Notes under the pieces: model-generated
What the model was told of the DNA's origin: nothing
What the model saw: the letters and a program-made list of their open reading frames with translations, nothing else
Database searches by the model: none
Shown: positions 1 to 64,000 of the stretch, in pieces
How positions within the stretch are numbered: the stretch's first letter is position 1
Layout of the letters: the number at the start of each line of letters is the position of its first letter
Program-made: the position numbers and the translations under genes
From: Escherichia coli
Lineage (GTDB): Bacteria > Pseudomonadota > Gammaproteobacteria > Enterobacterales > Enterobacteriaceae
Length of the DNA: 64,000 bases
Reading direction: 5' to 3' (one strand)
Assembly (NCBI RefSeq): GCF_041886205.1
Contig: NZ_CP169029.1

Positions 1-4
1 ACAA

Positions 5-2497
5 GTGCAATCGCTGACAGCGAGTTTGCAGGTACTTACTAACGAAGAAAAACAGTTACTTACCGCGCAGCAGCAAGAACAACAATCACTAAACTGGTTA
101 ACGCGTCTGGACGAATTGCAGCAAGAAGCCAGCCGCCGTCAGCAGGCCTTGCAACAGGCGTTAGCCGAAGAAGAAAAAGCGCAACCTCAACTGGCGGCGC
201 TCAGTCTGGCACAACCAGCACGAAATCTTCGTCCGCACTGGGAACGCATCGCAGAACACAGCGCGGCGCTGGCGCATATTCGCCAGCAGATTGAAGAAGT
301 AAATACTCGCTTACAGAGCACAATGGCGCTTCGCGCGAGCATTCGCCACCACGCAGCGAAGCAGTCAGCAGAATTACAGCAGCAGCAACAAAGCCTGAAT
401 ACCTGGTTACAGGAACACGACCGCTTCCGTCAGTGGAACAACGAACTGGCGGGTTGGCGTGCGCAGTTCTCCCAACAAACCAGCGATCGCGAGCATCTGC
501 GGCAATGGCAGCAACAGTTAACCCATGCTGAGCAAAAACTTAATGCGCTTGCGGCGATCACGTTGACGTTAACCGCCGATGAAGTTGCTAGCGCCCTGGC
601 GCAACATTCCGAGCAACGCCCACTGCGTCAGCGCCTGGTCGCGCTGCATGGGCAGATTGTTCCCCAACAAAAACGTCTGGCGCAGTTAATGGTCACTATC
701 CAGAATGTCACTCTGGAACAGACGCAACGTAATGTCGCACTTAACGAAATGCGCCAGCGTTATAAAGAAAAGACGCAGCAACTTGCCGATGTGAAAACCA
801 TTTGCGAGCAGGAAGCGCGCATCAAAACGCTGGAAGCTCAACGTGCACAGTTACAGGCGGGTCAGCCTTGTCCACTTTGTGGCTCCACCAGCCACCCGGC
901 GGTCGAGGCGTATCAGGCGCTGGAGCCGGGCGTTAATCAGGCCCGGCTATTAACGCTGGAAAAAGAAGTGAAAAAGCTCGGCGAAGAAGGTGCGGCGCTG
1001 CGCGGGCAACTGGATGCATTAACGAAGCAGCTTCAGCGCGATGAAAACGAAGCGCAAAGCCTCCGACAAGATGAGCAAGCACTTACTCAACAATGGCAAG
1101 CCGTCACGGCCAGCCTCAATATCACCTTGCAGCCACAGGACGATATTCAACCGTGGCTGGATGCACAAGATGAGCACGAACGCCAGCTGCGGTTACTCAG
1201 CCAACGACATGAATTACAAGGGCAGATTGCCGCGCATAATCAGCAAATTATCCAGTATCAACAGCAAATTGAACAACGCCAGCAGCAGCTCTTAACGGCA
1301 TTGACGGGTTATGCACTGACATTGCCACAGGAAGATGAAGAAGAGAGCTGGTTGGCGACACGTCAGCAAGAAGCGCAGAGCTGGCAGCATCGCCAGAACG
1401 AATTAACCGCGCTGCAAAACCGTATTCATCAGCTGACGCCGATTCTGGAAACGTTGCCGCAAAGTGATGAACTCCCGCACTGCGAAGAAACTGTGGTACT
1501 GGAAAACTGGCGACAGGTACATGAACAATGTCTCGCATTACACAGCCAGCAGCAGACGTTACAGCAACAGGACGTTCTGGCGGCGCAAAGTCTGCAAAAA
1601 GCCCAGGCGCAGTTTGACACCGCGCTACAGGCCAGCGTCTTTGACGATCAGCAGGCGTTCCTTGCGGCGCTAATGGATGAACAAACACTAACGCAACTGG
1701 AACAGCTCAAGCAGAATCTGGAAAACCAGCGCCGTCAGGCGCAAACGCTGGTCACTCAGACAGCAGAAACGCTGGCACAGCATCAGCAACACCGACCTGA
1801 CGGGTTGGCTCTCACTGTGACGGTGGAGCAGATTCAGCAAGAGTTAGCGCAAACTCACCAAAAGTTGCGTGAGAACACCACGAGTCAAGGCGAGATTCGC
1901 CAGCAGCTGAAGCAGGATGCAGATAACCGTCAGCAACAACAAACCTTAATGCAGCAAATTGCTCAAATGACGCAGCAGGTTGAGGACTGGGGATATCTGA
2001 ATTCGCTAATAGGTTCCAAAGAGGGCGATAAATTCCGCAAGTTTGCCCAGGGGCTGACGCTGGATAATTTAGTCCATCTCGCTAATCAGCAACTTACCCG
2101 GCTGCACGGGCGCTATCTGTTACAGCGCAAAGCCAGCGAGGCGCTGGAAGTCGAGGTTGTTGATACCTGGCAGGCAGATGCGGTACGCGATACCCGTACC
2201 CTTTCCGGCGGCGAAAGTTTCCTCGTTAGTCTGGCGCTGGCGCTGGCGCTTTCAGATCTGGTCAGCCATAAAACACGTATTGACTCGCTGTTCCTTGATG
2301 AAGGTTTTGGCACGCTGGATAGCGAAACGCTGGATACCGCCCTTGATGCGCTGGATGCCCTGAACGCCAGTGGCAAAACCATCGGTGTGATTAGCCACGT
2401 TGAAGCGATGAAAGAGCGTATTCCTGTGCAGATCAAAGTGAAGAAGATCAACGGCCTGGGCTACAGCAAACTGGAAAGTACGTTTGCAGTGAAATAA
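5..2497 (+). CDS. sbcC: SbcC, ATP-dependent dsDNA exonuclease subunit (C-terminal ~830 aa; 5' end lies upstream of the window)
   Basis: Long Q/L-rich coiled-coil region with central CPLCG zinc hook, C-terminal LSGGESFLVSLALALALS signature and D-loop (LFLDEGFGTLD); followed by araJ as in E. coli. Confidence 0.93.
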   Translation: MQSLTASLQVLTNEEKQLLTAQQQEQQSLNWLTRLDELQQEASRRQQALQQALAEEEKAQPQLAALSLAQPARNLRPHWERIAEHSAALAHIRQQIEEVNTRLQSTMALRASIRHHAAKQSAELQQQQQSLNTWLQEHDRFRQWNNELAGWRAQFSQQTSDREHLRQWQQQLTHAEQKLNALAAITLTLTADEVASALAQHSEQRPLRQRLVALHGQIVPQQKRLAQLMVTIQNVTLEQTQRNVALNEMRQRYKEKTQQLADVKTICEQEARIKTLEAQRAQLQAGQPCPLCGSTSHPAVEAYQALEPGVNQARLLTLEKEVKKLGEEGAALRGQLDALTKQLQRDENEAQSLRQDEQALTQQWQAVTASLNITLQPQDDIQPWLDAQDEHERQLRLLSQRHELQGQIAAHNQQIIQYQQQIEQRQQQLLTALTGYALTLPQEDEEESWLATRQQEAQSWQHRQNELTALQNRIHQLTPILETLPQSDELPHCEETVVLENWRQVHEQCLALHSQQQTLQQQDVLAAQSLQKAQAQFDTALQASVFDDQQAFLAALMDEQTLTQLEQLKQNLENQRRQAQTLVTQTAETLAQHQQHRPDGLALTVTVEQIQQELAQTHQKLRENTTSQGEIRQQLKQDADNRQQQQTLMQQIAQMTQQVEDWGYLNSLIGSKEGDKFRKFAQGLTLDNLVHLANQQLTRLHGRYLLQRKASEALEVEVVDTWQADAVRDTRTLSGGESFLVSLALALALSDLVSHKTRIDSLFLDEGFGTLDSETLDTALDALDALNASGKTIGVISHVEAMKERIPVQIKVKKINGLGYSKLESTFAVK

Positions 2498-2622
2498 CTA
2501 TTCAGCAGGATAATGAATACAGAGGGGCGAATTATCTCTTGGCCTTGCTGGTCGTTATCCTGCAAGCTATCACTTTATTGGCTACGGTGATTGGTAGCCG
2601 TTCTGGTGGTTGTGATGGTGGT

Positions 2623-3807
2623 ATGAAAAAAGTCATTTTATCTTTGGCTCTGGGCACGTTTGGTTTGGGGATGGCCGAATTTGGCATTATGGGCGTGCTC
2701 ACGGAGCTGGCGCATAACGTAGGAATTTCGATTCCTGCTGCCGGGCATATGATCTCGTATTATGCACTGGGGGTGGTGGTCGGTGCGCCAATCATCGCAC
2801 TCTTTTCCAGCCGCTACTCACTCAAACATATCTTGTTGTTTCTGGTGGCGTTGTGCGTCATTGGCAACGCCATGTTCACGCTCTCTTCGTCTTACCTGAT
2901 GCTCGCCATTGGTCGGCTGGTATCCGGCTTTCCGCATGGCGCATTTTTTGGCGTCGGAGCGATCGTGTTATCAAAAATTATCAAACCCGGAAAAGTCACC
3001 GCCGCCGTGGCGGGGATGGTTTCCGGGATGACAGTCGCCAATTTGCTGGGCATTCCGCTGGGAACGTATTTAAGTCAGGAATTTAGCTGGCGTTACACCT
3101 TTTTATTGATCGCTGTTTTTAATATTGCGGTGATGGCATCGGTCTATTTTTGGGTGCCGGATATTCGCGACGAGGCGAAAGGAAAGCTGCGCGAACAATT
3201 TCACTTTTTGCGCAGCCCAGCCCCGTGGTTAATTTTCGCCGCCACGATGTTTGGCAACGCAGGTGTGTTTGCCTGGTTCAGCTACGTAAAGCCATACATG
3301 ATGTTTATTTCCGGTTTTTCGGAAACGGCGATGACCTTTATTATGATGTTAGTTGGGCTAGGGATGGTGCTGGGAAATATGCTAAGTGGCAGGATTTCAG
3401 GACGTTATTCACCACTGCGCATTGCAGCAGTGACTGACTTTATAATTGTACTGGCACTGCTGATGCTCTTTTTCTGCGGCGGCATGAAAACAACGTCGCT
3501 TATTTTTGCTTTTATTTGTTGCGCGGGATTATTTGCCCTTTCAGCACCTCTGCAAATATTGTTACTGCAAAATGCCAAAGGCGGAGAGTTATTAGGTGCC
3601 GCAGGTGGGCAAATAGCGTTTAACCTCGGTAGCGCCGTCGGCGCATATTGCGGAGGTATGATGCTGACGCTGGGGCTGGCATATAATTACGTGGCGCTGC
3701 CTGCCGCCCTGCTTTCGTTTGCTGCGATGTCATCGTTGCTGCTGTATGGTCGCTATAAGCGCCAGCAAGCGGCGGATAGCCCGGTGCTGGCGAAACCACT
3801 GGGGTAG
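2623..3807 (+). CDS. araJ: MFS transporter AraJ
   Basis: 394-aa polytopic membrane protein starting MKKVILSLALGTFGLGMAEFG; upstream in-frame extension of the track ORF judged not coding; position between sbcC and mak. Confidence 0.9.
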   Translation: MKKVILSLALGTFGLGMAEFGIMGVLTELAHNVGISIPAAGHMISYYALGVVVGAPIIALFSSRYSLKHILLFLVALCVIGNAMFTLSSSYLMLAIGRLVSGFPHGAFFGVGAIVLSKIIKPGKVTAAVAGMVSGMTVANLLGIPLGTYLSQEFSWRYTFLLIAVFNIAVMASVYFWVPDIRDEAKGKLREQFHFLRSPAPWLIFAATMFGNAGVFAWFSYVKPYMMFISGFSETAMTFIMMLVGLGMVLGNMLSGRISGRYSPLRIAAVTDFIIVLALLMLFFCGGMKTTSLIFAFICCAGLFALSAPLQILLLQNAKGGELLGAAGGQIAFNLGSAVGAYCGGMMLTLGLAYNYVALPAALLSFAAMSSLLLYGRYKRQQAADSPVLAKPLG

Positions 3808-3832
3808 ATTACTGTCACGGTGCGCGTTGCTT

Positions 3833-3926
<94 letters not shown>

Positions 3927-3949
3927 GATGCGCCAATTGCCTACGTTTT

Positions 3950-4858
3950 TTACTCTTGTGGCCATAACCACGCAGCGCCGCGTACGCCGCTGGAATCACC
4001 GTGCTTCGCCTTACGCACCGGCGTTTCACATTCGCCGCCGAAGACAAATTGTTTAATCAACTGCGGAACCGTTTGATATAAACGGTCTACATTGCTCATC
4101 CCGCCCCCCAGCACAATCACATCCGGATCGAGAATATTCACGACATGTGCCAGCGATTTTGCCAGCCGCAGCTCGTAGCGACGCAATGCCAGTTCCGCTA
4201 CCGGATCGCTTTCTTCAACCAGGCTGATAATTTCACTGCCTTTCAGCGCATGTCCGCTCAAACGACGATAATCTGTGGCAAATCCCGTGCCCGAAATAAA
4301 GGTTTCAATACAACCTTGTTTACCGCAATAACAAGGGACTTCCTCGCGATAACGCAGTTCGTCTTCGTCCATCCACGGTAGCGGATTGTGTCCCCACTCG
4401 CCTGCCGTGCCATTGCCGCCGATATGCGCCCGCCCATTGAATGCCACGCCCGCGCCGCATCCCGTGCCGATAATCACGGCAAATACCGTCTGTGCTCCCG
4501 CTGCCGCGCCATCTACTGCTTCTGAAACGGCCAGACAGTTGGCGTCATTTGCCAGCCGCACTTCCCGCTGCAACCGCGCGCTTAAGTCTTTATCGAATGG
4601 CTGACCGTTGAGCCAGGTTGAATTGGCATTTTTCACCACGCCGGTGTAAGGCGAAATTGAGCCAGGAATGCCCATACCTACCGTTCCGCGCTGCCCTGTC
4701 GCCTGCTCCGCCATATCAACCAACGTGGCGATCGTTTCAATAGTCTGCCGGTAATCATCACGCGGCGTGGGCAGACGATGGCGGTACAACTGCTCCCCTG
4801 CATCGCCCAGTGCAATCACTTCAGTTTTGGTGCCGCCTAAATCGATACCTATACGCAC
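3950..4858 (-). CDS. mak: Fructokinase/mannokinase Mak (ROK family)
   Basis: ROK-family motifs ([28 protein letters not shown] zinc motif); start trimmed to a GTG giving the 302-aa form (VRIGIDLGG). Confidence 0.88.
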
Positions 4859-4982
4859 GGTACTCTCCTTATTTTTTTCAATATCAATAGCGTAGAGACG
4901 GACAACCGGATTGGCAATGCAAGGCCGCCGACAATTCGTTATCATGCCCGCTAAATTTAACGACAAGGCCGTGGAAATTATC

Positions 4983-5894
4983 ATGCTGTGGTTCAAAAAT
5001 TTAATGGTTTACCGTCTTAGCCGCGAGATTTCGCTGCGTGCAGAAGAGATGGAAAAACAGCTAGCCTCGATGGCATTTACCCCATGCGGCAGCCAGGACA
5101 TGGCGAAGATGGGCTGGGTTCCTCCGATGGGATCGCACAGCGATGCGTTAACGCACGTTGCCAATGGTCAAATTGTTATCTGTGCGCGCAAAGAAGAAAA
5201 AATCCTCCCGTCTCCGGTGATTAAACAGGCGCTGGAAGCGAAAATCGCCAAACTGGAAGCGGAACAGGCGCGTAAGCTGAAGAAAACCGAAAAAGATTCG
5301 CTGAAAGACGAAGTGCTGCACTCTCTGTTGCCGCGTGCTTTCAGCCGTTTTAGCCAGACAATGATGTGGATAGACACGGTTAACGGTTTGATTATGGTGG
5401 ACTGCGCCAGTGCCAAAAAAGCGGAAGATACGCTGGCACTGCTGCGTAAAAGCCTGGGGTCGTTACCGGTTGTACCATTGAGCATGGAAAACCCGATTGA
5501 ACTGACGCTGACCGAATGGGTACGTTCCGGTAGTGCGGCACAGGGCTTCCAGCTGCTTGATGAAGCCGAGCTGAAATCGTTGCTGGAAGATGGCGGCGTG
5601 ATCCGCGCGAAGAAACAAGATCTGACCAGCGAAGAGATCACCAATCACATTGAAGCCGGAAAAGTGGTGACTAAACTGGCGCTCGACTGGCAGCAGCGCA
5701 TTCAGTTTGTGATGTGCGACGATGGTTCGCTCAAGCGTCTGAAGTTCTGCGACGAGCTGCGCGATCAAAACGAAGATATCGACCGTGAAGATTTCGCCCA
5801 GCGTTTTGATGCCGATTTCATCCTGATGACTGGTGAACTGGCAGCGTTAATTCAAAACCTGATTGAAGGATTAGGTGGCGAAGCACAACGTTAA
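4983..5894 (+). CDS. rdgC: Recombination-associated protein RdgC
   Basis: 303-aa protein starting [12 protein letters not shown]; conserved position next to mak. Confidence 0.93.
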
Positions 5895-5910
5895 TTGCTG
5901 ATTTTCCTTT

Positions 5911-5965
5911 AATGCCGGATGCGACGCCTGCCGCGTCTTATCCGGCGTACGAAGCCACACCAGGC
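5911..5965. repeat. REP-like palindromic unit downstream of rdgC
   Basis: GCCGGATGCGACGCCTGCCGCGTCTTATCCGGCGTAC. Confidence 0.7.
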
Positions 5966-5971
5966 ATATAA

Positions 5972-6427
5972 TTATTCGCTACGGCGGGCAATAATTTTTA
6001 GCGCAGCAATATTATGCGTTTTACGCCGTAACTGATCTAATCGCCTCATCCCTATTCGCCTGTCAGCAGCACGCAGAATATTCACTAACCCCCATTTATC
6101 GCTGGTAAATTGTTTTGTTAACAGCTCCGCTTTTGGGGTATCAATATATTCACGCAATAAATCAGAAATTGAACAAATATCCGTCAGGTAAGGATACCAG
6201 CAAGTTTCACCGTGAAAATTACGCACTCCACCGTTACCTGCAATAAAGTCTTTCGGGTAATCCCAGATCACGTTTTTATCCAACGTGATCCAATAACGCG
6301 GTAAATCGGTGCTTCCACCATTTTGGCTGCGCATGGGATAACGGGTACAGTGAATTTGCAGGTTGATCGTTGGCGTCAGTAAGTCATAGATCTCCCGCTG
6401 TAACTTGCTCCATGGGCGCTGTGTCAT
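5972..6427 (-). CDS. Hypothetical 151-aa cytoplasmic protein, translationally coupled to the upstream 762-aa gene
   Basis: ATG overlaps the stop of the 6424-8712 gene by 4 nt (ATGA); no signal peptide; AT-rich; no family recognised. Confidence 0.6.
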
Positions 6428-8712
6428 TGTTTTTCCTCAAGCCGGTGACGCGCTTCACTGCGAATTTTCCGCGTTGCCCCGGTTTTCACTAAATCACGTA
6501 ACAGCGAAAGATCGGGTTGTTCGACAAATAAGAGTAATGATGGATCCTCTTTTAACCACGCCGTTTTCACATCGGCAGCCAGCTGTGGATTATTAATAGC
6601 CAGCGACCGATCCTGAGGCTCAGTCAATGTCGTTAACAACGACGCCGGGGTATGTGCGTTGCGCAATGCCGTTTGGCGCAAATGATCATTGCGACTTTGC
6701 AGCAATGCACGCCACCATTCATCATCTGATTTATCTTTTATCGTAGCCAGTTCCGCAACAATATCGCTATCCTCACTGTTCCAGCGGTGTAATCCTCTTT
6801 CACTTTGCCTACGGGTGCTATTTTTCATACTGACAACAGCCAGCGCCCAGTCAGAGTTGAAGCGATACTGTTGATCGAGTTTGTTGATAATTCCGGTAGG
6901 TAATCCTTTATTATCAAATAATTGGTTACGCATTCGATAGCGGTATTCAGCGGGTAAATAAATCAGTAAATCAATGGCATTATTTAACATCTCTTCGTCA
7001 ACAACACCATTATCAATCAGCGCCAGCTGTACTTCGTAGGCTTGCTCTTGATCTTCTTGCCGTTTGCTCATCATTAAATTTAATGTGCGTTGCCATAACT
7101 GTTTCTTATATTCCAGCGGCAATAATTTATCGCGTGCCAGCTCATTCCAGACGGTAGTAACATCATGCTGAGTCAGTAGATAACTAATCACTTCCGTCGA
7201 TGCCAGATAACGCACACCTTCGCGTAAATTGTGCACATCTTCTTTTGCCAGAGACAGTTGACGCATCTCTGGCAACGCTATCAATAACGCCTTAACGATA
7301 TTTTTATTTTCTTTATTATCCAGATACATTTGTTCTGCGATACGTTCAATATCCTCTGTACGCAGGGTTGCTGACAGTTGGGTAATTTTTAGTTCAGTAA
7401 GCGTCCGGGCTAATGCTTCACGAACTTTCAGTGATTTATCTTTACTCAACTTCACAGCTTGTTGTGCGGTTAAATCTGCTCCGGTAATTCTTTCACGTAA
7501 CTCCGGGTCTTCGTTATTTATCAACTCATCGGTCACTGCAGTCGGAACCAGCCAGGCGTAATCGTAATGGCTGAGTAATGTCTTGCGCACACTGAGAAAG
7601 GGGCTATGACTTAACGACGCAACAATATCAGGAGAAAGATTATCCTGTCTGGCCTGCTCCAGCTGTACGCTCTCTACGGGTACAGACATTAATTTTTTAT
7701 TCACATCGGCGGAAATATTACTGTTTTTAACCAGCCCTCTGGCAACAGCCTCATCTTTAATTAATTCATCGGTAAGCAAATGCATCTGTTGAGCGGGCCA
7801 GGACTGCGCCATCGATTCACGCGTCTGGTCATCGGGGTGCTGTAACAGTTGCAGCATAACGGCGGGTGATAAACTCTCTTTATAGGTCAGAAAACGTGCC
7901 ACCAGTGGATCTTGATGCTTTATTTTATCTGCAGGGAAATTATCGAGTTTACCCGTTTCAATCCATTTTAATTTCTCATTAATTTCAGGAGCGGCTTTAT
8001 CGCGAAAAAGAGGTAAACCCTGAATGATGTTGTCTGCGACGCTATCATAGTCAGGATACGCATTGGAAATATTATCGGTTTCGATTTCAGTGTAATCATA
8101 AAGATCGGCAGTCACCAGTGAATAGGCTTTTTGAATATTCTCATCCCAGTTATATCCTTCACCACTTTCATCTTCATTGATATAAAATTCAGCTTTGATG
8201 ACCTCAAATTGCGTTGCTTTATCGGAAACAATAATGCCTCGCGCGCTAATTCCCTTCATTACTTCAAAGTTATGATCATTGTAATCAGCATAAACTAAAC
8301 CTTTCGCTGTCATCTGTCCTTTGACATACGCGAAATCATGATTAATAAAGTTATCGACAATAACATTACCTAATACAATCAGATGACCATTACCTGACAG
8401 ATAATCATCATAATCGCCGGAAATCGTTAAATTACCGTTCACCACCAGTTTATTTTGATTGCTGAAGTTAGCGGGTAATGATAGGTCACCATTATGATAA
8501 TACCAGCGGATATTATCTTTTAGCATATAAGCAGCTTCCATACTATCGTCGGTTGCCGCTTTAACCACGTTGCGCTCATCTGCCGTCATAAGATGAAAGT
8601 CAGAGGTGATAAGTTCCTCGCTACTGATCCACTCTGTGGCACATGCATTGCCAGTCATAAAAAATACGACCATCCAGATGACCAATATATTAATTCTATT
8701 CATAATCTTCAC
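6424..8712 (-). CDS. Hypothetical secreted/periplasmic repeat protein (762 aa) with N-terminal signal peptide and C-terminal HEAT/LRV-like helical repeats
   Basis: Long uninterrupted ORF; N-terminus [25 protein letters not shown] resembles a Sec signal peptide; Gly/Asn-rich N-terminal segment ([31 protein letters not shown]); repeated helical motifs toward the C-terminus (e.g. [22 protein letters not shown]); AT-rich relative to flanks. Confidence 0.75.
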
Positions 8713-8846
8713 TGATATTTATATCAACCTTGATGAATTATGAATATATCGGAAATTGAAAAAATCGCAGCAAAGGAAATATTATTATAGGTTAAAGAGA
8801 GGATATTTCAGAAAAATGCCCTCCCGTTCAAGGGGAAGGCGAGGAA

Positions 8847-9131
8847 TTACAGATAGCGGCACAGATAAGAGGTGGGTTCGGCAACTTGCAGATGAAACTC
8901 GCTGTGACCGGGAACATTAAACACCGAACCGGCTTCATACACTTGCCAGTCGGTCGCGTCAGGCAGTAACACATTCAGCGCGCCACTGATTACCGTCATC
9001 TCTTCCGGCTCAGCGGTGCTGAAGGTGTATTCGCCTTCAACCATAACACCCACGCTGGCGCGACCAGTGCTGCTGCTGGAAAAGCCGATTGATTTCACTT
9101 TGCCGGAAAAGTACTCATTACTTTGAAGCAT
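8847..9131 (-). CDS. ppnP: Pyrimidine/purine nucleoside phosphorylase PpnP (YaiE)
   Basis: 94-aa protein [17 protein letters not shown]...; conserved position next to aroM. Confidence 0.9.
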
Positions 9132-9202
9132 AAACTGGCCCTGTCTGGTAGTTGAACATCTACTTCACTATAGGGGCCAGAGGCGCTGACTGTCACGCAA
9201 AA

Positions 9203-9880
9203 TTACACCAGTAATTCCGCAGCCAGCCGTGCAATCAATACGTTAGACAGCAAGACAGGAACATCGAGCTGTTTTTGCAGTAAATCGCGATGACGTTGGT
9301 GAAATCCTAAACAATCCAGCATGATGACATCAGCCCCTTTTGCCAGTAATTCTTTCCCGGCATCAATGATTTTTTGTTCTGAATCATGAATGGGGTTACC
9401 CAATGAAAATACCGGCGATTTCTGCAAAATTTGCCATTTTTGCGTCTGAACGGGCAGCATCTCCTCAACCGGAACGATAACCCCCACCTGATGATCTTCA
9501 ACAATAGAGGAAACCAGTGGAGGCAATATTCGCGACGGCTCAAGAAAGATCGTATTACGCGCAGTCATACTACTAATGTTTGCTGTACTCATTAATAAAA
9601 TGACGTCATAACCCTGATTATCGAGCACTTCAACCACACCTTGCAGGTCTCGCTCCACTTTACGACGCGAAACATGGGCCAGCTGGTTGTCATTTAATAA
9701 TGTGAGAATGGTGTCTTCGCCTGCTTCTGGCGCGTACTCCGCCATCACTTCTTCACGACTTAACTTCCCCAGCAGGCTATGATGGGAAATATTATCTTCG
9801 TCAATGTATTCCGTCAGGAGCGGCAAAACTTCCTGCATAGGTACAATGCCGATGGTCAGGATCGCCAACGACGCACTCAT
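9203..9880 (-). CDS. aroM: AroM protein
   Basis: 225-aa ORF downstream of yaiA in the aroL-yaiA-aroM arrangement. Confidence 0.88.
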
Positions 9881-10137
9881 TGTTCATCCACCTTACTTTT
9901 CTTTCGTCGTTAATTACCGGGCAAGTGTGAAGCACCACTGCTGACACTTACTTGTGCTACAAATGACAAAAAGCGTAGCAGCAGACGTGCACGGCATAAT
10001 GTAAAGATTCCAAATGACTCCAGTAATGGATTGTTATTGTTTAATATTCTAATTATTAGAAAAACATGAATTATGAAAAATGTGACGCAGATCCCTTGTA
10101 GTGGCACTCAGAATCCCTTCCGAGCAGTCTAATGCGG

Positions 10138-10338
<201 letters not shown>

Positions 10339-10378
10339 TTATTTCACGGGATGAACGTTAAGTATAGGCGCTCTAAAA

Positions 10379-10903
10379 TCAACAATTGATCGTCTGTGCC
10401 AGAGCGCTGCGAATTTCAGAAATCACCTGGCTGGGTTCGTTTGTTGCGTCGATGATAATATGCGCGACTTCGCGATATAGCGCATCGCGTTCTTCCAGCA
10501 CTTCCTGAACTTCTTCGCTCAGCGGTTTTCCCGTTAAGGTTGGTCGTAAATCTTCTTCCGGTGCAGCTTGCAGTCGGTTAACCAGGACTGATACTGGCGC
10601 ACACAAATAAACCACGATCCCGTTATTTTGCATGAAGTGACGATTAAATTCCGTCAGAATAATGCCGCCGCCTGTAGCGATAACGGTGGATGGCGCAGTT
10701 ACCGCTTCCAGCGCCGCCGTTTCTCTGGCGCGAAATCCCGCCCACTCTTCCCTTTCGACGATCTCCGCGACCGTCATATTGAGCTGTGATTGCAACCACT
10801 GATCGGTATCGACAAACCGACGGTTAAGCGAATCGGCAAGGGCCATTCCGACCGTTGTTTTACCACAGCCCCGAGGCCCGATCAGAAAAAGAGGTTGTGT
10901 CAT
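10379..10903 (-). CDS. aroL: Shikimate kinase II
   Basis: 174 aa, Walker [12 protein letters not shown], shikimate kinase fold; TyrR/TrpR-like boxes upstream. Confidence 0.95.
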
Positions 10904-10969
10904 CGTGGGTTTTCCCCAATAGGTCGCAATGCGGCGAAAGCCGGTGTCATGAGAATAGCGATCATACCA

Positions 10970-11085
10970 TCAAACTAGTACAATTTCGATTGTAAAGAAA
11001 AAATTCCACTTAAAGTGAAAATCTCAATACATCCCTTACTATACCAATAAATATTCAAGAATGAAGTGTAAATAATAAATTACAT
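10970..11085 (-). promoter_or_regulatory. aroL promoter region with TyrR-box-like and TrpR half-site-like motifs
   Basis: TGTAAATAATAAATTACA (TGTAAA-N6-TTTACA-like) near 11067-11084 and AACTAGTAC near 10973-10981, upstream of the aroL start. Confidence 0.5.
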
Positions 11086-11544
11086 TTAGCCACGACTACG
11101 TTGCACTTCCAACCACCACTTCTCCAGCTCCGCGGCAAAGGCCTGGCGGTCACGTTGTGAAAGGCTATCTGGTCCGCCGGTCTGGATCCCACTGGCACGT
11201 AAGGTATCCATAAAATCGCGCATCGTTAGGCGCTCACGAATGGTCGCTGGCGTGTAACGTTCACCGCGCGGATTAATCGCCGCAGCGCCTTTCTCGATGG
11301 CTTCAGCAGCCAAAGGTATATCTGCGGTGATCACCAAATCGCCCGCTTCACACTGCCGGACAATTTCGTTATCGGCAACGTCGAAACCTGCCGCGACGCG
11401 CAGCGTACGAATAAATCGCGATGGCGGCACGCGTAAACTCTGGTTTGCTACCAGTACCAGCGGCATCTGCATACGTTCCGCCGCGCGATACAAAATCTCT
11501 TTAATTACATTGGGACACGCGTCGGCATCCACCCAAATTGTCAT
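11086..11544 (-). CDS. yaiI: UPF0178 family protein YaiI
   Basis: 152-aa form starting [12 protein letters not shown]; the longer track ORF would overlap the proC start region. Confidence 0.85.
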
Positions 11545-11663
11545 AAAGTCATCCTTTGTTGGGTAATCCTCTATTGTGTCGCGCTTTTGCCTTCCGGCAT
11601 AGTTCTGTTTATGCTTCTGCCAGCGATTATCAAAACAATGAATTTCACGGCAGGAGTGAGGCA

Positions 11664-12473
11664 ATGGAAAAGAAAATCGGTTTTATTGGCTGCGGCAATA
11701 TGGGAAAAGCCATTCTCGGCGGTCTGATTGCCAGCGGTCAGGTGCTTCCAGGGCAAATCTGGGTATACACCCCCTCCCCGGATAAAGTCACCGCCCTGCA
11801 TGACCAGTTCGGCATCAACGCCGCAGAATCGGCGCAAGAAGTGGCGCAAATCGCCGACATCATTTTTGCCGCCGTTAAACCTGGCATCATGATTAAAGTG
11901 CTTAGCGAAATCACCTCCAGCCTGAATAAAGACTCTCTGGTCGTTTCTATTGCTGCAGGTATCACACTCGACCAGCTTGCCCGCGCGCTGGGCCATGACC
12001 GGAAAATTATCCGCGCCATGCCGAACACTCCCGCTCTGGTTAATGCCGGGATGACCTCCGTAACGCCAAACGCGCTGGTAACCCCAGAAGATACCGCTGA
12101 TGTACTGAATATTTTCCGCTGCTTTGGCGAAGCGGAAGTAATTGCTGAGCCGATGATCCACCCGGTGGTCGGTGTGAGCGGTTCTTCGCCAGCCTACGTA
12201 TTTATGTTTATCGAAGCGATGGCCGACGCCGCCGTGCTGGGCGGGATGCCACGCGCCCAGGCGTATAAATTTGCCGCTCAGGCGGTAATGGGTTCCGCAA
12301 AAATGGTGCTGGAAACGGGAGAACATCCGGGGGCACTGAAAGATATGGTCTGCTCACCGGGAGGCACCACCATTGAAGCGGTACGCGTACTGGAAGAGAA
12401 AGGCTTCCGTGCCGCAGTGATCGAAGCGATGACGAAGTGTATGGAAAAATCAGAAAAACTCAGCAAATCCTGA
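11664..12473 (+). CDS. proC: Pyrroline-5-carboxylate reductase
   Basis: 269 aa starting [18 protein letters not shown] (NADP-binding Rossmann motif). Confidence 0.95.
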
Positions 12474-12489
12474 TGACTTTCGCCGGACG

Positions 12490-13605
12490 TCAGGCCGCCA
12501 CTTCGGTGCGGTTACGTCCGGCTTTCTTTGCTTTGTAAAGCGCCAAATCTGCCGATTTCAACCACTCACGATAGTGACTCATTTGTGGGTTCAGCGGCGC
12601 AACCCCCACACTAATCCGTAAAGTTACCTGTGGCGTATTCGGCAAGCGTAACGTGTTTAGCCCTTCATGCACCCGTAACATGGCGGTAATGGCGCTCTCA
12701 GCTGGCGTACCGGACATGATTACTGCAAACTCATCGCCGCCAAACCGACCAATCACATCGCTACCGCGCAGGGTAATTTGTAACTGTCGGGTAAGCGCCA
12801 CAATCGCTTCATCGCCCACATCATGACCCCAGGTATCGTTGATGCTCTTGAAATGGTCGATATCGATAATCAGTAACGTTGCATCGCGATTATGCCGCCG
12901 ACAGTTATCAAATTCATTGCGTAACATAGTTTCCCAATGACGTCGGTTATACACGCCCGTCATGCCGTCGCGGGTACTCATGACCTGCAACCTGCGTTTA
13001 TGTTCCGCCAGTTTGGTTGCCGTCTGGTAGCTGACCCAGCCAAACAGCAGAGGATAAATGACGATAATGGGAAGGGAGAGCCACCATTCCAGCGGCGCGC
13101 TATTGAACGACACGGTGATGCCCGTCAGTTCGAGGGTGACAAGGCAGGAAACCACCATCAACACCAGACCCGCGACAAACAGACGGGGGCCGCCTGCCCC
13201 CATCAAATTCAAACACATAATCATCAACATCGCGGTGGAAGGCAGCACGTTTACGCCCATTACGCCTACCCACATTCCCGCTAATACTGCATCGGTTTTT
13301 AAGTTGTAAATTTCCCGGCTAAGCGGATCGACGGCCCTGCTCGCTATCTGCCAGGCTAAATGCGGCCAGACGAACGCCCAGCCGACCAACACCAGCCACC
13401 ACCAGCCCGGCGGCGGGTGTGAAACCAGCGTTGAAGCAATCGGTAAGAACATGCCAGCCAGGCCAACCGCACGGGGTAGTCTGACGCGACGGGCGAAGCG
13501 CAGCCCGGACCGCTGATGTTCGTTTTGAGGAGTTAAAGGAGGTTCCTCCCCGTGCGCCGCCGCTTTTTTGAAAAAGTTTTCATCATTCATTATTTTTGGG
13601 AACAT
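12490..13605 (-). CDS. dgcC: Diguanylate cyclase DgcC (AdrA/YaiC)
   Basis: 371 aa; N-terminal membrane (MASE2-like) region plus C-terminal GGDEF domain (RFGGDEF). Confidence 0.9.
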   Translation of the reverse strand: MFPKIMNDENFFKKAAAHGEEPPLTPQNEHQRSGLRFARRVRLPRAVGLAGMFLPIASTLVSHPPPGWWWLVLVGWAFVWPHLAWQIASRAVDPLSREIYNLKTDAVLAGMWVGVMGVNVLPSTAMLMIMCLNLMGAGGPRLFVAGLVLMVVSCLVTLELTGITVSFNSAPLEWWLSLPIIVIYPLLFGWVSYQTATKLAEHKRRLQVMSTRDGMTGVYNRRHWETMLRNEFDNCRRHNRDATLLIIDIDHFKSINDTWGHDVGDEAIVALTRQLQITLRGSDVIGRFGGDEFAVIMSGTPAESAITAMLRVHEGLNTLRLPNTPQVTLRISVGVAPLNPQMSHYREWLKSADLALYKAKKAGRNRTEVAA

Positions 13606-13706
13606 TCAGAAACAATTTTCCCAAATTATAGAGACGGAGCTAAAGGCAGAAGTATGAAATTTCGGGTGAGCCATTTTCTTAGCTCACCCGTTAGCACTAT
13701 CAGGTA

Positions 13707-14027
13707 TCAGGCGGCTTTCTTGAGGCAGGCACTCATAAACTTATTACGATCATCCCCTTTCAGAGATTGTTGTGTTGCTTGATTATTGCATTCGCGCATC
13801 TTTTGCTGCTGTGGCGTCAAACTTTTTTCACCAGGCGCAGACTTGCTGTTCTTCAGGCAATCACTCATGTAGGTCTTACGAGCATCCCCTTTCAACGCCT
13901 GCGCCGTCGCCTGCTGATTACAGGAGGTCATACGCTGTTGTTGTGGGGTTAACGTTCTCTCGGCAGCGCCGACGGTGGTTAAAAAAACCAGACCGAAAAG
14001 CAAGGTAACCAGTAATGTAATTTTCAT
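13707..14027 (-). CDS. psiF: Phosphate starvation-inducible protein PsiF
   Basis: Small secreted protein with two repeats ending CLKxx; immediately downstream of phoA. Confidence 0.85.
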   Translation of the reverse strand: MKITLLVTLLFGLVFLTTVGAAERTLTPQQQRMTSCNQQATAQALKGDARKTYMSDCLKNSKSAPGEKSLTPQQQKMRECNNQATQQSLKGDDRNKFMSACLKKAA

Positions 14028-14102
14028 AGCACCATCCCTCTTCATGTTTTAACCATGAGCGTATGCGCCCGTGATCTGCCATTAAGTCTGGTTGCTAACA
14101 GC

Positions 14103-14143
14103 AAAAAAACCACCCGGCAGTGAAAATTCACCGCCGGGCGCGG
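14103..14143 (-). terminator. Rho-independent terminator downstream of phoA
   Basis: Minus strand CCCGGCGGTGAATTTTCACTGCCGGG hairpin followed by TGGTTTTTTT. Confidence 0.75.
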
Positions 14144-14145
14144 TT

Positions 14146-15561
14146 TTATTTCAGCCCCAGGGCGGCTTTCATGGTGTAGAAGAGATCGGTCTGGTCGGTC
14201 AGTCCAACGACATTGGCGGCATGCGGGCCATACGCCGCAATACGCAGCTGACTGCCGGTATGTTCTTGTGAATCCTCTTCGGAGTTCCCGTAACTCATCA
14301 CCATCACTGCGCCATCTTTGGTATTTAGCGCCTGGGTGAGGCCCGGAGCTTTGGTATCCGGCGCAACAATCTGGCTGGCGTGGGCGTGATCAGCGGTGAC
14401 TATGACCAACGTGTTACCCTCCTTTTTAGCGAATTCCAGCGCCCGTTGTACGGCTTCATCGAGATCGACCGTCTCGCCAATTTGCCCACAAGGATTCGCA
14501 GCATGATCCTGTTTATCGATTGACGCACCTTCAACTTGCAGGAAAAATCCTTTCTCATTTTTACTCAACAATTCAATGGCTTTGTCGGTCATCTGTGCCA
14601 GGGTTGGTACACTGTCATTACGTTGCGGATTAGGCGTACAGGTGACTGCGGGCTTATCGATATTGCCGTGGTACGTTGCTTTCGGCCCTAGCCAGCGCAC
14701 TGGCATATTGCCGTCAGCAAACAGGCCAAGCAGGGGTTTTTGCTGATTCGCTTCCGTCACCGAATTCAGTGAGGCAGCATCGTTCACCAACTGATAACCA
14801 CGCGCCTGTGCCTGTTCACGCAGCGTTTTTCCCTGCCATTCACCTGCGGTTGCCGTTTCAGCAAAGGTTTTTGCGCCACCGCCAAGCGTAACGTCGGCAC
14901 GAGCGTTAAGCAGCTGTTCGGTAATCGATCCTTTTCCGCCTTTTTCCAGAGCGTTACCCGGACATTTTTCACTGGTCGCGCTCGGACCGTAGCATTTGCG
15001 CGAGGTCACATGCGCCACCAGCGCAGCGGGCGTGGCATCCTGCAACTCTGCGGTAGAAACGTTACCGGTCGCCAGACCTGCGGCTTTTGCCATTTCCAGA
15101 ATCGTTGGGTGATCTTTTTCGTGAATATCGACGCCCAGCGCGCCGTTATAGGTTTTGACACCGGTTGACCAGGCGGTTGCTGATGCAGCCGAGTCGGTGA
15201 CGTAGTCCGGTTTGCCGGTTTTTTTATTCAGCGCATAGTGAGTGTATTGCCCGGTAAGCGGTAAGGCATCGATACCTTTAAAAAAGCCGCCCGCACCTTC
15301 GGCATAATTACGTGCGGCAGTAATTTCCGAGTCCCCCATCCCATCGCCAATCAGCAAAATAATATTTTTTGCAGGTTTATCGCTAAGAGAATCACGCAGA
15401 GCGGCGGTCTGATCACCCGTTAAGCGGCGAGCACCGCCGGGTGCAGTAATATCGCCCTGAGCAGCCCGGTTTTCCAGAACAGGCATTTCTGGTGTCCGGG
15501 CTTTTGTCACAGGGGTAAACAGTAACGGTAAGAGTGCCAGTGCAATAGTGCTTTGTTTCAC
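14146..15561 (-). CDS. phoA: Alkaline phosphatase
   Basis: 471-aa form with GTG start ([21 protein letters not shown] signal peptide); DSAASATAW active-site region; Pho box upstream. Confidence 0.97.
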
Positions 15562-15619
15562 TTTATTTTCTCCATGTACAAATACATTAAAAAATAAAAA
15601 CAAAGCGACTATAAGTCTC

Positions 15620-15646
15620 GGCCGTGACAACTTTATGACAGCTGTT
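15620..15646 (-). promoter_or_regulatory. Pho box (PhoB binding site) of the phoA promoter
   Basis: Minus-strand sequence CTGTCATAAAGTTGTCACGG about 60-85 bp upstream of the phoA GTG. Confidence 0.8.
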
Positions 15647-15661
15647 GAAAAGATTAACTTT

Positions 15662-15922
15662 TTACTGACGAGGATGCTTCAATAACTTCTTTACGTAATC
15701 GCGCAGCAGCTCCGTATCGTCGTCAGGAATGCTGGCATCGGGCTTTACCTCGTACAGCGCCCCCTCTACCTGATCAATCAACCGCTGTTGGTCATTTTGC
15801 GCCATATTGCGAAGCATTGCAGTGACGATAATCTCCAAAGCTTCTACCTGCGCGCACAGTTCTTTCGACTCTTCTTCTTTTTGGGCAAGCTTAAATAACA
15901 ACTCAGCAATGAGATTTTTCAT
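15662..15922 (-). CDS. iraP: Anti-adaptor protein IraP
   Basis: 86-aa coiled-coil protein [22 protein letters not shown]; between phoA and ddlA. Confidence 0.85.
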
Positions 15923-16383
15923 GTCTGTATTTCCTTATCCAAAGTATGGAGAAGTTAACATTATGTTTCATAACTTCATAGTGTCTGGAAGTATTATTTT
16001 TATGACAAAGGAAATACTTTGCACAAATATTTTTTGTTTGATTACCAGCGAAACGTTTCTCTTATTTAAATAATTACCCACACAAAATATAGGCTTTAAA
16101 TTATCAACCTTTATTATAAATAAAAGTTATGAAATATATTCTCTTCGTTAACTTATAATTAAGAGAAAAAACTCACCGCATGGCCATTTAAGCCAGGAAT
16201 AAATTAGCTTCCCGTTCATCATTTTTGTGATCTTGCGCACATCTTTGAGATAACGCACTTTCTTCACCAGTACGTTGCACGCTTTGTCAGCAGAAGATTG
16301 CAACAATCTTTCAGAAGGCCGCGAATCCCCCGTTTTGTCGTGGTAATGTATGCACTTTGTGTTAGACGGGATAGGTTTTTAAG

Positions 16384-17478
16384 ATGGAAAAACTGCGGGT
16401 AGGAATCGTTTTTGGTGGTAAATCAGCGGAACATGAAGTGTCTCTGCAATCGGCAAAAAACATTGTCGATGCCATTGATAAAAGTCGCTTCGACGTTGTG
16501 CTGCTGGGCATTGATAAACAAGGGCAATGGCACGTCAGCGATGCCAGCAATTATCTGCTAAATGCAGACGATCCTGCCCATATTGCGTTGCGCCCTTCGG
16601 CGACTAGCCTTGCGCAGGTGCCAGGTAAACATGAGCATCAGCTTATCGACGCGCAAAACGGTCAGCCGTTACCGACGGTGGATGTCATTTTCCCGATTGT
16701 CCACGGTACGCTGGGCGAAGATGGTTCCTTGCAGGGAATGCTGCGGGTCGCCAATTTACCGTTTGTAGGTTCTGATGTTCTGGCTTCAGCGGCCTGTATG
16801 GATAAAGATGTCACCAAACGTCTGCTGCGCGATGCCGGGCTGAACATTGCGCCATTTATTACCCTGACGCGCGCCAATCGTCACAACATTAGTTTTGCCG
16901 AAGTGGAGTCTAAACTGGGGTTACCACTGTTTGTAAAACCGGCTAATCAGGGCTCTTCTGTTGGTGTCAGCAAAGTAACCAGTGAAGAACAGTACGCAAT
17001 TGCCGTCGATCTGGCGTTCGAGTTCGATCATAAAGTGATCGTTGAGCAAGGGATCAAAGGTCGTGAGATCGAATGCGCAGTTCTGGGCAACGACAATCCG
17101 CAAGCCAGCACCTGTGGCGAGATCGTACTCACCAGCGATTTCTATGCCTACGACACCAAGTACATTGACGAAGATGGCGCGAAAGTGGTAGTTCCGGCAG
17201 CCATTGCGCCAGAAATCAACGATAAGATCCGGGCGATTGCGGTTCAGGCTTATCAAACGTTGGGATGCGCAGGCATGGCGCGTGTAGACGTGTTTTTAAC
17301 CCCAGAGAACGAAGTGGTGATCAACGAGATCAACACCCTGCCTGGCTTCACCAACATCAGTATGTATCCGAAGCTGTGGCAAGCCAGCGGTCTGGGTTAC
17401 ACCGATCTGATCACACGTTTGATTGAGCTGGCGCTGGAGCGTCACGCTGCGGATAACGCATTGAAAACCACAATGTAA
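16384..17478 (+). CDS. ddlA: D-alanine--D-alanine ligase A
   Basis: 364 aa; [22 protein letters not shown]-terminus and ATP-grasp motifs. Confidence 0.95.
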
Positions 17479-17483
17479 TTTTC

Positions 17484-17518
17484 AAACGCCCGATAATATT
17501 CTTATTGGGCGTTTTCAG
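17484..17518. terminator. Hairpin between convergent ddlA and yaiZ (candidate bidirectional terminator)
   Basis: AAACGCCC-GATAATATTCTTAT-TGGGCGTTTT stem-loop with flanking T/A runs. Confidence 0.55.
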
Positions 17519-17714
17519 TTTCTTCATCGCGACGACGAATAATCAGCCCCGCCAGCCAGAAACTAATCACCCACGTCACCAGACCGACGGCATAGGTCTG
17601 CCAACCTTTTGCTTCAAATCCCAGTAACCCCACCACGCCATTAAGAATGAATATAAGGCCAATGGCGAACGCATAGTAGTGCCAGTCACGGCGGATTTTT
17701 ACAGGCAGATTCAT
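17502..17714 (-). CDS. yaiZ: Small membrane protein YaiZ
   Basis: 70-aa form starting MNLPVKIRRDWHYYAFAIGLIF with two hydrophobic helices; the longer track ORF has a non-conserved-looking N-terminus. Confidence 0.7.
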   Translation of the reverse strand: MNLPVKIRRDWHYYAFAIGLIFILNGVVGLLGFEAKGWQTYAVGLVTWVISFWLAGLIIRRRDEETENAQ

Positions 17715-17973
17715 GGCTGCTCCGTTAACGAAAAACAACATCCTTGCATATTCTGCAACAACCGTCTGTGGTGTAGACAACACTTTCGCAATTGTTAATA
17801 AATTTAACTTAAAGTTGCTATTTTGTGACTCGCAACGAAGATTCACGCTTCGGGAATATTCCCAACATCAATTTACCATGATTCTGATATTGACAATCTA
17901 AATGACCTGTCAGACTTGCCATAAGCCGCTGGTATCACACCAGAAGAGAAGCAGATGACTTCCGGAGGTTTTT

Positions 17974-18282
17974 ATGGCTGATTTCACCCTGTCAAAATCG
18001 CTGTTTAGCGGAAAATATCGCAATGCCTCTTCAACGCCTGGCAACATTGCCTATGCGTTGTTTGTGCTGTTTTGCTTTTGGGCTGGGGCGCAATTGCTGA
18101 ACCTGTTAGTGCATGCGCCCGGCGTCTATGAGCGTTTAATGCAGGTCCAGGAAACAGGTCGCCCACGGGTGGAAATTGGTTTAGGTGTCGGCACCATTTT
18201 CGGGCTGATCCCGTTTTTAGTAGGCTGCCTCATTTTTGCAGTGGTGGCGCTATGGCTGCACTGGCGACATCGCCGCCAGTAA
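17974..18282 (+). CDS. yaiY: Inner membrane protein YaiY
   Basis: 102-aa ORF with two hydrophobic segments, between yaiZ and yaiW. Confidence 0.75.
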
Positions 18283-18293
18283 GTTTTACGTTG

Positions 18294-18335
18294 TCAGATG
18301 CGGCCTGAAACGCCTTATCTGGCCTGACATTCCTG
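18294..18335. repeat. REP element between yaiY and yaiW
   Basis: CAGATGCGGCCTGAAACGCCTTATCTGGCCTGACA. Confidence 0.75.
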
Positions 18336-18340
18336 TTTGA

Positions 18341-19435
18341 TCACTGTTTCATACAACGCGCCCGCCGTTCGTCTACGCGCTTCGCAAACCAGGCCGTAGT
18401 CAGGTTGCGGGTGATTTTCGGGCTTTCCAGTTGAATGCCAGGCAACATTTCGCGGGGGAGTGATTTACCCGTTTTCGCTTCGGCAAGTTGATAAACTTTC
18501 TTGTACAGCGCCGTCTCCTCAAAAGAGAAGCTGTCACCTTTCTCTAGCTGACGACGAATTTCGCTGTCGCTCATCCCCAGTTTTGCCGCCAGTTTGCGCG
18601 TTGCCAGTTCGGTTTTCCCGGGTTCTTTACTGTCGTAACGAATTAAATCACCGTCCAGTGCCAGCTTCACGCCGCTGGCCTTACTGACCGCGTTTTGAAA
18701 CGCGGCATTACGGCTGGCGTACCAGCCAGCGTTAAAATCAGCAAAGCGGTATATCGGTGCGCTATAGCTGGCGGGATAATTCAGTAAATGGTAAGTACCA
18801 AACCACAACCCGCCGCGGCGACTGAAGACTTCCTGACGGACTGTACCGTCCATTTTCCACGGATACCCTTTGGTATGCTGTTCGGCAAAAGCAATGCTGA
18901 CCTGCATCGGCCCACCGGTGCGCACCGGATTAAGCGAACCAAACAGCGTCTGCCCCATTGGCACCATGCTGATCAGATCGTCAAAAATCGCGCTCAATTG
19001 CTTTTCTGTACGCACCGAATCTAACCGTTCGCTATAACTTTTGCCGTTTGGCGATTTGATTTTTAGCGCGGTATGAACCAGAAAAGCAGGAATGTGCATC
19101 CGTTCAGCACGACGGTCAATCTCTTGCCAGGCGATCTTGCTTAAGCCTGGAACGGCCGGATCTGCCTGATAATTTGACTCCTGCTGCGCCACCGCCAGCA
19201 CCGAGCAGACGTTTTCCAGCGTCGGTGCCAGCCCCTGACTTTCAAAGGTGGTGGCGAGATCTTTCGCCCAGGCATCGCGGTCTTTCACGCTCGCAGGCAT
19301 CTTCTGCCGCACGACGCTCGCCACATCTATCGCTTTTTCGCCCTTTTTCAACGGTTGCGGAGCCTGACTACTACACCCCGCTAAAACCAGAACCGCCAAC
19401 AATGACAGCGAAGATAGAGGATTGACGCGCGACAT
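18341..19435 (-). CDS. yaiW: Lipoprotein YaiW
   Basis: 364 aa with lipobox LAGCSS; immediately downstream of sbmA. Confidence 0.85.
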   Translation of the reverse strand: MSRVNPLSSLSLLAVLVLAGCSSQAPQPLKKGEKAIDVASVVRQKMPASVKDRDAWAKDLATTFESQGLAPTLENVCSVLAVAQQESNYQADPAVPGLSKIAWQEIDRRAERMHIPAFLVHTALKIKSPNGKSYSERLDSVRTEKQLSAIFDDLISMVPMGQTLFGSLNPVRTGGPMQVSIAFAEQHTKGYPWKMDGTVRQEVFSRRGGLWFGTYHLLNYPASYSAPIYRFADFNAGWYASRNAAFQNAVSKASGVKLALDGDLIRYDSKEPGKTELATRKLAAKLGMSDSEIRRQLEKGDSFSFEETALYKKVYQLAEAKTGKSLPREMLPGIQLESPKITRNLTTAWFAKRVDERRARCMKQ

Positions 19436-19447
19436 TACTTCTCCTTT

Positions 19448-20668
19448 TTAGCTCAAGGTATGGGTTACTTCCTGAATTTTGTCACCATCCAGTTCATGTT
19501 CAAAGCTGCGCAGACGTTTGTAGATAGACATCAACTCAACCAGTGTGGTCCATGAGTTAATCAGGTACTGGAAAGCACCGCGAACCTGACCAAAAACGTT
19601 GGTAATCTGCGTCATCAGGCCGAGCGTAATCGTACCGGCAACAATTGACGGAAACAGCAAGAACAAACCGAAAACGTTATCGACCTGCAAATAGAGAATG
19701 CGGGCGATGTTGAAATACATATAGTGAAAATAGAGGCGGAAATAGTTTTTCCGCACGGCGCTAAACAGCTCGCATACCGTAGGTGGCGTCGCGCGCGTGG
19801 CATCGTCTTCACCATAAACCAGCTCTTTACGGTAGGCAGCCTCTACACGCTGGTTTTTAAACTCCAGCCCCGGCAGTTTGATCCCTACCACTGCCAGCAA
19901 TCCGGTCCCCATCAGCGACCAGACGATAGCGGCAATCACCAGACCATACGGAATGTGCCCGATAATCGGCAGCTCCGGCACATGCGCGGAGAGCGTGACC
20001 AGCACCGGCAGGAAGGCGATCAACGTCATGATGGCGTTGATAAAACTGACGCCCATATTCTCCAGCGTTGAAGCAAAACGCATGGTATCTTCCTGCACAC
20101 GCTGTGCGGCACCTTCGATATGACGCAGTTGTTGCCAGTTCGCCATGTAATATTCGTTCATCGCCGTACGCCAGCGGAACACGTAGTGACTGACAAAGAA
20201 GTTGTTCAGCACACTGATCACCACCGCGATCAGCGCAATCCCCAGAAAGACGCCCACTTCGCGGTAAAATTGTTCGATGGTGACTTTATGCGGCGAACTT
20301 AGCGCGGTTTGAATCAGATCATAGAACGGCGCATACCAGGCGTTGACGGCGACCCCGACTTCCACCAAAAACCAGGTGACGAAGATGATCAGTGCAGTAC
20401 CGAGTATTGACCAGTATTGCCAACGATGCGGGCTGTAGATAAACCAGAACAATGCAAAAAGTCCTACGCAAACAATGTAGTAAGCGTAAAAAATCAGGAA
20501 ATCCAACGACCAGAAACGCGCGGCGCTAATCGGGATCTGCCCGGAAGCGCCGGTGATACGCGCCACCCAATCACCCCCACCGGCTTGCCAGAAGATAACG
20601 GCAATCAATGCCCAAACAAAGGCCGAGAGAAAAAACGGTCCCGGCTTTGGGAAAAAAGACTTAAACAT
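19448..20668 (-). CDS. sbmA: Peptide antibiotic/microcin transporter SbmA
   Basis: 406-aa polytopic membrane protein ([13 protein letters not shown]...), ABC-permease-like domain without ATPase. Confidence 0.92.
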
Positions 20669-21019
20669 ATGCACTCCTGCTAACTTCTTATCGTTTTAAC
20701 AACTGCTGTGTATTAACCGCATGACCGCTACAAAGCGTCAGCCAAATGAAACCGCCCATTGTGACCCATAGCAAGGCGCTTAGTTCGCCAGCCTGAGCAT
20801 TAGAATTGTTTCGACGGATTTCACAAACCAAAGATTGTTTACATAAGCGGATTAACACGCGCAGGATCACAAATGCAGGCATTGGTGAGCAGGAAAAAGA
20901 TCGTGTTTACGCGCCGTTACGTTTTTAACACTATTATTGCACTAATTCGCCCTTTGCAATCTATCAATGAGTAGTATAAATACGCTCAGTTACCTTCATT
21001 CAATTTATGGACACCACCG

Positions 21020-22177
21020 TTGAAACGTAGTCTGCTTTTTTCTGCCGTGCTGTGTGCGGCGTCATTGACCTCCGTCCATGCGGCGCAGCCGATCACTGAA
21101 CCGGAGTTTGCCTCTGATATTGTCGATCGTTATGCCGATCATATTTTTTACGGCAGCGGTGCCACGGGAATGGCGCTAGTTGTTATCGACGATAACCAGC
21201 GCGTCTTTCGCAGTTATGGCGAAACGCGACCTGGCAATAACGTTCGCCCGCAGCTGGATTCGGTCGTGCGTATTGCTTCCCTCACCAAGCTAATGACCAG
21301 TGAGATGCTGGTGAAATTGCTCGACCAGGGGACCGTGAAGTTAAACGATCCGCTAAGTAAATATGCTCCGCCAGGCGCACGCATACCGACCTACAATGGG
21401 ACGCCCATTACGCTGGTCAATCTGGCAACCCATACCAGCGCCCTGCCCCGTGAACAGCCCGGTGGCGCGGCACATCGTCCCGTGTTTGTCTGGCCAACGC
21501 GCGAGCAACGCTGGAAATACCTTTCTACGGCGAAGCTGAAAGCCGCGCCAGGCAGTCAGGCGGCGTACTCTAACCTTGCGTTCGACCTGCTGGCAGATGC
21601 ACTGGCGAATGCGTCTGGCAAGCCTTATACCCAGTTGTTTGAAGAGCAGATTACCCGTCCATTGGGGATGAAAGACACCACCTACACCCCCTCACCGGAT
21701 CAGTGCCGCCGTTTAATGGTTGCAGAGCGCGGTGCCAGTCCATGCAATAACACGCTGGCGGCAATTGGCAGCGGCGGCGTCTATTCCACGCCTGGCGATA
21801 TGATGCGCTGGATGCAGCAATATTTGTCATCTGATTTTTATCAGCGCAGTAACCAGGCTGATCGCATGCAGACGTTGATTTATCAGCGCGCGCAGTTTAC
21901 GAAAGTGATTGGCATGGATGTCCCCGGCAAAGCGGATGCGCTTGGTTTAGGCTGGGTATATATGGCCCCAAAAGAGGGTCGTCCGGGGATTATTCAGAAG
22001 ACAGGTGGTGGTGGCGGTTTCATTACCTATATGGCGATGATCCCGCAGAAAAATATTGGCGCGTTTGTGGTAGTCACTCGTTCGCCGTTGACGCGCTTTA
22101 AAAATATGAGCGATGGCATCAATGACCTGGTGACCGAGCTAAGCGGGAATAAACCGTTGGTTATCCCCGCATCCTGA
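21020..22177 (+). CDS. ampH: Penicillin-binding protein AmpH (class C beta-lactamase-like)
   Basis: 385 aa, signal peptide, SxxK-type active site (IASLTKLMT). Confidence 0.92.
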   Translation: MKRSLLFSAVLCAASLTSVHAAQPITEPEFASDIVDRYADHIFYGSGATGMALVVIDDNQRVFRSYGETRPGNNVRPQLDSVVRIASLTKLMTSEMLVKLLDQGTVKLNDPLSKYAPPGARIPTYNGTPITLVNLATHTSALPREQPGGAAHRPVFVWPTREQRWKYLSTAKLKAAPGSQAAYSNLAFDLLADALANASGKPYTQLFEEQITRPLGMKDTTYTPSPDQCRRLMVAERGASPCNNTLAAIGSGGVYSTPGDMMRWMQQYLSSDFYQRSNQADRMQTLIYQRAQFTKVIGMDVPGKADALGLGWVYMAPKEGRPGIIQKTGGGGGFITYMAMIPQKNIGAFVVVTRSPLTRFKNMSDGINDLVTELSGNKPLVIPAS

Positions 22178-22864
<687 letters not shown>

Positions 22865-22886
22865 TATTTCTTCAGAGTGAAGAATA

Positions 22887-25829
<2,943 letters not shown>

Positions 25830-26354
25830 TTGTCATCCCTCCTCAGGGACGTAATAAGTTGATCCATCAATTATCAATGCATAGAAAACATCTTATGTTT
25901 CGCGTTTACGATTATGCGGCGTTATAGAGGAATGGTTCAATTATTCTTTCCCCTAAGTCCGATTGCGGACATATATAAAGCACGGAGGAACACATAAAAC
26001 AAAAATTGACAAAAACTTAATAATTCAACCAGTTAAACGAGATGTAATTTTTAATGTATATGCATTGAAAATATCAAAACCACAAACCAGATAAATAATT
26101 TATCAATAAACAATGAACTTTAAAGCTTTCTGTTTTTGACAACACAACCAATTCTCCAAAAACAATAATCAAGGGCTATAAATAAAGATTAAAAATATTT
26201 TCAGTGAATATGAAATTATTGCTATTTCTATTACAAAGATGTCCTGGTCTCTCTTTCATTCTCTTCTTGTCAACATCGCGACAACTTTCGTAAAACACTC
26301 CTGCCCCGCTTCAGGTATACTGTGCACCTTAATTCCACAAACATCAGGCAGACC

Positions 26355-27329
26355 ATGACAGACTTAATCCAACGCCCTCGTCGCCTGCGCAAATCTCCTG
26401 CGCTGCGCGCTATGTTTGAAGAGACAACACTTAGCCTTAACGACCTGGTGTTGCCGATCTTTGTTGAAGAAGAAATTGACGACTACAAAGCCGTTGAAGC
26501 CATGCCAGGCGTGATGCGCATTCCAGAGAAACATCTGGCACGCGAAATTGAACGCATCGCCAACGCCGGTATTCGTTCCGTGATGACTTTTGGCATCTCT
26601 CACCATACCGATGAAACCGGCAGCGATGCCTGGCGGGAAGATGGACTGGTGGCGCGTATGTCGCGCATCTGCAAGCAGACCGTGCCAGAAATGATCGTCA
26701 TGTCAGACACCTGCTTCTGTGAATACACTTCTCACGGTCACTGCGGTGTGCTGTGCGAGCATGGCGTCGACAACGACGCGACTCTGGAAAATTTAGGCAA
26801 GCAAGCCGTGGTTGCAGCTGCTGCAGGCGCAGACTTCATCGCCCCTTCCGCCGCGATGGATGGCCAGGTACAGGCTATTCGCCAGGCGCTGGACGCTGCA
26901 GGCTTTAAAGATACGGCGATTATGTCGTATTCGACCAAGTTCGCCTCTTCCTTTTATGGTCCGTTCCGTGAAGCTGCCGGAAGCGCATTAAAAGGCGACC
27001 GCAAAAGCTATCAGATGAACCCAATGAACCGTCGCGAGGCGATTCGTGAATCACTGCTGGATGAAGCCCAGGGCGCAGACTGCCTGATGGTTAAACCTGC
27101 TGGAGCATACCTCGACATCGTGCGTGAGCTGCGTGAACGTACTGAATTGCCGATTGGCGCGTATCAGGTGAGCGGTGAGTACGCGATGATTAAGTTCGCC
27201 GCGCTGGCGGGTGCTATAGATGAAGAGAAAGTCGTGCTCGAAAGCTTAGGTTCGATTAAGCGTGCGGGTGCGGATCTGATTTTCAGCTACTTTGCGCTGG
27301 ATTTGGCTGAGAAGAAGATTCTGCGTTAA
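26355..27329 (+). CDS. hemB: Porphobilinogen synthase (delta-aminolevulinic acid dehydratase)
   Basis: 324-aa form starting [23 protein letters not shown]; conserved active-site region. Confidence 0.95.
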
Positions 27330-27434
27330 TTTTTTTCCTCTCAGAAAGGGGGAGTTAACCTGTTGAAAGTACGGTGAACGCCCCCTCACCCTAACCCTCT
27401 CCCCAAGGGGGCGAGGGAACCGTCCGCACTCGTA

Positions 27435-28286
27435 TCACCCCGCCCGATAAAACGGTTTATCCCCAAGGATCGTCGCCCGATGCATAATCCGCCGCTGTGG
27501 CAGGTAATCGGCATTGGCATAGTGCTGAGTCACGCGGTTATCCCAAATCGCAATATCATTCGGTTGCCAGCGCCAACGCACCTGAAACTCCGGTTTAGTG
27601 ATATGGGCGAATAAAAAGCCTAACAAGGCTTCGCTCTCTTTCTCGCTGACATCGACAATTCGCGTAGTAAAGCCTTCATTCACAAACAGCGCCTGTTTAC
27701 CGCTCACCGGATGCGTTCGCACCACCGGATGTAGCAACGGAGGATTTTTCGCGACCGCCTCGCGCCAGCGTTGATGTTCCTCCTCGGTTTTGCGGTATTT
27801 GTATTCCGGGAACGATTTACGGAAATCATGCTCCGCACGCAGCCCGCTCAGCAGCTGGCGGAAGGGAACAGAGAGCGCCTCATAGGCCGCAATACCGCTG
27901 GTCCAGAGCGTATCACCGCCGGTCGAAGGTAACTCTTTAGCTGCCAGAATCGCCCCTGCGGGTGGCGTTTCAATAAATGTCACATCGGTATGCCAGTTGT
28001 CGTTATCCGGCGGATTATCGTTATGGGTATCCAGCACGATGATCTCGTCAACCCCTTCGGCATGAGGGTAAACAGGGTGAATATGCAGTTCGCCAAAACG
28101 CTGGGCCAGCGCGCGTTGCTGCTGCGGCGTAATAGTTTGATCGCGCAGAAACACCACCTGATGGCGCAGCACCGCATGGTAAAGCTGTTCAAACTGATTA
28201 TCACTTAACGGGCGCGTCAGGTCGGCGCCCGTAATTTGTGCGCCAATATACGGCCCCAGCGGGGTAATGCTCAGACGTTCACTCAT
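27435..28286 (-). CDS. tauD: Taurine dioxygenase (alpha-ketoglutarate dependent)
   Basis: 283 aa, [27 protein letters not shown], His-x-Asp...His Fe(II) motif; last gene of the tauABCD cluster. Confidence 0.95.
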
Positions 28287-29110
28287 TGTACTTCTCCATG
28301 CCAGGGCGTCAGGCGGCGCTGTAATGCGCGCAGACCCAGTTCTAAAAGAAAGGCGATAATCGCAATCACCGCGATCCCCGCCAGCACCACGTCAGTCGCG
28401 AGAAATTCACCCGCTGACTGAACCATAAATCCTAAACCGCGCGTTGCGGCAATCAGCTCCGCCGCTACCAGCGTAGACCAGCCCACACCCAGACCAATGC
28501 GTAATCCGGTGAGGATTTCCGGCAGCGCGCCGGGCAAAATGACAAACCACAGCACCTGCGCACGGCTGGCACCCAGCGACTGGGCGGCACGAATGCGAAC
28601 CTGCTGCGCGCTTTTCACTCCTGCCAGCGCCGACATTGCCACCGGTGCAAAAATCGCTAAATAGATCAGTAAGATCTTCGATGTTTCACCAATACCAAAC
28701 CAGATCACCATCAGCGGCAAATAAGCCAGCGGCGGCACCGGACGATAAAGCTCGATTATCGGATCCAGAATGCCGCGCACCGTCGGGCTTAGCCCCATGG
28801 CGATCCCAACCGGAATGCCGATCAACACCGCCGCAACTAATGCCAGCACAATACGCGTCAGGCTGGCGGCCAGATGCTGCCACAGGGTAGCGTCCATAAA
28901 TCCCTGCGGCCCGGCAATAGTGAGCAGTTTTGCCAGTACCTGTTGCGGCGGCGGCAAAAACAGCGGGCTAATCAGTTGCAGCGCCGCGACTGCCCACCAC
29001 ACAGTGAGTAAAACCGCTAACGTGCCAATGCTTAAAGTGACCTGACGCGAGAGCGGCCAGCGCCATTTCAGCCGCCGCGAATGCAGTTTTTCATTAATGA
29101 GCACACTCAT
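28283..29110 (-). CDS. tauC: Taurine ABC transporter permease
   Basis: 275-aa permease; 4-nt overlaps with tauB and tauD. Confidence 0.93.
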
Positions 29111-29874
29111 GAGAACGCCTCCCGTTGCTCAAATACGCGGCTTAAAACATATTCGCGCATGGCGATGAATTGTGGATCGGACTTGATGCTGCGGCTCGAC
29201 TCTCCCGCAACAAAGCGGCGAGCAAAGTTGAGCGCCAGACGCTCCAGCACGCGGCCAGGGCCGGGTGAAAGCAGAACCAGTTCAGTCGCCATAAACACCG
29301 CTTCTTCTATATCGTGGGTAATCAACAGCACCTGCTTGCCCGTCTCCTGCCAGAGTTTCAGCAGCAGGGTTTGCATCTGGTCGCGGGTGAAGGCGTCCAG
29401 CGCACCAAACGGTTCGTCGAGTAATAACAGCTGGGGATTCGCCGCCAGCGCGCGGGCAATGCCCACCCGCTGACGTTGACCGCCGGAAAGCTGCCAGATG
29501 TAGCGTTTTTCCGCCCCTTCAAGGCCGACTTTTTTCAGCATCTGGTGCGCGATTTCCAGTCGCTGCATTTTCTCTACACCTGCCAGTTGCAGGCCGAACG
29601 CCACGTTGTCCTTTACATTGCGCCACGGTAGCAGCCCTTCATTCTGAAAAACTACGCCGCGCTCTGCTCCCGGTCCCTCAATACGCTTACCCGCCAGTTG
29701 AATGCTGCCATGCTGATAAGGCACAAAACCGGCAATCAGATTCAGCAACGTGGTTTTACCGCAGCCGGACGGCCCCAGCACCACCAGTAGCTCGCCGCTT
29801 TCCAGCGTCAGGTTGATATCTTCCAGTGCCGGTTTGCCGCCATAATCGGCGTAAAGATGAGAGATTTGCAGCAT
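29107..29874 (-). CDS. tauB: Taurine ABC transporter ATP-binding protein
   Basis: Walker [10 protein letters not shown], signature LSGGQRQRV, Walker B LLLLDEP. Confidence 0.93.
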
Positions 29875-29886
29875 CTGCGCCTCCTT

Positions 29887-30849
29887 TTATTGCACGAAGC
29901 GCGAGGTAACGTACTGGCTGTAATCATTCGCTACAGCCGGGACCTTGCCCTGCTCTTTCAAAAACTGCGCGGTGTCGATGATCGCTTTGTTCACCGGTCC
30001 GGTCAGTTCTGCCGTTTGTTGCTGCGGCGTCAGATAGGTATTCCCCTTCACCAGCCCCGGAACGTCACCTTCAGGCACGCCGCTTAAACGCGCCAGTTTG
30101 CTGATGTTTTCCGGCTGTTTCAGCCACGCGTCTGGGTTAGCAATGTACGGTTGCTGAGCATCGATGGCGCTTTTAGCGAACGCTTTCACGACCTCAGGAT
30201 GTTTCTCGGCAAAATCTTTGCGCACCACCCAGACGTCCAGCGTTGGCGCACCCCACTGCCCGACCTGTTCAGAATCGGTCAGCACCTTGCCGTCTTTTTC
30301 CAGGGCGTTAACCGCCGGTGCCCAGACATAAGCACCATCAATATCACCCCGCTGCCATGCGGCGATAATCACGGGCGGCTGCAGGTTCACAATCTCCACT
30401 TGCCCTGGTTTAATCCCCCAGTGTTTCAGCGCCGCCAGCAGGCTGTAGTGGGTGGTGGAGATAAACGGTACGGCAATGCGTTTGCCAATCAAATCTTCGG
30501 GTTTGCTGATAGTTTTCTTTACCACCAGCGCTTCGGAGTTACCCAGTTTTGACGCCAGCAAGAAGACTTCAATCGGCACCTGTTGGCTGGCTGCAACCGC
30601 TAATGGGCTGGAACCGAGGTTGCCGATTTGCACGTCGCCAGAAGCCAGCGCCCGCACGATGCTGGCTCCGCTGTCAAACTTACGCCAGTCCACGCTCGCC
30701 CCGCTCTCTTTAGCAAAGGTGTTGTCGGCCTGAGCCACCTTCGCCGGTTCGGCGGAGGTTTGATAGGCCACGGTGACGTTCACCGCCTGTGCCTGAAAAG
30801 CGATGAATGCCAGTGCGGCAAGAAGTGTGTTACGCGATGAAATTGCCAT
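29887..30849 (-). CDS. tauA: Taurine ABC transporter periplasmic binding protein
   Basis: 320-aa SBP with signal peptide; first gene of tauABCD. Confidence 0.93.
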   Translation of the reverse strand: MAISSRNTLLAALAFIAFQAQAVNVTVAYQTSAEPAKVAQADNTFAKESGASVDWRKFDSGASIVRALASGDVQIGNLGSSPLAVAASQQVPIEVFLLASKLGNSEALVVKKTISKPEDLIGKRIAVPFISTTHYSLLAALKHWGIKPGQVEIVNLQPPVIIAAWQRGDIDGAYVWAPAVNALEKDGKVLTDSEQVGQWGAPTLDVWVVRKDFAEKHPEVVKAFAKSAIDAQQPYIANPDAWLKQPENISKLARLSGVPEGDVPGLVKGNTYLTPQQQTAELTGPVNKAIIDTAQFLKEQGKVPAVANDYSQYVTSRFVQ

Positions 30850-31151
30850 GATTGTCTGCTCCCCTGTCTTGTTATGGGAGCAGTATTTCGTTGCGGGTCA
30901 TTTTGATAAAGGAATTAAAACGTCTTGTTAAGAACAAAGCGTTTTTAGAAAAAAATCGGCAATGGTTAGCGAGTTTGCGCATTTTGCGGTTTTGGCGAAC
31001 GTAGCACGCCGATTCACAAACCAGATAAGATATTCGCGCTCCGGCAAATTATTGCCATTTTGTTACATCCATTCCATATCTGTCGCTGGTTGATTGCCAG
31101 CGCCGCGCCGTGATGCATGATAGGAGAATTAGATAATAAGAGAAGAAAAGT

Positions 31152-31781
31152 ATGATTCGGGTAGTGCTGGTGGATGACCATGTGGTGGTGCGCTCTGGCT
31201 TCGCACAATTACTCTCTCTGGAAGACGATCTGGAGGTCATTGGTCAGTACAGTAGTGCCGCGCAGGCATGGTCGGCATTAATCCGTGATGACGTTAATGT
31301 TGCGGTCATTGATATTGCCATGCCGGACGAAAACGGCCTCAGTTTGCTTAAGCGCCTGCGTGCACAAAAACCGCAATTTCGCGCCATTATTCTTAGCATT
31401 TATGACGCGCCAACCTTTGTGCAAAGCGCGCTGGATGCCGGTGCCAGCGGGTATTTAACCAAACGCTGTGGGCCGGAAGAGTTAGTGCAGGCGGTGCGCT
31501 CGGTCGGGCTGGGCGGGCATTATCTCTGTGCCGATGCAATTCGTGCTTTACGCGGCGGCGGGCAACCTGCCCAGGCGCTGGAAATTCTCACCCCACGAGA
31601 ACGTGAAGTGTTTGATTTACTGGTCAAAGGTGACAGCGTTAAAGAGATCGCCTTTAAACTCGAACTCAGTCATAAAACGGTACATGTGCATCGCGCCAAT
31701 GTGCTGGGAAAACTGAACTGCCATAGCACCATTGAACTGGTGCATTTTGCGCTCGACCACCATCTGCTGGCGGGGCATTAA
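31152..31781 (+). CDS. NarL/FixJ-family response regulator, UhpA-like
   Basis: Receiver domain (VVLVDDH ... IDIAMPD) plus C-terminal LuxR-type HTH (LTPREREVFDLLVKGDSVKEIAFKLELSHKTVHVHRANVLGKL); first gene of a six-gene cluster. Confidence 0.85.
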   Translation: MIRVVLVDDHVVVRSGFAQLLSLEDDLEVIGQYSSAAQAWSALIRDDVNVAVIDIAMPDENGLSLLKRLRAQKPQFRAIILSIYDAPTFVQSALDAGASGYLTKRCGPEELVQAVRSVGLGGHYLCADAIRALRGGGQPAQALEILTPREREVFDLLVKGDSVKEIAFKLELSHKTVHVHRANVLGKLNCHSTIELVHFALDHHLLAGH

Positions 31782-33322
31782 TGTCGCGCAATCTTCGTCA
31801 TTGGGTGGTTTCGTTGTTTATTGTGCTGGCCTGGGGAACCGGCTGGCTGATGCTGTGGACGCTCAGCTTTTATCTGACCAATAACGGTCAACAGGCGGCG
31901 CTGTTTCTGCCGCACGGGGTTTACCTCGCCCTTCTTATTTTACTTGCACGCCGCTACTGGCCTGCGCTGGTGCTCCCCCCTTTGCTGATGATGTTCTGGC
32001 TCCATAGCGAACAGCTATTGAACGGCTATCTCATGCTGGCAACGCCGGTTATTAGCCTGTTTCCTGCCATCCTTGCGCAAAACTTCTGGCACCGTTTTCC
32101 ACTTTACTGGCAGCGTCTGACGTTGCTGTTAGCCACGGTCACAACAGCTTCATTGCTGAATACCGCCCTGCTCTCCCCTTTTATGTCAGGCCCAATAATG
32201 CTGCCGGGTTTGACCTCATTTACCGGAGGCGTATTACTGACGCCGTTTGTCTATCTTATCTTTGAGTTTCTGCGCCAGCAGCATCGCTACCAGCTCCTGG
32301 GACTCGATACGCATAATCCCCCCTTGCGTACCTCTTTAATCATCTGGTGTAGCCTGTTTTTTATTATTGGTATCGGCACTCAGATGGTGCTGTCACCTGA
32401 AATTGAACGTCTGCTGTTGATCGTAGTTTTTCTACCCAATGTGGTGATGGCGTGGAAATTTGGCTGGCAAGGTGGCGTACTCTCCGGGCTTTTGGGCAGC
32501 ATGATGATCACCATCGCCCGCCAGATTGGCGTGGGCTTTAGTAACCTGGTGGAGCTGGAGATTTTCCTCGCGACCCAGGCATTGCTGGGAATTGGCCTGG
32601 GCATTGCCATCAGCCGCCAGCAACATCTGGCGCTAAACCTGCACCATTACCGACAACGGCTGGAGGCCGAGCTGGCAGCGCGGCGGGCATTAGCGGAAAA
32701 GCTGATCCACACCGAGGAGGACACGCGAAAAAACCTGGCGAGGGAGCTGCACGACGAAATCGGTCAAAACATCACCGCCATTCAGATCCAGTCGCAACTG
32801 GTGAAGCGAGCGCGCGATCCGGCGCAAATTCAATCCGCAGCCAGCCAAATCAATGAACTCGCTCGCCGCATTCATCTCTCCACCCGCCAGTTGCTGCGCC
32901 AGCTGCGGCCCCCCGCGCTTGATGAACTGACATTCCGCGAAGCGTTGTTGCATCTGATTAATGAATTTGCCTTTAGTGAACGCGGCATTCATTGCCAGTT
33001 TTCCTATCAACTGACCTCCACACCAGAAAACGAAACGGTGCGCTTTACCTTGTATCGGTTATTGCAGGAGTTGCTCAATAACGTCTGTAAACACGCCGAA
33101 GCCAGCGAAGTGACGATTATCCTGCGCCAGCAGGGAGAGATATTGCATCTGGAGGTCAGCGACAACGGCGTGGGGATCGCTTGCGGGAAAATGGCTGGAT
33201 TTGGCATTCAGGGGATGCGTGAGCGCGTCAGTGCCCTGGGCGGCGACTTAACGCTCGAAAAACAGCACGGCACGCGGGTAATTGTTAACTTGCCCACAAT
33301 TTTGCAACAAATCGCCGGATAA
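31781..33322 (+). CDS. Sensor histidine kinase with polytopic N-terminal membrane domain, UhpB-like
   Basis: About 8 predicted TM helices, then HisKA_3-type H box (LARELHDEIGQNITAI) and HATPase_c motifs (VSDNGVGI, GFGIQGMRERV); start overlaps the regulator stop by 1 nt. Confidence 0.85.
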   Translation: MSRNLRHWVVSLFIVLAWGTGWLMLWTLSFYLTNNGQQAALFLPHGVYLALLILLARRYWPALVLPPLLMMFWLHSEQLLNGYLMLATPVISLFPAILAQNFWHRFPLYWQRLTLLLATVTTASLLNTALLSPFMSGPIMLPGLTSFTGGVLLTPFVYLIFEFLRQQHRYQLLGLDTHNPPLRTSLIIWCSLFFIIGIGTQMVLSPEIERLLLIVVFLPNVVMAWKFGWQGGVLSGLLGSMMITIARQIGVGFSNLVELEIFLATQALLGIGLGIAISRQQHLALNLHHYRQRLEAELAARRALAEKLIHTEEDTRKNLARELHDEIGQNITAIQIQSQLVKRARDPAQIQSAASQINELARRIHLSTRQLLRQLRPPALDELTFREALLHLINEFAFSERGIHCQFSYQLTSTPENETVRFTLYRLLQELLNNVCKHAEASEVTIILRQQGEILHLEVSDNGVGIACGKMAGFGIQGMRERVSALGGDLTLEKQHGTRVIVNLPTILQQIAG

Positions 33323-33394
33323 CCAGGAAAAAATCTTAGGCATCCCGGATTTTCTCTCATCCCCTTTCACTTTCATTTTCATATAGTCAGCAAC

Positions 33395-34711
33395 ATGGAG
33401 ACAACCATGCACGCGCGTTCAGCGAGAGAAATTAATCAATGCTACCGGACATTACGTCCGCGATTGCTGATGTGCATGATTATTGGCTACGCCGCATTTT
33501 ATCTGACGCGAAAAAGCGTGAATTACGTCCTTCCGGCGCTGCAAACCGACCTCGGACTGGATAAAGGCGACATTGGCCTGCTGGGTTCGCTGTTTTATCT
33601 CAGCTACGGATTGTCGAAATTTACCGCCGGACTGTGGCATGACAGCCACGGACAACGCGGTTTTATGGGCGTCGGCTTGTTCACCACCGGATTATTGAAC
33701 GTGGTGTTTGCCTTTGGCGAATCACTTACGCTTTTGCTTGTGGTCTGGACACTGAACGGATTTTTTCAGGGCTGGGGATGGCCACCGTGTGCTCGCTTGC
33801 TGACCCACTGGTACTCACGCAATGAGCGCGGTTTCTGGTGGGGCTGCTGGAATATGTCGATCAACATTGGCGGAGCGATTATTCCGCTAATTAGTGCCTT
33901 TGCCGCCCACTGGTGGGGCTGGCAGGCCGCGATGCTGACACCGGGGATAATCAGCATGGCATTAGGGATCTGGTTAACGCTACAACTCAAAGGCACGCCC
34001 CAGGAAGAGGGATTACCGACAGTTGGTCACTGGCGTCACGATCCGCTGGAGTTACGTCAGGAACAACAAAGTCCGCCGATGGGGCTGTGGCAAATGTTGC
34101 GCACCACCATGCTGCAAAATCCGCTGATCTGGCTACTGGGCGTCTCTTATGTACTGGTTTATGTGATCCGGATTGCGCTTAACGACTGGGGCAATATCTG
34201 GCTGACGGAAAGCCACGGCGTCAACCTGCTCAGCGCCAACGCCACGGTAATGCTGTTTGAAGTGGGCGGCTTACTCGGCGCGTTATTTGCCGGATGGGGA
34301 TCGGATTTGCTGTTTAGCGGGCAACGAGCGCCAATGATTTTGCTGTTCACGCTGGGGTTGATGGTGTCAGTCGCTGCACTGTGGCTGGCACCGGTTCATC
34401 ACTACGCTCTGCTGGCAGTGTGCTTTTTTACCGTAGGCTTTTTCGTCTTTGGTCCACAAATGCTGATTGGACTTGCGGCGGTGGAGTGTGGGCACAAAGC
34501 TGCGGCGGGTTCAATCACCGGATTTCTCGGCCTGTTCGCTTACCTTGGCGCGGCGCTGGCAGGCTGGCCACTGTCGCTGGTCATCGAACGCTACGGCTGG
34601 TCGGGAATGTTCAGTTTACTCTCGGTCGCCGCAGTACTTATGGGTTTACTGCTGATGCCGTTACTGATGGCGGGCATCACCACCACTCACGCTCGAAGGA
34701 TAAAACAATGA
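33395..34711 (+). CDS. MFS organophosphate:phosphate antiporter-family protein, UhpC-like (probable membrane sensor)
   Basis: Strong resemblance to UhpC/UhpT/GlpT family (YLTRKS, FFQGWGWPPCARLLTHWYS, NDWGN, FFVFGPQMLIG); sits in the uhpC position after the regulator and kinase. Confidence 0.85.
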   Translation: METTMHARSAREINQCYRTLRPRLLMCMIIGYAAFYLTRKSVNYVLPALQTDLGLDKGDIGLLGSLFYLSYGLSKFTAGLWHDSHGQRGFMGVGLFTTGLLNVVFAFGESLTLLLVVWTLNGFFQGWGWPPCARLLTHWYSRNERGFWWGCWNMSINIGGAIIPLISAFAAHWWGWQAAMLTPGIISMALGIWLTLQLKGTPQEEGLPTVGHWRHDPLELRQEQQSPPMGLWQMLRTTMLQNPLIWLLGVSYVLVYVIRIALNDWGNIWLTESHGVNLLSANATVMLFEVGGLLGALFAGWGSDLLFSGQRAPMILLFTLGLMVSVAALWLAPVHHYALLAVCFFTVGFFVFGPQMLIGLAAVECGHKAAAGSITGFLGLFAYLGAALAGWPLSLVIERYGWSGMFSLLSVAAVLMGLLLMPLLMAGITTTHARRIKQ

Positions 34712-35739
34712 AAATGACCTTTACCTCTACTCTGATTGCTTCTGCCGTTGCGCTGGCGACTTTAACGGGTGCCGCGCAGGCGAAAGGCCGGCTGGTGGTC
34801 TATTGCAGCGCCACCAATGAAATGTGTGAAGCTGAAACCAAAGCGTTTGGCGAGAAATATGATGTGAAAACTTCATTTATCCGCAACGGTTCCGGAAGCA
34901 CCCTGGCAAAAGTCGATGCTGAAAAGAAAAACCCCCAGGCTGACGTCTGGTATGGCGGCACTTTAGACCCGCAATCGCAGGCCGGCGAGATGGGCCTGCT
35001 ACAGGCGTATAAATCCCCTAACCTTGAGCAGATCATGGAGAAATTCCGCGATCCGGCAAAAGTGAAAGGGAATCTGTCCTCTGCCGTATATGTGGGGATC
35101 CTCGGTTTTGGCGTAAACACCGATCGTCTGAAAGAGAAAGACCTGCCGGTGCCGAAGTGCTGGAAAGATCTCACCAAACCGGAATATAAAGGCGAAATTC
35201 AAATTGCCGATCCGCAAAGTTCCGGTACTGCCTACACCGCGCTGGCTACTTTTGCGCAGCTGTGGGGGGAAGATCAGGCCTTTGATTATCTAAAACAACT
35301 GAACGCCAACGTCTCCCAGTATACCAAATCAGGCATAGCCCCGGCACGTAACGCCGCTCGCGGCGAAACGGCGATTGGTATTGGCTTCCTGCATGACTAC
35401 TCGCTGGAAAAAGAACAGGGTGCGCCGCTGGAGTTGATTTCCCCTTGTGAAGGTACGGGCTATGAAATTGGCGGCGTCAGCATTCTGAAAGGCGCGCGCA
35501 ACCTCGACAATGCCAAACTGTTTGTGGACTGGGTATTATCAAAAGAAGCTCAGGAACTGGCGTGGAAGAAAGGGAAGTCTTATCAGATCCTGACCAATAC
35601 CACCGCCGAAACGTCGCCAAATTCGCTGAAGCTCGACGACCTGAAATTAATCAACTACGACATGGATAAATACGGTTCCACGGATGTTCGTAAGGCATTG
35701 ATTAATAAATGGGTTAGCGAAGTGAAGATGGGTAAGTAA
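34708..35739 (+). CDS. ABC transporter periplasmic substrate-binding protein, AfuA/FbpA-like
   Basis: 343 aa with signal peptide MKMTFTSTLIASAVALATLTGAAQA; ATG overlaps the MFS stop (ATGA); the longer track ORF (from 34381) overlaps the MFS gene and is rejected. Confidence 0.8.
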   Translation: MKMTFTSTLIASAVALATLTGAAQAKGRLVVYCSATNEMCEAETKAFGEKYDVKTSFIRNGSGSTLAKVDAEKKNPQADVWYGGTLDPQSQAGEMGLLQAYKSPNLEQIMEKFRDPAKVKGNLSSAVYVGILGFGVNTDRLKEKDLPVPKCWKDLTKPEYKGEIQIADPQSSGTAYTALATFAQLWGEDQAFDYLKQLNANVSQYTKSGIAPARNAARGETAIGIGFLHDYSLEKEQGAPLELISPCEGTGYEIGGVSILKGARNLDNAKLFVDWVLSKEAQELAWKKGKSYQILTNTTAETSPNSLKLDDLKLINYDMDKYGSTDVRKALINKWVSEVKMGK

Positions 35740-35807
35740 ACCCGCATTAGGCGCATTTGCCGGGTGCAGCACAAATGCCTGCCCCGGCCAACCATACCGG
35801 AACTGCT

Positions 35808-37886
35808 ATGTCACAGACACTTGCACTCCATCCCGTGAAAAAGCGGGATGCGATTTTCCTTTGGGTTTTGCTGGGCTGGCTGGCATTTATCCTGTTGCCG
35901 AGCTGGAGTCTCGATTATGGCCTGCTGGAATCCACGAGTGATGAGATCCTCGAGGCTTATGGCTGGTCGCATTTTAATATCAGCTGGCTGTGGTATTTGT
36001 TACCGAGTCTGTTGCTGGTTCGCCCGTTTCGTGAGGCCACACGTGAACAGCGTAGTCGTCATTATTTTGATGCCGGCTGGGCATTGCTCTGTATGGCGTT
36101 TATCGTCATCAGCGCCACCGTGGCTGGACGCGGTTTAGGCTACGCCGCCATCGTGCTGTTTGTTGAATTAGGCGCGATTATGACGCTGGCCTTAACCCGC
36201 CTCGAATGGCTGGGCGGCGACCGCTTCGTGATCGGCTCGCTGATTGCGATTGTGGCGCTGATTGGCATTTTTATCGTCTGGCCGAGCATCGCCATTTTTA
36301 TCCCGATGTTCACCAACGACGCGGGAGAGTTCGCCCCGCTGGCGTTTATGAACGTGCTCTCGCAGGCACATATTGTGCAGGTGATCGTCAACTCTATCGT
36401 CTTGTCGATAGCGGTGGGTATTGGCTGTACCTTCTTCGGTCTGGTACTGGCGATTTATACCACGCGCATCGCCAAACGCAGCGCCATTATTGGCCGCATC
36501 TTTTCCATTCTGCCCATCGTTACACCACCGTTTGTGGTCGGCTTAGGCGTGACACTCATGATGGGGCGCTCCGGCTATATCACGGAGTTTATGGTGGAGT
36601 GGTTTGGGCTGACCAACACCAACTGGCTGTATGGCTTTACCGGGATCTGGCTGGCGCAGGTTCTGGCATTCACGCCAATGGCTTTTATGATCCTCGACGG
36701 GGCCATTAAAACCATTCATCCCTCGCTGGAAGAGGCCTCCTACACCCTGCGCGCCAGCCGCTGGCAAACCTTTAACGGCGTGTTTGTGCCGTTGCTAAAG
36801 CCCGCGCTCGCCAATGCCTTTTTAATCGTCGTGGTACAGTCACTGGCTGATTTCAGTAACCCGCTGGTGCTTGGCGGCAACTTCGACGTACTGGCGACGC
36901 AAATTTACTTCTACATTACCGGCTCGCAGCTGGATTATCAGGCCGCCAGCACGCTTGGTGCTTTCCTGCTGCTGTTCTCGCTGCTGGTGTTCTGCGTCCA
37001 GTATATGTGGATTGGTAAACGCTCTTACGTCACGGTTTCCGGCAAATCCTACCGTGGCGACGTCCAGCCACTACCGGTCACCCTGGTGTGGAGCGTGGTC
37101 GCCATACTTGCGGTATGGATTGCCTTTAACGCCCTGCTCTACGGCAGCATTTTCTACGGCAGCTTCACGGTGAACTGGGGCGTTGACTACACCCTGACGC
37201 TGGATAACTTTATCAAGTTATTTGGTCAGGGGATGAGCGACGGCGCGTGGCCTTCACTGTTGGATACCCTGCTCTACGCCGGGATTGCAGCCCCCATTAC
37301 CGCTATCTTTGGCCTGCTCATCGCCTGGGTGGTGGTGCGTCAACAATTCAAAGGCAAAAAGACCATCGAGTTCACCACCATGCTGTGCTTTGCCGTACCG
37401 GGTACGGTGGCGGGCGTCTCGTATATTCTCGCCTTTAACAGCGCTCCGGTTTATCTCACCGGAACGGCGGCAATTGTGATTATCTCGATGGTGATGCGTA
37501 ACGTTCCGGTGGGCATTCGTGCCGGGATTGCAGGTCTGGGGCAGATCGACAAATCGCTGGATGAAGCCTCACTCAGCCTGCGTGCGGGTTCCCTGCGAAC
37601 CATAACCCACATTTTACTGCCGCTGCTGCGCCCGGCCATTCTCTCGGCCCTGATCTACAGCTTTGTGCGGGCCATCACGACGGTCAGCGCCATCGTCTTT
37701 CTCGTCACGCCGGACACCCGCGTGGCAACAGCCTACATTCTTAACCGCGTTGAAGACGGCGAATATGGCGTAGCTATCGCCTATGGTTCGATTCTGATCG
37801 TGGTGATGCTGGCGATTATTTTCCTCTTTGACTGGCTGATCGGAGAAGCACGTATCTCCCGTTCTAAAGCCAAAAACCAGGCGTAA
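35808..37886 (+). CDS. ABC transporter permease with two fused transmembrane domains, AfuB/FbpB-like
   Basis: About 690 aa with two permease-type halves typical of FbpB/ThiP-type importers; start chosen at [10 protein letters not shown] (alternative upstream start at 35757). Confidence 0.8.
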
Positions 37887-38944
37887 TGGAGCGCACTATG
37901 AGTCAGAAAAATTTTGTGGAACTGCGCAACGTCACTAAACGATTCGGCAGTAATACGGTTATCGACAATATCAATCTCACCATTCCACAAGGGCAAATGG
38001 TGACGCTGCTCGGCCCTTCCGGCTGTGGCAAAACCACCATTCTGCGTCTGGTTGCCGGGCTGGAAAAACCGAGCGAAGGGCAAATTTTTATTGATGGCGA
38101 AGATGTCACGCATCGTTCCATTCAACAGCGCGATATCTGCATGGTGTTTCAGTCATACGCTCTGTTCCCGCATATGTCGCTGGGTGAAAACGTTGGCTAC
38201 GGGCTGAAGATGCTTGGCGTGTCGCGTAGCGAAGTGAAACAGCGGGTGAAGGAGGCGCTGGCAATGGTGGATCTGGAAGGCTTCGAGGACCGCTATGTCG
38301 ATCAGATTTCCGGTGGTCAGCAACAGCGTGTGGCGCTGGCCCGCGCGTTGATCCTCAAACCGAAGGTACTGCTGTTTGATGAGCCGTTAAGTAACCTCGA
38401 TGCCAACCTGCGCCGCAGTATGCGCGATAAGATCCGCGAGCTGCAAAAGCAGTTTAATATCACGTCGCTCTACGTCACTCACGATCAAAGTGAAGCTTTC
38501 GCGGTGTCCGACACCGTACTGGTGATGAATAAAGGTCACATCATGCAGATTGGTTCACCGCAAGATCTCTATCGTCAGCCCGCCTCCCGCTTTATGGCAA
38601 GTTTTATGGGCGACGCCAACCTGTTCCCGGCGAACTTTAGCGAAGAGGATGTCGATATCTACGGTTATCGCCTGCCGCGCGCGGCGCATTTCCCGGCGCA
38701 AGGTAGCGGCACCGTCGGCGTTCGCCCGGAAGCCATCACCTTAAGCAATCACGGCGAAGAGAGTCAGCGTTGTGTTATTCGCCATGTCGCCTACATGGGG
38801 CCGCAGTACGAAGTGACCGTAGAGTGGCATGGACAGGAGATTTTATTACAAGTAAACGCCACCCGTTTACAGCCCGATATTGGTGAGCACTATTACCTCG
38901 AAATCCATCCTTACGGGATGTTTGTTTTAGCGGATGCGGCATAA
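37886..38944 (+). CDS. ABC transporter ATP-binding protein, AfuC/FbpC/PotA-like
   Basis: Walker [11 protein letters not shown]-loop, signature [14 protein letters not shown], Walker [13 protein letters not shown]-terminal TOBE-like domain; start ambiguous between 37886 and 37898. Confidence 0.85.
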
Positions 38945-39026
38945 AAATAGCACATAAACGGTCCCCACCTGTCTTGAGGGACCGTTCACCTGGTTAGGCT
39001 TCGGACAACAATTATTCTCCAGTGTT

Positions 39027-39080
39027 ATATACTATAGGGGGGTATGCATTGACATATAGCATACCCCCCTATAGTATATT
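39027..39080 (+). promoter_or_regulatory. Candidate FrmR operator: inverted repeat with G6/C6 tracts
   Basis: ATATACTATAGGGGGGTATGC ... GCATACCCCCCTATAGTATAT, a near-perfect palindrome 25-75 bp upstream of frmR; the G/C-tract-flanked AT-rich dyad is the operator style of RcnR/FrmR-family repressors. Confidence 0.7.
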
Positions 39081-39103
39081 GCATGCAGATGATGAGGTGC
39101 GAA

Positions 39104-39379
39104 ATGCCCAGTACTCCGGAAGAGAAGAAAAAGGTCCTTACTCGAGTTCGTCGTATTCGAGGGCAGATTGATGCTCTGGAACGGTCGCTGGAGGGTGATG
39201 CCGAATGCCGTGCCATACTCCAACAGATCGCTGCCGTTCGGGGCGCGGCTAACGGGCTGATGGCAGAAGTGCTTGAAAGCCATATCCGGGAAACGTTTGA
39301 CCGAAATGACTGCTACAGCCGCGAAGTCAGCCAATCCGTTGACGACACTATTGAACTGGTTCGTGCCTATCTGAAATAG
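39104..39379 (+). CDS. frmR: Formaldehyde-responsive repressor FrmR (RcnR/CsoR family)
   Basis: 91 aa [31 protein letters not shown]... with the CsoR-family helical bundle; palindromic operator upstream. Confidence 0.9.
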
Positions 39380-39383
39380 CTGA

Positions 39384-40523
<1,140 letters not shown>

Positions 40524-40614
40524 TTTCCCGCAGGTATACCCGTCCACTTCAGACGGGGTTCTTAATACTCTCCCCGGGCAGCCGTCCGGGGGATTAACCG
40601 TGAGATAATGACTG

Positions 40615-41448
40615 ATGGAACTCATTGAAAAACATGCCAGCTTTGGCGGCAGGCAAAATGTGTATCGGCATTATTCCCAATCACTGAAATGTGAAATGAA
40701 TGTCGGCGTCTATCTCCCACCAAAAGCCGCGAATGAAAAATTGCCGGTGCTGTACTGGCTTTCAGGCCTGACCTGCAACGAGCAGAATTTCATTACTAAA
40801 TCGGGGATGCAGCGTTACGCGGCTGAGCACAACATTATTGTTGTTGCGCCGGACACCAGTCCGCGAGGCAGTCATGTCGCAGATGCCGACCGTTACGATC
40901 TCGGGCAAGGTGCCGGGTTTTACCTGAACGCGACGCAAGCGCCGTGGAATGAACATTACAAAATGTATGACTATATCCGCAACGAGCTGCCGGATTTAGT
41001 GATGCAACATTTTCCGGCAACGGCCAGAAAGTCTATCTCAGGTCATTCTATGGGCGGGCTGGGCGCGCTAGTGCTGGCGTTACGTAATCCAGATGAATAT
41101 GTCAGCGTCTCGGCGTTTTCGCCCATTGTTTCCCCATCGCAAGTACCGTGGGGACAACAAGCCTTTGCCGCATATCTTGGTGAAAATAAAGAGGCGTGGT
41201 TGGATTACGATCCGGTGAGCCTTATTTCACAAGGTCAACGCGTTGCGGAAATCATGGTTGATCAGGGGTTGAGTGATGATTTTTACGCGGAACAGCTGCG
41301 GACTCCAAATCTTGAAAAGATCTGCCAGGCGATGAATATCAAGACGTTAATCCGTTATCACGAGGGTTATGATCACAGCTATTATTTTGTCTCCAGTTTT
41401 ATTGGCGAGCATATTGCCTACCACGCCAATAAACTGAATATGCGTTGA
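40615..41448 (+). CDS. frmB: S-formylglutathione hydrolase
   Basis: 277 aa esterase with GHSMGG nucleophile elbow. Confidence 0.93.
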   Translation: MELIEKHASFGGRQNVYRHYSQSLKCEMNVGVYLPPKAANEKLPVLYWLSGLTCNEQNFITKSGMQRYAAEHNIIVVAPDTSPRGSHVADADRYDLGQGAGFYLNATQAPWNEHYKMYDYIRNELPDLVMQHFPATARKSISGHSMGGLGALVLALRNPDEYVSVSAFSPIVSPSQVPWGQQAFAAYLGENKEAWLDYDPVSLISQGQRVAEIMVDQGLSDDFYAEQLRTPNLEKICQAMNIKTLIRYHEGYDHSYYFVSSFIGEHIAYHANKLNMR

Positions 41449-41451
41449 TAA

Positions 41452-41662
41452 TAGTGCACGACTGCCGGATGCGGCGTGAACGCCTTATCCGGCCTACACT
41501 TCGCCCATAAACCGTAGGCCTGATAAGACGCGAAAAGCGTCGCATCAGGCATTTGCGCACGGCTGCCGGATGCGGCGTGGACGCCTTATCCGGCCTACAT
41601 TTTACCCATAAACCGTAGGCATGATAAGACGCGCATAGCGTCGCATCAGGCATCTGTGCACG
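41452..41662. repeat. BIME cluster: four REP units as two near-identical ~100-bp direct repeats between frmB and yaiL
   Basis: CTGCCGGATGCGGCGTG(A/G)ACGCCTTATCCGGCCTACA...CCATAAACCGTAGGC(C/A)TGATAAGACGCG...AGCGTCGCATCAGGCAT occurs twice. Confidence 0.88.
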
Positions 41663-41674
41663 ACTTATCTATGT

Positions 41675-42214
41675 TTACCACATCAAATCATCAGGCACTT
41701 TGAAGTCGGCATACGGGTCGTCTTCATCCTGCTCTTCGGCGCTGAGCGCGCTGTGCAACACTATACTGCTGGCATCACGCTGAGCAATTTTATCGGCAAC
41801 GCTGGCGGGAATAATTGCGTATTCACCTTCGCTATTGTTATCGAGCAACAAGCGGGCAATCGCCAGACGACCATTAATCAACTGCGCCTGTGTGAGCTTA
41901 TCGACAAAAATCTTCTTAATCAGATTGCCGTCAGTGAAGTTAAAACCAATATCACCATTGGCAATGGTGATTCGGTTCATTTCAATGAGCTGCTTCACCT
42001 GGGCTTTATATTCTTTCGCCAACGCCGCTTGTTTTTGTTGCTCGCTAAGCTGTTTATCACGCTCAAGCTGTGCCTTTTTATTTTCTTCTACCGCTGCCCG
42101 AGCTTCACGCGCCTGAACACGCGATTTTTTCGCCGTTCTCTCCACCTTCGCTGCTTTTTTGCTGGTGACTAATCCTGCTTTGAGCAACTGCTCTTGTAAG
42201 GTAAGTTTTGCCAT
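41675..42214 (-). CDS. yaiL: DUF2058-type protein YaiL
   Basis: 179-aa form starting MAKLTLQEQLLKAGLVTSKKAAK; Lys/Ala-rich coiled-coil N-terminus. Confidence 0.8.
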   Translation of the reverse strand: MAKLTLQEQLLKAGLVTSKKAAKVERTAKKSRVQAREARAAVEENKKAQLERDKQLSEQQKQAALAKEYKAQVKQLIEMNRITIANGDIGFNFTDGNLIKKIFVDKLTQAQLINGRLAIARLLLDNNSEGEYAIIPASVADKIAQRDASSIVLHSALSAEEQDEDDPYADFKVPDDLMW

Positions 42215-42315
42215 CTTTGTTTCCAAACCCGCTGAATAATTTTTAGCGAGTATACCTGTAAACGCCGTAGGTGTATTGGGGTGAAGTCCCTTTCGCCCCT
42301 GCCTAATAAAGCGCG

Positions 42316-43527
42316 TCAGGCATCGGCGCACGGCTGTATTCTTGATCTCCGGCTCATCAAAATAAACACCGCCAACCCAGCAACAATAATACCCGGTGCA
42401 GAAGCGGCCATTACGCCGACCGTGCCAGTGCCTAATGCCAGCATTTTCCCGGCCAGTAACGGACCGCTCATAGCCCCCAGACGCCCTACCGCCACGGCTG
42501 TTCCCACACCTGTTGCGCGGATCTGCGAGCTGTAAAACAACGGTGCCAATGCATATAAAACGCTTTGCCCACCTGTCGCAAACAACCCCGCGACAAATCC
42601 CGCCAGCAACATACCGTTAAATGACGACACCGTTCCCAGCGCCAGCAGCGAAGCTAACATGCCGCTATAAATCAGTAGCGACATGGTTACTGGACGCAGC
42701 TTATCCATCAATGCGCCCAACATTAACGTCCCGCTTGCCGCACCCATTTGCAGTGCAAACATCACCCCTGCCGCCTGCGATGGCTGGAATCCTTGCTCCA
42801 CCAAAAGTAGCGGTAGCCAGTTGATCAACATATAAACCACCAGCAGAGTGAAGAAATAACACAACCACAGCAGCAGCGTCGCGGTTGCCGTTTCTGGCGC
42901 AAATAAGGCTCGCAGTGGTGGCGCAGCCTGTTTTTCGCCAGCGAAAACCGCCGACTCCGGCAGCCAGCGCATTAATAGCGGCACCAGAATCAACGGCACC
43001 ACACCACCGACCCAAAACACCGTTTGCCATGCTAAGTTTGCCCCCGCGAAACCCAGCGTCGCCGCCAGCGCCGCGCCAATGGGAACACCGCAATACATCA
43101 GGCTCACTGCCGTCCCACGAAAACGTGGACCCGCGGCTTCAGACGTCAGGGCGATAAGATTCGGCAACGCCGCCCCCAGCCCGACACCGGTCATCAGCCG
43201 CGCAAAGACCAGTGAGGGGAAATCCCAGGCAATCGCCGTTGCCAGTGAGAACAAACCAAACAGCGCAACTGAGCCAATCAAAATGCGCTTGCGACCATAA
43301 CGGTCCGCCAGCATTCCACCAACCAACGCGCCGGGTAGCAAACCGAGTATTCCGGCGCTGAATATCCAACCCATTTGCATTTTATCGAGTGCGAAAGCCT
43401 GGGCGATGCCACCCGCCGCAATGCCAGCCGCCTGAAGATCCAGTCCTTCCATCAGAGCGACCAAAAAACAAAGCCCGATGGTCAGCATCAGGCGGGTTGA
43501 AGATGATGAAGGGGTACGAGTCGACAT
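42316..43527 (-). CDS. mhpT: 3-(3-hydroxyphenyl)propionate MFS transporter
   Basis: 403-aa MFS starting MSTRTPSSSSTRLMLTIGL; adjacent to the mhp operon. Confidence 0.9.
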   Translation of the reverse strand: MSTRTPSSSSTRLMLTIGLCFLVALMEGLDLQAAGIAAGGIAQAFALDKMQMGWIFSAGILGLLPGALVGGMLADRYGRKRILIGSVALFGLFSLATAIAWDFPSLVFARLMTGVGLGAALPNLIALTSEAAGPRFRGTAVSLMYCGVPIGAALAATLGFAGANLAWQTVFWVGGVVPLILVPLLMRWLPESAVFAGEKQAAPPLRALFAPETATATLLLWLCYFFTLLVVYMLINWLPLLLVEQGFQPSQAAGVMFALQMGAASGTLMLGALMDKLRPVTMSLLIYSGMLASLLALGTVSSFNGMLLAGFVAGLFATGGQSVLYALAPLFYSSQIRATGVGTAVAVGRLGAMSGPLLAGKMLALGTGTVGVMAASAPGIIVAGLAVFILMSRRSRIQPCADA

Positions 43528-43604
43528 AAGATGAACCTCGTTGCGAGTACAGGTGAATCGCGGCTGATACATTGTCAGCCGCGTAATCAGAACTATGTAA
43601 TGAC

Positions 43605-43662
<58 letters not shown>

Positions 43663-43702
43663 TGGGATGGGCATACAAAATGCACGTTCTCGGCAGTCAT
43701 CA

Positions 43703-44712
43703 TTATTTGTTGTTGCGCAGATCCAGCGCCACGTCGACGATCATATCCTCCTGGCCGCCAACCATCCGGCGTTTGCCCAGCTCAACGAGAATATCCACCG
43801 CGCTTAAGCCATAACGCGCCGCCGCCGTTTCACAGTGACGCAGGAAGCTCGAGTAAACACCAGCGTATCCCAGCGCCAGCGTTTCGCGATCGACTCGTAC
43901 CGGTCGATCCTGCAACGGACGCACCAGGTCGTCAGCGGCATCCATTAACGCATAGAGATCGGCCCCATGCTGCCAACCCAGTTTATCCGCGGCGGCAATA
44001 AACACTTCCAGTGGCGCATTACCTGCGCCCGCGCCCATTCCCGCGAGGCTGGCGTCGATTCGGTCGCAGCCCTCTTCCACCGCTGCGATAGAGTTCGCCA
44101 CGCCAAGACTCAGGTTATGGTGAGCGTGCATGCCGGTTTGCGTTTCTGGTTTCAACACTGCTTTCAGGGCGCGGAAACGGTCACGGATATCGCTCATGTT
44201 CATCGCACCGCCAGAATCCACCACATAAATGCAGGTCGCACCGTAGCCTTCCATCAGCTTTGCCTGCTTGGCGAGATTCTCCGGCGTGGTCATATGGCTC
44301 ATCATCAGAAAACCAACGGTGTCCATTCCGAGCTCGCGGGCATACTGAATATGCTGGGCGGAAACATCAGCTTCGGTACAGTGCGTAGCCACACGAACCA
44401 CCCGCGCGCCAGCCTGCCAGGCATTTTTCAGATCGTGAATAGTGCCGATTCCTGGCAGCAACAACGTCGCGATTTTGGCGTGCTTCACCACATCCGCCGC
44501 TGCTTCAATCCATTCAAGGTCGCTATGTGCGCCGAAACCATAGTTAAAGCTGGAACCCTGCAAACCGTCGCCGTGGGCCACTTCAATCGAATCCACGCGG
44601 GCATCGTCCAGTGCTTTGGCAATCTGGCGAACGTTTTCCAGCGAATACTGATGACGAATGGCGTGCATACCGTCACGCAACGTGACGTCCGAGATATAAA
44701 GTTTTTTACCGT

Positions 44713-44716
<4 letters not shown>
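43703..44716 (-). CDS. mhpE: 4-hydroxy-2-oxovalerate aldolase
   Basis: 337 aa; HMGL-like aldolase ([13 protein letters not shown]). Confidence 0.95.
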
Positions 44717-46478
<1,762 letters not shown>

Positions 46479-47345
46479 TTAAGGGCGTGCGAGGAAATTC
46501 AGCACCAGTTGATTGAAAGCGTCGGCATGTTCCCACTGCGCCCAGTGACCGCAGTCGCGGAAGATATGCAGTTCAGAACCGGCAATGCCGGACAGCAGAC
46601 GCAGACCCGCATCCATCGGCACAAAGCGGTCGTTGCGCCCCCAGACAATCAGGGTTTGCGCTTTGATTTCCGCCAAACGTGGGCCAAAATCCGGGAACTG
46701 TTTCGGATTGGCTTCCAGGCTCTTAACAAAGTTTTCCAGGTGATCGCGGCGCGACAGCATATTATTCAGGCGCGCTTCAAACAGGGCGTCGGTCAAATCG
46801 CTGGTATCAAAAACGAAGATATCCATCATCAGCTTCAGGTTTTCGATAGTCGGCTGACGATAAAGCTGATTCAGTCGCTTAATACCTTCGGTTGGCATCG
46901 GCGTAAACAAACTCATGCCGCCCGTACCGCCGCCCATCAGCACCAGTTTGCCGACGCGCTCCGGCCAGTTAAGGGTGAACGCCACAGAACTATGGCCGCC
47001 CATCGAGTTGCCCAGCAGGTGGATTTTGGCGATATCCAGTTGATCCACCACGCTTTTCAGGATTCGTGCATTAAGATCCGATCGTGAACCACTATTAACG
47101 ATCGAATCGCTTTTGCCCCAACCCGGACAATCCAGCAGGATCACCCGATAGCCCGCCTCTACCAGCGGATCGATATTGCGGCTGAAGTTCGCCCAGCCAG
47201 TAGCACCCGGGCCGGAACCATGCAGCAGGACAACGGTTTCGTCGCCTTGTCCGCAGTCATTAAAATGGATGCGCAGCGTTTTACCCGCTTCTTCTACATT
47301 CAGAAAACGGCTGGTGGCGGCTTCGGTTTGTGGCTGATAACTCAT
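46479..47345 (-). CDS. mhpC: 2-hydroxy-6-ketonona-2,4-dienedioate hydrolase (alpha/beta hydrolase)
   Basis: GNSMGG nucleophile motif; start trimmed to the 288-aa form so it does not overlap the mhpB 3' end. Confidence 0.9.
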
Positions 47346-47362
47346 CATCTTCTCCTGCATAT

Positions 47363-48307
47363 TCAGTTCTCTGTTCTGGCGCTTAACGAGCCAAATCCGG
47401 CAATCCACTCCGGGATTGGGCGGTAATAACGCCCTTCGCTACGCCAGTTGCCAAACGCAGAAATAGCGGCAAAAGCGGCGACCCAGGTTTTGATTTCATG
47501 TGTCGACTTTCCGGCAATGGAGGAAAGCTCTTCGTTACTGACGGCATCCAGTTCCTGTATGCGTCCCTGCTCCAGCAAAGTCATGAACTGGTTATCCCAA
47601 ATCGGGTTGAGCGGATGCAGAGTTCTCTGATCCTCAACAAACTTCTCAGCGGCGCTAATCACCCGTTGCTGACGCAATTCGCGCTCAGTGGCGGGTAAAT
47701 CTTTCCCGCTCCCCAACAGACGGTCGCGCATATGGGCATCGGCTTTCGCCAGTTCTGGCACCGGCGGCTGATGGGAAAGCCCACCGGAACCCAGGAACAG
47801 CACGCGTTTATTGAGAGTGCTGGTGAAACGTCCAATGGCTTCACCCAACATGCGGGTACGCTGGAAACCGGGCAGCGGCGTGGCGACACCGTTGATGAAC
47901 ACAGGCAGAACTGGCACCTTATCCAGCCCACCAAGCAGGAACTCCAGCGGCTGGGCGAACCCGTGGTCCACCTGCATACAGTAAGAAACGGCAAGATCGA
48001 TCCCGCTCTTCATGACGGCATGTGCACAGGCCTCCGCCAGCTCCACAGGCACGGGCAGCTCTCCTGCCGCACTGCCGAAATCACCAATTGCCGTCGCCCC
48101 AACGCCTAAACAGAACGGTGGCATCACGTCATAGAAAAAGCCGTTGTAGTGATCTGGCGCAAACAGCACCACCAGTTCAGGGGAGAAAGCCGCAATACGC
48201 TCGCGGGCGCTGGCAATCACGCCATTGACCTCATCGAGCACCTCTTGCGCCGGGTCGACATATCCCACCAGCGGCGAGTGGGAAAGACAGTGAAGATAAG
48301 CGTGCAT
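47363..48307 (-). CDS. mhpB: 3-(2,3-dihydroxyphenyl)propionate 1,2-dioxygenase (extradiol)
   Basis: 314-aa LigB-type extradiol dioxygenase; position in the mhp operon. Confidence 0.93.
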
Positions 48308-48308
48308 A

Positions 48309-49973
48309 TCAGGCTACCTTTTCGACAGAAACGTCGGCATCAGGGCTGGTCAGCGTCATCACCGACGCCAGTTTATTCAGGGTCTTGCCCAGGGTTTGCG
48401 GAATGGCGGTGGCGGCAACAAAGCGATCCGGGCGTATCACCACCAGCGAAGCATTGTGTTGCGCGAACCAGCTACGCAGGCGACCTTGCGTATCCCCCAC
48501 GCGTAGTACGCCGTCGTGGTTATCCTGTGCGGTATGAATTTGCACTTCCGGCACCACCTGAATGAAGCGTGTGCCCAACGCGCGCCACTGCTGGATTTGC
48601 TCGTCGCTCATCCCCCACAGTGGATTGCATCCCCAGCCAATTACCGCAAAGTTCGCGCCGATCGCGTTATCGAGCAGCGTCACGTCGCCGTTTTCCAGCG
48701 TGACTTTCGGCTGAATAAACATCTTGCCGACCGGAGAGTGCTTCGCTTCGCCCTCACGCACCAGCGCACCGCCGTAATATTGCGGCATCGGCTTGAAGCG
48801 CATTTCGAGGAAGTAGCGTTTTACTGGCGGCAGATAATTCAACAGCCAGGAAACGCCGTCACGTAACGTACCCTGCCAGCGTTTCGGCGGAGCCAGCACG
48901 TTGCCCGCCGTCACGGACAGGTCAATCATCGCTTTGGCGTGATCGCGACGTTCTTGTTGATAGGTATCGAGCAGCGCATCGCGGGCTTTCCCCTGGATAA
49001 CCAACGCCAGTTTCCATGCGAGGTTAAAGGCGTCGCGCATACCACTGTTATAGCCCTGCCCCTGCCATACCGGCATGATGTGCGCGGCATCGCCCGCCAG
49101 CAGTACGCGATCAATACGGAAACGTTGCGCCAGTCGCGCGTTGTGGGTGTAGACACGCTGGCGAATCAATTCAACATTGTCCGGATTAGGCAGCACTTTG
49201 CTTAACAGCTTGCGCATATTTTGCGGCTCACGCAGCTGTTCTTCGGTTTCTCCCGGCATCACCATAAATTCAAAGCGACGTACCGCATGAGGCAGCGCGG
49301 CAGAAACATACGGGCGCACCGGATCGCAACACAAATAGATATGCGGCGTACTTAACGGATCGTTGGCGATATCCACCACAATCCACTGATTTGGCGCGGT
49401 TTTACCTTCAAACGGCACATTCAGGGTGCGACGGACAAAACTTGCCCCACCATCACAGGCTACCAGCCACTGGGCTTTGACCGTTTCCCGCTGCCCTTCT
49501 GCCGTTTTCAGGTGCAAGGTCACTTCGTCATTTTGCTGGCTGAAGGCCTCCAGCTCGCGGGCAAACAAGCAGCGCACATTCGGAAAACGCGACAACCCTT
49601 CCAGCATCACCGCATCGACCTGTGGCTGAATAAAGGCGTTACGGCGCGGCCAGCCAAATTCATCGGTCATTGGCTGAATATCAGCAAAACAGCGGCCTTT
49701 TGGGGTGAGAAAACGCATCGCGTGCCACGGTGTAGTGTGCGGCAGAACATTATCGACCAGGCCAACCGACTGCATGGTGCGCAGCGCCTCGTCATCAATA
49801 CCAATCGCACGCGGGTAGTCGATCAACTTATCGAGTTTCTCCACCACCAGCACGTCAATGCCCATCTGGCCGAGATAGTTCGCCATCATCAGCCCAACCG
49901 GACCGGCACCAGCGATCGCCACCTGAACGCTATGGTTAACAGCAGGCTGGATGTCAGGGTGTTGTATTGCCAT
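48309..49973 (-). CDS. mhpA: 3-(3-hydroxyphenyl)propionate hydroxylase (FAD monooxygenase)
   Basis: 554 aa; N-terminal FAD-binding GAGPVG motif. Confidence 0.93.
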
Positions 49974-50163
49974 TTCAGTACCTCACGACTCGGACAAAAT
50001 GCCGTTGCGCGCACAGTACGGCGCAACTTATTTTGTTAAAAACATGTAAATGATTTTTTATTGTGCGCTCAGTATAGGAAGGGTGTTTTCGGCTACAATC
50101 AAAATATGCCCGAATGTGCACCAGGTGCACAACGTTGTTTTAACTATAGAAATGTCAATTAAT

Positions 50164-50997
50164 ATGCAGAACAATGAGCAGACGGAATACAAAACCGTGC
50201 GCGGCTTAACCCGCGGTCTAATGTTATTAAATATGTTAAATAAACTTGATGGCGGTGCCAGCGTCGGGCTGCTGGCGGAACTCAGCGGCCTGCATCGCAC
50301 CACTGTGCGGCGACTGCTGGAGACGCTGCAGGAAGAGGGATATGTCCGGCGTAGTCCCTCCGATGATAGTTTTCGTCTGACCATCAAAGTGCGGCAATTA
50401 AGCGAAGGATTTCGTGACGAACAGTGGATTTCTGCACTGGCGGCCCCGCTGCTGGGCGATCTGTTACGCGAAGTGGTATGGCCGACAGATGTGTCCACGC
50501 TGGATGTTGATGCAATGGTGGTACGCGAAACCACCCACCGTTTCAGCCGCTTATCCTTTCACCGGGCAATGGTCGGGCGGCGTTTACCGCTTCTGAAAAC
50601 CGCCTCGGGCCTGACCTGGCTGGCCTTTTGCCCGGAACAAGAACGCAAGGAATTAATCGAAATGTTAGCCACCCGTCCCGGTGATGACTATCAACTTGCA
50701 CGGGAACCGTTAAAACTGGAAGCCATTCTGGCGCGGGCGCGCAAAGAGGGGTACGGACAGAACTACCGCGGCTGGGATCAAGAAGAAAAGATCGCCTCTA
50801 TCGCCGTACCGCTGCGCAGTGAACAACGGGTGATTGGCTGTCTGAATCTGGTGTATATGGCGAGCGCAATGACCATCGAACAGGCAGCGGAAAAGCATCT
50901 TCCGGCACTACAACGGGTAGCAAAACAGATCGAAGAAGGGGTTGAATCGCAGGCTATTCTGGTGGCCGGACGGCGAAGCGGCGTGCATTTACGTTGA
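50164..50997 (+). CDS. mhpR: IclR-family transcriptional activator MhpR
   Basis: IclR-type HTH plus effector domain; divergent from mhpA; start trimmed to MQNNEQTEYKTVRGL. Confidence 0.9.
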   Translation: MQNNEQTEYKTVRGLTRGLMLLNMLNKLDGGASVGLLAELSGLHRTTVRRLLETLQEEGYVRRSPSDDSFRLTIKVRQLSEGFRDEQWISALAAPLLGDLLREVVWPTDVSTLDVDAMVVRETTHRFSRLSFHRAMVGRRLPLLKTASGLTWLAFCPEQERKELIEMLATRPGDDYQLAREPLKLEAILARARKEGYGQNYRGWDQEEKIASIAVPLRSEQRVIGCLNLVYMASAMTIEQAAEKHLPALQRVAKQIEEGVESQAILVAGRRSGVHLR

Positions 50998-51004
50998 CAC
51001 CATC

Positions 51005-51073
51005 GAATGGCGCAAAACCTTTCGCGGTATGGCATGATAGCGCCCGGAAGAGAGTCAATTCAGGGTGGTGAAT
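51005..51073 (+). promoter_or_regulatory. lacI promoter region
   Basis: GCGCAAAACCTTTCGCGGTATGGCATGATAGCGCCCGGAAGAGAGTCAATTCAGGGTGGTGAAT directly upstream of the lacI GTG, the classical constitutive lacI promoter stretch. Confidence 0.7.
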
Positions 51074-52148
51074 GTGAAACCAGTAACGCTATACGATGTC
51101 GCAGAGTATGCCGGTGTCTCTTATCAGACCGTTTCCCGCGTGGTGAACCAGGCCAGCCACGTTTCTGCGAAAACGCGGGAAAAAGTGGAAGCGGCGATGG
51201 CGGAGCTGAATTACATTCCCAACCGCGTGGCACAACAACTGGCGGGCAAACAGTCGTTGCTGATTGGCGTTGCCACCTCCAGTCTGGCCCTGCACGCGCC
51301 GTCGCAAATTGTCGCAGCGATTAAATCTCGCGCCGATCAACTGGGTGCCAGCGTGGTGGTGTCGATGGTAGAACGAAGCGGCGTCGAAGCCTGTAAAGCG
51401 GCGGTGCACAATCTTCTCGCGCAACGCGTCAGTGGGCTGATCATTAACTATCCGCTGGATGACCAGGATGCCATTGCTGTGGAAGCTGCCTGCACTAATG
51501 TTCCGGCGTTATTTCTTGATGTCTCTGACCAGACACCCATCAACAGTATTATTTTCTCCCATGAAGACGGTACGCGACTGGGCGTGGAGCATCTGGTCGC
51601 ATTGGGTCACCAGCAAATCGCGCTGTTAGCGGGCCCATTAAGTTCTGTCTCGGCGCGTCTGCGTCTGGCTGGCTGGCATAAATATCTCACTCGCAATCAA
51701 ATTCAGCCGATAGCGGAACGGGAAGGCGACTGGAGTGCCATGTCCGGTTTTCAACAAACCATGCAAATGCTGAATGAGGGCATCGTTCCCACTGCGATGC
51801 TGGTTGCCAACGATCAGATGGCGCTGGGCGCAATGCGCGCCATTACCGAGTCCGGGCTGCGCGTTGGTGCGGATATCTCGGTAGTGGGATACGACGATAC
51901 CGAAGACAGCTCATGTTATATCCCGCCGTTAACCACCATCAAACAGGATTTTCGCCTGCTGGGGCAAACCAGCGTGGACCGCTTGCTGCAACTCTCTCAG
52001 GGCCAGGCGGTGAAGGGCAATCAGCTGTTGCCCGTCTCACTGGTGAAAAGAAAAACCACCCTGGCGCCCAATACGCAAACCGCCTCTCCCCGCGCGTTGG
52101 CCGATTCATTAATGCAGCTGGCACGACAGGTTTCCCGACTGGAAAGCG

Positions 52149-52156
<8 letters not shown>
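51074..52156 (+). CDS. lacI: Lactose operon repressor
   Basis: GTG start (VKPVTLYDVAEYAGVSYQTVSRVV); matches the LacI sequence as I recall it, including C-terminal tetramerisation helix. Confidence 0.97.
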
Positions 52157-55353
<3,197 letters not shown>

Positions 55354-55359
55354 TAATAA

Positions 55360-56658
<1,299 letters not shown>

Positions 56659-56723
56659 GCAATCAATGTCGGATGCGGCGCGAGCGCCTTATCCGACCAA
56701 CATATCAGGACGGAATGATCGCA

Positions 56724-57335
56724 ATGAACATGCCAATGACAGAAAGAATAAAAGCAGGCAAGCTATTTACCGATATGTGCGAAGGCTTACCGGAAAAAAG
56801 ACTTCGTGGGAAAACGTTAATGTATGAGTTTAATCACTCACATCCATCAGAAGTTGAAAAAAGGGAAAGCCTGCTTAAAGAAATGTTTGCCACGGTAGGG
56901 GAAAACGCCTGGGTAGAACCACCCGTCTATTTCTCTTACGGTTCCAACATCCATATAGGCCGCAATTTTTATGCAAATTTCAATTTAACTATTGTCGACG
57001 ACTACACGGTAACGATCGGTGATAACGTATTGATTGCACCCAATGTTACTCTTTCCGTTACGGGACACCCTGTACACCATGAATTGAGAAAAAACGGTGA
57101 GATGTACTCTTTTCCGATAACGATTGGCAATAACGTCTGGATCGGAAGTCATGTGGTTATTAATCCAGGCGTCACCATCGGGGATAATTCTGTTATTGGC
57201 GCGGGTAGTGTCGTCACAAAAGACATTCCACCAAACGTCGTGGCGACTGGCGTTCCTTGTCGGGTTATTCGCGAAATAAACGACCGGGATAAGCAATATT
57301 ATTTCAGAGATTACAAAGTTGAATCGTCAGTTTAA
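56724..57335 (+). CDS. lacA: Galactoside O-acetyltransferase
   Basis: 203-aa hexapeptide-repeat acyltransferase starting MNMPMTERI; upstream extension of the track ORF overlaps the lacY end. Confidence 0.95.
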   Translation: MNMPMTERIKAGKLFTDMCEGLPEKRLRGKTLMYEFNHSHPSEVEKRESLLKEMFATVGENAWVEPPVYFSYGSNIHIGRNFYANFNLTIVDDYTVTIGDNVLIAPNVTLSVTGHPVHHELRKNGEMYSFPITIGNNVWIGSHVVINPGVTIGDNSVIGAGSVVTKDIPPNVVATGVPCRVIREINDRDKQYYFRDYKVESSV

Positions 57336-57345
57336 ATTATAAAAA

Positions 57346-57445
57346 TTGCCTGATGCGCTTCGCTTATCAGGCCTACAAATTCAGTGATCTACGTAGGCCG
57401 CATCCGGCATGAACAAAGCGCAGGAACAAGCGTCGCATCATGCCT
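57346..57445. repeat. REP/BIME element between lacA and cynX
   Basis: GCCTGATGCGCTTCGCTTATCAGGCCTAC ... GTAGGCCGCATCCGGCATGAACAAAGCGCAGGAACAAGCGTCGCATCA. Confidence 0.85.
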
Positions 57446-58592
57446 CTTTGACCCACAGCTGCGGAAAACGTGCTGGTGCAAAACGCAGGGTTATGATCAT
57501 CAGCCCAACGACGCACAGCGCATGAAATACCCAGTCCATCAGGTAATTGCCGCTGATACTACGCAGCACGCCAGAAAACCACGGGGCAAGCCCGGCGATG
57601 ATAAAACCGATCCCCTGCATAAACGCCACCAGCTTGCCAGCAATAGCCGGTTGCACAGAGTGATCGAGAGCCAGCAGCAAACAGAGCGGAAATGCGCCAC
57701 CCAGACCTAACCCATACACCATCGCCCACAATACCGGCAATTGCAGCGGCAGCCAGATAAAGCCGCAGAACCCCACCAGTTGTAACACCAGCGCCAGCAT
57801 TAACAGTTTGCGCCGATCCTGATGGCGAGCCATAGCAGGCATCAGCAAAGCTCCTGCGGCTTGCCCAAGCGTCATCAATGCCAGCAAGGAACCGCTGTAC
57901 TGCGCGCTGGCACCAATCTCAATATAGAAAGCGGGTAACCAGGCAATCAGGCTGGCGTAACCACCGTTAATCAGACCGAAGTATAGGCCCAGCGTCCAGG
58001 CGCGGAGAGTAAATACCACGCGAACCGGAATGGTTGTTGTCTTGTGGGAAGAGGCGACCTCGTGGGTGCTTTGCCACCACCAGGCAAAGAGCGCAACAAC
58101 GGCAGGCAGCGCCCACCAGGCGAGTGTTTGATACCAGGTTTCGCTATGTTGAACTAACCAGGGCGTCAGGGCGGCACCAAGTCCACCGCCGCCCATCAGA
58201 GCCGCGGACCACAGCCCCATCACCAGTGGCGTGCGCTGCTGAAACCGCCGTTTAATCACCGAAGGCATCACTGCCTGAATGATGCCGATCCCCACCCCAC
58301 CAAGCAGTGCGCTGCTAAGCAGCAGCGCACTTTGGGGGTAAAGCTCACGCATCAATGCACCGACGGCAATCAGCAACAAACTGATGGCGACGCTGCGACG
58401 TTCGCTGACATGTTGATGAAGCCAGCTTCCGACCAGCGCCAGCCCGCCCATAGTGACCACCGGAAGAGCGGTCAACAGGGCAGCCACGCTAAAGCTCATT
58501 CCGCTCGCCTGGCGCAATTGCGGTAGCAGTGGCCCGACGGAGGTGAGCAGTGGTCGCATATTAAGACCAATCAGCACCAGTACCAGCAGCAT
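57438..58592 (-). CDS. cynX: Cyanate MFS transporter
   Basis: 384-aa MFS downstream of cynS; start trimmed to MLLVLVLIGLNMRPLL. Confidence 0.9.
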   Translation of the reverse strand: MLLVLVLIGLNMRPLLTSVGPLLPQLRQASGMSFSVAALLTALPVVTMGGLALVGSWLHQHVSERRSVAISLLLIAVGALMRELYPQSALLLSSALLGGVGIGIIQAVMPSVIKRRFQQRTPLVMGLWSAALMGGGGLGAALTPWLVQHSETWYQTLAWWALPAVVALFAWWWQSTHEVASSHKTTTIPVRVVFTLRAWTLGLYFGLINGGYASLIAWLPAFYIEIGASAQYSGSLLALMTLGQAAGALLMPAMARHQDRRKLLMLALVLQLVGFCGFIWLPLQLPVLWAMVYGLGLGGAFPLCLLLALDHSVQPAIAGKLVAFMQGIGFIIAGLAPWFSGVLRSISGNYLMDWVFHALCVVGLMIITLRFAPARFPQLWVKEA

Positions 58593-58624
58593 CGTGAACG
58601 TCTTTTGATGGTTGCGCATGGCTG

Positions 58625-59113
<489 letters not shown>

Positions 59114-59125
59114 TTAAAAATAAGG

Positions 59126-59785
59126 TTACGCTGCGGTCGGTTGGCGTAGCGGTATGGCACAAACGCGAGGATTAGCGGCCAGTGGCACAAACTGGCGGGT
59201 TGCGCCGTCAAAAGCTGCGATGCTGCCGCTTTCAATGTCGTAGACCCAGCCGTGCAGGGCGATCCGCCCCTCTTCGAGCGCCAGGCGCACCGATGGATGA
59301 GTTTGCAAATTAGCCAACTGAGCAATGACGTTTTCACGTACCATCGCCGCAGCTTTTGACGGTAAATCGGAATGCGGGCGCGCCTCATTAACGACGCGGG
59401 CTGAATCGGCATAACGCAGCCAGTGGGAGACGGCAGGCATATGGTCCATGCACTGACAGCTGGCAATGGCGGTCATCGCGCCACAGTTGGAATGACCACA
59501 AATCACAATGTCAGATACCCGAAGCGCAGCGACGGCATACTCCACCGAAGCAGAAACGCCACCGGGTTCCGGCCCGTAGGAAGGGACAATATTACCTGCG
59601 TTGCGAATAACGAACAGATCGCCAGGCTCACGTTGCGTCACCAGCTCAGGGACCAGACGGCTGTCGGAGCAGGAGATAAAAAGGGTGCGCGGGCTTTGCT
59701 GTGTCGCCAGCTGTTTAAATAAGGCTTCCCGCTTCGGAAATGCCTCGCGCTGGAATTTAAGGAATCCATCAATAATCTCTTTCAC
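59126..59785 (-). CDS. cynT: Beta-class carbonic anhydrase
   Basis: 219 aa with the Cys-Asp-Ser-Arg ... His ... Cys zinc-ligand pattern (SCSDSR, GHSNCG). Confidence 0.93.
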
Positions 59786-59894
59786 CGTTAACCTCTGTCT
59801 GTCTCTGGAATGAGAGGCAGACTACTCGCCGATTGTCATAAGGTAAAAGTCTCATTTATGATGAGTTCTATTGGATTTACTTATAGGTTGGCGA

Positions 59895-60794
59895 ATGCTC
59901 TCTCGACATATCAACTATTTTCTTGCCGTGGCTGAACATGGCAGCTTTACCCGTGCCGCCAGTGCGTTGCACGTCTCCCAGCCTGCGCTTTCCCAGCAGA
60001 TTCGCCAGTTAGAGGAGAGTTTAGGCGTGCCGCTGTTTGACCGTAGCGGGCGAACGATTCGTCTCACTGATGCAGGAGAAGTCTGGCGACAGTACGCCAG
60101 CCGGGCGTTACAGGAACTGTGGGCGGGTAAACGGGCGATTCATGATGTTGCCGATCTGACGCGAGGATCGCTGCGTATCGCCGTCACCCCCACCTTTACG
60201 AGCTACTTTATCGGCCCCTTAATGGCGGATTTCTATGCGCGCTACCCCGGCATCACGCTCCAGCTACAGGAAATGTCGCAGGAGAAAATCGAAGATCTGC
60301 TTTGTCGCGACGAGCTGGACGTTGGGATTGCCTTCGCGCCTGTGCATTCGCCGGAGCTGGAGGCAATGCCTTTACTGACAGAAAGTTTAGCGTTAGTGGT
60401 GGCGCAACATCATCCGCTGGCTGACCAGGAACAGGTGGCGTTGAGTCGCTTGCATGATGAAAAACTGGTCCTGCTCAGCGCGGAATTTGCCACCAGAGAG
60501 CAAATTGACCACTACTGCGAGAAAGCGGGGCTGCATCCACAGGTGGTCATTGAGGCGAACTCAATTAGCGCGGTTCTGGAGCTGATTCGCCGCACTTCCC
60601 TTTCCACATTGTTACCAGCAGCGATTGCCACACAACATGACGGGCTTAAAGCTATTTCTCTTGCCCCGCCACTACTGGAGAGAACGGCGGTTTTGTTGCG
60701 GCGGAAAAATAGCTGGCAGACAGCCGCCGCGAAGGCATTTTTGCACATGGCGTTGGATAAATGCGCGGTTGTTGGCGGAAATGAATCGCGGTAA
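59895..60794 (+). CDS. cynR: LysR-family regulator of the cyn operon
   Basis: LysR-type N-terminal HTH ([33 protein letters not shown]); divergent from cynTSX. Confidence 0.9.
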
Positions 60795-60806
60795 CCACTG
60801 ACACAA

Positions 60807-60892
60807 TTGCCTGATGCGCTACGCTTATCAGGCCTACGAGTTCAGTGCTCTACGTAGGCCGGATAAGGCGTTCACGCCGCATCCGGCATAAA
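60807..60892. repeat. REP/BIME element between cynR and codA
   Basis: GCCTGATGCGCTACGCTTATCAGGCCTAC ... GTAGGCCGGATAAGGCGTTCACGCCGCATCCGGCA. Confidence 0.85.
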
Positions 60893-60926
60893 CTACGCTC
60901 GCTTTGTCAACACACAGCCCAGCCGA

Positions 60927-62210
60927 TCACCGTTTGTAATCGATGGCTTCTGGCTGCTCCAGATATACGGTGGTTTGTGCCGGTTGTGTACTGGCAATCA
61001 CCTTGCCGCCACGTACCGAATAACGTACCGGAACCTGACGGCGCAGCGCATCAAATCCATTTTCAGCCGGCAGGATAATCAGGTTTGCGCTGTTTCCGGC
61101 GGCAATGCCGTAATCCTGCAAATTCAACGTTCTGGCACTGTGGTGGGTGATTAAATTCAGGCCATCGTTAATCTGCCCGTAGCCCATCAACTGGCAAACA
61201 TGCAGCCCCATATGCAGCACTTGCAGCATATTCGCCGTTCCCAGCGGATACCACGGGTCGAAGACATCATCGTGACCAAAGCAGACGTTAATGCCGGACT
61301 CCAGCATCTCTTTAACGCGCGTGATGCCGCGACGTTTTGGATACGTATCGAATCGTCCTTGCAGATGAATATTGACCAGCGGGTTGGCGACAAAGTTAAT
61401 ACCGGACATTTTCAGCAAGCGGAACAGACGTGAGGTATACGCCCCGTTATAGGAGTGCATTGCCGTGGTGTGGCTGGCGGTGACTTGCGCGCCCATGCCT
61501 TCACGGTGCGCCAGGGCAGCAACGGTTTCGACAAAGCGCGACTGCTCGTCATCGATCTCATCACAGTGAACGTCGATGAGACGGTCGTATTTTTGCGCCA
61601 GGGCGAAGGTTTTATGCAGCGACTCCACGCCGTATTCACGGGTAAATTCAAAATGCGGAATCGCCCCAACAACATCTGCCCCTAAGCGTAGCGCCTCTTC
61701 CAGCAGCTCTTCACCGTTGGGATACGACAAAATCCCTTCCTGCGGGAAGGCGACAATTTGCAGATCAATCCACGGCGCAACTTCCTGTTTCACTTCCAGC
61801 ATCGCTTTCAACGCAGTCAGCGTTGCGTCGGAGACATCGACATGGGTACGCACATGCTGAATGCCGTTGGCAATCTGCCATTTCAGCGTTTGCCATGCGC
61901 GTTGTTTCACGTCGTCATGGGTTAATAACGCTTTGCGCTCGGCCCAGCGTTCAATGCCTTCAAACAGCGTGCCGGACTGATTCCAGTTCGGTTGCCCGGC
62001 GGTTTGCGTGGTGTCCAGGTGAATATGCGGCTCCACAAATGGCGGTATAACTAAACCTTGTTCGGCATCCAGGCTGTTTTCAGTTACGGACATCACGCCG
62101 GATTGCGCATCAATGGCGCTGATTTTTCCGTCCTGCAGATGAATCTGCCACAGCCCCTCTTTGCCGGGTAACCGGGCGTTAATAATTGTATGTAAAGCGT
62201 TATTCGACAC
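60927..62210 (-). CDS. codA: Cytosine deaminase
   Basis: GTG start giving the 427-aa form (VSNNAL...); amidohydrolase HxH metal motif ([11 protein letters not shown]). Confidence 0.95.
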
Positions 62211-63459
62211 TGTTAGCCTCCACACGCGTCATTGCAGCCGTCGTTTTGCGATTCAAAATCGGGTTAAGGATCAGATAGCTCAGCGCGCCACCTAATACCG
62301 CGTTGACCGGAACAATTCCCGGTAACCAGTGGCCTGCGGCAATCCCCAGCGCGACCGCCAGAATCGCCACCCAATTGACACTCATCATACGCGTGGTCGC
62401 AAAGTGCTCATAGCGGCGACGGTTCATCAGATAGTCAGCGATGATCACGCCCCCTACCGGAGGAATAGCTGCCGAAAGGAAGGTCAGCCAGCCGACAAAA
62501 TTGTTATACAGCCATAATGCGCAGACCGTACCGATAATACCGTTAATCACCGAAAGGGTTTTACTCGACATACCAGTAATGTTGGCGAAACCTAAACCCG
62601 ACGCATAGAGCGCGTTATCGTTGGTGGTCCAGATATTCAGCCCCAGCACCACAATCGCAGGCAGCAGCAGTCCCTGAGCAATCATCACATCAGAGATATC
62701 CGCCATCCCCAGTGCCGCAGCGCCCGCTGCACCGAAAATAAACATCAACGAGTTGCCGAGGAAAAAGGCCACCATCGCCACCAGCACCGCCAGTTTGGCA
62801 TTGCGACCAAACCGGACAAAGTCAGCGGTGAGCGTACCCGCACTGATAAATGACCCCACAACCAGCGCCAGCGCGACATTGAAATCTAATGGTTGTGCGG
62901 GAACGACCGCTTTTAATGCGTCCAGGCCGCCCATGCCGTTAACGGCCAGCCACACGGAATAACCGCCAAGACAGGCGATCGCCGGAACCGCAATCACCGA
63001 AAGAACTGTCAGCGCCGAAATGCCAAAGAAGACGGTGACGGTCATCAGTAAACCGGAAACGGCAATCAGCAAATTAATATCCAGCCCGGTTGCCTTGCCC
63101 ACCGGAATAGCAAACATCGCCACACCGACGCCAAACCAGCCAACCTGGGTGCCGCCCAGCAGCAGTGAAGGCAGCCATGAGCCTTTAACACCAAACGAGA
63201 AGCGAGCAAGAAGATGAGTGGTCAGGCCGGTTTTTGCGCCAATGTAACCGAGAAATGAAGTGTAAATACCGAGGAGAAGATTGCCGATGAGAACTGCGAG
63301 GAAGAAATCATGATAGCTAAGACCGGTTCCGAGAGTGCCGCCGGTCCACATACTGGCGGAAAAGAAGGTTAATCCCAGCATGACGAACGTCAATGCCAAT
63401 ACCCCTTTCCGCGCCGACTGCGGGACTGGCCCCTGGCTAAAGTTGTTATCTTGCGACAC
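62200..63459 (-). CDS. codB: Cytosine permease
   Basis: 419-aa NCS1-family polytopic membrane protein; its 3' end overlaps the codA start. Confidence 0.93.
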
Positions 63460-63524
63460 GAAATTCCCCCTTTTTGCTGTTTGAAACCCAAAAAATCCGC
63501 CGCATTCTATTCATCTGAAGATAA

Positions 63525-63543
63525 AAAGCAATCGTTTTCGTGG
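63525..63543 (-). promoter_or_regulatory. Candidate PurR box upstream of codB
   Basis: GCAATCGTTTTCGT resembles the PurR operator core (GCAAACGTTTNCNT) about 70 bp upstream of the codB start. Confidence 0.5.
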
Positions 63544-63611
63544 GGAAATATATTTTTTATATGAATGAGTGCAAAAAGGTGGGGGAAAAATTATCGGTGT
63601 AAAAACAGTGG

Positions 63612-63692
63612 GTAGGCATAATAAGACGCGGTAAGCGTCGCATCAGGCATCGGCGCATGGTGTCGGATGCGCCAGGCGACGCATCCGACAAC
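63612..63692. repeat. REP-like palindromes between codB and prpE
   Basis: GGTAGGCATAATAAGACGCGGTAAGCGTCGCATCAGGCATCGG then GTGTCGGATGCGCCAGGCGACGCATCCGACAAC hairpin. Confidence 0.75.
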
Positions 63693-63695
63693 ACC

Positions 63696-64000
63696 TTACT
63701 CTTCCATCGCCTGACGGATCTGATCCAACGACGCCGGATCATCAATGGTCGTCAGATCCCCCGGATCGCGTCCTTCGCAAATCGCCTGGATTGTGCGGCG
63801 CAGCATTTTTCCGGATCGCGTTTTTGGCAATTGCGAGACAAACCAGACGTGCGCCGGGCGGCCAAAGTTGCCAATCTGGCTGTCCACCAGCGCCATAATC
63901 GCCTTCTCTTGCGAATGCGCCACCTCACGATCTTCCAGACTATCGCTCTCTTTCGGAATGACAAACGCCACTGCCACCTGCCCTTTCAGCGCATCTTTCA
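63696..64000 (-). CDS. prpE: Propionate--CoA ligase, C-terminal part (5' end lies beyond the window end)
   Basis: Acyl-CoA synthetase C-terminus (LPKTRSGKMLRRTIQAI); the ORF continues past position 64000. Confidence 0.85.
   Translation of the reverse strand, partial: KDALKGQVAVAFVIPKESDSLEDREVAHSQEKAIMALVDSQIGNFGRPAHVWFVSQLPKTRSGKMLRRTIQAICEGRDPGDLTTIDDPASLDQIRQAMEE

Follow-up and report, generated by a model that had tools for sequence, protein, structure and literature searches.

Intact ykiA and its SF0329-family neighbour in Escherichia coli: probably an old accessory islet between rdgC and ppnP

Between rdgC and ppnP, in the stretch of Escherichia coli DNA analysed here (64,000 nucleotides in all, hereafter the window), two overlapping genes of low GC content encode a large repeat protein, predicted to be exported, and a small protein with no signal peptide. 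The first-pass annotation of this DNA had suggested recent horizontal acquisition and, as a speculation, an effector/immunity-like or adhesin/chaperone-like pair. The question raised by the locus is therefore whether the two genes belong together by function or only by history. The evidence gathered below makes it probable that the locus preserves, in intact form, an accessory islet of Enterobacteriaceae that is old and low in GC, and that its two proteins, both from uncharacterised families, are joined by shared descent.

Layout and composition of the locus

The arrangement first described, two minus-strand genes between rdgC and ppnP sharing four nucleotides, is borne out by both the sequence and the annotation (Table 1). 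The RefSeq annotation consulted for the large gene, that of a 100%-identical strain, starts it at the ATG at 8703 and names its product 'DUF2773 domain-containing protein'. The ATG of the small gene (6427..6425) overlaps the TGA of the large one (6426..6424) as ATGA, and a Shine-Dalgarno-like GAGGA lies ahead of it (6438..6434, minus strand). In K-12, the start codon of the small gene gives rise to a 27-aa protein, YkiD, detected by means of an SPA tag (PMC6001520). Together with some 540 homologues and a dN/dS of about 0.06, which indicates purifying selection, this shows the small ORF to be a genuine gene that is translated.

Table 1. Features of the rdgC-ppnP interval, in window positions
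Feature	Positions	Strand	Basis or remark
rdgC	ends 5894	+	neighbour of the module
REP-like palindrome, GCCGGATAAGACGCG...CGCATCCGGC	5914..5946	.	sequence reading; lies where the small gene and rdgC converge
Small gene, SF0329-family protein, 151 aa	5972..6427	-	
9-nt direct repeats, GTTACAGCG (6404..6396) and GTTACGGCG (6032..6024)	6024..6404	-	alignment with K-12
Gene junction: GAGGA, 6-nt spacer, then ATGA	6424..6438	-	read from the sequence
Large gene, full-length ykiA, 759 aa	6424..8703	-	ORF list and RefSeq annotation
Large ORF with alternative GTG start at 8712	6424..8712	-	762 aa
DUF2773 match, aa 679-759	6427..6669	-	Pfam PF10971
Predicted alpha-solenoid, LRV/HEAT-like helical repeats, aa 240-759	6427..7986	-	AF2 secondary structure
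Predicted beta-solenoid domain, weakly bactofilin-like, aa 68-176	8176..8502	-	AF2 model
Predicted Sec signal peptide, aa 1-22, cleavage before TEW	8638..8703	-	sequence features
Promoter-like CTGAAA-16-TATAAT, upstream of the large gene	8784..8811	-	consensus scan, 10/12 matches
Intrinsic-terminator-like hairpin at the ppnP end, separating ppnP from the module	8818..8840	-	terminator scan
ppnP	8847..9131	-	neighbour of the module

The intergenic sequence upstream of the large gene is near-identical to that of K-12 and corresponds to the K-12 ykiA promoter, for which both the promoter itself and its activation by BglJ-RcsB have been mapped experimentally (PMC3950696); BglJ-RcsB control of ykiA is inferred for the present strain as well. 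The promoter upstream of ykiA would transcribe both genes, and translation of the small one presumably begins at an ATG and Shine-Dalgarno sequence of its own within the end of ykiA. At the other end of the module lies a palindrome that resembles the E. coli REP consensus and may be a REP element; no Rfam family matched this palindrome region.

As had been noted, the module is richer in AT than its flanks. Its GC content is 0.426 (42.6%) against a window mean of 0.519 (51.9%; sd 0.035), within the lowest 0.8% of the 2.7-kb windows of the window, and GC3 is 0.40 in the large gene and 0.45 in the small one, compared with 0.58 in rdgC and ppnP. Scanning of the module for tRNA genes gave none, annotation and repeat scan disclosed neither an integrase nor flanking repeats, and Rfam and repeat scans of the module returned no matches.

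The two proteins

The N-terminus of the large protein has the n-, h- and c-regions, the hydrophobic core and the A-C-A (A-x-A) SPase I-type site of the Sec-type signal peptide proposed at the outset; in the AF2 model the predicted signal peptide is a low-confidence helix. The sequence past the predicted cleavage site is conserved throughout the family, relatives carrying 'A|xEW..S' after their own signal peptides. Two paralogue types, A and B, can be distinguished, and those of type B begin exactly at the 'xEW..S' point, without a signal peptide. The present protein is A-type over its whole length, which ruled out an A/B chimera arising from loss of a B gene.

The order originally read from the sequence, a Gly/Asn-rich segment followed by HEAT/LRV-like helices, is reproduced by the AF2 model (pLDDT 76.5), in which the former becomes a predicted beta-solenoid of short strands (pLDDT about 75-89) and the latter a predicted alpha-solenoid. 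Foldseek matches include proteins of about 770 aa named 'Leucine rich repeat variant' and 'HEAT repeat', YdbD-type proteins and 'polymer-forming cytoskeletal protein' entries. Like the LRV (PDB 1LRV) and HEAT alpha-solenoids, the large protein is thus predicted to form a helical-repeat solenoid; unlike them, it is predicted to be exported, carries a preceding beta-solenoid and lacks a sequence-model match (Pfam HEAT, E 4.1). The Bactofilin profile PF04519 did not match it at E<=10 and reached only E 0.05 with YdbD; the bactofilin likeness of the modelled domain is one of fold level only. The clearest Pfam result is PF10971 (DUF2773), the whole model of which (1-81) is matched with an E of 4.6e-44. 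Neither toxin or enzymatic domains nor T5/T6/T7-type trafficking domains were detected with Pfam, the predicted Sec signal being the only export feature, and features of an anchor, a barrel or an usher were likewise not found. The product would be exported through Sec and could act in the periplasm as a scaffold or a binding protein without enzymatic activity.

K-12 carries a full-length paralogue elsewhere in its chromosome, YdbD, which BLASTP aligns with the large protein collinearly from end to end (28% identity across 744 aa, E 8e-86). Both share a predicted signal peptide, a predicted beta-solenoid, a predicted LRV/HEAT-like solenoid and a C-terminal DUF2773 match. YdbD differs in its location, the pdxI-ynbA locus, with no SF0329 gene downstream, and in its fate, being retained in K-12 whereas ykiA has been lost from most E. 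coli. The K-12 targets of BglJ-RcsB include ykiA and ynbA, the gene after ydbD (PMC3950696). In databases the K-12 protein is called 'DUF2773 domain-containing bactofilin', and some entries label YdbD-type proteins 'involved in detoxification of methylglyoxal', as an annotation only. In a profile search the YdbD/YkiA family comprised 95 clusters with E<=1e-30; within the 150 best matches listed, about 45 clusters are full-length, most with a signal-peptide-like N-terminus. A metagenome scan for A-type relatives returned two E. coli contigs only.

The small protein had been described as having neither a signal peptide nor a recognisable motif. The first part holds; the second does not, as it is a full-length member of the SF0329 family, named after Shigella flexneri SF0329 (Pfam PF25753, NCBIfam NF049912). 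It matches PF25753 with an E of 3.8e-22. On NF049912 it scores 94.6 bits, above the curated cutoff of 60, its residues 6-148 aligning with positions 2-160 of the 161 in the profile, and it has 98% identity with the representative of the Shigella/E. coli cluster. It is basic (pI 9.6), with an Arg/Lys-rich C-terminal helical part. Family members from Escherichia, Ruminococcus, Bacteroidales, Campylobacter and Leptospira share about 55-65% identity across these phyla, and some 20-22 residues, mostly polar or aromatic, are invariant, among them K8, Q10, H26/C27, R44/Y45, D56, D110/W112 and D122/R124.

Foldseek against AFDB50 gave only uncharacterised SF0329-like proteins, two of them labelled DUF4304, and neither a solved structure nor an enzyme fold match was found for the family; Pfam Imm and SUKH families did not match it. 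In the library searched, no functional literature was found on SF0329, DUF2773 or DUF4304, or on DUF4240 in connection with immunity. Both proteins are members of catalogued families without characterised function. Neither gave a useful match in PADLOC (E<=0.1), PHROGs or PDB sequences, and no phage-genome homologue was found, which sets the module apart from the anti-phage defence systems of PADLOC-DB. The idea that SF0329 is carried by phages or plasmids was rejected, as phage records numbered 0 and only one plasmid record was genuine. Fusion of SF0329 to an RNA 2'-phosphotransferase (KptA/Tpt1) occurs in 44 member sequences; all of these fall in a single 90%-identity cluster, so recurrent fusion was also rejected.

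Distribution of the two genes

At the ppnP-rdgC site, K-12 retains only the ykiA pseudogene, the remnant of the same large gene that is intact here, and the 27-aa ykiD, which an in-frame 372-nt deletion flanked by the 9-nt repeats has made out of the small gene. The initial statement that K-12 has only a decayed remnant at this position was correct; the conclusion that the module is absent from that strain must be qualified, given the full-length YdbD elsewhere. Among 5426 complete E. coli genomes, the large gene is present at >=80% of its length in 443 (about 8%, the measure used here for an intact islet), O157:H7 being among those that keep it, and small-gene DNA at >=80% in 920. The islet is dispensable, and about 92% of the E. 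coli sequenced have lost it by deletion.

Every combination of loss can be found in the genus. Escherichia sp. E4930 has an intact A gene, with a dN/dS of 0.13 relative to the present one, and an SF0329 stub; E. albertii and MOD1-EC7003, of a cryptic clade, have an A stub and an intact SF0329 under constraint; K-12 has both stubs. In E. coli proper the 'small-only' alleles sampled are frameshifted (3/3), so that the case for a small gene independent of the large one depends on E. albertii and the one cryptic-clade genome.

In other enterics, the orders ppnP-A-B-[66 nt]-SF0329-rdgC (L095) and ppnP-B-[89 nt]-SF0329-rdgC (L098) have been found, so that a second, signal-less B-type paralogue lies between the two genes or replaces the A-type one. 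Signal-less B-type proteins include that encoded at 2665-4926 of L095 and P0128. The islet thus exists in A-B-S, B-S and A-S versions (S being SF0329), and the ATGA overlap is specific to Escherichia, the relatives having spacers of 66-89 nt. The DUF2773-SF0329 adjacency has outlasted saturating synonymous divergence in at least 3 enteric lineages. Because the same site is occupied in E. albertii, the cryptic clades and other enteric genera, the islet is, as judged from sequence comparison, old and no recent acquisition; the recent horizontal transfer first suggested by its composition is contradicted by this distribution and by the lack of tRNA, integrase and flanking repeats reported above.

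Outside this site the two families part company. YdbD and three further loci (P0125, P0129 and P0135) have DUF2773-family genes without an SF0329 neighbour; among approximately 85 SF0329 loci a DUF2773-family trace was seen in the Escherichia ones only, and outside enterics there was no co-occurrence in about 80 SF0329 loci and 4 further DUF2773-family loci. The immediate neighbours of SF0329 are diverse (411 proteins in 264 clusters), and the gene tightly abuts that of a histidine kinase, ArgD, GltX or RNase Z, depending on the genome. The Pfam families in 120 representatives of the neighbours were mixed (AAA, GNAT, DUF4240, MBL, RtcB and others), with ADP-ribosylglycohydrolase and RtcB among the genes nearby, and the 38 tightly linked or large upstream neighbours were mostly housekeeping genes, or without a match, in NCBIfam. 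The housekeeping neighbours comprise histidine kinase, RNase Z, GltX, ArgD, Ada, PurL and acyl-CoA dehydrogenase. No cognate toxin gene was found beside SF0329 in any fetched locus.

Most SF0329 genes of other phyla are solitary. In three Bacteroidales loci (L008, L009 and L019), SF0329 homologues are cassettes in same-strand arrays with an integrase, Imm10, a gene for a DarG-like macro domain and an intergenic repeat resembling attC; in one array the DarG-like gene is directly beside SF0329. These loci display the published hallmarks of the orphan immunity cassettes of recombinase-associated AID (rAID-1) clusters (Ross et al., bioRxiv 10.1101/471110): a XerD-type tyrosine recombinase, small genes all on one strand, among them an Imm10 gene, and an attC-like motif that recurs between the genes. 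The E. coli copy differs from them in having no array, nearby recombinase or repeat. Small-gene arrays were present at 6/50 non-Campylobacter SF0329 loci (12%), which equals the rate for control genes, and a general residence of SF0329 in such arrays was rejected.

Shared descent, function and the role of SF0329

Since the ATGA is confined to Escherichia, and relatives have spacers and a B-type paralogue, the pairing would reflect shared islet descent and not an obligate two-component mechanism. SF0329 would then be a small, basic, cytoplasmic protein, very conserved, phylogenetically patchy and without a fixed partner. Against this explanation, the persistence of the adjacency in enterics could mean function and not inertia: SF0329 might serve the B-type solenoid and, in Escherichia, the A-type precursor as partner, regulator or chaperone in the cytoplasm, their interaction keeping the operon together. 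This would agree with an adjacency held in A-S, B-S and A-B-S arrangements, with the 4-nt overlap and with the frameshifted small gene of sampled E. coli alleles that lack the large one. Moreover, B-type proteins have no signal peptide and would therefore share the compartment of SF0329, which makes a signal-less B-type solenoid protein a possibility as its cytoplasmic partner. However, all three arrangements occupy one chromosomal site and so amount to one historical event, the families do not co-occur outside enterics, and each gene survives intact without the other, SF0329 under constraint in E. albertii and MOD1-EC7003 and the large gene in E4930, so that a functional unit is considered unlikely. 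The stronger proposal of a cognate secreted effector, toxic outside the cell, with the small protein protecting its producer, is very improbable. The module resembles polymorphic toxin/immunity pairs (CDI, Rhs, T6SS/T7SS) in its large, predicted-exported protein, in the small cytoplasmic one encoded downstream with an overlap and in its low-GC, variably present locus, and SF0329 does occur in immunity-type arrays of Bacteroidales; yet linkage is limited to one enteric locus, and co-inheritance fails, large-only genomes and loci (E4930, the P0125 locus, YdbD in every K-12) existing beside small-only ones. Without a variable C-terminal toxin domain the reading of the pair as effector and immunity protein is unsupported: the AF2 model is a repeat solenoid to the last residue, the C-terminus aligns collinearly with those of YdbD and of A- and B-type paralogues, including SF0329-less ones, quite contrary to what a polymorphic toxin tip would show, and toxin, enzymatic and trafficking domains are lacking in Pfam, as are matches in PADLOC. 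Furthermore, an immunity protein confined to the cytoplasm would not meet a protein of the periplasm. The adhesin/chaperone proposal is unsupported, given the lack of anchoring, barrel and usher features.

Within the preferred explanation of shared islet descent, the role of the small protein can be considered on its own. An immunity-like reading possibly applies to this gene alone, by analogy with the Bacteroidales cassettes holding Imm10 and DarG-like genes, and a stand-alone protective, immunity-like factor would be its likeliest role, although this is put forward with low confidence. In its boldest form, SF0329 would be a new cross-phylum immunity-like protein of unusual conservation, with a fold absent from the PDB, that neutralises a widespread interbacterial toxin, possibly NAD-dependent or nucleic-acid-directed, or repairs the damage; a promoter-less SF0329 would move between gut bacteria, docking at operon 3' ends or in rAID-1 cassettes. 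This form is tentative and, on balance, doubtful. Against an immunity-like role, no toxin is known to be neutralised by SF0329, its arrays are as frequent as those of control genes, and its identity across phyla, with about 20 invariant polar residues, is unusual for immunity proteins and would also fit an enzyme or a nucleic-acid-binding protein. The latter alternative, a small enzyme or nucleic-acid-binding factor (e.g. in RNA repair or ADP-ribose metabolism) of selfish or accessory nature, for which the position after ykiA would be incidental, could explain the same invariant residues and identity, together with the basic, Arg/Lys-rich C-terminal helices, the KptA/Tpt1 fusion, the DarG-like gene adjoining it in one array and the presence of RtcB and ADP-ribosylglycohydrolase nearby. 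It is nevertheless rather improbable, as the fusion is limited to one cluster, the other neighbours are heterogeneous, no enzyme fold is matched, and a vehicle for its spread is doubtful in a family with no phage and hardly any plasmid members.

The explanation by descent accounts for ykiA, a pseudogene in K-12, and for the very short expressed protein YkiD as remnants of a module whose intact allele persists in a minority of sequenced E. coli. SF0329 is the part that merits follow-up. If it were immunity-like, the E. coli that keep it, O157:H7 included, would resist an attack that K-12-type strains cannot withstand, and a true toxin-neutralising or damage-repair factor would add to the widely shared traits that decide competition in gut communities. 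The YdbD/YkiA solenoids, for their part, make up an uncharacterised, envelope-linked family that is under BglJ-RcsB control, includes forms predicted to be exported as well as cytoplasmic ones, and is tractable by E. coli genetics.

The islet between rdgC and ppnP and its decay in Escherichia

The window is a stretch of E. coli chromosome with the gene order araJ, mak, rdgC (+), two minus-strand genes, ppnP, aroM, yaiA and aroL, and in the stretches searched (5900-8850 and 22500-28000) it is 100% identical to strain wlxctx60 (NZ_AP045833). The two genes encode the full-length ykiA product (large protein) and an SF0329-family protein (small protein). Their GC content is 0.426, compared with a window mean of 0.519 (sd 0.035), which falls in the lowest 0.8% of 2.7-kb windows, and GC3 is 0.40 in the large gene and 0.45 in the small one, against 0.58 in rdgC and ppnP. 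Since the ORF coordinates, the ATGA overlap and the GC and GC3 figures hold, the first-pass annotation of two ORFs of low GC overlapping by 4 nt is confirmed as written.

Coordinates of the features discussed (aa, residues of the large protein)
Feature	Location	Strand	Remarks
Large ORF	window 8712/8703..6424	-	RefSeq start is the ATG at 8703 (759 aa)
Small ORF	window 6427..5972	-	151 aa
Gene junction ATGA	window 6427..6424	-	small-gene ATG overlaps large-gene TGA
GAGGA motif	6 nt upstream of small-gene ATG	-	read from the sequence
372-nt K-12 deletion	window 6024..6404	-	between 9-nt direct repeats GTTACAGCG/GTTACGGCG
ehaB	window 22887..25829	-	980 aa, intact
Hydrophobic N-terminal helix	aa 1-20		AlphaFold model
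Beta-solenoid	aa 68-176		AlphaFold model
Helical-repeat solenoid	aa 240-759		AlphaFold model, unbroken
YkiD	K-12 L002 3073-3156		27 aa
Region of ydbD and ynbA	K-12 L093 10550-15001
Enteric paralogues of large protein	L095 323-2575 and 2665-4929; L098 532-2799
attC-like motif	L008 3750-8990; L009 3090-6210; L019 27-5235		Parabacteroides distasonis
SF0329-KptA/Tpt1 ORF (P0275)	L078 2162-3199		uncultured Bacilli MAG
Leminorella grimontii run	L004/L014 3238-6471		same strand
SF0329 gene in PLSDB record	CP061270.1 672757-673197

The decayed ykiA remnant mentioned for K-12 is indeed found at this site. In this strain the large gene is deleted, and the small one has lost 372 nt in frame, leaving YkiD, in which the first 11 residues of the SF0329 protein are joined directly to its last 16; ykiA and YkiD are thereby explained as remnants of these two genes. 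In another common E. coli allele the large gene is wholly deleted and the small one frameshifted. Escherichia sp. MOD1-EC7003 shares the K-12 junction of the large-gene deletion and has an intact small gene, as does E. albertii (87%), in which a 3' trace is all that is left of the large gene. Escherichia sp. E4930 keeps the large gene (73% identical) and only a 3' stub of the small one, through a deletion of separate origin that stops at the right-hand repeat also used in K-12. Of 5426 complete E. coli genomes, 443 (8%), O157:H7 included, retain 80% or more of the large gene and 920 as much of the small-gene DNA, while a remnant of the large-gene 3' end, typically the 338-nt K-12-type stub, occurs in about 5000.

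Purifying selection acts on both genes where they are intact, with dN/dS of about 0.06 in the small gene and 0.13 in the large one. Divergence of the large gene is far more rapid than that of the adjacent rdgC (dN 0.16 vs 0.003); of the proposal that the DNA is horizontally acquired or fast-evolving, this bears out the latter and lends no support to recent acquisition. Searches of the module site turned up neither a tRNA or integrase nor flanking repeats or an Rfam element, and the islet is of an ordinary accessory kind, in the course of decay. A second patch of low GC in the window is the ehaB autotransporter adhesin gene, adjoining hemB, tauD and iprA; at least 80% of the surrounding 22500-28000 stretch is covered by only 1725 of the 5426 genomes.

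In K-12, a promoter activated by the BglJ-RcsB heterodimer has been mapped by 5'-RACE in the ppnP-ykiA spacer (PMC3950696). This spacer is near-identical in the window, where a CTGAAA-16-TATAAT match lies just downstream of the ppnP terminator. Moreover, YkiD has been detected in K-12 by chromosomal SPA tagging (PMC6001520). The promoter mapping and the tagged YkiD thus show transcription of the locus and use of the SF0329 start codon in vivo. The intact small gene may be translated through true coupling, by ribosomes that terminate at ykiA, or from a Shine-Dalgarno sequence of its own. The BglJ-RcsB regulon includes ykiA, molR and ynbA, the operon just downstream of the paralogue ydbD (PMC3950696), a hint of shared envelope-stress regulation at the loci surrounding both solenoid paralogues.

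The YkiA and SF0329 families

Pfam recognises only the last 81 residues of the large protein, as DUF2773 (PF10971, E 4.6e-44), a model evidently derived from the remnant in K-12; apart from this, Pfam detected no enzymatic, toxin, anchoring or secretion-system domain, and PADLOC and PHROGs gave no match. In its AlphaFold model (mean pLDDT 76.5) a beta-solenoid precedes a helical-repeat solenoid. Foldseek matches in AFDB50 include E. coli proteins named 'DUF2773 domain-containing bactofilin', some named 'protein involved in detoxification of methylglyoxal', and 'HEAT repeat' or 'Leucine rich repeat variant' proteins of about 770 aa from Tahibacter, Halopseudomonas and others, in keeping with the resemblance to such repeats noticed earlier. 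YdbD, intact in K-12 between pdxI and ynbA, aligns with residues 32 to 757 (28% identity, E 8e-86). Searching 1.84 billion cluster representatives with a profile gave 95 clusters at E<=1e-30, with roughly 45 full-length clusters among the best 150 listed hits. In most of these the N-terminus resembles a signal peptide, after which the mature protein would begin with a conserved 'A|xEW..S'; a minority start exactly there, without signal peptide. Given the YdbD alignment, these clusters and the shared N-terminal pattern, the large protein is not an orphan; it belongs to a real uncharacterised family, combining beta- and alpha-solenoids and predicted to be mostly exported.

The small protein is a full-length, basic (pI 9.6) member of the SF0329 family (PF25753, E 3.8e-22; NF049912, 94.6 bits vs a cutoff of 60). 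Its confident model (pLDDT 87.9) has helices after a three-stranded sheet, and in AFDB50 it shows no resemblance outside its own family, two members of which are annotated DUF4304. Its distribution is striking. Many of the 542 homologues share 55-65% identity with the E. coli protein, and about 22 residues are invariant; the sources are Ruminococcus, Oscillospiraceae, Bacteroidales, many Campylobacter MAGs, Leptospira, Sutterella/Parasutterella, Acinetobacter, Thiorhodococcus, Desulfobacterales and others. None of 50,697 phage records holds a member of the family, which occurs on one genuine plasmid (Photobacterium), beside a recombinase and a helicase/DUF1998 pair. A 1.2-Mb E. coli 'plasmid' record in PLSDB (CP061270.1), with this chromosomal locus and a 100% identical SF0329, is probably a misfiled chromosome fragment. 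The two proteins already have RefSeq WP accessions and Pfam and NCBIfam models, and nothing at this locus is categorically new; the YdbD/YkiA solenoid family remains of interest as uncharacterised.

Relationship between the two genes

In other enterics the site holds paralogues with (A-type) or without (B-type) a predicted signal peptide. The order is ppnP, A (48% identical), B (29%), 66 nt, SF0329 (70%), rdgC in locus L095, and ppnP, B, 89 nt, SF0329 (79%), rdgC in L098; in the Escherichia window A is followed by SF0329 through the ATGA overlap. The B-type, directly upstream of SF0329, lacks the signal peptide because its start falls exactly where the mature A-type would begin, and would, judged from sequence, be the cytoplasmic version of an otherwise (predicted) exported family. 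The Escherichia large protein is A-type along its whole length, which rules out an A/B fusion. Since the two families meet, in the loci examined, only at variants of this one enterobacterial site, their adjacency is a single ancestral arrangement, vertically inherited. The ATGA overlap is derived and specific to Escherichia.

Neighbours of SF0329 (three genes on each side) were surveyed in 80 genome loci and several contigs, yielding 411 proteins in 264 clusters, recurrent only within closely related Campylobacter MAGs. In different Bacillota SF0329 adjoins a histidine kinase, ArgD or GltX with spacings of -4 to +2 nt. RNase Z is also encoded directly after it, the two genes overlapping by 8 nt. 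The large proteins encoded upstream are PurL, acyl-CoA dehydrogenases, a serine recombinase or unknowns, with no recognisable toxin in the loci examined; no SF0329 gene lies near YdbD or the relatives P0125 (49% identical to the large protein), P0129 and P0135. In about 27 uncultured Campylobacter MAG species from one study (L033-L077 and L089) the SF0329 neighbourhood is conserved, with upstream genes of 227 and 177 aa overlapping by 8 nt and a methyltransferase-like gene downstream.

The effector/immunity-like pair, earlier offered as speculation, fails on three defining points: the large protein carries no variable or recognisable toxin tip, it has no trafficking domain beyond the predicted Sec signal, and the genes are not co-inherited. 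The adhesin/chaperone-like alternative found no support. A joint function of a DUF2773-family solenoid protein and SF0329, for which the persistence of their adjacency in enterics and the broken state of the sampled E. coli 'small-only' alleles speak, is considered unlikely. The signal-less B-type, adjoining SF0329 in relatives, would be the more plausible partner.

Possible role of SF0329

The best contextual lead comes from Bacteroidales: in L008, L009 and L019 (Parabacteroides distasonis), SF0329 forms one of the cassettes of long arrays whose genes lie on a single strand. In L008 and L009 the array is preceded by a tyrosine recombinase gene and contains an Imm10 gene and a DarG-like macro-domain gene. 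In all three an attC-like intergenic motif (TAACAAACAGC...GCTGCCGGACATTA) recurs and brackets the SF0329 cassette; the form TAACAA[A/G]C...stem...GC[C/T]GCCGGACATTA[G/T] stands between nearly every gene. All these traits have been published as characteristic of rAID-1 orphan-immunity clusters (bioRxiv 10.1101/471110). With this context set against the counterpoints, a stand-alone protective, immunity-like factor is rated the most likely role, with low confidence: such arrays account for only 6 of 50 non-Campylobacter loci, the same rate as for control genes; no cognate toxin was seen; very high conservation and invariant polar residues are unusual for immunity proteins; the family is missing from the phage records searched and occurs on a single genuine plasmid; and a fusion to a KptA/Tpt1 RNA 2'-phosphotransferase exists, in one lineage only. 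That SF0329 is instead a small enzyme or a factor binding nucleic acids is a serious alternative. It retains interest as a small protein that is unusually conserved across phyla, structurally unassigned and linked to immunity arrays.

The fusion joins both domains in one ORF (NF002014, 241.7 bits), and its cluster, of 44 member sequences, is the sole such cluster found. Finally, in Leminorella grimontii a tight run downstream of tolB-pal-cpoB comprises an HTH gene, two unknowns, a WGR+DUF4240 protein, a 109-aa unknown and SF0329, with spacers of 18-62 nt from the first unknown gene to SF0329. The run resembles a small accessory array of several genes, here in an enteric bacterium.

Follow-up and report, generated by a model that had tools for sequence, protein, structure and literature searches.

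The 182 bp at positions 10904-11085 of the window (the whole 64-kb stretch of DNA that was analyzed, to which all coordinates marked w refer) serve, with a probability of about 0.9, as the minus-strand promoter-operator of aroL(-yaiA-aroM), a transcription unit of E. coli. The aroL control region with its TyrR and TrpR sites is well studied and already known. It is said to have been described for E. coli K-12 by DeFeyter et al. in 1986, Heatwole and Somerville in 1992, and Lawley and Pittard in 1994, and the locus here is the same one, with the same order of a distal strong TyrR box, the promoter, a weak TyrR box, a proximal strong TyrR box, and the TrpR site. Nothing of substance distinguishes it from K-12, the one differing base (w11032) lying at the aroL start mapped in strain EDL933. 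A textbook operator was thus correctly recognized from raw sequence by the sequence-only reading, and exact coordinates can now be given for all of its parts. The less expected part of the finding is a second, weaker aroL start, designated P2. To our knowledge, the classical description of aroL uses one promoter, P1, and it is the start-site maps that add the second start, at -50.

The interval comprises the entire intergenic DNA between the stop codon of yaiI and the ATG of aroL (w10903). The genes annotated around the locus are proC, yaiI, aroL, and yaiA; apart from proC, they occupy the window's minus strand. The strand of the sequence-only reading is corrected accordingly: aroL is on the minus strand, and the region reads from right to left. 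The elements that frame it are as follows.

w10379-10903, minus strand: aroL coding sequence (shikimate kinase II, 174 aa), an open reading frame that corresponds to K-12 b0388 and is annotated at 100% identity
w11086-11544, minus strand: yaiI coding sequence (DUF188), with its stop codon TAA at w11088-11086
w10912-10917, minus strand: aroL Shine-Dalgarno sequence GGGGAA, read from the sequence and 0.90 conserved

The Pfam family SKI is found on the aroL homologues. The 1.4 kb around the interval matches several E. coli chromosomes at 100% identity and was found in 5,425 of 5,426 complete genomes. The 182 bp depart from K-12 MG1655 only at w11032, where K-12 has G in place of A; this is also the sole difference across the 231 nt compared (w10880-11110). 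The K-12 RefSeq record at this locus carries CDS features only, with no binding-site features. A scan found no terminator-like site between yaiI and aroL, and consequently read-through from yaiI into aroL is possible. The distal TyrR box starts 1 base past the yaiI stop codon (w11085-11090), and from this position TyrR could perhaps affect such read-through as well.

Transcription of aroL starts at two places for which promoter elements can be assigned.

w11038-11046, minus strand: extended -10 element of P1, TGGTATAGT, with TG at w11046-11045 and TATAGT at w11043-11038, 7-8 nt upstream of the start
w11030-11032, minus strand: P1 start, 127-129 nt upstream of the ATG (G at w11030 in K-12, A at w11032 in EDL933)
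w10984-10989, minus strand: -35-like hexamer of P2, TCGAAA, aligned with TTAACG or TTAACA in relatives
w10961-10969, minus strand: extended -10 element of P2, TGGTATGAT, which shares bases with the right half of the TrpR site and is 0.96 conserved in the close genera
w10953-10954, minus strand: P2 start, 50-51 nt upstream of the ATG, present in Cappable-seq of K-12 and EDL933 and in RegulonDB

The P1 start was mapped by Kim 2012 at 405502, with 136 reads and a 127-nt leader, which corresponds to w11030 (PMC3415461; coordinates are those of NC_000913 as in the 2012 supplement, with aroL at 405629-406153). K-12 Cappable-seq places it at the same base (RRS 4.74, log2 enrichment 6.23) and gives the P2 start at 405579, 50 nt upstream of the ATG (RRS 7.35, enrichment 3.87). 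The aroL starts of RegulonDB v10.5 are at 125 and 50 nt, and those from EDL933 Cappable-seq are at 129, 78, 51, and 50 nt (table in PMC10469882). The P2 start is not listed by Kim 2012 (PMC3415461), and the transcription-start supplements of the ROSE paper and of Romero 2014 contain nothing for aroL. No good match to a -35 hexamer was found for P1. A blind promoter scan returned one promoter-like site, TCGAAA-17-TATGAT, which has 9/12 matches plus TG and is P2; the start at w10953 is 8 nt downstream of TATGAT in TCGAAA-17-TGGTATGAT. Both promoters have the extended -10 configuration of sigma-70, in which TGnTAnnnT precedes a mapped 5'-triphosphate start by 6-8 nt.

The single base that separates this DNA from K-12 is also worth noting in connection with P1. 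At w11032 the A found here is the base of O157 strains and is the exact aroL start in O157:H7 EDL933, at 129 nt rather than the 127 nt of K-12. Since the polymorphism falls on the EDL933 start base, it may have moved the P1 start by 2 nt.

Candidate TyrR boxes were scored by the number of arm matches, out of 12, to the 18-bp palindrome TGTAAA-N6-TTTACA. Among known sites, a strong box has at least 10/12 matches and an invariant G-N14-C, and a weak box (<10/12) requires an adjacent strong box (PMC4374768). The aroL region holds boxes of both published classes, and G at position 2 and C at position 17 are kept in all three of them.

w11084-11067, minus strand: distal strong TyrR box TGTAATTTATTATTTACA, 11/12 with G-N14-C, at -54 to -37 of P1 (centre -45.5); this is the box of the sequence-only reading
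w11031-11014, minus strand: weak TyrR box TGTATTGAGATTTTCACT, 8/12 with G-N14-C, at -1 to +17 of P1 (centre +8.5)
w11008-10991, minus strand: proximal strong TyrR box TGGAATTTTTTCTTTACA, 10/12 with G-N14-C, at +23 to +40 of P1 (centre +31.5)

The distal, weak, and proximal boxes are presumably box 3, box 2, and box 1, respectively, of Lawley and Pittard 1994. The distal box had been quoted as the plus-strand motif TGTAAATAATAAATTACA with one mismatch to TGTAAANNNNNNTTTACA; it is found in its place, at w11067-11084, and the mismatch is at position 13 (A for T). The proximal box TGGAATTTTTTCTTTACA and the weak box TGTATTGAGATTTTCACT go beyond that reading, and both are in the leader. The two strong boxes bracket P1, the distal one just ahead of the -35 region and the proximal one early in the leader, and form a direct repeat at a spacing of 76 bp; the weak box is 23 bp from the proximal strong box, centre to centre. 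Relative to P2, the proximal strong box is at -55 to -38.

The motif quoted as a TrpR half site, AACTAGTAC on the plus strand at w10973-10981, is likewise confirmed. As GTACTAGTT/AACTAGTAC it occurs in a single copy in the 64-kb window, where 0.16 would be expected by chance, and in the TrpR crystal complex 1TRO one half of the trp operator DNA, TGTACTAGTTAACTAGTACA, has exactly the sequence AACTAGTAC. Beyond what had been noticed, the motif belongs to a full-length 18-bp site, the second half of which is degenerate.

w10981-10964, minus strand: TrpR-type operator GTACTAGTTTGATGGTAT, 18 bp, at +50 to +67 of P1 and -28 to -11 of P2

Compared with the palindrome GTACTAGTT.AACTAGTAC, the left half of GTACTAGTTTGATGGTAT matches at 9/9 positions and the right half at 4/9, for 13/18 overall. 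A TrpR operator has two CTAG cores; only one is present here, and the second position reads ATGG. The relatives have GTGG or ATGA at that position and never CTAG in any species compared. Because the second core is never present, the affinity for TrpR should be low. The site adjoins the proximal TyrR box, being 27 bp further downstream, and is clear of the core elements of P1 but overlaps those of P2, if P2 is counted as a promoter. The placement of the motifs in the "aroL leader", as the sequence-only reading had it, therefore holds for the TrpR site; the quoted TyrR box is outside the leader and upstream of the promoter, because the mapped start is 127-129 nt upstream of the ATG. That reading had also put aroL under the control of TyrR and TrpR, and repression of the gene by both is documented (PMC5343134).

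In all, 11 yaiI-aroL intergenic loci from at least eight genera of Enterobacteriaceae were compared; the ten other loci, gathered through AroL homologues and the contigs that encode them, come from an 87%-identical Escherichia, three Citrobacter, a Salmonella-like locus, Intestinirhabdus, the Enterobacter cloacae complex, Kosakonia, Phytobacter, and Lelliottia. By alignment, conservation within the intergenic region of the other genera is highest in the TyrR and TrpR motifs. The distal box (9-11/12) is present in 11/11 loci, with its arms 1.00 conserved in close relatives, and the proximal box (9-12/12) in 10/11. A TrpR-type site is found in 9/11 loci, always 27-28 bp from the proximal TyrR box. 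Among the five close genera, identity is 0.80-1.00 for the box arms, 1.00 for GTACTAGTT, and 0.89 and 0.96 for the TGnTATnnT elements of P1 and P2, respectively, the conserved P1 element (TGnTATAGT) being that of Citrobacter, the Salmonella-like locus, and Intestinirhabdus. In the same genera, identity is just 0.25-0.57 in the spacers, in the weak box, and elsewhere in the leader. The weak box is found at the same position in Escherichia only, and its conservation of 0.51 is no higher than that of the spacers. Wherever both strong boxes are present (10 loci), they are 74-77 bp apart. The DNA between the boxes is no longer alignable in Kosakonia, Phytobacter, and Lelliottia (0.29-0.48 identity), and the spacing is still held. 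The retention of this distance despite the divergence of the intervening DNA argues for a constraint on spacing, as bridging or looping would predict. The view that the quoted motifs are the expected aroL operators is thus borne out by the gene, which is 100% identical to aroL, by the published box classes, and by the conservation of the blocks across genera. A RegPrecise-based prediction assigns TyrR to aroL in 10 Enterobacteriales genomes and TrpR to aroL in 4 (PMC5343134).

These sites are positioned and conserved as a model of repression by bridging requires, and TyrR probably binds and loops this DNA. In this model, dimers of TyrR would sit on the two strong boxes, as established knowledge of TyrR and the work of Lawley and Pittard 1994 suggest. 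In that work, the aroL TyrR boxes are said to be bound by TyrR, mutation of the boxes reportedly relieves regulation, and boxes 1 and 3 are reported to be essential and box 2 to be dispensable. These reported requirements agree with the pattern of conservation here, in which the weak box, presumably box 2, is the one not conserved. With tyrosine and ATP, conditions under which the TyrR hexamer forms (PMC4374768), a hexamer would bridge the strong boxes, with the weak box filled too. The bridging TyrR would then loop out or cover the core of P1, and RNA polymerase would be blocked. In agreement with repression by TyrR, a tyrR knock-down raises aroL expression in a CRISPRi study (bioRxiv 10.64898/2025.12.20.695731). 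TrpR bound to tryptophan might add a small extra repression at its low-symmetry site, visible only while TyrR acts. Protection of DNA by TrpR with tryptophan and trpR-dependent repression at aroL are reported in the literature of the 1990s. An IHF site at aroL has also been proposed in the literature; a search of the region for the IHF core WATCAANNNNTTR with at most one mismatch found none on either strand. Given P2, a model with a single promoter in a loop is incomplete.

The existence of P2 leads to another explanation of how TrpR acts. The TrpR site could primarily be the operator of P2, such that TrpR blocks P2 by occlusion without touching TyrR. The dependence of tryptophan repression on TyrR would then be only apparent, P2 becoming visible once TyrR shuts the stronger P1, and the TyrR-TrpR "synergism" at aroL would be promoter arithmetic rather than cooperation between the two proteins. 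This explanation is possible, and it is put forward tentatively as the less probable account. Several observations are in its favor. The TrpR site covers -28 to -11 of P2, including the TG and the first -10 bases, and the promoter itself came from the blind scan. The triphosphate-specific start is exactly 8 nt past the P2 -10 in both K-12, where its RRS of 7.35 compares with 4.74 for P1, and EDL933, and RegulonDB has the start at 50 nt. Furthermore, the right half keeps TG and TAT, determinants of the promoter, unchanged across genera, and never has the CTAG critical for TrpR. The degenerate TrpR half would consequently be so well conserved because it is the -10 of P2. Lawley and Pittard 1994 are also said to have found that inserting 4 bp between box 1 and the TrpR site increases tyrosine repression and abolishes the tryptophan effect. 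The interval between the two (w10990-10982) is the -35 of P2 and the beginning of its spacer, and loss of P2 would give this phenotype. Against this, the -50 start is absent from Kim 2012, both Cappable-seq signals are weak, and the conservation of TGGTATGAT is inseparable from that of the TrpR site. In addition, TyrR is said to have slightly enhanced TrpR protection in vitro, a result that favors some direct cooperation. Finally, an effect of TrpR on aroL was undetectable by trpR knock-down under the conditions of the 2025 CRISPRi study (bioRxiv 10.64898/2025.12.20.695731).

The two promoters share a geometry, in which a strong TyrR box has its centre about 46 bp upstream and the extended -10 reads TGGTATrrT. 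An origin by tandem duplication of a module consisting of a TyrR box and a promoter was considered and rejected. Two 68-nt modules, boxes included, align better than any of 2,000 shuffles; without the boxes, the remainder is not significant, as 205 of 2,000 shuffles score as well. A duplication is therefore not supported, and there is no evidence of one beyond the shared functional motifs.

A second alternative to bridging concerns TyrR itself. TyrR at the weak and proximal boxes (centres +8.5 and +31.5) might suffice as a roadblock to promoter escape or elongation from P1, with the distal box doing other work, such as contact with polymerase or control of yaiI read-through. Two boxes are indeed downstream of the P1 start, one of them covering +1, and yaiI and aroL have no terminator between them. 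However, the distal box is the most conserved element (11/11 loci) and is reported to be essential for repression, and a distance of 74-77 bp held amid diverging sequence is hard to explain if the boxes act independently. A roadblock of this kind is consequently quite improbable, and the bridging of the two strong boxes by TyrR remains the preferred reading.

The remaining explanation was addressed by shuffling the 182 bp 200,000 times with dinucleotides preserved, a procedure that controls for their A+T content. Two or more strong boxes arose in 10 of these shuffles, the 9-mer TrpR half site in 96, and both together in 0. That the motifs are functionless chance matches in AT-rich intergenic DNA is effectively refuted by these shuffles and by cross-genus conservation: although the region is 65% A+T (48% in the window), about 2.2 consensus matches with at most two mismatches are expected per 64 kb, and the TrpR half site by itself turned up in 15 of 100 whole-window shuffles, conservation across genera singles out the motifs as islands within the region and aroL is a documented target of TyrR and TrpR (PMC5343134). 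In the 64-kb window, there are 3 boxes of the strong class (at least 10/12 with G-N14-C), two of them within these 182 bp. The third, AGTAAATACTCGCTTACA at w298-315 (10/12 with G-N14-C), is inside the coding sequence of sbcC; it is best read as a chance match and was used as a background control. The weak box is not significant alone, because the window holds 82 sites of like quality.

Other promoters controlled by the same regulators provide a comparison. tyrP, aroF-tyrA, aroP, and the akr-ipdC promoter of Enterobacter cloacae share with aroL the 18-bp boxes, the G-N14-C, and a weak box beside a strong one, and the tyrosine-dependent hexamer model of TyrR-repressed promoters requires several boxes (PMC4374768). 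Unlike these, aroL has two strong boxes 76 bp apart around the promoter core, a weak box that is unconserved outside Escherichia, and a TrpR site adjoining the proximal box. The TrpR operators of trpEDCBA, aroH, trpR, and mtr share with the aroL site the GTACTAGTT half and, if P2 is counted, the overlap with a promoter core. The aroL site differs from them in matching at 13/18 positions, with one good half and the second CTAG absent, and in its location at +50 to +67 of P1, rather than over the -35 or -10.

aroL is routinely deregulated in strains engineered for the production of aromatic compounds. Two start sites, each with its own repressor site, would show engineers which bases to change. 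If the tentative explanation of TrpR action through P2 were true, what has looked for thirty years like cooperation between repressors would become tandem promoters with separate operators.

The comparison of loci also revealed variation in how the sites are used. In the Enterobacter cloacae complex locus (positions 1046-1215 of L128), the intergenic region is much shorter, with about 130 bp missing relative to its relatives, and both the proximal TyrR box and the TrpR-type site are absent. A single strong box is left, TGCAATCATTTCTTTACA, at 46 bp from the ATG. In Enterobacter, Phytobacter, and Lelliottia, a weak box beginning with AGTAAAGTTAAC (8/12 with G-N14-C) is found exactly 23 bp upstream of the distal box. 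This is the spacing of box 2 and box 1 in E. coli, but at the other side of the region. In Klebsiella pneumoniae, the mapped aroL start is 3 nt past TGCAATGATAAGTTTACA, the homologue of the distal TyrR box (Kim 2012, PMC3415461), and this homologue thus overlaps the -10 rather than being located at -45. Enterobacter, Kosakonia, Phytobacter, and Lelliottia have no TGnTATAGT element of P1 and have in common a TTGTCA...GTAAAGTTA block upstream of the box. The position of the promoter appears to have shifted between clades, while the pair of boxes was kept.

Two further starts have been recorded within the region. The EDL933 Cappable-seq start at 78 nt corresponds to w10981, the first base of the TrpR site, and 8 nt upstream of it is a good -10 sequence, TACAAT, which the proximal TyrR box supplies with its right arm (w10989-10994, minus strand). 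K-12 Cappable-seq has no counterpart of this start between 405510 and 405569. A very weak antisense start on the plus strand at about w10992, supported by 4 reads, was attributed to proC, for which it would give a leader of 672 nt (Kim 2012, PMC3415461). The -10 of this start would be TACAAT, within the TrpR site but on its opposite strand, and Cappable-seq did not reproduce the start.

A 142-nt stretch of transcript that begins at the P1 start and runs 14 nt beyond the ATG folds with no unusual stability (z = -1.5), and RNAalifold found no supported consensus structure for the aroL leader. An Rfam match to GcvB was below threshold (19 bits compared with a gathering score of 42) and was judged to be noise in AT-rich DNA. 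In most genera, a small G+C-rich hairpin is located 15-35 nt upstream of the aroL ATG (w10924-10943, minus strand). RNAalifold gives no consensus for it because the loop lengths differ. Its stems differ as well, being CCGCA/TGCGG in Citrobacter koseri, CUGCG/CGCAG at the Salmonella-like locus, and an 8-bp stem of the CCUGCA type in Kosakonia. In E. coli, the best local fold at the position of the hairpin is CGGC-UUUC-GCCG.

Follow-up and report, generated by a model that had tools for sequence, protein, structure and literature searches.

Sugar phosphates are taken up by the ABC importer AfuABC. The C. rodentium AfuABC binds and transports sugar phosphates (Sit et al. 2015, PMC4546632), and binding and transport of glucose-6-phosphate (G6P), fructose-6-phosphate (F6P) and sedoheptulose-7-phosphate (S7P) were described for both the A. 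pleuropneumoniae and the C. rodentium proteins (PMC4546632). In A. pleuropneumoniae AfuA, His205, Asp206 and Glu229 coordinate the sugar and Ser37 and Thr150 coordinate the phosphate (PMC4546632). The A. pleuropneumoniae afuABC genes were handled there as a self-standing operon, and the enteric FusKR proteins were only noted as adjacent. When we looked in the literature for a tie between FusKR or UhpC-like proteins and afuABC regulation, this remark on adjacency was all that we found.

FusR and FusK are encoded on O-island 20 (OI-20), in the order fusR-fusK-z0461-afuABC. According to reviews and follow-up papers on EHEC, FusK autophosphorylates on L-fucose, and FusR binds the ler promoter, represses ler and the LEE, and represses z0461 rather than activating it. 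Z0461 has been presented as a fucose importer, the deletion of z0461 being reported to lower growth on fucose, and a 2026 study reports that deletion of fusKR abolishes the fucose-dependent LEE repression. Reviews describe FusKR as limited to O157:H7 and recently acquired, 'possibly from E. faecalis'.

In this study we compared an E. coli version of this locus with OI-20, with AfuABC and with the E. coli Uhp system, in which UhpA, UhpB and UhpC belong together with the antiporter UhpT. The window is the whole stretch of DNA that was analysed, 64,000 nt in length, and all coordinates refer to it. The locus itself is known; what is new is the conservation of its six genes, a UhpA-type box, a CRP-like site, the uhpT-like spacing of these elements and a DNA-recognition helix identical to that of UhpA.

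Results

The six-gene locus

Six co-directional ORFs on the + strand were found at 31152-38944, as the first-pass annotation had claimed (Table 1). This is the OI-20 cassette, which has already been described: at the tauA/frmR junction of O157:H7 Sakai the six genes recur in this order (ECs0418-ECs0413, with Z0460-Z0458 corresponding to afuABC; the mapping between Z and ECs gene numbers was cross-checked with the EDL933 table). The two loci align without gaps over 8233 nt with 97.35% DNA identity and 97.3-99.7% amino acid identity, and the window holds a separate allele with about 2.7% DNA divergence. It recurs at 99.9-100% identity in 10 other-source complete genomes, isolated from bear, pig, frog, human, bovine, pigeon and poultry, and all their chromosomes measure 4.57-4.82 Mb.

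Table 1. Features of the locus, in window coordinates
Feature	Position	Strand	Description	Basis
Accessory segment	30888..39001	.	Between tauA and frmR, in place of K-12 yaiO-yaiX-yaiP-ykiC-yaiS	Alignments with K-12 and Sakai; annotation of K-12, Sakai and LHM10-1
Putative regulator-kinase promoter region	31061..31124	+	TGTTA-N6-NNACA 31061-31076; -35-like TTGCCA 31094-31099; -10-like CATGAT 31116-31121	Consensus scan
NarL/FixJ-type response regulator	31152..31781	+	FusR (Z0463/ECs0418) orthologue, UhpA paralogue	
MASE1 membrane histidine kinase	31781..33322	+	FusK (Z0462/ECs0417) orthologue, UhpB paralogue	
CRP-like site	33283..33298	+	TGTTAACTTGCCCACA; inside kinase 3' coding end, codons 501-506	
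UhpA-box-like 17-bp quasi-palindrome	33323..33339	+	CCAGGAAAAAATCTTAG; begins right after kinase stop codon	
Candidate core promoter of MFS-afuABC unit	33355..33387	+	Invariant TCTCATCC 33355-33362; -10 TATAGT 33382-33387	Conserved columns
UhpC-type MFS protein	33407..34711 (alternative ATG 33395)	+	Z0461/ECs0416 orthologue	
AfuA	34708..35739	+	Periplasmic hexose/heptose-phosphate binding protein	PDB matches, ligand residues
AfuB	35808..37886	+	Fused two-domain ABC permease	Two BPD_transp_1 domains
AfuC	37898..38944 (alternative ATG 37886)	+	ABC ATPase with TOBE_2 tail	ABC_tran+TOBE_2
Inverted repeat after afuC	38958..38985	+	8-bp stem, without T-run	Sequence

Alignment with K-12 lost homology over about 30888 to 39001, and the frmR-tauA interval of K-12 holds yaiO-yaiX(IS2)-yaiP-ykiC-yaiS, in agreement with the replacement proposed earlier. 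The segment had also been called accessory relative to K-12. This is correct at the tauA/frmR junction; elsewhere in K-12, prophage CP4-6 retains afuC and an IS1-truncated afuB. Neither an integrase nor an IS was found in the accessory segment, and no Rfam family matched over 30000-40000.

The regulator and kinase genes overlap by 1 nt (TAATG) and the MFS and binding-protein genes by 4 nt (ATGA), both as first reported. A third reported overlap, of 1 nt between the permease and ATPase genes, exists only if ATG 37886 is taken as the afuC start; in RefSeq and most orthologues the gene begins at 37898, with GGAG 5 nt upstream, and an 11-nt gap separates it from the permease gene. The gap between afuA and afuB is 68 nt. 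From co-direction and overlaps, one operon or two tightly linked ones had been proposed. However, the kinase and MFS genes are 84 nt apart and the spacer is promoter-like, and therefore the six genes look like two transcription units, one nested in the other, and not like a single simple operon.

The AfuABC importer

AfuA matched the solved AfuA structures (PDB 4R72-4R75, E=1.9e-169; 8x1a, E=2e-173). Its residues S62/T174/H229/D230/E253 correspond to S37/T150/H205/D206/E229 of A. pleuropneumoniae AfuA, that is, all five sugar-phosphate ligands, and these were kept in 80/80 orthologues from the closest 80 of 348 species. The gene for AfuA is followed in one co-directional unit by those for a fused two-domain permease (98.7% amino acid identity to ECs0414) and an ATPase with a TOBE domain (99.4% to ECs0413), which is the afuA-afuB-afuC layout of A. 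pleuropneumoniae and C. rodentium. Judged by its residues and layout, the AfuABC of the window is probably an importer of G6P, F6P and S7P, an activity known experimentally from close orthologues. The first-pass annotation had named this importer type, mentioned its description in Citrobacter and EHEC-type enterics (PMC4546632) and suspected a mis-annotation as iron uptake, all of which proved right.

RefSeq still labels AfuC 'fbpC ferric ABC transporter ATP-binding protein'. Under this annotation the genes would encode a ferric-iron uptake system of the FbpABC/SfuABC type, and AfuC indeed scores 698 bits against NCBIfam NF008513, named 'ferric', while AfuA has weak similarity to FbpA/HitA (E of about 1e-11 to 1e-13). 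FbpABC, HitABC and SfuABC share with AfuABC the cluster-D binding-protein fold family and the succession of binding protein, fused permease and ATPase. However, none of the four iron ligands of hFbpA (1MRP sequence; H9/E57/Y195/Y196) is kept in AfuA, where MAFFT and phmmer agree in placing T36/G84/L228/H229 at these positions, against five of five sugar-phosphate ligands. The ligand set and the match to solved AfuA refute the ferric reading for practical purposes, and with an experimental reassignment already published (PMC4546632) we regard its probability as negligible.

The regulator and the kinase

The regulator and the kinase are the published FusR and FusK of OI-20, with 99.5% and 97.3% amino acid identity to ECs0418 and ECs0417 of Sakai, respectively, at the same tauA/frmR locus. 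This identity, and with it the fucose-sensor and LEE-repressor roles, had been missed at first. What had been seen correctly is that the first three genes have the order and domain content of uhpA-uhpB-uhpC: the regulator, the kinase (Pfam MASE1+HisKA_3+HATPase_c) and the MFS protein best match UhpA, UhpB and UhpC. The two systems have the same three protein types in the same order and a 1-nt A/B overlap in both, and the DNA-recognition helix KTVHVHRAN of the regulator is identical to that of UhpA. However, amino acid identities to UhpA (K-12), UhpB and UhpC are only 48%, 34% and 53%. The best NCBIfam match of the regulator is UhpA NF007685 with 193 bits (cut-off 258) and that of the kinase is UhpB NF008649 with 376 bits (cut-off 408). 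Because both are under the equivalog cut-offs, it should not be assumed that the signal is the same as in the Uhp system.

A candidate uhpT-type promoter

Across 73 distinct spacers the box CCAGGAAAAAATCTTAG stands out as a conserved footprint; TCTCATCC, the -10 element and the Shine-Dalgarno sequence share this conservation. A position weight matrix (PWM) of the box scored 27 bits at this site, the sole match of at least 8 bits within the 64-kb window, whereas nothing in 400 kb of random sequence reached 10 bits. Strong matches in 1.5 Mb of flanking DNA fell at the spacer, apart from one further strong match in one locus. On the K-12 uhpT promoter the PWM gave 17.3 bits at about -64, with 14/17 bases identical to the box; this is the UhpA strong site of that promoter, which extends from -80 to -50. 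In E. coli the box has a degenerate right arm (TCTTAG vs TCCTGG).

The CRP-like site TGTTAACTTGCCCACA has two mismatches to TGTGA-N6-TCACA and was kept in 76/79 sequences compared. Among all synonymous codon columns of the kinase gene, five of the six with the lowest entropy fall in residues 502-510, and by this measure the site lies under synonymous-site constraint. Its left half is poor (TGTTA), and it could belong to another factor.

The distance to the -10 element is 91.5 nt from the centre of the CRP-like site, the same as for the uhpT CRP site, 27 nt from TCTCA here and in uhpT, and 51 nt from the box compared with 52 nt in uhpT. All spacings equal those of uhpT to within 1 bp, and a candidate UhpA box with an upstream CRP-like site is present, in a sequence and a geometry that match K-12 uhpT. 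Transcription of the MFS-afuABC unit would start near 33394. The spacers of the window and of Sakai differ by point changes alone: there are two mismatches, both left of TCTCATCC, and the box differs at one base. Both loci keep the conserved promoter elements undamaged.

In the Uhp system the regulated promoter follows the C gene, whereas here it would lie between the B and C genes, partly embedded in the kinase coding region, unlike that of uhpT. The regulated transporter would be an ATP-driven ABC system here and is the UhpT antiporter there. The earlier statement that an ABC importer takes the uhpT position is therefore not exact: the uhpT-type promoter precedes the UhpC-like gene, so that this gene itself would be inside the regulated operon. 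The A. pleuropneumoniae genes were described as a self-standing operon, whereas the window has afuA in translational coupling with a UhpC-type gene that follows this promoter.

About 105 nt upstream of the regulator gene are conserved across genera and differing insertion contexts, and the spacing of the elements in this region was constant in 44/45 loci having both. Sites called by a generic promoter/terminator scan were no more numerous than in shuffled sequence; of these, only TTGCCA-16-CATGAT ahead of the regulator gene gains weight, and it does so through conservation. The 17-bp box was also sought ahead of this gene, as a sign of autoregulation, but the PWM had no match there that reached 8 bits. 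The TGTTA-N6-NNACA element there reads TGTTAC-N4-GTAACA in some genera, and this form, together with the poor left half-sites, makes a factor other than CRP possible. The inverted repeat after afuC may be the transcript end; its fold was no better than shuffles (z = -1.16) and the terminator scan made no call there.

The MFS protein

The MFS protein has 99.5% amino acid identity to ECs0416, 53% to UhpC and 29% to UhpT. It scored 585.5 bits against NF008661 (UhpC subfamily), above the cut-off of 564, while the UhpT and GlpT models gave scores far under their own cut-offs. It agrees with UhpC at 123 UhpC-specific positions and with UhpT at 29 UhpT-specific ones, and the positions of the UhpT pair D388/K391 are T/L, as in UhpC. 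By these sequence measures the protein is of the UhpC type and not of the UhpT type, as the first-pass annotation had placed it.

Its gene takes the place of the regulated transporter, after a candidate uhpT-type promoter, which raises the question of whether the protein is a working organophosphate/Pi antiporter instead of a sensor. In that case the MASE1 kinase would sense alone and the cassette would co-induce a low-affinity antiporter and a high-affinity ABC system. The residues aligned to R46, K82 and R275 of UhpT are kept in the MFS protein, and UhpT transport needs these residues. The UhpC clade includes transporters, for example the chlamydial HPTcp, and weak transport of G6P is reported even for UhpC of E. 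coli (work of Schwoppe et al.). The score above the curated UhpC-receptor cut-off, the UhpC-specific positions and the loss of the D388/K391 pair speak for a receptor, and canonical UhpB is not known to sense without UhpC. We consider the antiporter quite improbable and prefer the reading of the MFS protein as a UhpC-type sensor.

Distribution of the cassette and the fucose model

The cassette was found in 518/5426 complete E. coli genomes, which belong to several lineages, and at least 73 further species of enterobacteria have it. Loci were surveyed in 80 species, the closest 80 of 348 species matches, ranging from Citrobacter to Yersinia, Erwinia and Brenneria. Among these, all 73 loci not cut by contig ends had the same six genes in the same order; thus the cassette is not EHEC-specific, and we newly show here that it is widespread in Enterobacterales. 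It was also found in plant and insect associates (Erwinia, Pantoea, Brenneria, Rahnella and Ewingella). In 74/76 loci the kinase and MFS genes were 83-90 nt apart, and most MFS-afuA gaps lay between -4 and +60 nt.

These results bear on the published model, in which FusK senses L-fucose directly, FusR mainly represses ler/LEE, the fuc genes and z0461, Z0461 is a fucose importer, and AfuABC is a mere neighbour without regulatory tie. In its favour are the experiments cited above, namely fucose-stimulated FusK autophosphorylation, FusR at the ler promoter, the LEE repression lost in the fusKR deletion and the reduced growth on fucose of the z0461 deletion, each as reported. However, the six genes stay together in every complete locus of the survey, including those of plant and insect associates, and the MFS gene overlaps or closely abuts afuA. 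The promoter ahead of the MFS gene copies that of uhpT, which is an activated promoter, and the published 29-nt FusR site from ler had no match to the box PWM. A protein of the UhpC subfamily of organophosphate-type MFS proteins, with the equivalents of UhpT R46/K82/R275 kept, would be odd for a neutral sugar. RNA-seq of EDL933 in bovine gut contents shows a joint increase of afuB, z0461 and fusK; that fusKR and z0461 go up together in gut contents is also remarked on by the authors of the study. As a full account of the locus, the published model seems unlikely to us.

Discussion

The promoter and comparative results favour Uhp-like control of Afu, which was the functional idea of the first-pass annotation. 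We propose that the regulator, the MASE1 kinase and the UhpC-type MFS protein form a paralogous Uhp-type signalling module. The regulator-kinase pair would be transcribed from its own conserved sigma-70-type promoter and, because there is no terminator after the kinase gene, read-through probably gives basal expression of the MFS protein and Afu. The 84-nt spacer and the last 40 nt of the kinase gene would act as a uhpT-type activator-dependent promoter with four elements: the CRP-like site at about -103, the UhpA-box palindrome at about -63, TCTCA at about -39 and the -10 element. Phosphorylated regulator would bind the palindrome and activate z0461-afuABC. By analogy with the Uhp system, and given the cargo of the importer, the inducer is most likely an external hexose phosphate sensed via the MFS protein. 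Uptake would then be induced by the signal and subject to catabolite modulation, with the MFS sensor under positive feedback. Taken as a whole, the explanation that a Uhp-type module drives MFS-afuABC from a uhpT-type promoter appears to us probable, by a modest measure.

Since FusKR has been published as an L-fucose sensor, sugar-phosphate sensing contradicts the label in the literature. It is conceivable that FusKR is no EHEC-specific acquisition and supplies the regulatory half of an old enterobacterial cassette of Uhp paralogues, with activation of z0461-afuABC from a uhpT-type promoter partly in fusK as its main output and external sugar phosphate, via Z0461, as its main input. On this view the fucose response of EHEC and its LEE repression would be secondary, reflecting either wiring specific to that lineage or cross-talk with UhpA, whose recognition helix and box are the same. 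We put this wider view forward tentatively, as a serious possibility that stops short of being probable.

In conclusion, we found that the accepted description of FusKR is in tension with the comparative evidence, that is, the wide spread of the cassette, its constant position beside a sugar-phosphate importer and a promoter copied from uhpT. We also document that databases still label AfuC a ferric transporter. Therapeutic ideas now rest on the activation of FusKR by fucose. If the regulator activates afuABC on hexose phosphates, the physiological role of FusKR, the gut phenotypes of fusK and fusR mutants and a possible cross-talk with UhpA would need to be re-examined.

Results

The window is E. 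coli chromosomal DNA in which six plus-strand genes lie between tauA and frmR, at the junction where K-12 has yaiO-yaiX(IS2)-yaiP-ykiC-yaiS. In the alignment, K-12 homology is absent from ~30888 to ~39001, and no integrase or IS was found in this segment. The first-pass annotation had described the six-gene cassette as a UhpABC-like sensor coupled to an AfuABC importer; the observation was confirmed and the interpretation was supported in part. The regulator/kinase (1 nt) and MFS/binding-protein (4 nt) gene overlaps that it reported were both found in the sequence. Its permease/ATPase overlap exists only with an upstream ATG (37886) and disappears with the ATPase start used by RefSeq and most orthologues, which leaves an 11-nt gap and a GGAG ahead of the start.

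Features of the cassette and its flanks (window coordinates)
Feature	Position	Strand	Remarks
tauA	29887-30849	minus	flanks cassette
Regulator upstream elements	31061-31124		TTGCCA-16-CATGAT and TGTTA-N6-NNACA, fixed spacing
Response regulator	31152-31781	plus	ORF
MASE1 histidine kinase	31781-33322	plus	ORF; Pfam MASE1, HisKA_3, HATPase_c
CRP-like site	33283-33298		TGTTAACTTGCCCACA, within kinase coding region
Box, E. coli version	33323-33339	plus	CCAGGAAAAAATCTTAG, from spacer alignment
MFS protein	33407-34711	plus	ORF
Periplasmic binding protein (AfuA)	34708-35739	plus	ORF
afuA-afuB spacer	35740-35807
Fused permease (AfuB)	35808-37886	plus	ORF; Pfam BPD_transp_1 (two)
ATPase (AfuC)	37898-38944	plus	ORF; Pfam ABC_tran, TOBE_2
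Inverted repeat	39025-39080		TATACTATAGGGGGGTATGCATTGACATATAGCATACCCCCCTATAGTATA

Upstream of tauA (30850-31050), divergence from K-12 begins ~38 nt ahead of the start codon and farther similarity is patchy, so the taurine operon regulatory region differs between cassette-bearing strains (O157 included) and K-12. On the other flank, the long near-perfect inverted repeat overlaps the predicted promoter of frmR (TTGACA-17-TAGTAT). Its conservation extends to K-12 and Sakai, and the repeat presumably serves as the FrmR operator.

The cassette is O-island 20 (OI-20: FusKR, Z0461, AfuABC), an already known locus. ECs0418-ECs0413 of O157:H7 strain Sakai have identical gene content at the identical junction, with 97.35% DNA identity over 8233 nt, gapless, and amino acid identities, from ECs0418 to ECs0413, of 99.5, 97.3, 99.5, 99.7, 98.7 and 99.4%. 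In EDL933, Z0459 is afuB, Z0461 the UhpC-like gene and Z0462 the kinase gene (PMC6199705). Thus, the regulator is FusR, the kinase is FusK and the MFS protein is Z0461; the first-pass annotation did not recognise these identities.

The uhpA-uhpB-uhpC-like gene order proposed there was borne out. The top NCBIfam matches of the three proteins are UhpA (193 bits, below the cut-off of 258), UhpB (376 bits, below 408) and the UhpC receptor subfamily (585.5 bits, above 564); the MFS protein alone passes its curated threshold. Amino acid identities to K-12 UhpA, UhpB and UhpC are 48, 34 and 53%, respectively, and together with the family matches they indicate that the three are Uhp paralogues. The MFS protein sides with UhpC rather than UhpT, to which it is 29% identical: 123 positions are common to it and UhpC only, as against 29 to it and UhpT only. 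It retains the residues aligned with UhpT R46, K82 and R275 and, like UhpC, has T/L at the UhpT D388/K391 pair. The recognition helix of the regulator, KTVHVHRAN, is identical to that of UhpA.

The binding protein matches solved AfuA structures (4R72-4R75, E=1.9e-169; 8X1A, E=2e-173) far more strongly than ferric binding proteins (E about 1e-11 to 1e-13). AfuA binds phosphate through Ser37 and Thr150 and sugar through His205, Asp206 and Glu229, and alanine substitution of any one of the three sugar-coordinating residues abolishes binding (Sit et al., PMC4546632). In the alignment these residues are S62, T174, H229, D230 and E253 of the window protein, invariant in 80 orthologues. The iron ligands of H. 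influenzae FbpA are H9, E57, Y195 and Y196. In alignments with the FbpA sequence, checked against 1MRP/1D9V, the corresponding residues are T36, G84, L228 and H229 (MAFFT and phmmer agree). Because the iron ligands are replaced and the sugar-phosphate ligands are all kept, a ferric-iron importer is very unlikely; the ferric ligand set that the first-pass annotation named as the sign of iron transport is not retained. By every feature testable in the sequence, the importer belongs to AfuABC. As that annotation also expected, an iron label persists for AfuC in RefSeq (fbpC) and in NCBIfam equivalog NF008513 ('ferric ABC transporter ATP-binding protein (fbpC)'). AfuA exceeds the cut-off of no NCBIfam model and scores best with that of a putative 2-aminoethylphosphonate binder. 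RefSeq and NCBIfam have yet to take up the functional reassignment made for AfuABC in 2015.

An AfuA scan of species-representative genomes found relatives in 348 stretches, of which the closest 80 loci were analysed. These are from Citrobacter, Klebsiella, Raoultella, Enterobacter, Serratia, Lelliottia, Leclercia, Buttiauxella, Rahnella, Erwinia, Pantoea, Yersinia, Brenneria, Ewingella and others. Contig ends truncate some of these loci; each of the 73 that are not truncated carries all six genes, with order and strand unchanged. In 74 of 76 loci, 83-90 nt separate the kinase and MFS genes. Between the MFS gene and afuA the distance is mostly -4 to +60 nt, so short that afuABC transcription must come through the MFS gene. 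The afuA-afuB spacer is highly variable in length across species (53-191 nt) beside the fixed kinase-MFS spacer; in E. coli it contains GC-rich inverted repeats, which might stabilise the afuA message.

Alignment of 73 distinct kinase-MFS spacers revealed a 17-bp palindrome directly 3' of the kinase stop codon, which is perfect (CCAGGAATAATTCCTGG) in several distant genera, an invariant TCTCATCC, a conserved -10 element TATAGT and a conserved GGAG Shine-Dalgarno. A PWM of this box has one match of at least 8 bits in the 64-kb window (27 bits) and none of at least 10 bits in 400 kb of random sequence. In the K-12 uhpT promoter it matches CCTGGAAAATTTCTTAG (17.3 bits, 14/17 identical) centred at ~-64. 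The UhpA strong site there extends from -80 to -50; the match is thus at its place, with the CRP site (centre at -103) upstream of it. From this geometry a CRP site was forecast at -103.5 before the search, and a CRP-like site was found centred exactly there, kept in 76 of 79 sequences. Mean kinase codon entropy is 1.15 bits over 298 amino-acid-conserved columns. Six columns lie under 0.15 bits, five of them within residues 502-510, whose one variable codon coincides with the N6 spacer of the CRP-like site. This synonymous-site constraint argues for a DNA element embedded in the gene, just as the uhpT CRP site overlaps the uhpC stop codon. Distances here and at uhpT are 40.5 and 39.5 nt (CRP-like centre to box centre), 51 and 52 nt (box centre to -10), 27 and 27 nt (TCTCA to -10) and 91.5 and 91.5 nt (CRP-like centre to -10), respectively.

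In 1.5 Mb of flanks, strong PWM matches lie at the kinase-MFS spacer with one exception, in Entomohabitans teleogrylli. This perfect palindrome (CCAGGAAATTTTCCTGG, 20.6 bits; L051 16540-16556) is intergenic, 2.3 kb past afuC, with a TGTGATCACA motif nearby, upstream of a 248-aa ORF resembling a class A acid phosphatase by eye-read motifs. The ORF may be a second regulon member, releasing or degrading sugar phosphates.

The ~105 nt preceding the regulator gene are conserved in all contexts and at different insertion sites, from E. coli through to Yersinia and Brenneria. The box PWM found nothing there. TGTTA-N6-NNACA, which reads TGTTAC-N4-GTAACA in some genera, keeps a constant 47.5-nt distance to a -10-like hexamer, CATSAT; its factor could be CRP-like, or the element a LacI/GntR-type operator.

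Discussion

The best-supported mechanism has four parts. The regulator-kinase unit would be transcribed from its own promoter, and read-through would give basal MFS expression. The phosphorylated regulator would then activate a uhpT-type, catabolite-modulated promoter driving MFS-afuABC, so that the MFS protein would be under positive feedback and G6P, F6P and S7P would be taken up with high affinity by ATP-driven transport. We infer that the regulator binds, in which direction it acts and which ligand is the inducer.

The published EHEC model is real counter-evidence: fucose is reported as the signal, FusR as a repressor of z0461 and ler, and Z0461 as an importer of fucose under FusKR repression. 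A joint rise of fusKR, z0461 and afuB is seen in bovine gut contents (PMC6199705). By PWM comparison, the FusR site at ler is unlike the conserved box. Canonical UhpB cannot sense without UhpC, so kinase-only assays would leave hexose-phosphate sensing possible. UhpA and the regulator have the same recognition helix and their boxes are nearly identical, so either promoter could plausibly be subject to cross-talk.

Reviews confine FusKR to O157:H7 as a recent acquisition, possibly from E. faecalis. The distribution of the cassette contradicts this. Among 5426 complete E. coli genomes, 518 carry the cassette in full. Its alleles fall into at least three classes: 99.9-100% identity (10 genomes, diverse hosts), ~97.3-97.8% (including O157:H7 and O145) and ~92-94% (e.g., an ST69 O15:H18 isolate and a river isolate), the last with an adjoining tyrosine integrase. 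In the river isolate D7 (L086 11793-15448) the integrase adjoins tRNA-Phe and mmuM-mmuP-IS5 follows the intact cassette. The K-12 cryptic prophage CP4-6 (NC_000913.3 275325-279930) carries IS5-mmuP-mmuM-afuC-afuB', afuB being cut by IS1, exactly the right end of the D7 arrangement. Only this 18% remnant (85.6% identity) is present in about 458 complete genomes and in some plasmids.

In conclusion, the regulatory anatomy of the kinase-MFS spacer and the embedded CRP-like site are new in this analysis. Comparative evidence suggests that the Uhp-like module and AfuABC belong together as a single, ancient functional unit under a uhpT-type promoter. This reading is what is added to a known locus and, as an alternative to the current FusKR view, it can be tested directly.

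Follow-up and report, generated by a model that had tools for sequence, protein, structure and literature searches.

We propose that a sugar-phosphate uptake locus of Escherichia coli is transcribed as two nested units – a basal fusR-fusK unit and a FusR-induced z0461-afuABC unit – instead of one stoichiometric operon. We put the probability of this reading, which derives from sequence comparison, at roughly 0.65. Its central element is a predicted promoter, P2, between the kinase and major facilitator superfamily (MFS) genes. That gap most likely holds a promoter that depends on the regulator and follows the plan of the classical uhpT promoter. The locus itself was already known, and it is the uhpT-like architecture upstream of z0461 that we infer; no such promoter is described there in the accessible literature on EHEC OI-20.

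An Uhp-like sensor beside an AfuABC importer

Within the window (the whole 64,000-nucleotide stretch of DNA that was analysed), region 31152-38944 corresponds to the O-island 20 (OI-20) locus of EHEC O157:H7. By sequence, this previously studied island encodes an Uhp-like sensor (FusR, FusK and Z0461) and the AfuABC sugar-phosphate importer. It matches EDL933 at 97.7% nucleotide identity over 3.56 kb, with the same six genes in the same order at the same site between tauA and frmR (annotated neighbours, as in EDL933, are tauDCBA upstream and frmR/frmA downstream). The host here differs in being a non-O157 strain. Several E. coli genomes carry a 100% identical region, the closest being those of isolates from frog, bear, pig, pigeon and human hosts, and the island is found in 519 of 5426 complete E. 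coli genomes. The order fusR-fusK-z0461-afuABC is kept in 80 Enterobacterales species, Vibrio, Photobacterium and Yersinia. The six genes share a single strand:

31152..31781, + strand: fusR (Z0463), NarL/UhpA-type response regulator (Response_reg and GerE domains)
31781..33322, + strand: fusK (Z0462), UhpB-like MASE1 histidine kinase (MASE1, HisKA_3 and HATPase_c domains)
33407..34711, + strand: z0461, UhpC-family MFS protein (NCBIfam UhpC; GGAG at 33398-33401 before the start)
34708..35739, + strand: afuA, periplasmic sugar-phosphate-binding protein (homology to AfuA structures)
35808..37886, + strand: afuB, fused double-domain ABC permease (two BPD_transp_1 stretches; PGAP start equivalent to 35808)
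37898..38944, + strand: afuC, ABC ATPase (NCBIfam PRK11432, 699 bits; GGAG at 37888-37891)

The sensor proteins resemble those of the K-12 Uhp system to different degrees. FusR joins a PF00072 receiver to a PF00196 GerE/LuxR helix-turn-helix, the composition of the NarL/FixJ class. Its top NCBIfam match is UhpA, at 193 bits against an equivalog cut-off of 258, and on these scores it is UhpA-like, not UhpA. It shares 48% identity with K-12 UhpA, the KTVHVHRAN stretch of the helix-turn-helix region being the same in both, and is 100% identical to the EDL933 protein. FusK also falls below its best equivalog cut-off (UhpB, 376 versus 408 bits) and has the MASE1 domain architecture of UhpB; it is 34% identical to K-12 UhpB and 97% identical to EDL933 FusK. 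Z0461 exceeds the cut-off of the UhpC glucose-6-phosphate receptor subfamily (587 versus 564 bits) and scores lower against the UhpT (214, cut-off 497), GlpT (293) and PgtP (TIGR00881, 393) models. It is 53% identical to K-12 UhpC and 100% identical to its EDL933 counterpart.

The transporter sets the locus apart from K-12, which has the UhpT antiporter where an ABC importer is found here. AfuABC (Z0458-Z0460 in EHEC O157:H7) is a proven importer of glucose-6-phosphate (G6P), fructose-6-phosphate (F6P) and sedoheptulose-7-phosphate (S7P), encoded on OI-20 beside FusKR (PMC4546632). The genes run in AfuABC order: a binding protein, a fused two-domain permease, and an ATPase with ABC_tran and TOBE_2 domains. 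AfuA is 100% identical to the EDL933 protein and matches Actinobacillus pleuropneumoniae AfuA (4R72-4R75) at E = 2e-169; in that species, too, this permease and ATPase come next. It matches 8X1A at E = 2e-173, and 8X1A is 99% identical to the binding protein of a V. metoecus/cholerae-group locus. The ligand-binding His-Asp and Glu are kept as H229, D230 and E253 (in FLHDY and GYE; the numbering offset is inferred from the 4R72 alignment), the sugar-coordinating residues of the A. pleuropneumoniae protein being H205, D206 and E229 (PMC4546632). In Pasteurellaceae, by contrast, afuABC stands alone, without Uhp-like sensor genes (Gallibacterium locus L087), whereas Vibrio cholerae VCA0682-VCA0687 has the same six-gene order as E. 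coli.

A predicted uhpT-like promoter upstream of z0461

An earlier note on this DNA had described a gap of about 70 bp (33323-33394) after the kinase gene and suggested that it could hold an internal promoter. The non-coding gap is real but longer. The first ATG of the z0461 reading frame, at 33395, falls inside the ribosome-binding site and is peculiar to E. coli, with AAACGGAG in other genera; the conserved start, which is also the PGAP-annotated one, is 33407. A start at 33395 is thus probably off by 12 nt, and the gap measures 84 nt from 33323. Related loci always have a gap here, 72-101 nt long in 77 of 79, and 40% of its columns are at least 0.9 conserved, versus 11% of flanking third-codon positions. 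Across ~80 loci of Enterobacterales, Vibrio, Photobacterium and Yersinia, the gap and the last 40 nt of fusK share four invariant blocks:

33283..33298, + strand: CRP-like site TGTTAACTTGCCCACA in the last fusK codons (8/10 match to TGTGA-N6-TCACA)
33323..33339, + strand: 17-bp dyad CCAGGAAAAAATCTTAG, predicted FusR binding site (family consensus CYAGGAA-N3-TTCCTRG)
33355..33362, + strand: invariant CTCA block TCTCATCC (all eight columns at least 0.9 conserved)
33382..33387, + strand: P2 -10 box TATAGT, no recognisable -35 (ATCCCC), predicted start near 33394

With up to two mismatches, the dyad occurs in 79 kinase-MFS gaps, with one further copy ahead of the MFS gene on the truncated contig L048; elsewhere there are 4 chance matches in 1.16 Mb. 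Its match in the window alone is not significant (33 of 100 shuffles). Pectobacterium, Rahnella, Buttiauxella, Vibrio and Photobacterium carry the dyad as a perfect palindrome, and its right half is degenerate in E. coli, Citrobacter and Klebsiella (TCTTAG versus TCCTAG). A perfect 7-3-7 palindrome in several clades, with halves that co-vary (CCAGG...CCTGG versus CTAGG...CCTAG), might also be expected of an RNA hairpin that ends or processes the fusRK transcript. We give this explanation very little credence: no T-run follows the palindrome, the gap RNA of the window is no more stably folded than shuffled sequence (z = -0.13), and a hairpin would not need the fixed distances that the palindrome keeps to a -10 box and to a CRP-like site. 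Furthermore, the palindrome is broken across Escherichia, Citrobacter, Klebsiella and Enterobacter, yet both halves are invariant there.

The remaining blocks are held at fixed distances from the dyad. From Vibrio to E. coli the order and spacing are the same: dyad, 15 nt, block, 19 nt, -10 box. Across loci the -10 box reads TATAGT, TACAGT, TACACT, TACTCT or TAGGAT; T1, A2 and T6 are invariant and the middle varies, which is the usual signature of a -10 box. A consensus promoter scan missed P2 because it has no -35, as expected for an activator-dependent promoter, and its predicted 5' leader is only ~13 nt. The CRP-like site is centred 91.5 nt before the -10 box, or at -103.5 if transcription starts at 33394. 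It keeps its offset from the dyad in 78 of 83 loci, matches the consensus at 9/10 positions in Yersinia, and covers six third-codon positions that are 0.89-1.0 conserved against a background mean of 0.63. The site also encodes a conserved V-N-L-P-T peptide, so its conservation is partly a coding constraint.

The K-12 uhpT promoter has its CRP site, dyad, CTCA block and -10 box in the same order and at spacings within 1 bp of those in P2. CRP centres lie 91.5 nt and CTCA 26 nt (about -38) before the -10 box in both, and the dyad centre lies 51 nt before it in P2 (about -63) and 52 nt in uhpT. The uhpT positions of -64 for the dyad and -103.5 for the CRP site are reportedly those of Merkel and Kadner; they were reproduced only by setting the start 7 nt after TACAAT. 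Between 9 and 13 of the 17 positions of the gap dyads are identical to the K-12 uhpT dyad CTAAGAAATTTTCCAGG. Secondary sources (PMC4790336, PMC5352689) confirm a strong and an adjoining weak UhpA site upstream of uhpT and one CRP site farther upstream; by analogy, the TCTCATCC block would occupy the place of the promoter-proximal (weak) UhpA region. Vibrio has a perfect dyad, CTAGGAAATATTCCTAG, upstream of its UhpC-like gene at the same distance to a -10-like TAGGAT, though there the dyad falls within the last codons of the kinase gene. In sequence and geometry, then, a -10 box without a -35, a dyad, a proximal region and a CRP site are found together in 80+ loci.

This conserved element set strongly supports the suggestion of an internal promoter. 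The earlier note had held that a strong terminator plus an independent promoter between kinase and MFS genes, with no regulator-type site in this gap or the fusR leader, would speak against its single-operon model. An independent promoter-like element is present, but a scan of the gap found no terminator-like site, and a regulator-type site does occur in one of the two gaps.

The dyad could instead be an operator through which phosphorylated FusR represses z0461 (and afuABC) on fucose, in line with the published model for EHEC, with P2 constitutive or CRP-dependent. Secondary accounts (PMC6199705, PMC11644481) summarize FusK as sensing fucose, and credit Pacheco et al. 2012 with finding z0461 and the fuc genes repressed by FusKR, and ler bound and repressed by FusR. 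We consider repression at P2 unlikely, however. The core promoter does not reach the dyad, whose centre lies ~63 bp before the predicted start, and it lacks a -35, as activator-dependent promoters typically do. P2 also repeats the geometry of uhpT, for which UhpA is an obligate activator, and many genera share the arrangement, most of which are not known to be attaching-and-effacing pathogens. The published fucose sensing and z0461 repression nonetheless count against our reading, being unlike what a hexose-phosphate-induced activator promoter would show.

A separate predicted promoter for fusR and fusK

The fusR leader differs from the kinase-MFS gap. In an alignment of 63 leaders from different genera, conservation starts only ~105 nt before the fusR ATG and flanks farther upstream differ. 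Two features fall in the conserved part:

31061..31078, + strand: conserved element TGTTACATCCATTCCATA 5' of the fusR promoter (weakly CRP-like; alignment of 63 fusR leaders)
31094..31121, + strand: P1, predicted sigma-70-type promoter of fusR-fusK (-35 TTGCCA 31094-31099, 16-nt spacer, -10 CATGAT 31116-31121)

P1 is the sole promoter-like match that a consensus scan found on the + strand upstream of fusR, and its hexamers and spacing are conserved across genera (ATTGCCA ... GCATcATA). The TGTTACATCCATTCCATA element takes the form of a GTTACAT direct repeat in Enterobacter. Neither a dyad search nor the leader alignment found a copy of the gap dyad in the leader, and no inverted repeat of any kind is conserved there across genera. 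The idea that FusR autoregulates from the 30850-31151 leader finds no support here: the conserved ~105 nt contain a sigma-70-like promoter, but not the gap-type dyad.

Start/stop overlaps and relative expression

The earlier note read three start/stop overlaps as a sign of stoichiometric co-expression of sensor and transporter. Two of them are genuine. The fusR stop (TAA, 31779-31781) shares A31781 with the fusK ATG (TAATG, 31779-31783), an overlap that would be inherited from the uhpA/uhpB layout, K-12 having the same 1-nt overlap as TGATG. The z0461 TGA and the afuA ATG form ATGA at 34708-34711. The other junctions are spaced, by 84 nt (fusK/z0461), 68 nt (afuA/afuB) and 11 nt (afuB/afuC).

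The third proposed overlap, between the permease stop and an ATPase ATG at 37886, did not survive closer analysis. The afuC reading frame does open at that ATG (TAATGG), but the evidence points to the conserved ATG at 37898, 11 nt after afuB, as the start. We rejected 37886 on three grounds: the NCBIfam FbpC model aligns from residue 5 of the reading frame, the PGAP annotation of the EDL933 orthologue begins at the position equivalent to 37898, and 77 related loci have the downstream ATG as their conserved start, between 4 and 56 nt past the stop of afuB. The TAATGGAG at the end of afuB reads as a stop codon followed by a ribosome-binding site. Relatives have TAACGGAG or TAACACTATG at this junction, which makes the overlapping ATG a by-product of stop codon plus GGAG.

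No junctions are more common in bacterial operons than overlaps of one and four bases, and the neighbouring tauABCD operon has two of the ATGA type. The overlaps of this locus are routine and not beyond chance, and would point to no more than translational coupling between neighbours. Of 81 related loci, 39 have the z0461/afuA overlap and 42 lack it, the junction ranging from -4 to +231 nt; Vibrio has a 112-nt spacer there and no overlap. As first written, the overlap finding thus has little consequence, since the overlaps are routine and not conserved here. Hairpins follow afuA and afuC:

35759..35788, + strand: GC-rich hairpin GCCGGGTGCAGCACAAATGCCTGCCCCGGC between afuA and afuB (centroid fold; z = -1.1 in the window alone)
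38957..38986, + strand: hairpin after afuC, no T-run (fold z = -1.4, not significant alone)

A hairpin 3' of afuA was found in all 11 taxa folded, formed by unrelated sequences with z down to -4.5, and a T-run follows it in Atlantibacter, Enterobacillus and Cedecea/Buttiauxella. Across 81 loci, afuA and afuB are always at least 53 nt apart. A hairpin after the binding-protein gene is the usual device for unequal expression in ABC operons. The stable hairpin in every clade sampled, together with the inconstant z0461/afuA overlap, counts against stoichiometric co-expression. The hairpin after afuC is a possible weak end of the unit; the frmR promoter and operator follow at 39027-39079.

The genes could nonetheless form a single six-gene operon, FusR-autoregulated from the fusR leader, with regulator, kinase, co-sensor and transporter kept in fixed proportions by translational coupling. 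The common strand, the two genuine overlaps and a kinase-MFS gap with no terminator-like site and an unstructured RNA (fold z = -0.13) agree with it. EDL933 RNA-seq has all measured locus genes (fusR, fusK, z0461 and afuB) rising together in bovine digestive contents, an observation that sits against two units and fits a single one too. In the same data the DESeq2 baseMean values (fusR 131.6, fusK 100.9, z0461 178.5, afuB 154.0) are uneven once divided by gene length, a very rough measure. This arrangement seems quite unlikely to us, as it must accommodate a leader without the dyad or any other cross-genus inverted repeat, a uhpT-like promoter in an 84-nt gap, both conserved from Vibrio to E. 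coli, an overlap missing in 42 of 81 loci and another that is not real, and the hairpin 3' of afuA.

Proposed regulation of the locus

Gene identities, junctions, conservation and element geometry are established, and two nested units would combine them as follows. P1 would drive basal expression of fusR and fusK. The lack of a terminator in the kinase-MFS gap and its unstructured RNA make read-through from the fusR promoter plausible, and some P1 transcripts probably continue past fusK, giving a basal supply of co-sensor. P2, spanning the 84-nt gap together with the 40 nt of fusK that precede it, would have the three-part uhpT-type architecture: a CRP-like site at -103.5, the 17-bp dyad at ~-63 for phosphorylated FusR, and a proximal CTCA block, ahead of a -10 box with no -35. 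Phosphorylated FusR would activate P2 and thereby z0461-afuA-afuB-afuC. No conservation spike points to another promoter inside the 3' end of z0461. The hairpin after afuA probably lifts binding-protein expression above that of the membrane components. Activity of P1 and P2 and binding of FusR to the dyad are predictions from sequence; the inducing signal would, by homology, be a hexose phosphate.

The earlier note had also contrasted the locus with the canonical uhp arrangement, in which uhpT has its own UhpA-dependent promoter. That contrast is not supported, since a predicted uhpT-type promoter is present one gene farther upstream. In K-12 the regulated promoter lies in a 137-nt gap between co-sensor and transporter, and uhpB and uhpC are 9 nt apart; here it would lie between kinase and co-sensor. 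A P2 in this position places the co-sensor on the induced side, unlike in K-12. The UhpC-like co-sensor would be induced along with the transporter, in positive feedback, while kinase and regulator would not.

FusKR is cited as a fucose-sensing virulence switch in EHEC, and the locus contributes to gut colonisation in Citrobacter rodentium. The EHEC OI-20 literature treats FusKR as a fucose sensor repressing LEE genes and z0461, and AfuABC separately. The V. cholerae system is reportedly induced by hexose-6-phosphate through the UhpA homologue VCA0682 (Moisi et al. 2013). Its VCA0682-VCA0687 transporter has been reported as a system that takes up hexose-6-phosphate (PMC4101255), and Z0461 has been annotated in print as a fucose-related transporter (PMC6199705). 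We regard it as an even call whether FusK, FusR and Z0461 are an ordinary Uhp-type sensor of external hexose phosphate, with the z0461-afuABC promoter and its co-sensor feedback as ancestral and primary target. The fucose/LEE role in EHEC would then be a lineage-specific overlay or need re-examination. The ground for this is that the same cassette and promoter are conserved across Enterobacterales and Vibrionaceae, most of which are not known attaching-and-effacing pathogens.

If P2 is truly activated by FusR, what FusKR naturally turns on would be a sugar-phosphate importer and its own co-sensor. This would be a simple, testable link from a sensor to its neighbouring genes – and a reason to consider glucose-6-phosphate beside fucose as the signal.

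Identity and distribution of the locus

The six genes at 31152-38944 are those of FusR, FusK, Z0461 and AfuA/B/C of O-island 20, and the locus itself is already known. The 8.1 kb around it matches several complete E. coli genomes at 100% identity; the locus in EDL933 (E. coli O157:H7) is 97.7% identical, and tauDCBA and frmR-frmA form the flanks in both. The genes are as follows.

31152-31781: fusR (Z0463), NarL/UhpA-type response regulator
31781-33322: fusK (Z0462), MASE1 histidine kinase
33395-34711 (ORF; better start 33407): z0461, UhpC-family MFS protein
34708-35739: afuA, periplasmic binding protein
35808-37886: afuB, fused double permease
37886-38944 (ORF; conserved start 37898): afuC, ABC ATPase

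FusR, FusK and Z0461 share 48%, 34% and 53% identity with K-12 UhpA, UhpB and UhpC. Z0461 scores above the NCBIfam UhpC subfamily cut-off, FusR and FusK score under the UhpA and UhpB equivalog cut-offs, and the HTH regions of FusR and UhpA have KTVHVHRAN in common. AfuA matches the A. pleuropneumoniae AfuA-sugar-phosphate structures (E = 2e-169) and retains the His-Asp and Glu residues that bind the ligand. AfuABC is a proven importer of glucose-6-P, fructose-6-P and sedoheptulose-7-P, and afuABC adjoins FusKR in EHEC and Citrobacter rodentium (PMC4546632).

A recent review places FusKR in EHEC O157:H7 and describes such laterally acquired systems as generally confined to a few hypervirulent serotypes (PMC11644481). 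The distribution of the cassette contradicts this serotype-limited picture: the full locus is present in 518-519 of 5426 complete E. coli genomes, the 519 cassette carriers include O145:H28 as well as animal and commensal isolates, and outside E. coli at least 80 other Enterobacterales species have it, as do Vibrionaceae.

Gene junctions across related loci

A search with the MFS protein, taking one genome per species, recovered 80 Enterobacterales loci (68-98% identity). AfuA homologues yielded four more, from the Vibrio cholerae/metoecus group, Photobacterium, Yersinia enterocolitica and Gallibacterium. The six-gene order is constant in all loci but one, a Pasteurellaceae example with afuABC alone.

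The earlier note had claimed three start/stop overlaps within the locus. Two are genuine: TAATG at the fusR/fusK junction (31779-31783) and ATGA at the z0461/afuA junction (34708-34711). We rejected the third, between afuB and afuC at 37886; an ATG exists there, but the evidence favours a start at 37898. The NCBIfam family model aligns to the afuC ORF only from residue 5, the PGAP start of EDL933 afuC is the equivalent of 37898, and in 77 related loci the downstream ATG is conserved, 4-56 nt past the permease stop. Relatives have TAACGGAG or TAACACTATG at this junction, and TAATGGAG is therefore merely a stop codon plus Shine-Dalgarno sequence. The start of z0461 is likewise probably better placed at 33407, since the ATG at 33395 lies within a GGAG-bearing ribosome-binding site and occurs in E. 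coli only. The kinase-MFS gap in the earlier note is thus real, though from this start it measures 84 nt rather than about 70 bp. The in-frame ATGs at 33395 and 37886 sit in the Shine-Dalgarno regions ACATGGAG and TAATGGAG and are missing from most relatives; each adds four codons to the mechanical ORF and yields a spurious junction geometry.

Such overlaps are nothing unusual: two occur in the adjacent tauABCD operon, and K-12 uhpA and uhpB overlap by 1 nt just as fusR and fusK do. Across loci, regulator and kinase overlap by 1 nt in 61 of 76 (the rest lie at 0-3 nt, with a 4-nt overlap in one locus). MFS gene and afuA overlap in only 39 of 81 loci; they are 4-15 nt apart in 27 and 20-60 nt in 10, with distances of 138-231 nt in some Pectobacterium and one other locus and spacers of 101-138 nt in Yersinia, Vibrio and Photobacterium. 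The afuA/afuB distance is at least 53 nt throughout, and afuB and afuC lie 4-56 nt apart with no overlap in any locus. A gap between kinase and MFS gene is found in every locus (72-101 nt in 77 of 79). This spread identifies the gap, not the overlaps, as the feature under selection.

A few loci look degraded. Citrobacter koseri (L050) has partial matches for fusR, fusK, afuA, afuB and afuC and an MFS-afuA interval of 951 nt, and in three others (L009, L042, L058) the fusK or afuB match is truncated; pseudogene formation or faulty assembly could explain these cases.

A putative uhpT-type promoter in the kinase-MFS gap

In an alignment of 75 distinct gap sequences, blocks of the gap are nearly invariant where the flanking coding sequence has diverged: 40% of gap columns are at least 0.9 conserved, versus 11% for third-codon positions of the neighbouring genes. 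The conserved elements are as follows.

33283-33298: CRP-like site TGTTAACTTGCCCACA, in the last fusK codons, 40 nt upstream of the dyad
33323-33339: 17-bp dyad CCAGGAAAAAATCTTAG, predicted FusR binding site; family consensus CYAGGAA-N3-TTCCTRG
33355-33362: conserved block TCTCATCC
33382-33387: -10 box TATAGT; T1, A2 and T6 invariant, middle positions variable
33398-33401: conserved GGAG

In every clade, Vibrio included, 15 nt separate the dyad from the block and 19 nt separate the block from the -10 box; in Pectobacterium, Rahnella, Buttiauxella, Vibrio and Photobacterium the dyad is perfectly palindromic. With at most two mismatches it occurs in 79 kinase-MFS gaps and once before the MFS gene on a truncated contig; the other 1.16 Mb fetched holds only four chance matches, none upstream of fusR or afuA. 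The match is not significant in the window alone, and its weight comes from its conservation in position. The CRP-like site matches 8 of 10 consensus positions (9 of 10 in Yersinia) and, in 78 of 83 loci, its offset is unchanged. Its third-codon positions (n = 6) are 0.89-1.0 conserved against a background mean of 0.63, and only 4.5% of background third positions attain 0.95, which indicates DNA-level selection on this putative site beyond its V-N-L-P-T coding.

We considered whether the palindrome acts as an RNA hairpin or terminator and rejected this, as the gap RNA folds at the level of shuffled sequence (z = -0.13). A generic promoter/terminator scan found no terminator-like site in the gap; it flagged only the fusR promoter in the leader and no promoter in the gap. 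This silence says little about an activator-dependent promoter without a -35 box.

The arrangement closely parallels the K-12 uhpT promoter. In uhpT and the gap alike, the CRP-like centre lies 91.5 nt, and CTCA 26 nt, from the -10 box; the dyad centre lies 52 nt from it in uhpT (CTAAGAAATTTTCCAGG) and 51 nt in the gap. The two dyads are identical at 9-13 of 17 positions, depending on clade. The uhpT repeat CCAGG-N5-CCTGG was rejected as the counterpart on spacing and position, and the overlapping 17-mer CTAAGAAATTTTCCAGG fits better. With the start set 7 nt past the -10 box, the sites fall at -103.5 and -64 in uhpT, the positions reported by the Kadner laboratory, and at -103.5 and -63 in the gap. 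We infer from these sequence parallels that the gap is a uhpT-type promoter. Upstream of uhpT, UhpA occupies strong and weak sites that adjoin each other, and CRP a single site further upstream (PMC4790336; PMC5352689).

The gap contains a second inverted repeat, GAAAAAATC (33327-33335) and GATTTTCTC (33348-33356), 9 nt and 89% complementary, which shares bases with both the dyad and the TCTCATCC block. The Escherichia/Citrobacter/Klebsiella group, whose dyad is degenerate in its right half, has this repeat, and Pectobacterium and Vibrio lack it; an alternative arrangement of half-sites is one possible reading.

The fusR leader and the transporter spacers

Conservation of the leader across genera is limited to its last ~105 nt, beyond which the flanks differ; this fits a left end of the conserved cassette ~105 nt before fusR. 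This part holds two elements.

31061-31078: conserved element TGTTACATCCATTCCATA (TGTTAC...CAT), 30-50 nt ahead of the fusR -35 box, with equivalents in loci L003-L082
31094-31121: predicted sigma-70-like promoter, TTGCCA - 16 nt - CATGAT

The upstream element is weakly CRP-like (7-8 of 10), with a centre near -59.5 that is non-standard for CRP; in Enterobacter and Leclercia it is a direct repeat, GTTACAT-N2-GTTACAT. QseB and QseF are reported as fusKR repressors (PMC5120142).

The earlier note had proposed a search of both leader and gap for a regulator-type site and raised autoregulation from the leader as a possibility. The gap does hold a predicted site of this kind, but a search upstream of fusR across the fetched loci found no dyad, so autoregulation through a gap-type site is unsupported. 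The rest of the 64-kb window also lacks the dyad, as do the spacers between MFS gene and afuA in Pectobacterium, Yersinia and Vibrio, which leaves a second regulated promoter in front of afuA equally unsupported. The 3' end of z0461 has no spike of synonymous-site conservation, so nothing there points to a separate embedded promoter for afuA in this clade.

In each of the 11 taxa folded, afuA is followed by a GC-rich hairpin (z from -1.1 in the window to -4.5), with sequences unrelated between clades and a T-run in some. Because its position persists despite sequence turnover, we suggest that it may let the binding protein be expressed more strongly than the membrane components, a pattern seen in other ABC operons. 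The hairpin, the ubiquity of such overlaps and the inconstant MFS/afuA overlap all count against the stoichiometric co-expression that the earlier note had read from the junctions.

Several other repeats were observed. In the Vibrio cholerae/metoecus locus (L083), UhpC-like gene and afuA are separated by a 112-nt spacer (7889-8000), which carries a direct repeat, GACCTGA-N9-GACCTGA, just before the ribosome-binding site of afuA. This repeat might act as a second, Vibrio-specific regulatory site and, if regulatory, would bear on the reported VCA0685-0687 operon. The afuA-afuB spacer is 139 nt in four Citrobacter loci (L010, L013, L066, L009) versus the usual ~68 nt, which suggests a duplicated or inserted REP-like hairpin element. 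Just upstream of frmR, a perfect 21-nt inverted repeat, ATATACTATAGGGGGGTATGC / GCATACCCCCCTATAGTATAT (39027-39079), brackets a strong promoter-like site (TTGACA-17-TAGTAT, 39049-39077); these are presumably the operator for FrmR and the promoter from which the formaldehyde operon is transcribed.

A proposed two-unit model

We propose that the leader promoter would provide basal fusR-fusK expression and some read-through, and that the gap promoter would drive z0461-afuABC, requiring phosphorylated FusR and helped by CRP. The co-sensor Z0461 would then be under positive feedback along with the importer, and the two genuine overlaps would allow local translational coupling and nothing beyond. 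The earlier note was thus partly right in observation and is partly supported in interpretation. The activity of both promoters, the binding of FusR and the nature of the signal are all inferences here. The expected inducer would be external hexose phosphate, judging from the homology to UhpABC and to the V. cholerae system, which is reported to take up hexose-6-P (PMC4101255).

The main counter-evidence is the published EHEC model, in which FusKR senses fucose and represses LEE genes and z0461 (PMC11644481; PMC6199705). A second point is that all measured genes of the locus rise together in bovine gut contents (RNA-seq supplement, PMC6199705), though these data cannot separate one promoter from two.

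A uhpT-type promoter before z0461 sits awkwardly with the current description of FusKR. What may be new here is the placement of such a promoter one gene upstream of its canonical position, kept from Vibrio to E. coli.

Follow-up and report, generated by a model that had tools for sequence, protein, structure and literature searches.

The question raised by this locus is what function is served by a long inverted repeat, with a G6 tract in one arm and a C6 tract in the other, that lies just ahead of frmR in an Escherichia coli genome. We considered it within the window, that is, the whole 64,000-nt stretch of DNA that was analysed. The initial annotation had proposed that the repeat is the FrmR autoregulatory site of frmRAB, and this is borne out by a published description of the same repeat (PMC5146963) and by the conservation of its box upstream of frmR in the comparison given below. 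Very probably, the repeat is the operator–promoter of the frmRAB formaldehyde-detoxification operon, with two opposed FrmR boxes placed around and over a sigma-70 promoter.

The first point to settle is the geometry of the repeat. The two arms are 21 nt each, fully complementary (21/21) and separated by 11 nt. The length and the 11-bp spacer originally described therefore stand, whereas the description 'near-perfect' understates the match, and the last base is 39079 rather than 39080. Among the window's close-range inverted repeats of 14 nt or more, this one is the longest and the only perfect one; the expected number of perfect 21-nt inverted repeats, spaced by no more than 60 nt, arising by chance in 64 kb is ∼1e-6 (64000 × 60 × 4^-21). 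No other copy of either arm was found in the 64-kb window at up to three mismatches, and none in 100 shuffles. The repeat ends 24 bp before the annotated frmR start, and the repeat search gave no second dyad in the 160-bp intergenic region upstream of that gene.

The type I FrmR site has been defined as ATAC/GTAT plus a 9-bp tract (PMC5146963). Each 21-nt arm contains one full ATAC-N9-GTAT box, the two boxes lie in opposite orientation, and they are the only two matches to this pattern in the 64-kb window. The G6 tract (39037–39042) and the C6 tract (39064–39069) are uninterrupted and fall within the 3–8 bp expected of type I sites. Around them, the expected ATAC and GTAT flanks are present at 39029–32 and 39042–45 in box 1, and at 39061–64 and 39074–77 in box 2. 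The tract is directly bordered as ATA-G6-TAT, and each box has G6 or C6 beside TATA. The assignment to the RcnR/CsoR/FrmR operator style made in the initial annotation is thus upheld, but the accompanying description of an AT-rich dyad flanked by G/C tracts is the wrong way round, since it is the dyad that flanks the tract.

As expected of a type I site, the boxes also lie in the promoter of an operon encoding a PF02583 repressor, with frmR just downstream and the −35 and −10 hexamers contained within the repeat. The promoter scan gave a single sigma-70-like promoter in 38850–39450, with 10 of 12 consensus matches. Box 1 ends 3 bp upstream of the −35 hexamer, and box 2 spans both the promoter spacer and the −10 hexamer. 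The frm transcription start is predicted at ∼39082–39084: the centre of the repeat is at 39053, and PMC5146963 places that centre at −29 from the predicted start, which would put +1 at ∼39082. A divergent minus-strand promoter with its −10 element in the left arm was also considered and rejected; the scan gave a plus-strand promoter only, and the corresponding minus-strand −35 position matched at 1/6 when inspected by eye. The coordinates of all features are collected in Table 1.

Table 1. Features of the frm operator–promoter region, the genes downstream and the left flank, in window coordinates
Feature	Coordinates	Strand	Basis and remarks
Left arm of inverted repeat, ATATACTATAGGGGGGTATGC	39027-39047	none	Computed repeat search; 21-nt perfect inverted repeat
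Right arm of inverted repeat, GCATACCCCCCTATAGTATAT	39059-39079	none	Computed repeat search
FrmR box 1 (distal), type I site, ATAC-TATAGGGGG-GTAT	39029-39045	none	ATAC-N9-GTAT match; site definition of PMC5146963
FrmR box 2 (proximal), ATAC-CCCCCTATA-GTAT	39061-39077	none	ATAC-N9-GTAT match
−35 hexamer TTGACA	39049-39054	+	Promoter scan; in the 11-bp spacer between the arms
−10 hexamer TAGTAT	39072-39077	+	Promoter scan; 17-bp gap from −35; in box 2 / right arm
frmR, 91-aa CsoR/RcnR-family repressor	39104-39379	+	Pfam PF02583, 3.3e-23; RefSeq WP_001141271.1
frmA, S-(hydroxymethyl)glutathione dehydrogenase	39414-40523	+	Pfam ADH_N and ADH_zinc_N; RefSeq annotation
frmB (fghA), S-formylglutathione hydrolase	40615-41448	+	Pfam Esterase PF00756, 3e-79; RefSeq annotation
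REP/BIME copies between frmB and yaiL	41454-41652		Rfam naRNA4 (RF02564), up to 80.9 bits
Junction of variable left flank and conserved frm block	39002-39012	none	megablast and alignments; about 15-25 bp left of the repeat
GC-rich hairpin downstream of the ABC ATPase stop codon	38957-38986 (about)	+	Minimum-free-energy fold; ends 40 bp before the repeat

The genes downstream are those of the frm operon. The RefSeq annotation, taken from identical or near-identical E. coli genomes, agrees on frmR, frmA and frmB, and the FrmR translation contains both Pro2 and Cys35, the residues that form the formaldehyde sensor according to the literature. The list of open reading frames also offers a longer form of frmR, a 98-aa frame with seven additional codons that begins at an in-frame ATG at 39083, a position falling on the predicted transcription start. 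The annotated start at 39104 is preceded by GAGG at 39094–39097, and gives the N-terminal Met-Pro required for sensing through Pro2. Beyond frmB, the open reading frames listed at 41399–41653 and 41418–41552 are taken to be spurious because REP/BIME copies occupy this stretch.

The initial annotation had suggested comparison with published FrmR operators, and this comparison shows that the repeat is already known rather than new: it has been reported as the tandem type I FrmR sites of E. coli Pfrm (Denby et al. 2016, Sci Rep 6:38879, PMC5146963), the FrmR operator–promoter of frmRAB. In that study, which used a PCR-amplified promoter fragment in its binding assay, FrmR bound Pfrm DNA with a Kd of ∼220 nM, compared with ∼3600 nM for a control promoter. 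Formaldehyde dissociated the FrmR–Pfrm complex, and in transcription in vitro from Pfrm, FrmR repressed and formaldehyde relieved the repression (PMC5146963). In Salmonella, mutation of one of the AT-rich repeats flanking the operator abolishes FrmR binding, and two FrmR tetramers are bound per probe (Osman et al., PMC5016687). More recently, ATAC-N9-GTAT boxes moved into the constitutive promoter J23100 were found to confer FrmR-dependent repression (2024 study, PMC11127321). In the same work, a truncated native PfrmR with both boxes intact lost repression, and P93M, one of two hybrid promoters built, gave no response. These two failures suggest that the boxes alone may be insufficient, and that the flanking DNA may matter.

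To see what is conserved beyond E. coli, one genome per species was scanned with the FrmR protein, giving 80 loci from gamma-, beta- and alphaproteobacteria with FrmR identities from 100% down to 52%. A frmA homologue stands directly downstream in 76 of the 80, starting about 300–550 nt after the frmR start. Exact ATAC-N9-GTAT matches are strongly enriched upstream of frmR relative to the flanks: 83 were found in the 18,336 bp between −200 and +30 of the frmR starts, against 5 in the other 388,165 bp of sequence. Of the 80 loci, 65 have one exact box or more within −120 to +20, in each case including a promoter-proximal one; the other 15 have N8 or one-mismatch variants, or a doubtful frmR start codon. 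These counts overstate the number of independent observations, because the loci are phylogenetically clustered and many are from Brucella or Ochrobactrum. The 59 unique proximal sites give the consensus cATACTCCcCtAtAGTATAT, from which the right arm here differs at one position. The interior of the box is also kept, with a ∼19-bp box consensus, ATACTCCCCTATAGTATAT, extending from Brucella to E. coli. The proximal box and the −10 element overlap, so promoter function could account for part of the conservation of that box; in the distal box, which does not serve as a −10 element, the same interior is nevertheless kept.

The commonest layout is a single promoter-proximal box, seen in 47 of the 80 loci. 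Two boxes are present in 18, where the distal box is at the same position as box 1, and in 17 of these 18 the boxes are 32–35 bp apart. These 17 are from Escherichia, Edwardsiella, Providencia, Pantoea, Serratia, Morganella, Erwinia, Enterobacter, Aeromonas and Deefgea; in Paraburkholderia, the exception, the boxes are 23 bp apart and there is no TTGAC. Most two-box loci have a TTGAC −35 core between the boxes (TTGAT in Aeromonas and TTGCA in Deefgea), and ATTGAC is the form retained there in other two-box loci. The arrangement of two boxes bracketing the −35 element is mainly enterobacterial (Enterobacterales). The paired boxes of Erwinia and of Deefgea do not form an inverted repeat: aligned as one, they mismatch at 9–10 of 21 positions. 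Taken with the single-box taxa, these non-inverted loci indicate that the conserved unit is the box together with its promoter position, and not a long hairpin. The 21-nt repeat of Escherichia arises from two copies of an internally asymmetric consensus placed in opposite orientation.

Two further observations concern individual loci. In Erwinia endophytica (L018, ∼2420–2470) the boxes are in direct orientation, with 5/21 mismatches as a direct repeat compared with 10/21 as an inverted one, and again have a −35 hexamer, TTGACC, between them. FrmR proteins with 91% identity to that of E. coli are encoded in a Citrobacter freundii MAG, in Klebsiella grimontii and in Maribrevibacterium harenarium (L008, L011 and L013; ∼2380–4613). 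No frmA follows in these three; there is instead a gap of ∼690 bp and then an iron-containing alcohol dehydrogenase (PF00465/PF25137). Their proximal box is ATACTCCGATGCAGTAT, and their distal box has N10 spacing. A mobile module is suggested by the near identity of the three upstream regions.

Variation within Escherichia can be followed base by base. Of 5426 complete E. coli genomes, 5411 have a single copy of a 92-bp segment around the repeat, and the exact 53-bp element is the majority allele, present in 3554 of the 5426. K-12 MG1655 is identical at 52 of the 53 bases and has A at 39060, where the present sequence and most E. coli have C, so K-12 carries a minority version with an imperfect repeat (20/21). 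Other strains have T at 39060, or changes at 39046–47. In an alignment of 14 Escherichia sequences, 39023–39045 are invariant and 39046–47 vary, while the sole change in 39061–39079 is a T at 39065 in E. albertii. Substitutions in the genus thus affect the spacer and the two innermost base pairs of either arm, without compensation; the E. albertii change is the only one in a box. This is the pattern that would be expected of protein-binding boxes rather than of a base-paired stem.

On the left side of the locus, the ABC ATPase frame (annotated fbpC) ends at 38944, stop codon included, and closes a cluster at ∼31152–38944 that encodes a response regulator, a MASE1 histidine kinase, a UhpC-like MFS protein, a substrate-binding protein, a permease and the ATPase. 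Despite its 'ferric' annotation, this cluster is presumably similar to AfuABC, a locus for sugar-phosphate transport in attaching/effacing pathogens. It fills the tauA–frmR interval both here and in O157:H7, and the ABC cluster stands beside frmR in 450 of 5415 genomes. In the ∼4965 genomes without it, megablast homology to the window starts at 39012; in alignments the common sequence begins with CGGA at 39002 and is broken as far as 39011 by scattered differences specific to the flank. In K-12-type strains the interval holds yaiS-yaiP-yaiX-yaiO, with yaiO next to frmR, and in E. albertii and Escherichia sp. E1V33 tauA directly adjoins frmR. All three flanks (ABC cluster, yaiO and tauA) converge ∼25 bp left of the repeat. 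Judged by these genome comparisons, the tauA–frmR interval (30850–39012) is a hotspot of gene-content replacement, the edge of which coincides with the left edge of the operator.

It had been stated that the repeat directly abuts the ABC operon; in fact the stop codon lies 82 bp upstream. The related statement, that the right-hand junction of the accessory cluster is very close to the frm promoter, agrees with the position of the junction found here. A further check proposed at the outset was whether a terminator of the cluster overlaps the operator. The only hairpin after the stop codon falls short of the repeat (Table 1), and the fragment that holds it is not significantly more stable than its shuffles (z = −1.46). 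It was not flagged in the terminator scan and is not followed by a T run. From the predicted fold, this hairpin may possibly be a weak terminator or a stabiliser of the accessory operon.

Could the repeat itself act as a nucleic-acid structure rather than as a protein site, either as an RNA stem-loop that ends or stabilises read-through from the ABC operon, or as a DNA cruciform? Folded as RNA, the region forms a stem of 21 bp at −42.4 kcal/mol (z = −5.9 relative to shuffles). It follows the stop codon of the ABC operon with no canonical terminator in between, and the arm interiors co-vary by lineage, being GGGGG/CCCCC in Escherichia and GTGGA/TCCAC in Edwardsiella-type loci. However, an intrinsic (Rho-independent) terminator is a GC-rich stem-loop followed by a U run, and here the stem is followed by TTGCATGC, without such a run; the terminator scan lists only 38906–38920, which is within the ABC ATPase frame. 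The repeat also lies upstream of the predicted frm transcription start, and genomes with yaiO or tauA upstream in place of the ABC operon have the element too. The uncompensated changes in the inner arms, such as C to A at 39060 in K-12, also count against pairing. The co-variation of the arms follows from both boxes matching one conserved consensus. The single-box loci, which have no partner arm, already largely refute the hairpin, and the non-inverted boxes of Erwinia and Deefgea point in the same direction. We therefore regard such a structure as a very improbable function of the repeat. Concerted evolution, or a hairpin, as the cause of the identical arms was set aside on the same grounds, namely the consensus shared with single-box taxa and the two-box loci that are not inverted.

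Two other explanations were considered. The repeat lies close to a junction of strain-variable gene content, and REP elements are found nearby beyond frmB, so it might be a REP/BIME-type or other dispersed or mobile repeat, such as the ends of a miniature element or the scar of an accessory insertion, with no regulatory role. REP/BIME elements are characterised by many dispersed copies with a REP consensus, whereas this repeat occurs at a median of one place per genome and has no look-alike elsewhere in the window. At the repeat, Rfam gives only a sub-threshold hairpin match, and the naRNA4/REP model matches the stretch beyond frmB instead. The element is present with all three types of left flank and in other Escherichia species, and its motif is kept upstream of frmR in distant proteobacteria. 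That the repeat might prove to be a REP-type element had been named in advance as grounds for abandoning the operator proposal; with a single copy per genome and no Rfam match at the repeat, this origin is scarcely credible. The remaining alternative is that another protein shares the site or is its main user, for example an RcnR-type paralogue or a nucleoid protein favouring A-form G tracts, with FrmR bound elsewhere in Pfrm. Pfrm promoter-engineering mutational maps aside, the literature yielded no footprint at base resolution, no ChIP and no analysis of point mutants for the E. coli FrmR operator, and the RcnR box TACT-G6-N-AGTA, as far as it is quoted in PMC5146963, resembles TACTATAGGGGGGTAT. 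On the other hand, the box co-occurs specifically with frmR–frmA across taxa, and transplanted boxes gave repression that depended on FrmR (PMC11127321). The half-site spacing is also unlike that of RcnR, with N9 between ATAC and GTAT as opposed to TACT-G6-N-AGTA, and the intergenic region contains no further dyad. Such shared or main use of the site by another protein is accordingly very unlikely.

The element can be set beside three characterised operators of the family. The E. coli K-12 Pfrm operator (PMC5146963) is the same element at the same locus, with two ATAC-N9-GTAT boxes and the −35 hexamer in the spacer, and the FrmR protein is identical (WP_001141271.1). The differences are the base at 39060, which leaves K-12 with 20/21 paired positions instead of 21/21, and the left flank, which is yaiO in K-12 and the two-component/UhpC-like/ABC cluster here. 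The E. coli RcnR operator, in the portion of Iwig & Chivers 2009 that is relayed by PMC5146963, likewise has tandem type I sites with a G6 tract and an AT-rich dyad, and RcnR is described as a tetrameric PF02583 repressor acting on its own promoter region, between rcnR and rcnA; the rcnR gene lies outside the window. By the same partial published description, it differs in its box (TACT-G6-N-AGTA) and in its effector, which is Ni/Co and not formaldehyde, and the centres of its sites are 19 bp apart, compared with the 32 bp counted here (31 bp for Pfrm in PMC5146963). The Salmonella Typhimurium frmRA operator (PMC4528141, PMC5016687) shares a T/A-rich inverted repeat around a C6 tract, the binding of two FrmR tetramers per probe, the need for the flanking repeat and the weakening of binding by formaldehyde (PMC5016687). 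Its FrmR is only 52% identical and is polyphyletic with that of E. coli, and the paper's own description sets the operator apart as 'distinct', at a locus that is elsewhere and lacks frmB (PMC5016687).

The operator–promoter reading suggests a mechanism. Tetrameric FrmR would bind the boxes and exclude RNA polymerase, and in so doing would repress frmR, as autoregulation, together with frmA and frmB. Formaldehyde would then cross-link Pro2 to Cys35 between FrmR subunits, release FrmR from the DNA and allow the frm operon to be transcribed. Within this scheme we infer which bases FrmR contacts, that each box takes one tetramer, where transcription starts and that repression works by steric occlusion. 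A different stoichiometry has been speculated upon by Denby et al., in which one FrmR tetramer binds both boxes via both of its faces (PMC5146963). In an extension of this idea, which we consider unlikely, one tetramer would bridge the two boxes and repression would depend on the DNA left of box 1, which is strain-specific. The loss of repression from the truncated promoter (PMC11127321) is compatible with this, as weak evidence. If bridging were true, the −35 region would lie between two bound boxes, possibly in a small loop, and if flank dependence held as well, E. coli lineages would differ in the set-point at which formaldehyde induces the operon.

The frm promoter is widely reused as a formaldehyde/methanol biosensor in synthetic methylotrophy. 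For the biology of E. coli, the repeat marks the point at which the glutathione-dependent formaldehyde-detoxification operon is controlled, and the existing picture of that control is unchanged. The additions made here are modest: a conserved box of ∼19 bp, a single box as the commonest layout among frmR loci, the perfect repeat as the majority allele in E. coli, and a hotspot of gene-content replacement that coincides with the left edge of the operator.

Follow-up and report, generated by a model that had tools for sequence, protein, structure and literature searches.

The repeated DNA between frmB and yaiL in the 64-kb stretch of Escherichia coli DNA analyzed here (hereafter, the window) is a canonical two-unit BIME-2, an element of a kind already known and present in its standard form. 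Catalogues of REP/BIME elements in E. coli go back to the 1980s–90s; the K-12 reference has the same two-unit structure at frmB-yaiL, and nothing at the locus points to a new system. Taken as a whole, a canonical BIME-2 with the roles proposed for such elements in 3′-end formation and as gyrase sites is very probably the best explanation of the locus. The result is useful mainly as a clean negative (no CRISPR, no new mobile element, no new RNA gene); worth keeping from it are the dependence of a match to the naRNA4 class on the second unit, and the presence of IS621 and IS1397 at exactly the predicted REP positions.

A direct-repeat search over positions 41300–41800 returned two head-to-tail copies of 101 nt, 41456–41556 and 41557–41657, with 90% identity and 101-nt spacing, and Tandem Repeats Finder (TRF) reported a period of 101 at 41456–41665, comprising 2.1 copies with 89% matches, no indels and a score of 350. 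Compared directly, the two units are identical at 91 of 101 positions, and the 10 substitutions between them are located in the REP loops and bulges and in the linkers. Unit 2 is followed by the 8-nt beginning of a third copy, GCACGACT, which matches unit positions 1–8; the same 8–10 nt stand on both edges of the array, this linker motif being found also 5′ of unit 1. A flexible pattern scan identified four REPs of alternating orientation, Y(+), Z2(−), Y(+) and Z2(−) (Table 1), all of which agree with the reference sequences of Y and Z2 given as queries in PMC11208160, with Y1 one loop base away from the published Y query. The earlier note had described a direct repeat at 41452–41662 consisting of four REPs, arranged as two tandem inverted pairs of about 100 bp with few mismatches. 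The repeat search, TRF and the pattern scan agree with this description, and the position given was right within a few bases of the repeat found at 41456–41657. In the inverted-repeat scan, an exact 8-nt seed gave 0 pairs, as the mismatched REP stems break such a seed, and a 6-nt seed recovered the individual REP stems together with Y/Z2 cross-complementarities.

Table 1. Positions in the window of the two-unit array, its REPs and linkers, the flanking genes and the Rfam match.
Feature	Position	Strand	Basis
frmB/fghA, S-formylglutathione hydrolase, last gene of frmRAB	40615–41448	+	ORF and RefSeq annotation (LHM10-1, K-12)
BIME-2 unit 1, 101 nt: 8-nt linker start, Y REP, 16-nt linker, Z2 REP, linker	41456–41556		direct repeat and TRF
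Y-type REP Y1, GCCGGATGCGGCGTGAACGCCTTATCCGGCCTAC	41464–41497	+	pattern scan
Intra-unit linker, 16 nt, ACTTCGCCCATAAACC, from the CTAC/GTAG end of Y1 to that of Z2-1	41498–41513		
Z2-type REP Z2-1, GCCTGATGCGACGCTTTTCGCGTCTTATCAGGCCTAC	41514–41550	−	pattern scan
RF02564 match (naRNA4 class: rcY2, linker, Z2-1), yaiL-sense strand	41517–41595	−	covariance model
Inter-unit linker, 14 nt, ATTTGCGCACGGCT, Z2-1 to Y2	41551–41564		alignment with the naRNA4 model linker
BIME-2 unit 2, 101 nt	41557–41657		direct repeat, TRF and comparison with unit 1
Y-type REP Y2	41565–41598	+	pattern scan
Intra-unit linker of unit 2, ATTTTACCCATAAACC	41599–41614		
Z2-type REP Z2-2, weakened stem, GGCATGAT variant	41615–41651	−	pattern scan
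Third-copy start, GCACGACT	41658–41665		TRF and match to unit positions 1–8
yaiL, DUF2058 protein (K-12 b0354)	41675–42214	−	annotation transferred from LHM10-1 (locus coordinate + 38249 = window coordinate)

The REPs of E. coli are of three types, y, z1 and z2, and BIME-2 elements are pairs of y and z2 in tandem copies whose number varies from strain to strain (PMC3333891). All four copies in the array are imperfect palindromes whose stem is interrupted by a mismatch or bulge and ends in a CTAC/GTAG foot, and they belong to a sequence that is both highly repeated and extragenic: the REP core GCCKGATGCGRCG, allowing at most one mismatch, was found in 15 copies in the window versus 0.68 expected from shuffles, a query containing the BIME gave a median of at least 37 matches per E. 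coli genome, and the element lies entirely between the stop codons of frmB and yaiL. Furthermore, y and z2 alternate with linkers of 16 and 14 nt, the pairs are in tandem and their copy number is strain-variable, all of which are properties of BIME-2. What the earlier note had called a tandem duplicated BIME is the defining, normal architecture of a BIME-2 and no unusual duplication. Two other classes were tried and rejected. A BIME-1 does not fit since the partner REP is z2, of 37 nt, in place of z1, a 16-nt linker stands where BIME-1 has L, the element is tandem, and the IHF consensus WATCAANNNNTTR is absent within 41449–41674, linkers included. A CRISPR array does not fit since the entire 101-nt period repeats without unique spacers and the neighbors are frmRAB, yaiL and mhpT. 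The BIME-2 architecture and the lack of unique spacers bear out the earlier view of an ordinary E. coli REP/BIME and not a CRISPR; the further wording, “rather than mobile DNA,” was too strong, as REP/BIMEs are widely considered non-autonomous elements that serve as substrates of the TnpA_REP (RAYT) transposase (PMC3333891).

The window contains further REPs, none of the isolated ones in a tandem array. A second Y/Z2 pair at 3836–3928 is a single BIME-2-type unit with an 18-nt linker unlike the linker sequence at 41498–41513, which indicates that the linkers of the frmB-yaiL array resemble each other through local duplication and not through a consensus common to the family. Isolated REPs were seen at 5914–5950, 43621–43654 (a Y on the minus strand, just beyond mhpT), 56668–56701, 60854–60887 and 63612–63648, and 57396–57443 is a possible degenerate REP pair.

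The array is placed within a gap of 226 nt between the stop codons of two convergent genes, frmB (annotated fghA; stop at 41448, plus strand) and yaiL (stop at 41675, minus strand). The ORF listing and the RefSeq annotation assign frmR-frmA-frmB to the plus strand and yaiL and mhpT to the minus strand, confirming the convergent junction at which the element had been placed before. The annotation was that of strain LHM10-1, whose sequence agrees with the window at 100% identity over 611 nt (41250–41860), and K-12 MG1655 was also used; the intergenic region lies at about 377312–377534 of NC_000913.3 in K-12, whose RefSeq feature table names neither REPs nor repeat_region entries. The end of frmB shows three successive in-frame stops, TGA TAA TAG (41446–41463 region); the distance from the TGA to the start of the Y1 stem is 15 nt in the window and 13 nt in K-12, and Z2-2 lies 23 nt from the yaiL stop codon. 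A consensus scan of 41200–41900 found no intrinsic-terminator-like site on either strand and no hairpin of the array has a U-tract on its 3′ side, so that an intrinsic terminator was rejected as well. The other signals within the array were also set aside. Two minus-strand ORFs run through the BIME, one of 84 aa (41399–41653) and one of 44 aa (41418–41552); they are REP-derived, and in one-unit alleles the 101-nt indel, whose length is not divisible by 3, would shift their frame, so that almost certainly neither is a gene. A sigma-70-like match on the minus strand (41627 to 41599, TTATCA-17-TAAAAT) scores only 9/12 and has its second hexamer in the unit-2 linker; it begins in Z2-2, faces frmB in antisense and is probably due to chance. 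At the other end of the frm operon, fbpC, encoding a ferric ABC transporter ATPase, lies upstream of frmR in LHM10-1 (locus 1–695, about window 38250–38944), as opposed to yaiO in strains Res13-Lact-PEB08-01 and A36 (locus 1–670), so that the gene content directly upstream of the operon differs by strain.

The earlier note had proposed comparing REP copy number at this junction among E. coli genomes. We used as query the two coding flanks alone, which avoids the genome-wide REP matches and reads the intergenic length, on 58 complete E. coli genomes, evenly spread. The comparison separated two alleles of nearly equal frequency, one with two units (28 of 58 genomes, span 623–626 nt) and one with a single unit (30 of 58, span 523–526 nt), and no zero-unit or three-unit allele was found among the 58. 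K-12 and NC101 carry two units and O157:H7 carries one. The same two length classes were obtained from a second, independent spread sample queried with the whole region. When a synthetic three-unit sequence was used as query, the best 25 records all had spans of 502 or 401 nt and none was a three-unit allele, which leaves room for rare ones. In 133 of 5,425 matching records the frmB and yaiL flanks were not joined within 700 nt; the two of these that were examined both contain IS elements, and the remaining ones may carry further insertions or rearrangements at the frmB-yaiL BIME.

An alignment of seven alleles showed that one-unit alleles retain the edge of unit 1 that faces frmB and the Z2 of unit 2 that faces yaiL, and that a 1-nt deletion in the Y stem is common to all of them. 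The Z2-2 of the window shares the GGCATGAT variant with the Z2 of the one-unit alleles, and the inter-unit linker ATTTGCGCACGGCT is restricted to alleles with at least two units. The identities are mosaic, with 89–93% between the units of a strain and 88–99% between same-position units of different strains, compared to 96–100% for the coding flanks between strains. This suggests that the duplication is not recent and that the repeat evolves faster than its surroundings; the unit-by-unit identity matrix is too mosaic and too short to date or count duplications.

The polarity of the change was read from an outgroup scan of species-representative genomes, in which a conserved pattern of the YaiL C-terminus gave at least 120 loci. 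Among the matches listed, E. coli-type REPs were present downstream of yaiL at only three Escherichia loci. In E. albertii (NBRC 107761) frmB is convergent with yaiL across a gap of about 110 nt that holds a single pair, a Y and a short z1-like REP; in a divergent lineage labelled E. coli SCPM-O-B-8794, frmB is again convergent and a single Y and Z2 pair is separated by a 7-nt linker; in Escherichia sp. MOD1-EC7003 a single Y-Z2 pair is found on a contig that ends before the neighbor gene. Given a single REP pair in three other Escherichia lineages, the most parsimonious reading is that one Y/Z pair is ancestral and that E. coli gained the second unit by a duplication within the species. As a separate observation, the z1-like REP of E. 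albertii versus z2 elsewhere means that the REP type has changed between species at an orthologous site.

REPs may have undergone unequal exchange or slippage to give the duplication, or a BIME may have been added by TnpA_REP (RAYT), which in E. coli cleaves and recombines BIMEs in vitro and gives products with an added REP (PMC3333891). Since the junction of a tandem repeat is circularly ambiguous, the sequence fits host recombination and TnpA_REP addition alike. The description of the site as recombination-prone in the earlier note holds moderately: the split between one and two units and the IS621 and IS1397 insertions speak for it, whereas the existence of only two states and the 9–10% divergence of the units speak against it. 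These last two features point to an old, fairly stable polymorphism and not to a hypervariable site.

IS621 and IS1397, two REP-specific elements, insert naturally into the frmB-yaiL BIME. The natural target of IS621, whose recombinase is guided by a bridge RNA, is ATCAGGCCTAC (PMC11208160). In the O39:H21 strain Res13-Lact-PEB08-01 (NZ_CP062865.1, locus 3201–4705) an IS621 of the IS110 family is inserted in the first Z2 REP, with CCGTAG preceding the element, AGGCCTGAT following it and a CT/AG core on both sides; read on the REP strand, the site is ATCAGGC-CT-AC, exactly the published target. The window holds a perfect, intact 11-nt copy of this target in Z2-1 (41524 to 41514, minus strand), and its Y REPs contain two position-4 variants of it, ATCCGGCCTAC. 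IS1397, an IS3-family element that inserts specifically into the palindromic units of BIMEs (PMC1525189), is present in strain A36 (NZ_CP028739.1, locus 3386–4861), where it has entered the second Z2 REP at its loop and duplicated 3 bp of target, CAA; the corresponding place in the window is the loop of Z2-2 (41615–41651).

RNA folding on either strand predicted that all four REPs, which end in CCTAC, form stems with an internal mismatch and energies from −14.7 to −21.8 kcal/mol. Y1 and Y2 gave the same values, −21.3 kcal/mol on the plus and −20.9 kcal/mol on the minus strand, and Z2-1 about −21.5 kcal/mol; the Z2-2 hairpin is weaker (−15.2 and −14.7 kcal/mol). Compared with shuffled controls, the array had fold z-scores of −8.0 on the plus strand and −6.0 on the minus strand. 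In the minimum-free-energy fold of the whole array, REPs far apart pair with one another; such long-range pairing is thermodynamically possible and is regarded as of less relevance than local co-transcriptional hairpins.

For the function of the array we favor a modest role as a two-way hairpin barrier in the 3′-UTRs, and as a partial terminator, of the frmB and yaiL transcripts, a role to which we would give about an even chance. To a polymerase entering from either gene, each REP would present a bulged and stable hairpin with an energy between −15 and −22 kcal/mol. Such hairpins would block 3′→5′ exonucleases and would favor pausing or partial, possibly Rho-assisted, termination, and the block would set the 3′ ends of the frmB and yaiL mRNAs and curb antisense read-through. 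As duplex DNA, the array would probably be a preferred DNA gyrase site like other BIME-2s. REP325, also a BIME-2, is a partial Rho-dependent terminator and mRNA stabilizer, convergent genes flank about 60% of the REPs of E. coli, convergent pairs with an intervening REP are more highly expressed, and 78 REPs fall inside bidirectional terminators identified by prediction (bioRxiv 10.64898/2026.03.23.713779). According to this preprint, however, mRNA half-lives are not uniformly prolonged by REPs and Rho-dependence was not detectable for REP fragments of 2–4 hairpins, so that the four-hairpin array may terminate only weakly; a search of its supplement for frmB and yaiL found only a yaiL expression row. 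The insulator or mRNA-stabilizer role suggested in the earlier note would agree with this literature on REPs between convergent genes.

The strongest rival to the 3′-UTR barrier, a real possibility to which we would give rather less than an even chance, is that the array is selfish or neutral REPIN-like DNA, amplified by TnpA_REP/RAYT or by slippage, with no locus-specific host function and with a neutral second unit. The population data are consistent with it, in that one- and two-unit alleles are about equally frequent, the units are faster-evolving than their flanks (88–99% versus 96–100% identity between strains), the Y stem of one-unit alleles lacks 1 nt, the stem of one Z2 has already lost strength (−15 versus −21 kcal/mol) and some strains maintain a BIME split by an IS, while TnpA_REP recombines BIMEs in vitro (PMC3333891). 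It accounts less well for the maintenance of a REP pair at this site across Escherichia species, with frmB as the convergent neighbor in two of three outgroup loci, for the lack of any other terminator between frmB and yaiL, and for the genome-wide correlation of REPs between convergent genes with higher expression. A selfish origin is, moreover, compatible with the BIME-2 explanation as a whole and does not exclude it.

A tentative alternative, unlikely as the main role but compatible with the 3′-UTR barrier, places the function in the DNA, where the array would act independently of transcription as a strong gyrase site, possibly also as a Pol I or HU/cruciform site, and relieve positive supercoiling. 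Two Y REPs with convergent genes on either side would suit such a site, and gyrase cleavage sites are significantly over-represented in BIME-2, in y more than in z2, with cleavage rising when transcription is blocked (PMC6379681). However, the same study saw in vivo cleavage in only a subset of BIME-2s, and neither frmB nor yaiL was found by gene name in its supplementary files and tables, in which sites may be listed by coordinate (PMC6379681).

It is improbable, although it would be compatible with the barrier, that the stop-proximal Y1 REP down-tunes FrmB synthesis through ribosome stalling at the stop codon, mRNA cleavage and trans-translation. REPs no more than 15 nt from the upstream stop codon are reported to stall ribosomes (PMC12306157), and the position of the Y1 stem, 15 nt past the TGA of frmB in the window and 13 nt past it in K-12, is in keeping with this; however, the allele in the window stands exactly at the 15-nt limit, and the rule would not apply on the yaiL side, at 23 nt.

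The remaining candidate role comes from an Rfam search, in which RF02564 was the sole gathering-level match in the window, with 80.9 bits against a gathering score of 59.5 and model positions 1–77 of 77 covered. The match straddles the junction of units 1 and 2. The two-unit sequences of the window, K-12, NC101 and 2020N21-246 scored 79.6–81 bits and three one-unit alleles 31.8 bits; as only two-unit alleles contain the Z2-linker-Y junction, only these pass the naRNA4 threshold. RF02564 derives from one Y-linker-Z2 unit of REP325, a six-unit BIME-2 between yjdM and yjdN (PMC4550694), and because the model was built from a BIME-2 unit the match shows paralogy within a repeat family and not function or a new sRNA gene. 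The frmB-yaiL element was likewise rejected as the naRNA4 gene itself, since the locus is not yjdM-yjdN but a paralogous BIME-2 unit. That the two-unit allele encodes a naRNA4-like RNA with Y and Z2 hairpins, bound by HU, bridging REP cruciforms and condensing the chromosome, is the least likely of the roles and highly improbable: the full-length match on the yaiL-sense strand, its confinement to two-unit alleles and the original model of nucleoid-associated RNA (PMC4550694) would favor it, but any Y-linker-Z2 junction would match RF02564, the locus is not REP325, the matching junction is missing from half of the sampled E. coli genomes, and REP325/naRNA4 itself is reported not to compact the nucleoid measurably, with REP-REP contacts independent of HU (bioRxiv 10.64898/2026.03.23.713779).

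The similar frequency of one- and two-unit alleles argues against strong selection on the second unit, which may be neutral, and we consider it very unlikely that the polymorphism is functional. Were it so, lineages could differ in frmB and yaiL 3′-end formation, mRNA stability, read-through and local supercoiling, the two-unit allele having doubled hairpins, doubled gyrase-preferred Y REPs and a full naRNA4-class two-hairpin module, and the locus would be a natural isogenic-style test of REP dosage. On the practical side, it offers a natural one-versus-two-unit BIME-2 polymorphism of known polarity, which could serve REP-dosage tests on convergent 3′-UTRs, and a documented natural insertion site of IS621, with the 11-nt target intact in the window.

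Among known systems, intrinsic bidirectional terminators resemble the array in having GC-rich hairpins on both strands between convergent genes, and they differ in possessing a U-tract, which the frmB-yaiL hairpins do not have. With REPIN/RAYT systems it shares the inverted REP pair as the amplification unit. BIME-1 elements (RIP/RIB: y and z1 with a long L linker that carries an IHF site) also consist of a Y and an inverted second REP at an extragenic position, but they are single-copy, whereas the frmB-yaiL element is tandem, with a z2 partner and a 16-nt linker. REP325/naRNA4 is alike in its Y-linker-Z2 unit, gathering-level score and 3′-UTR position; it lies between the tandem genes yjdM and yjdN and has six units, in contrast to the two units between convergent genes found here. 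With the BIME-2 elements of E. coli the array has in common the y/z2 alternation, short linkers, tandem copies, extragenic site and strain-variable copy number, and there is no substantive difference, the frmB-yaiL array being a small representative with 2 units versus up to 6 (12 REPs) at REP325.
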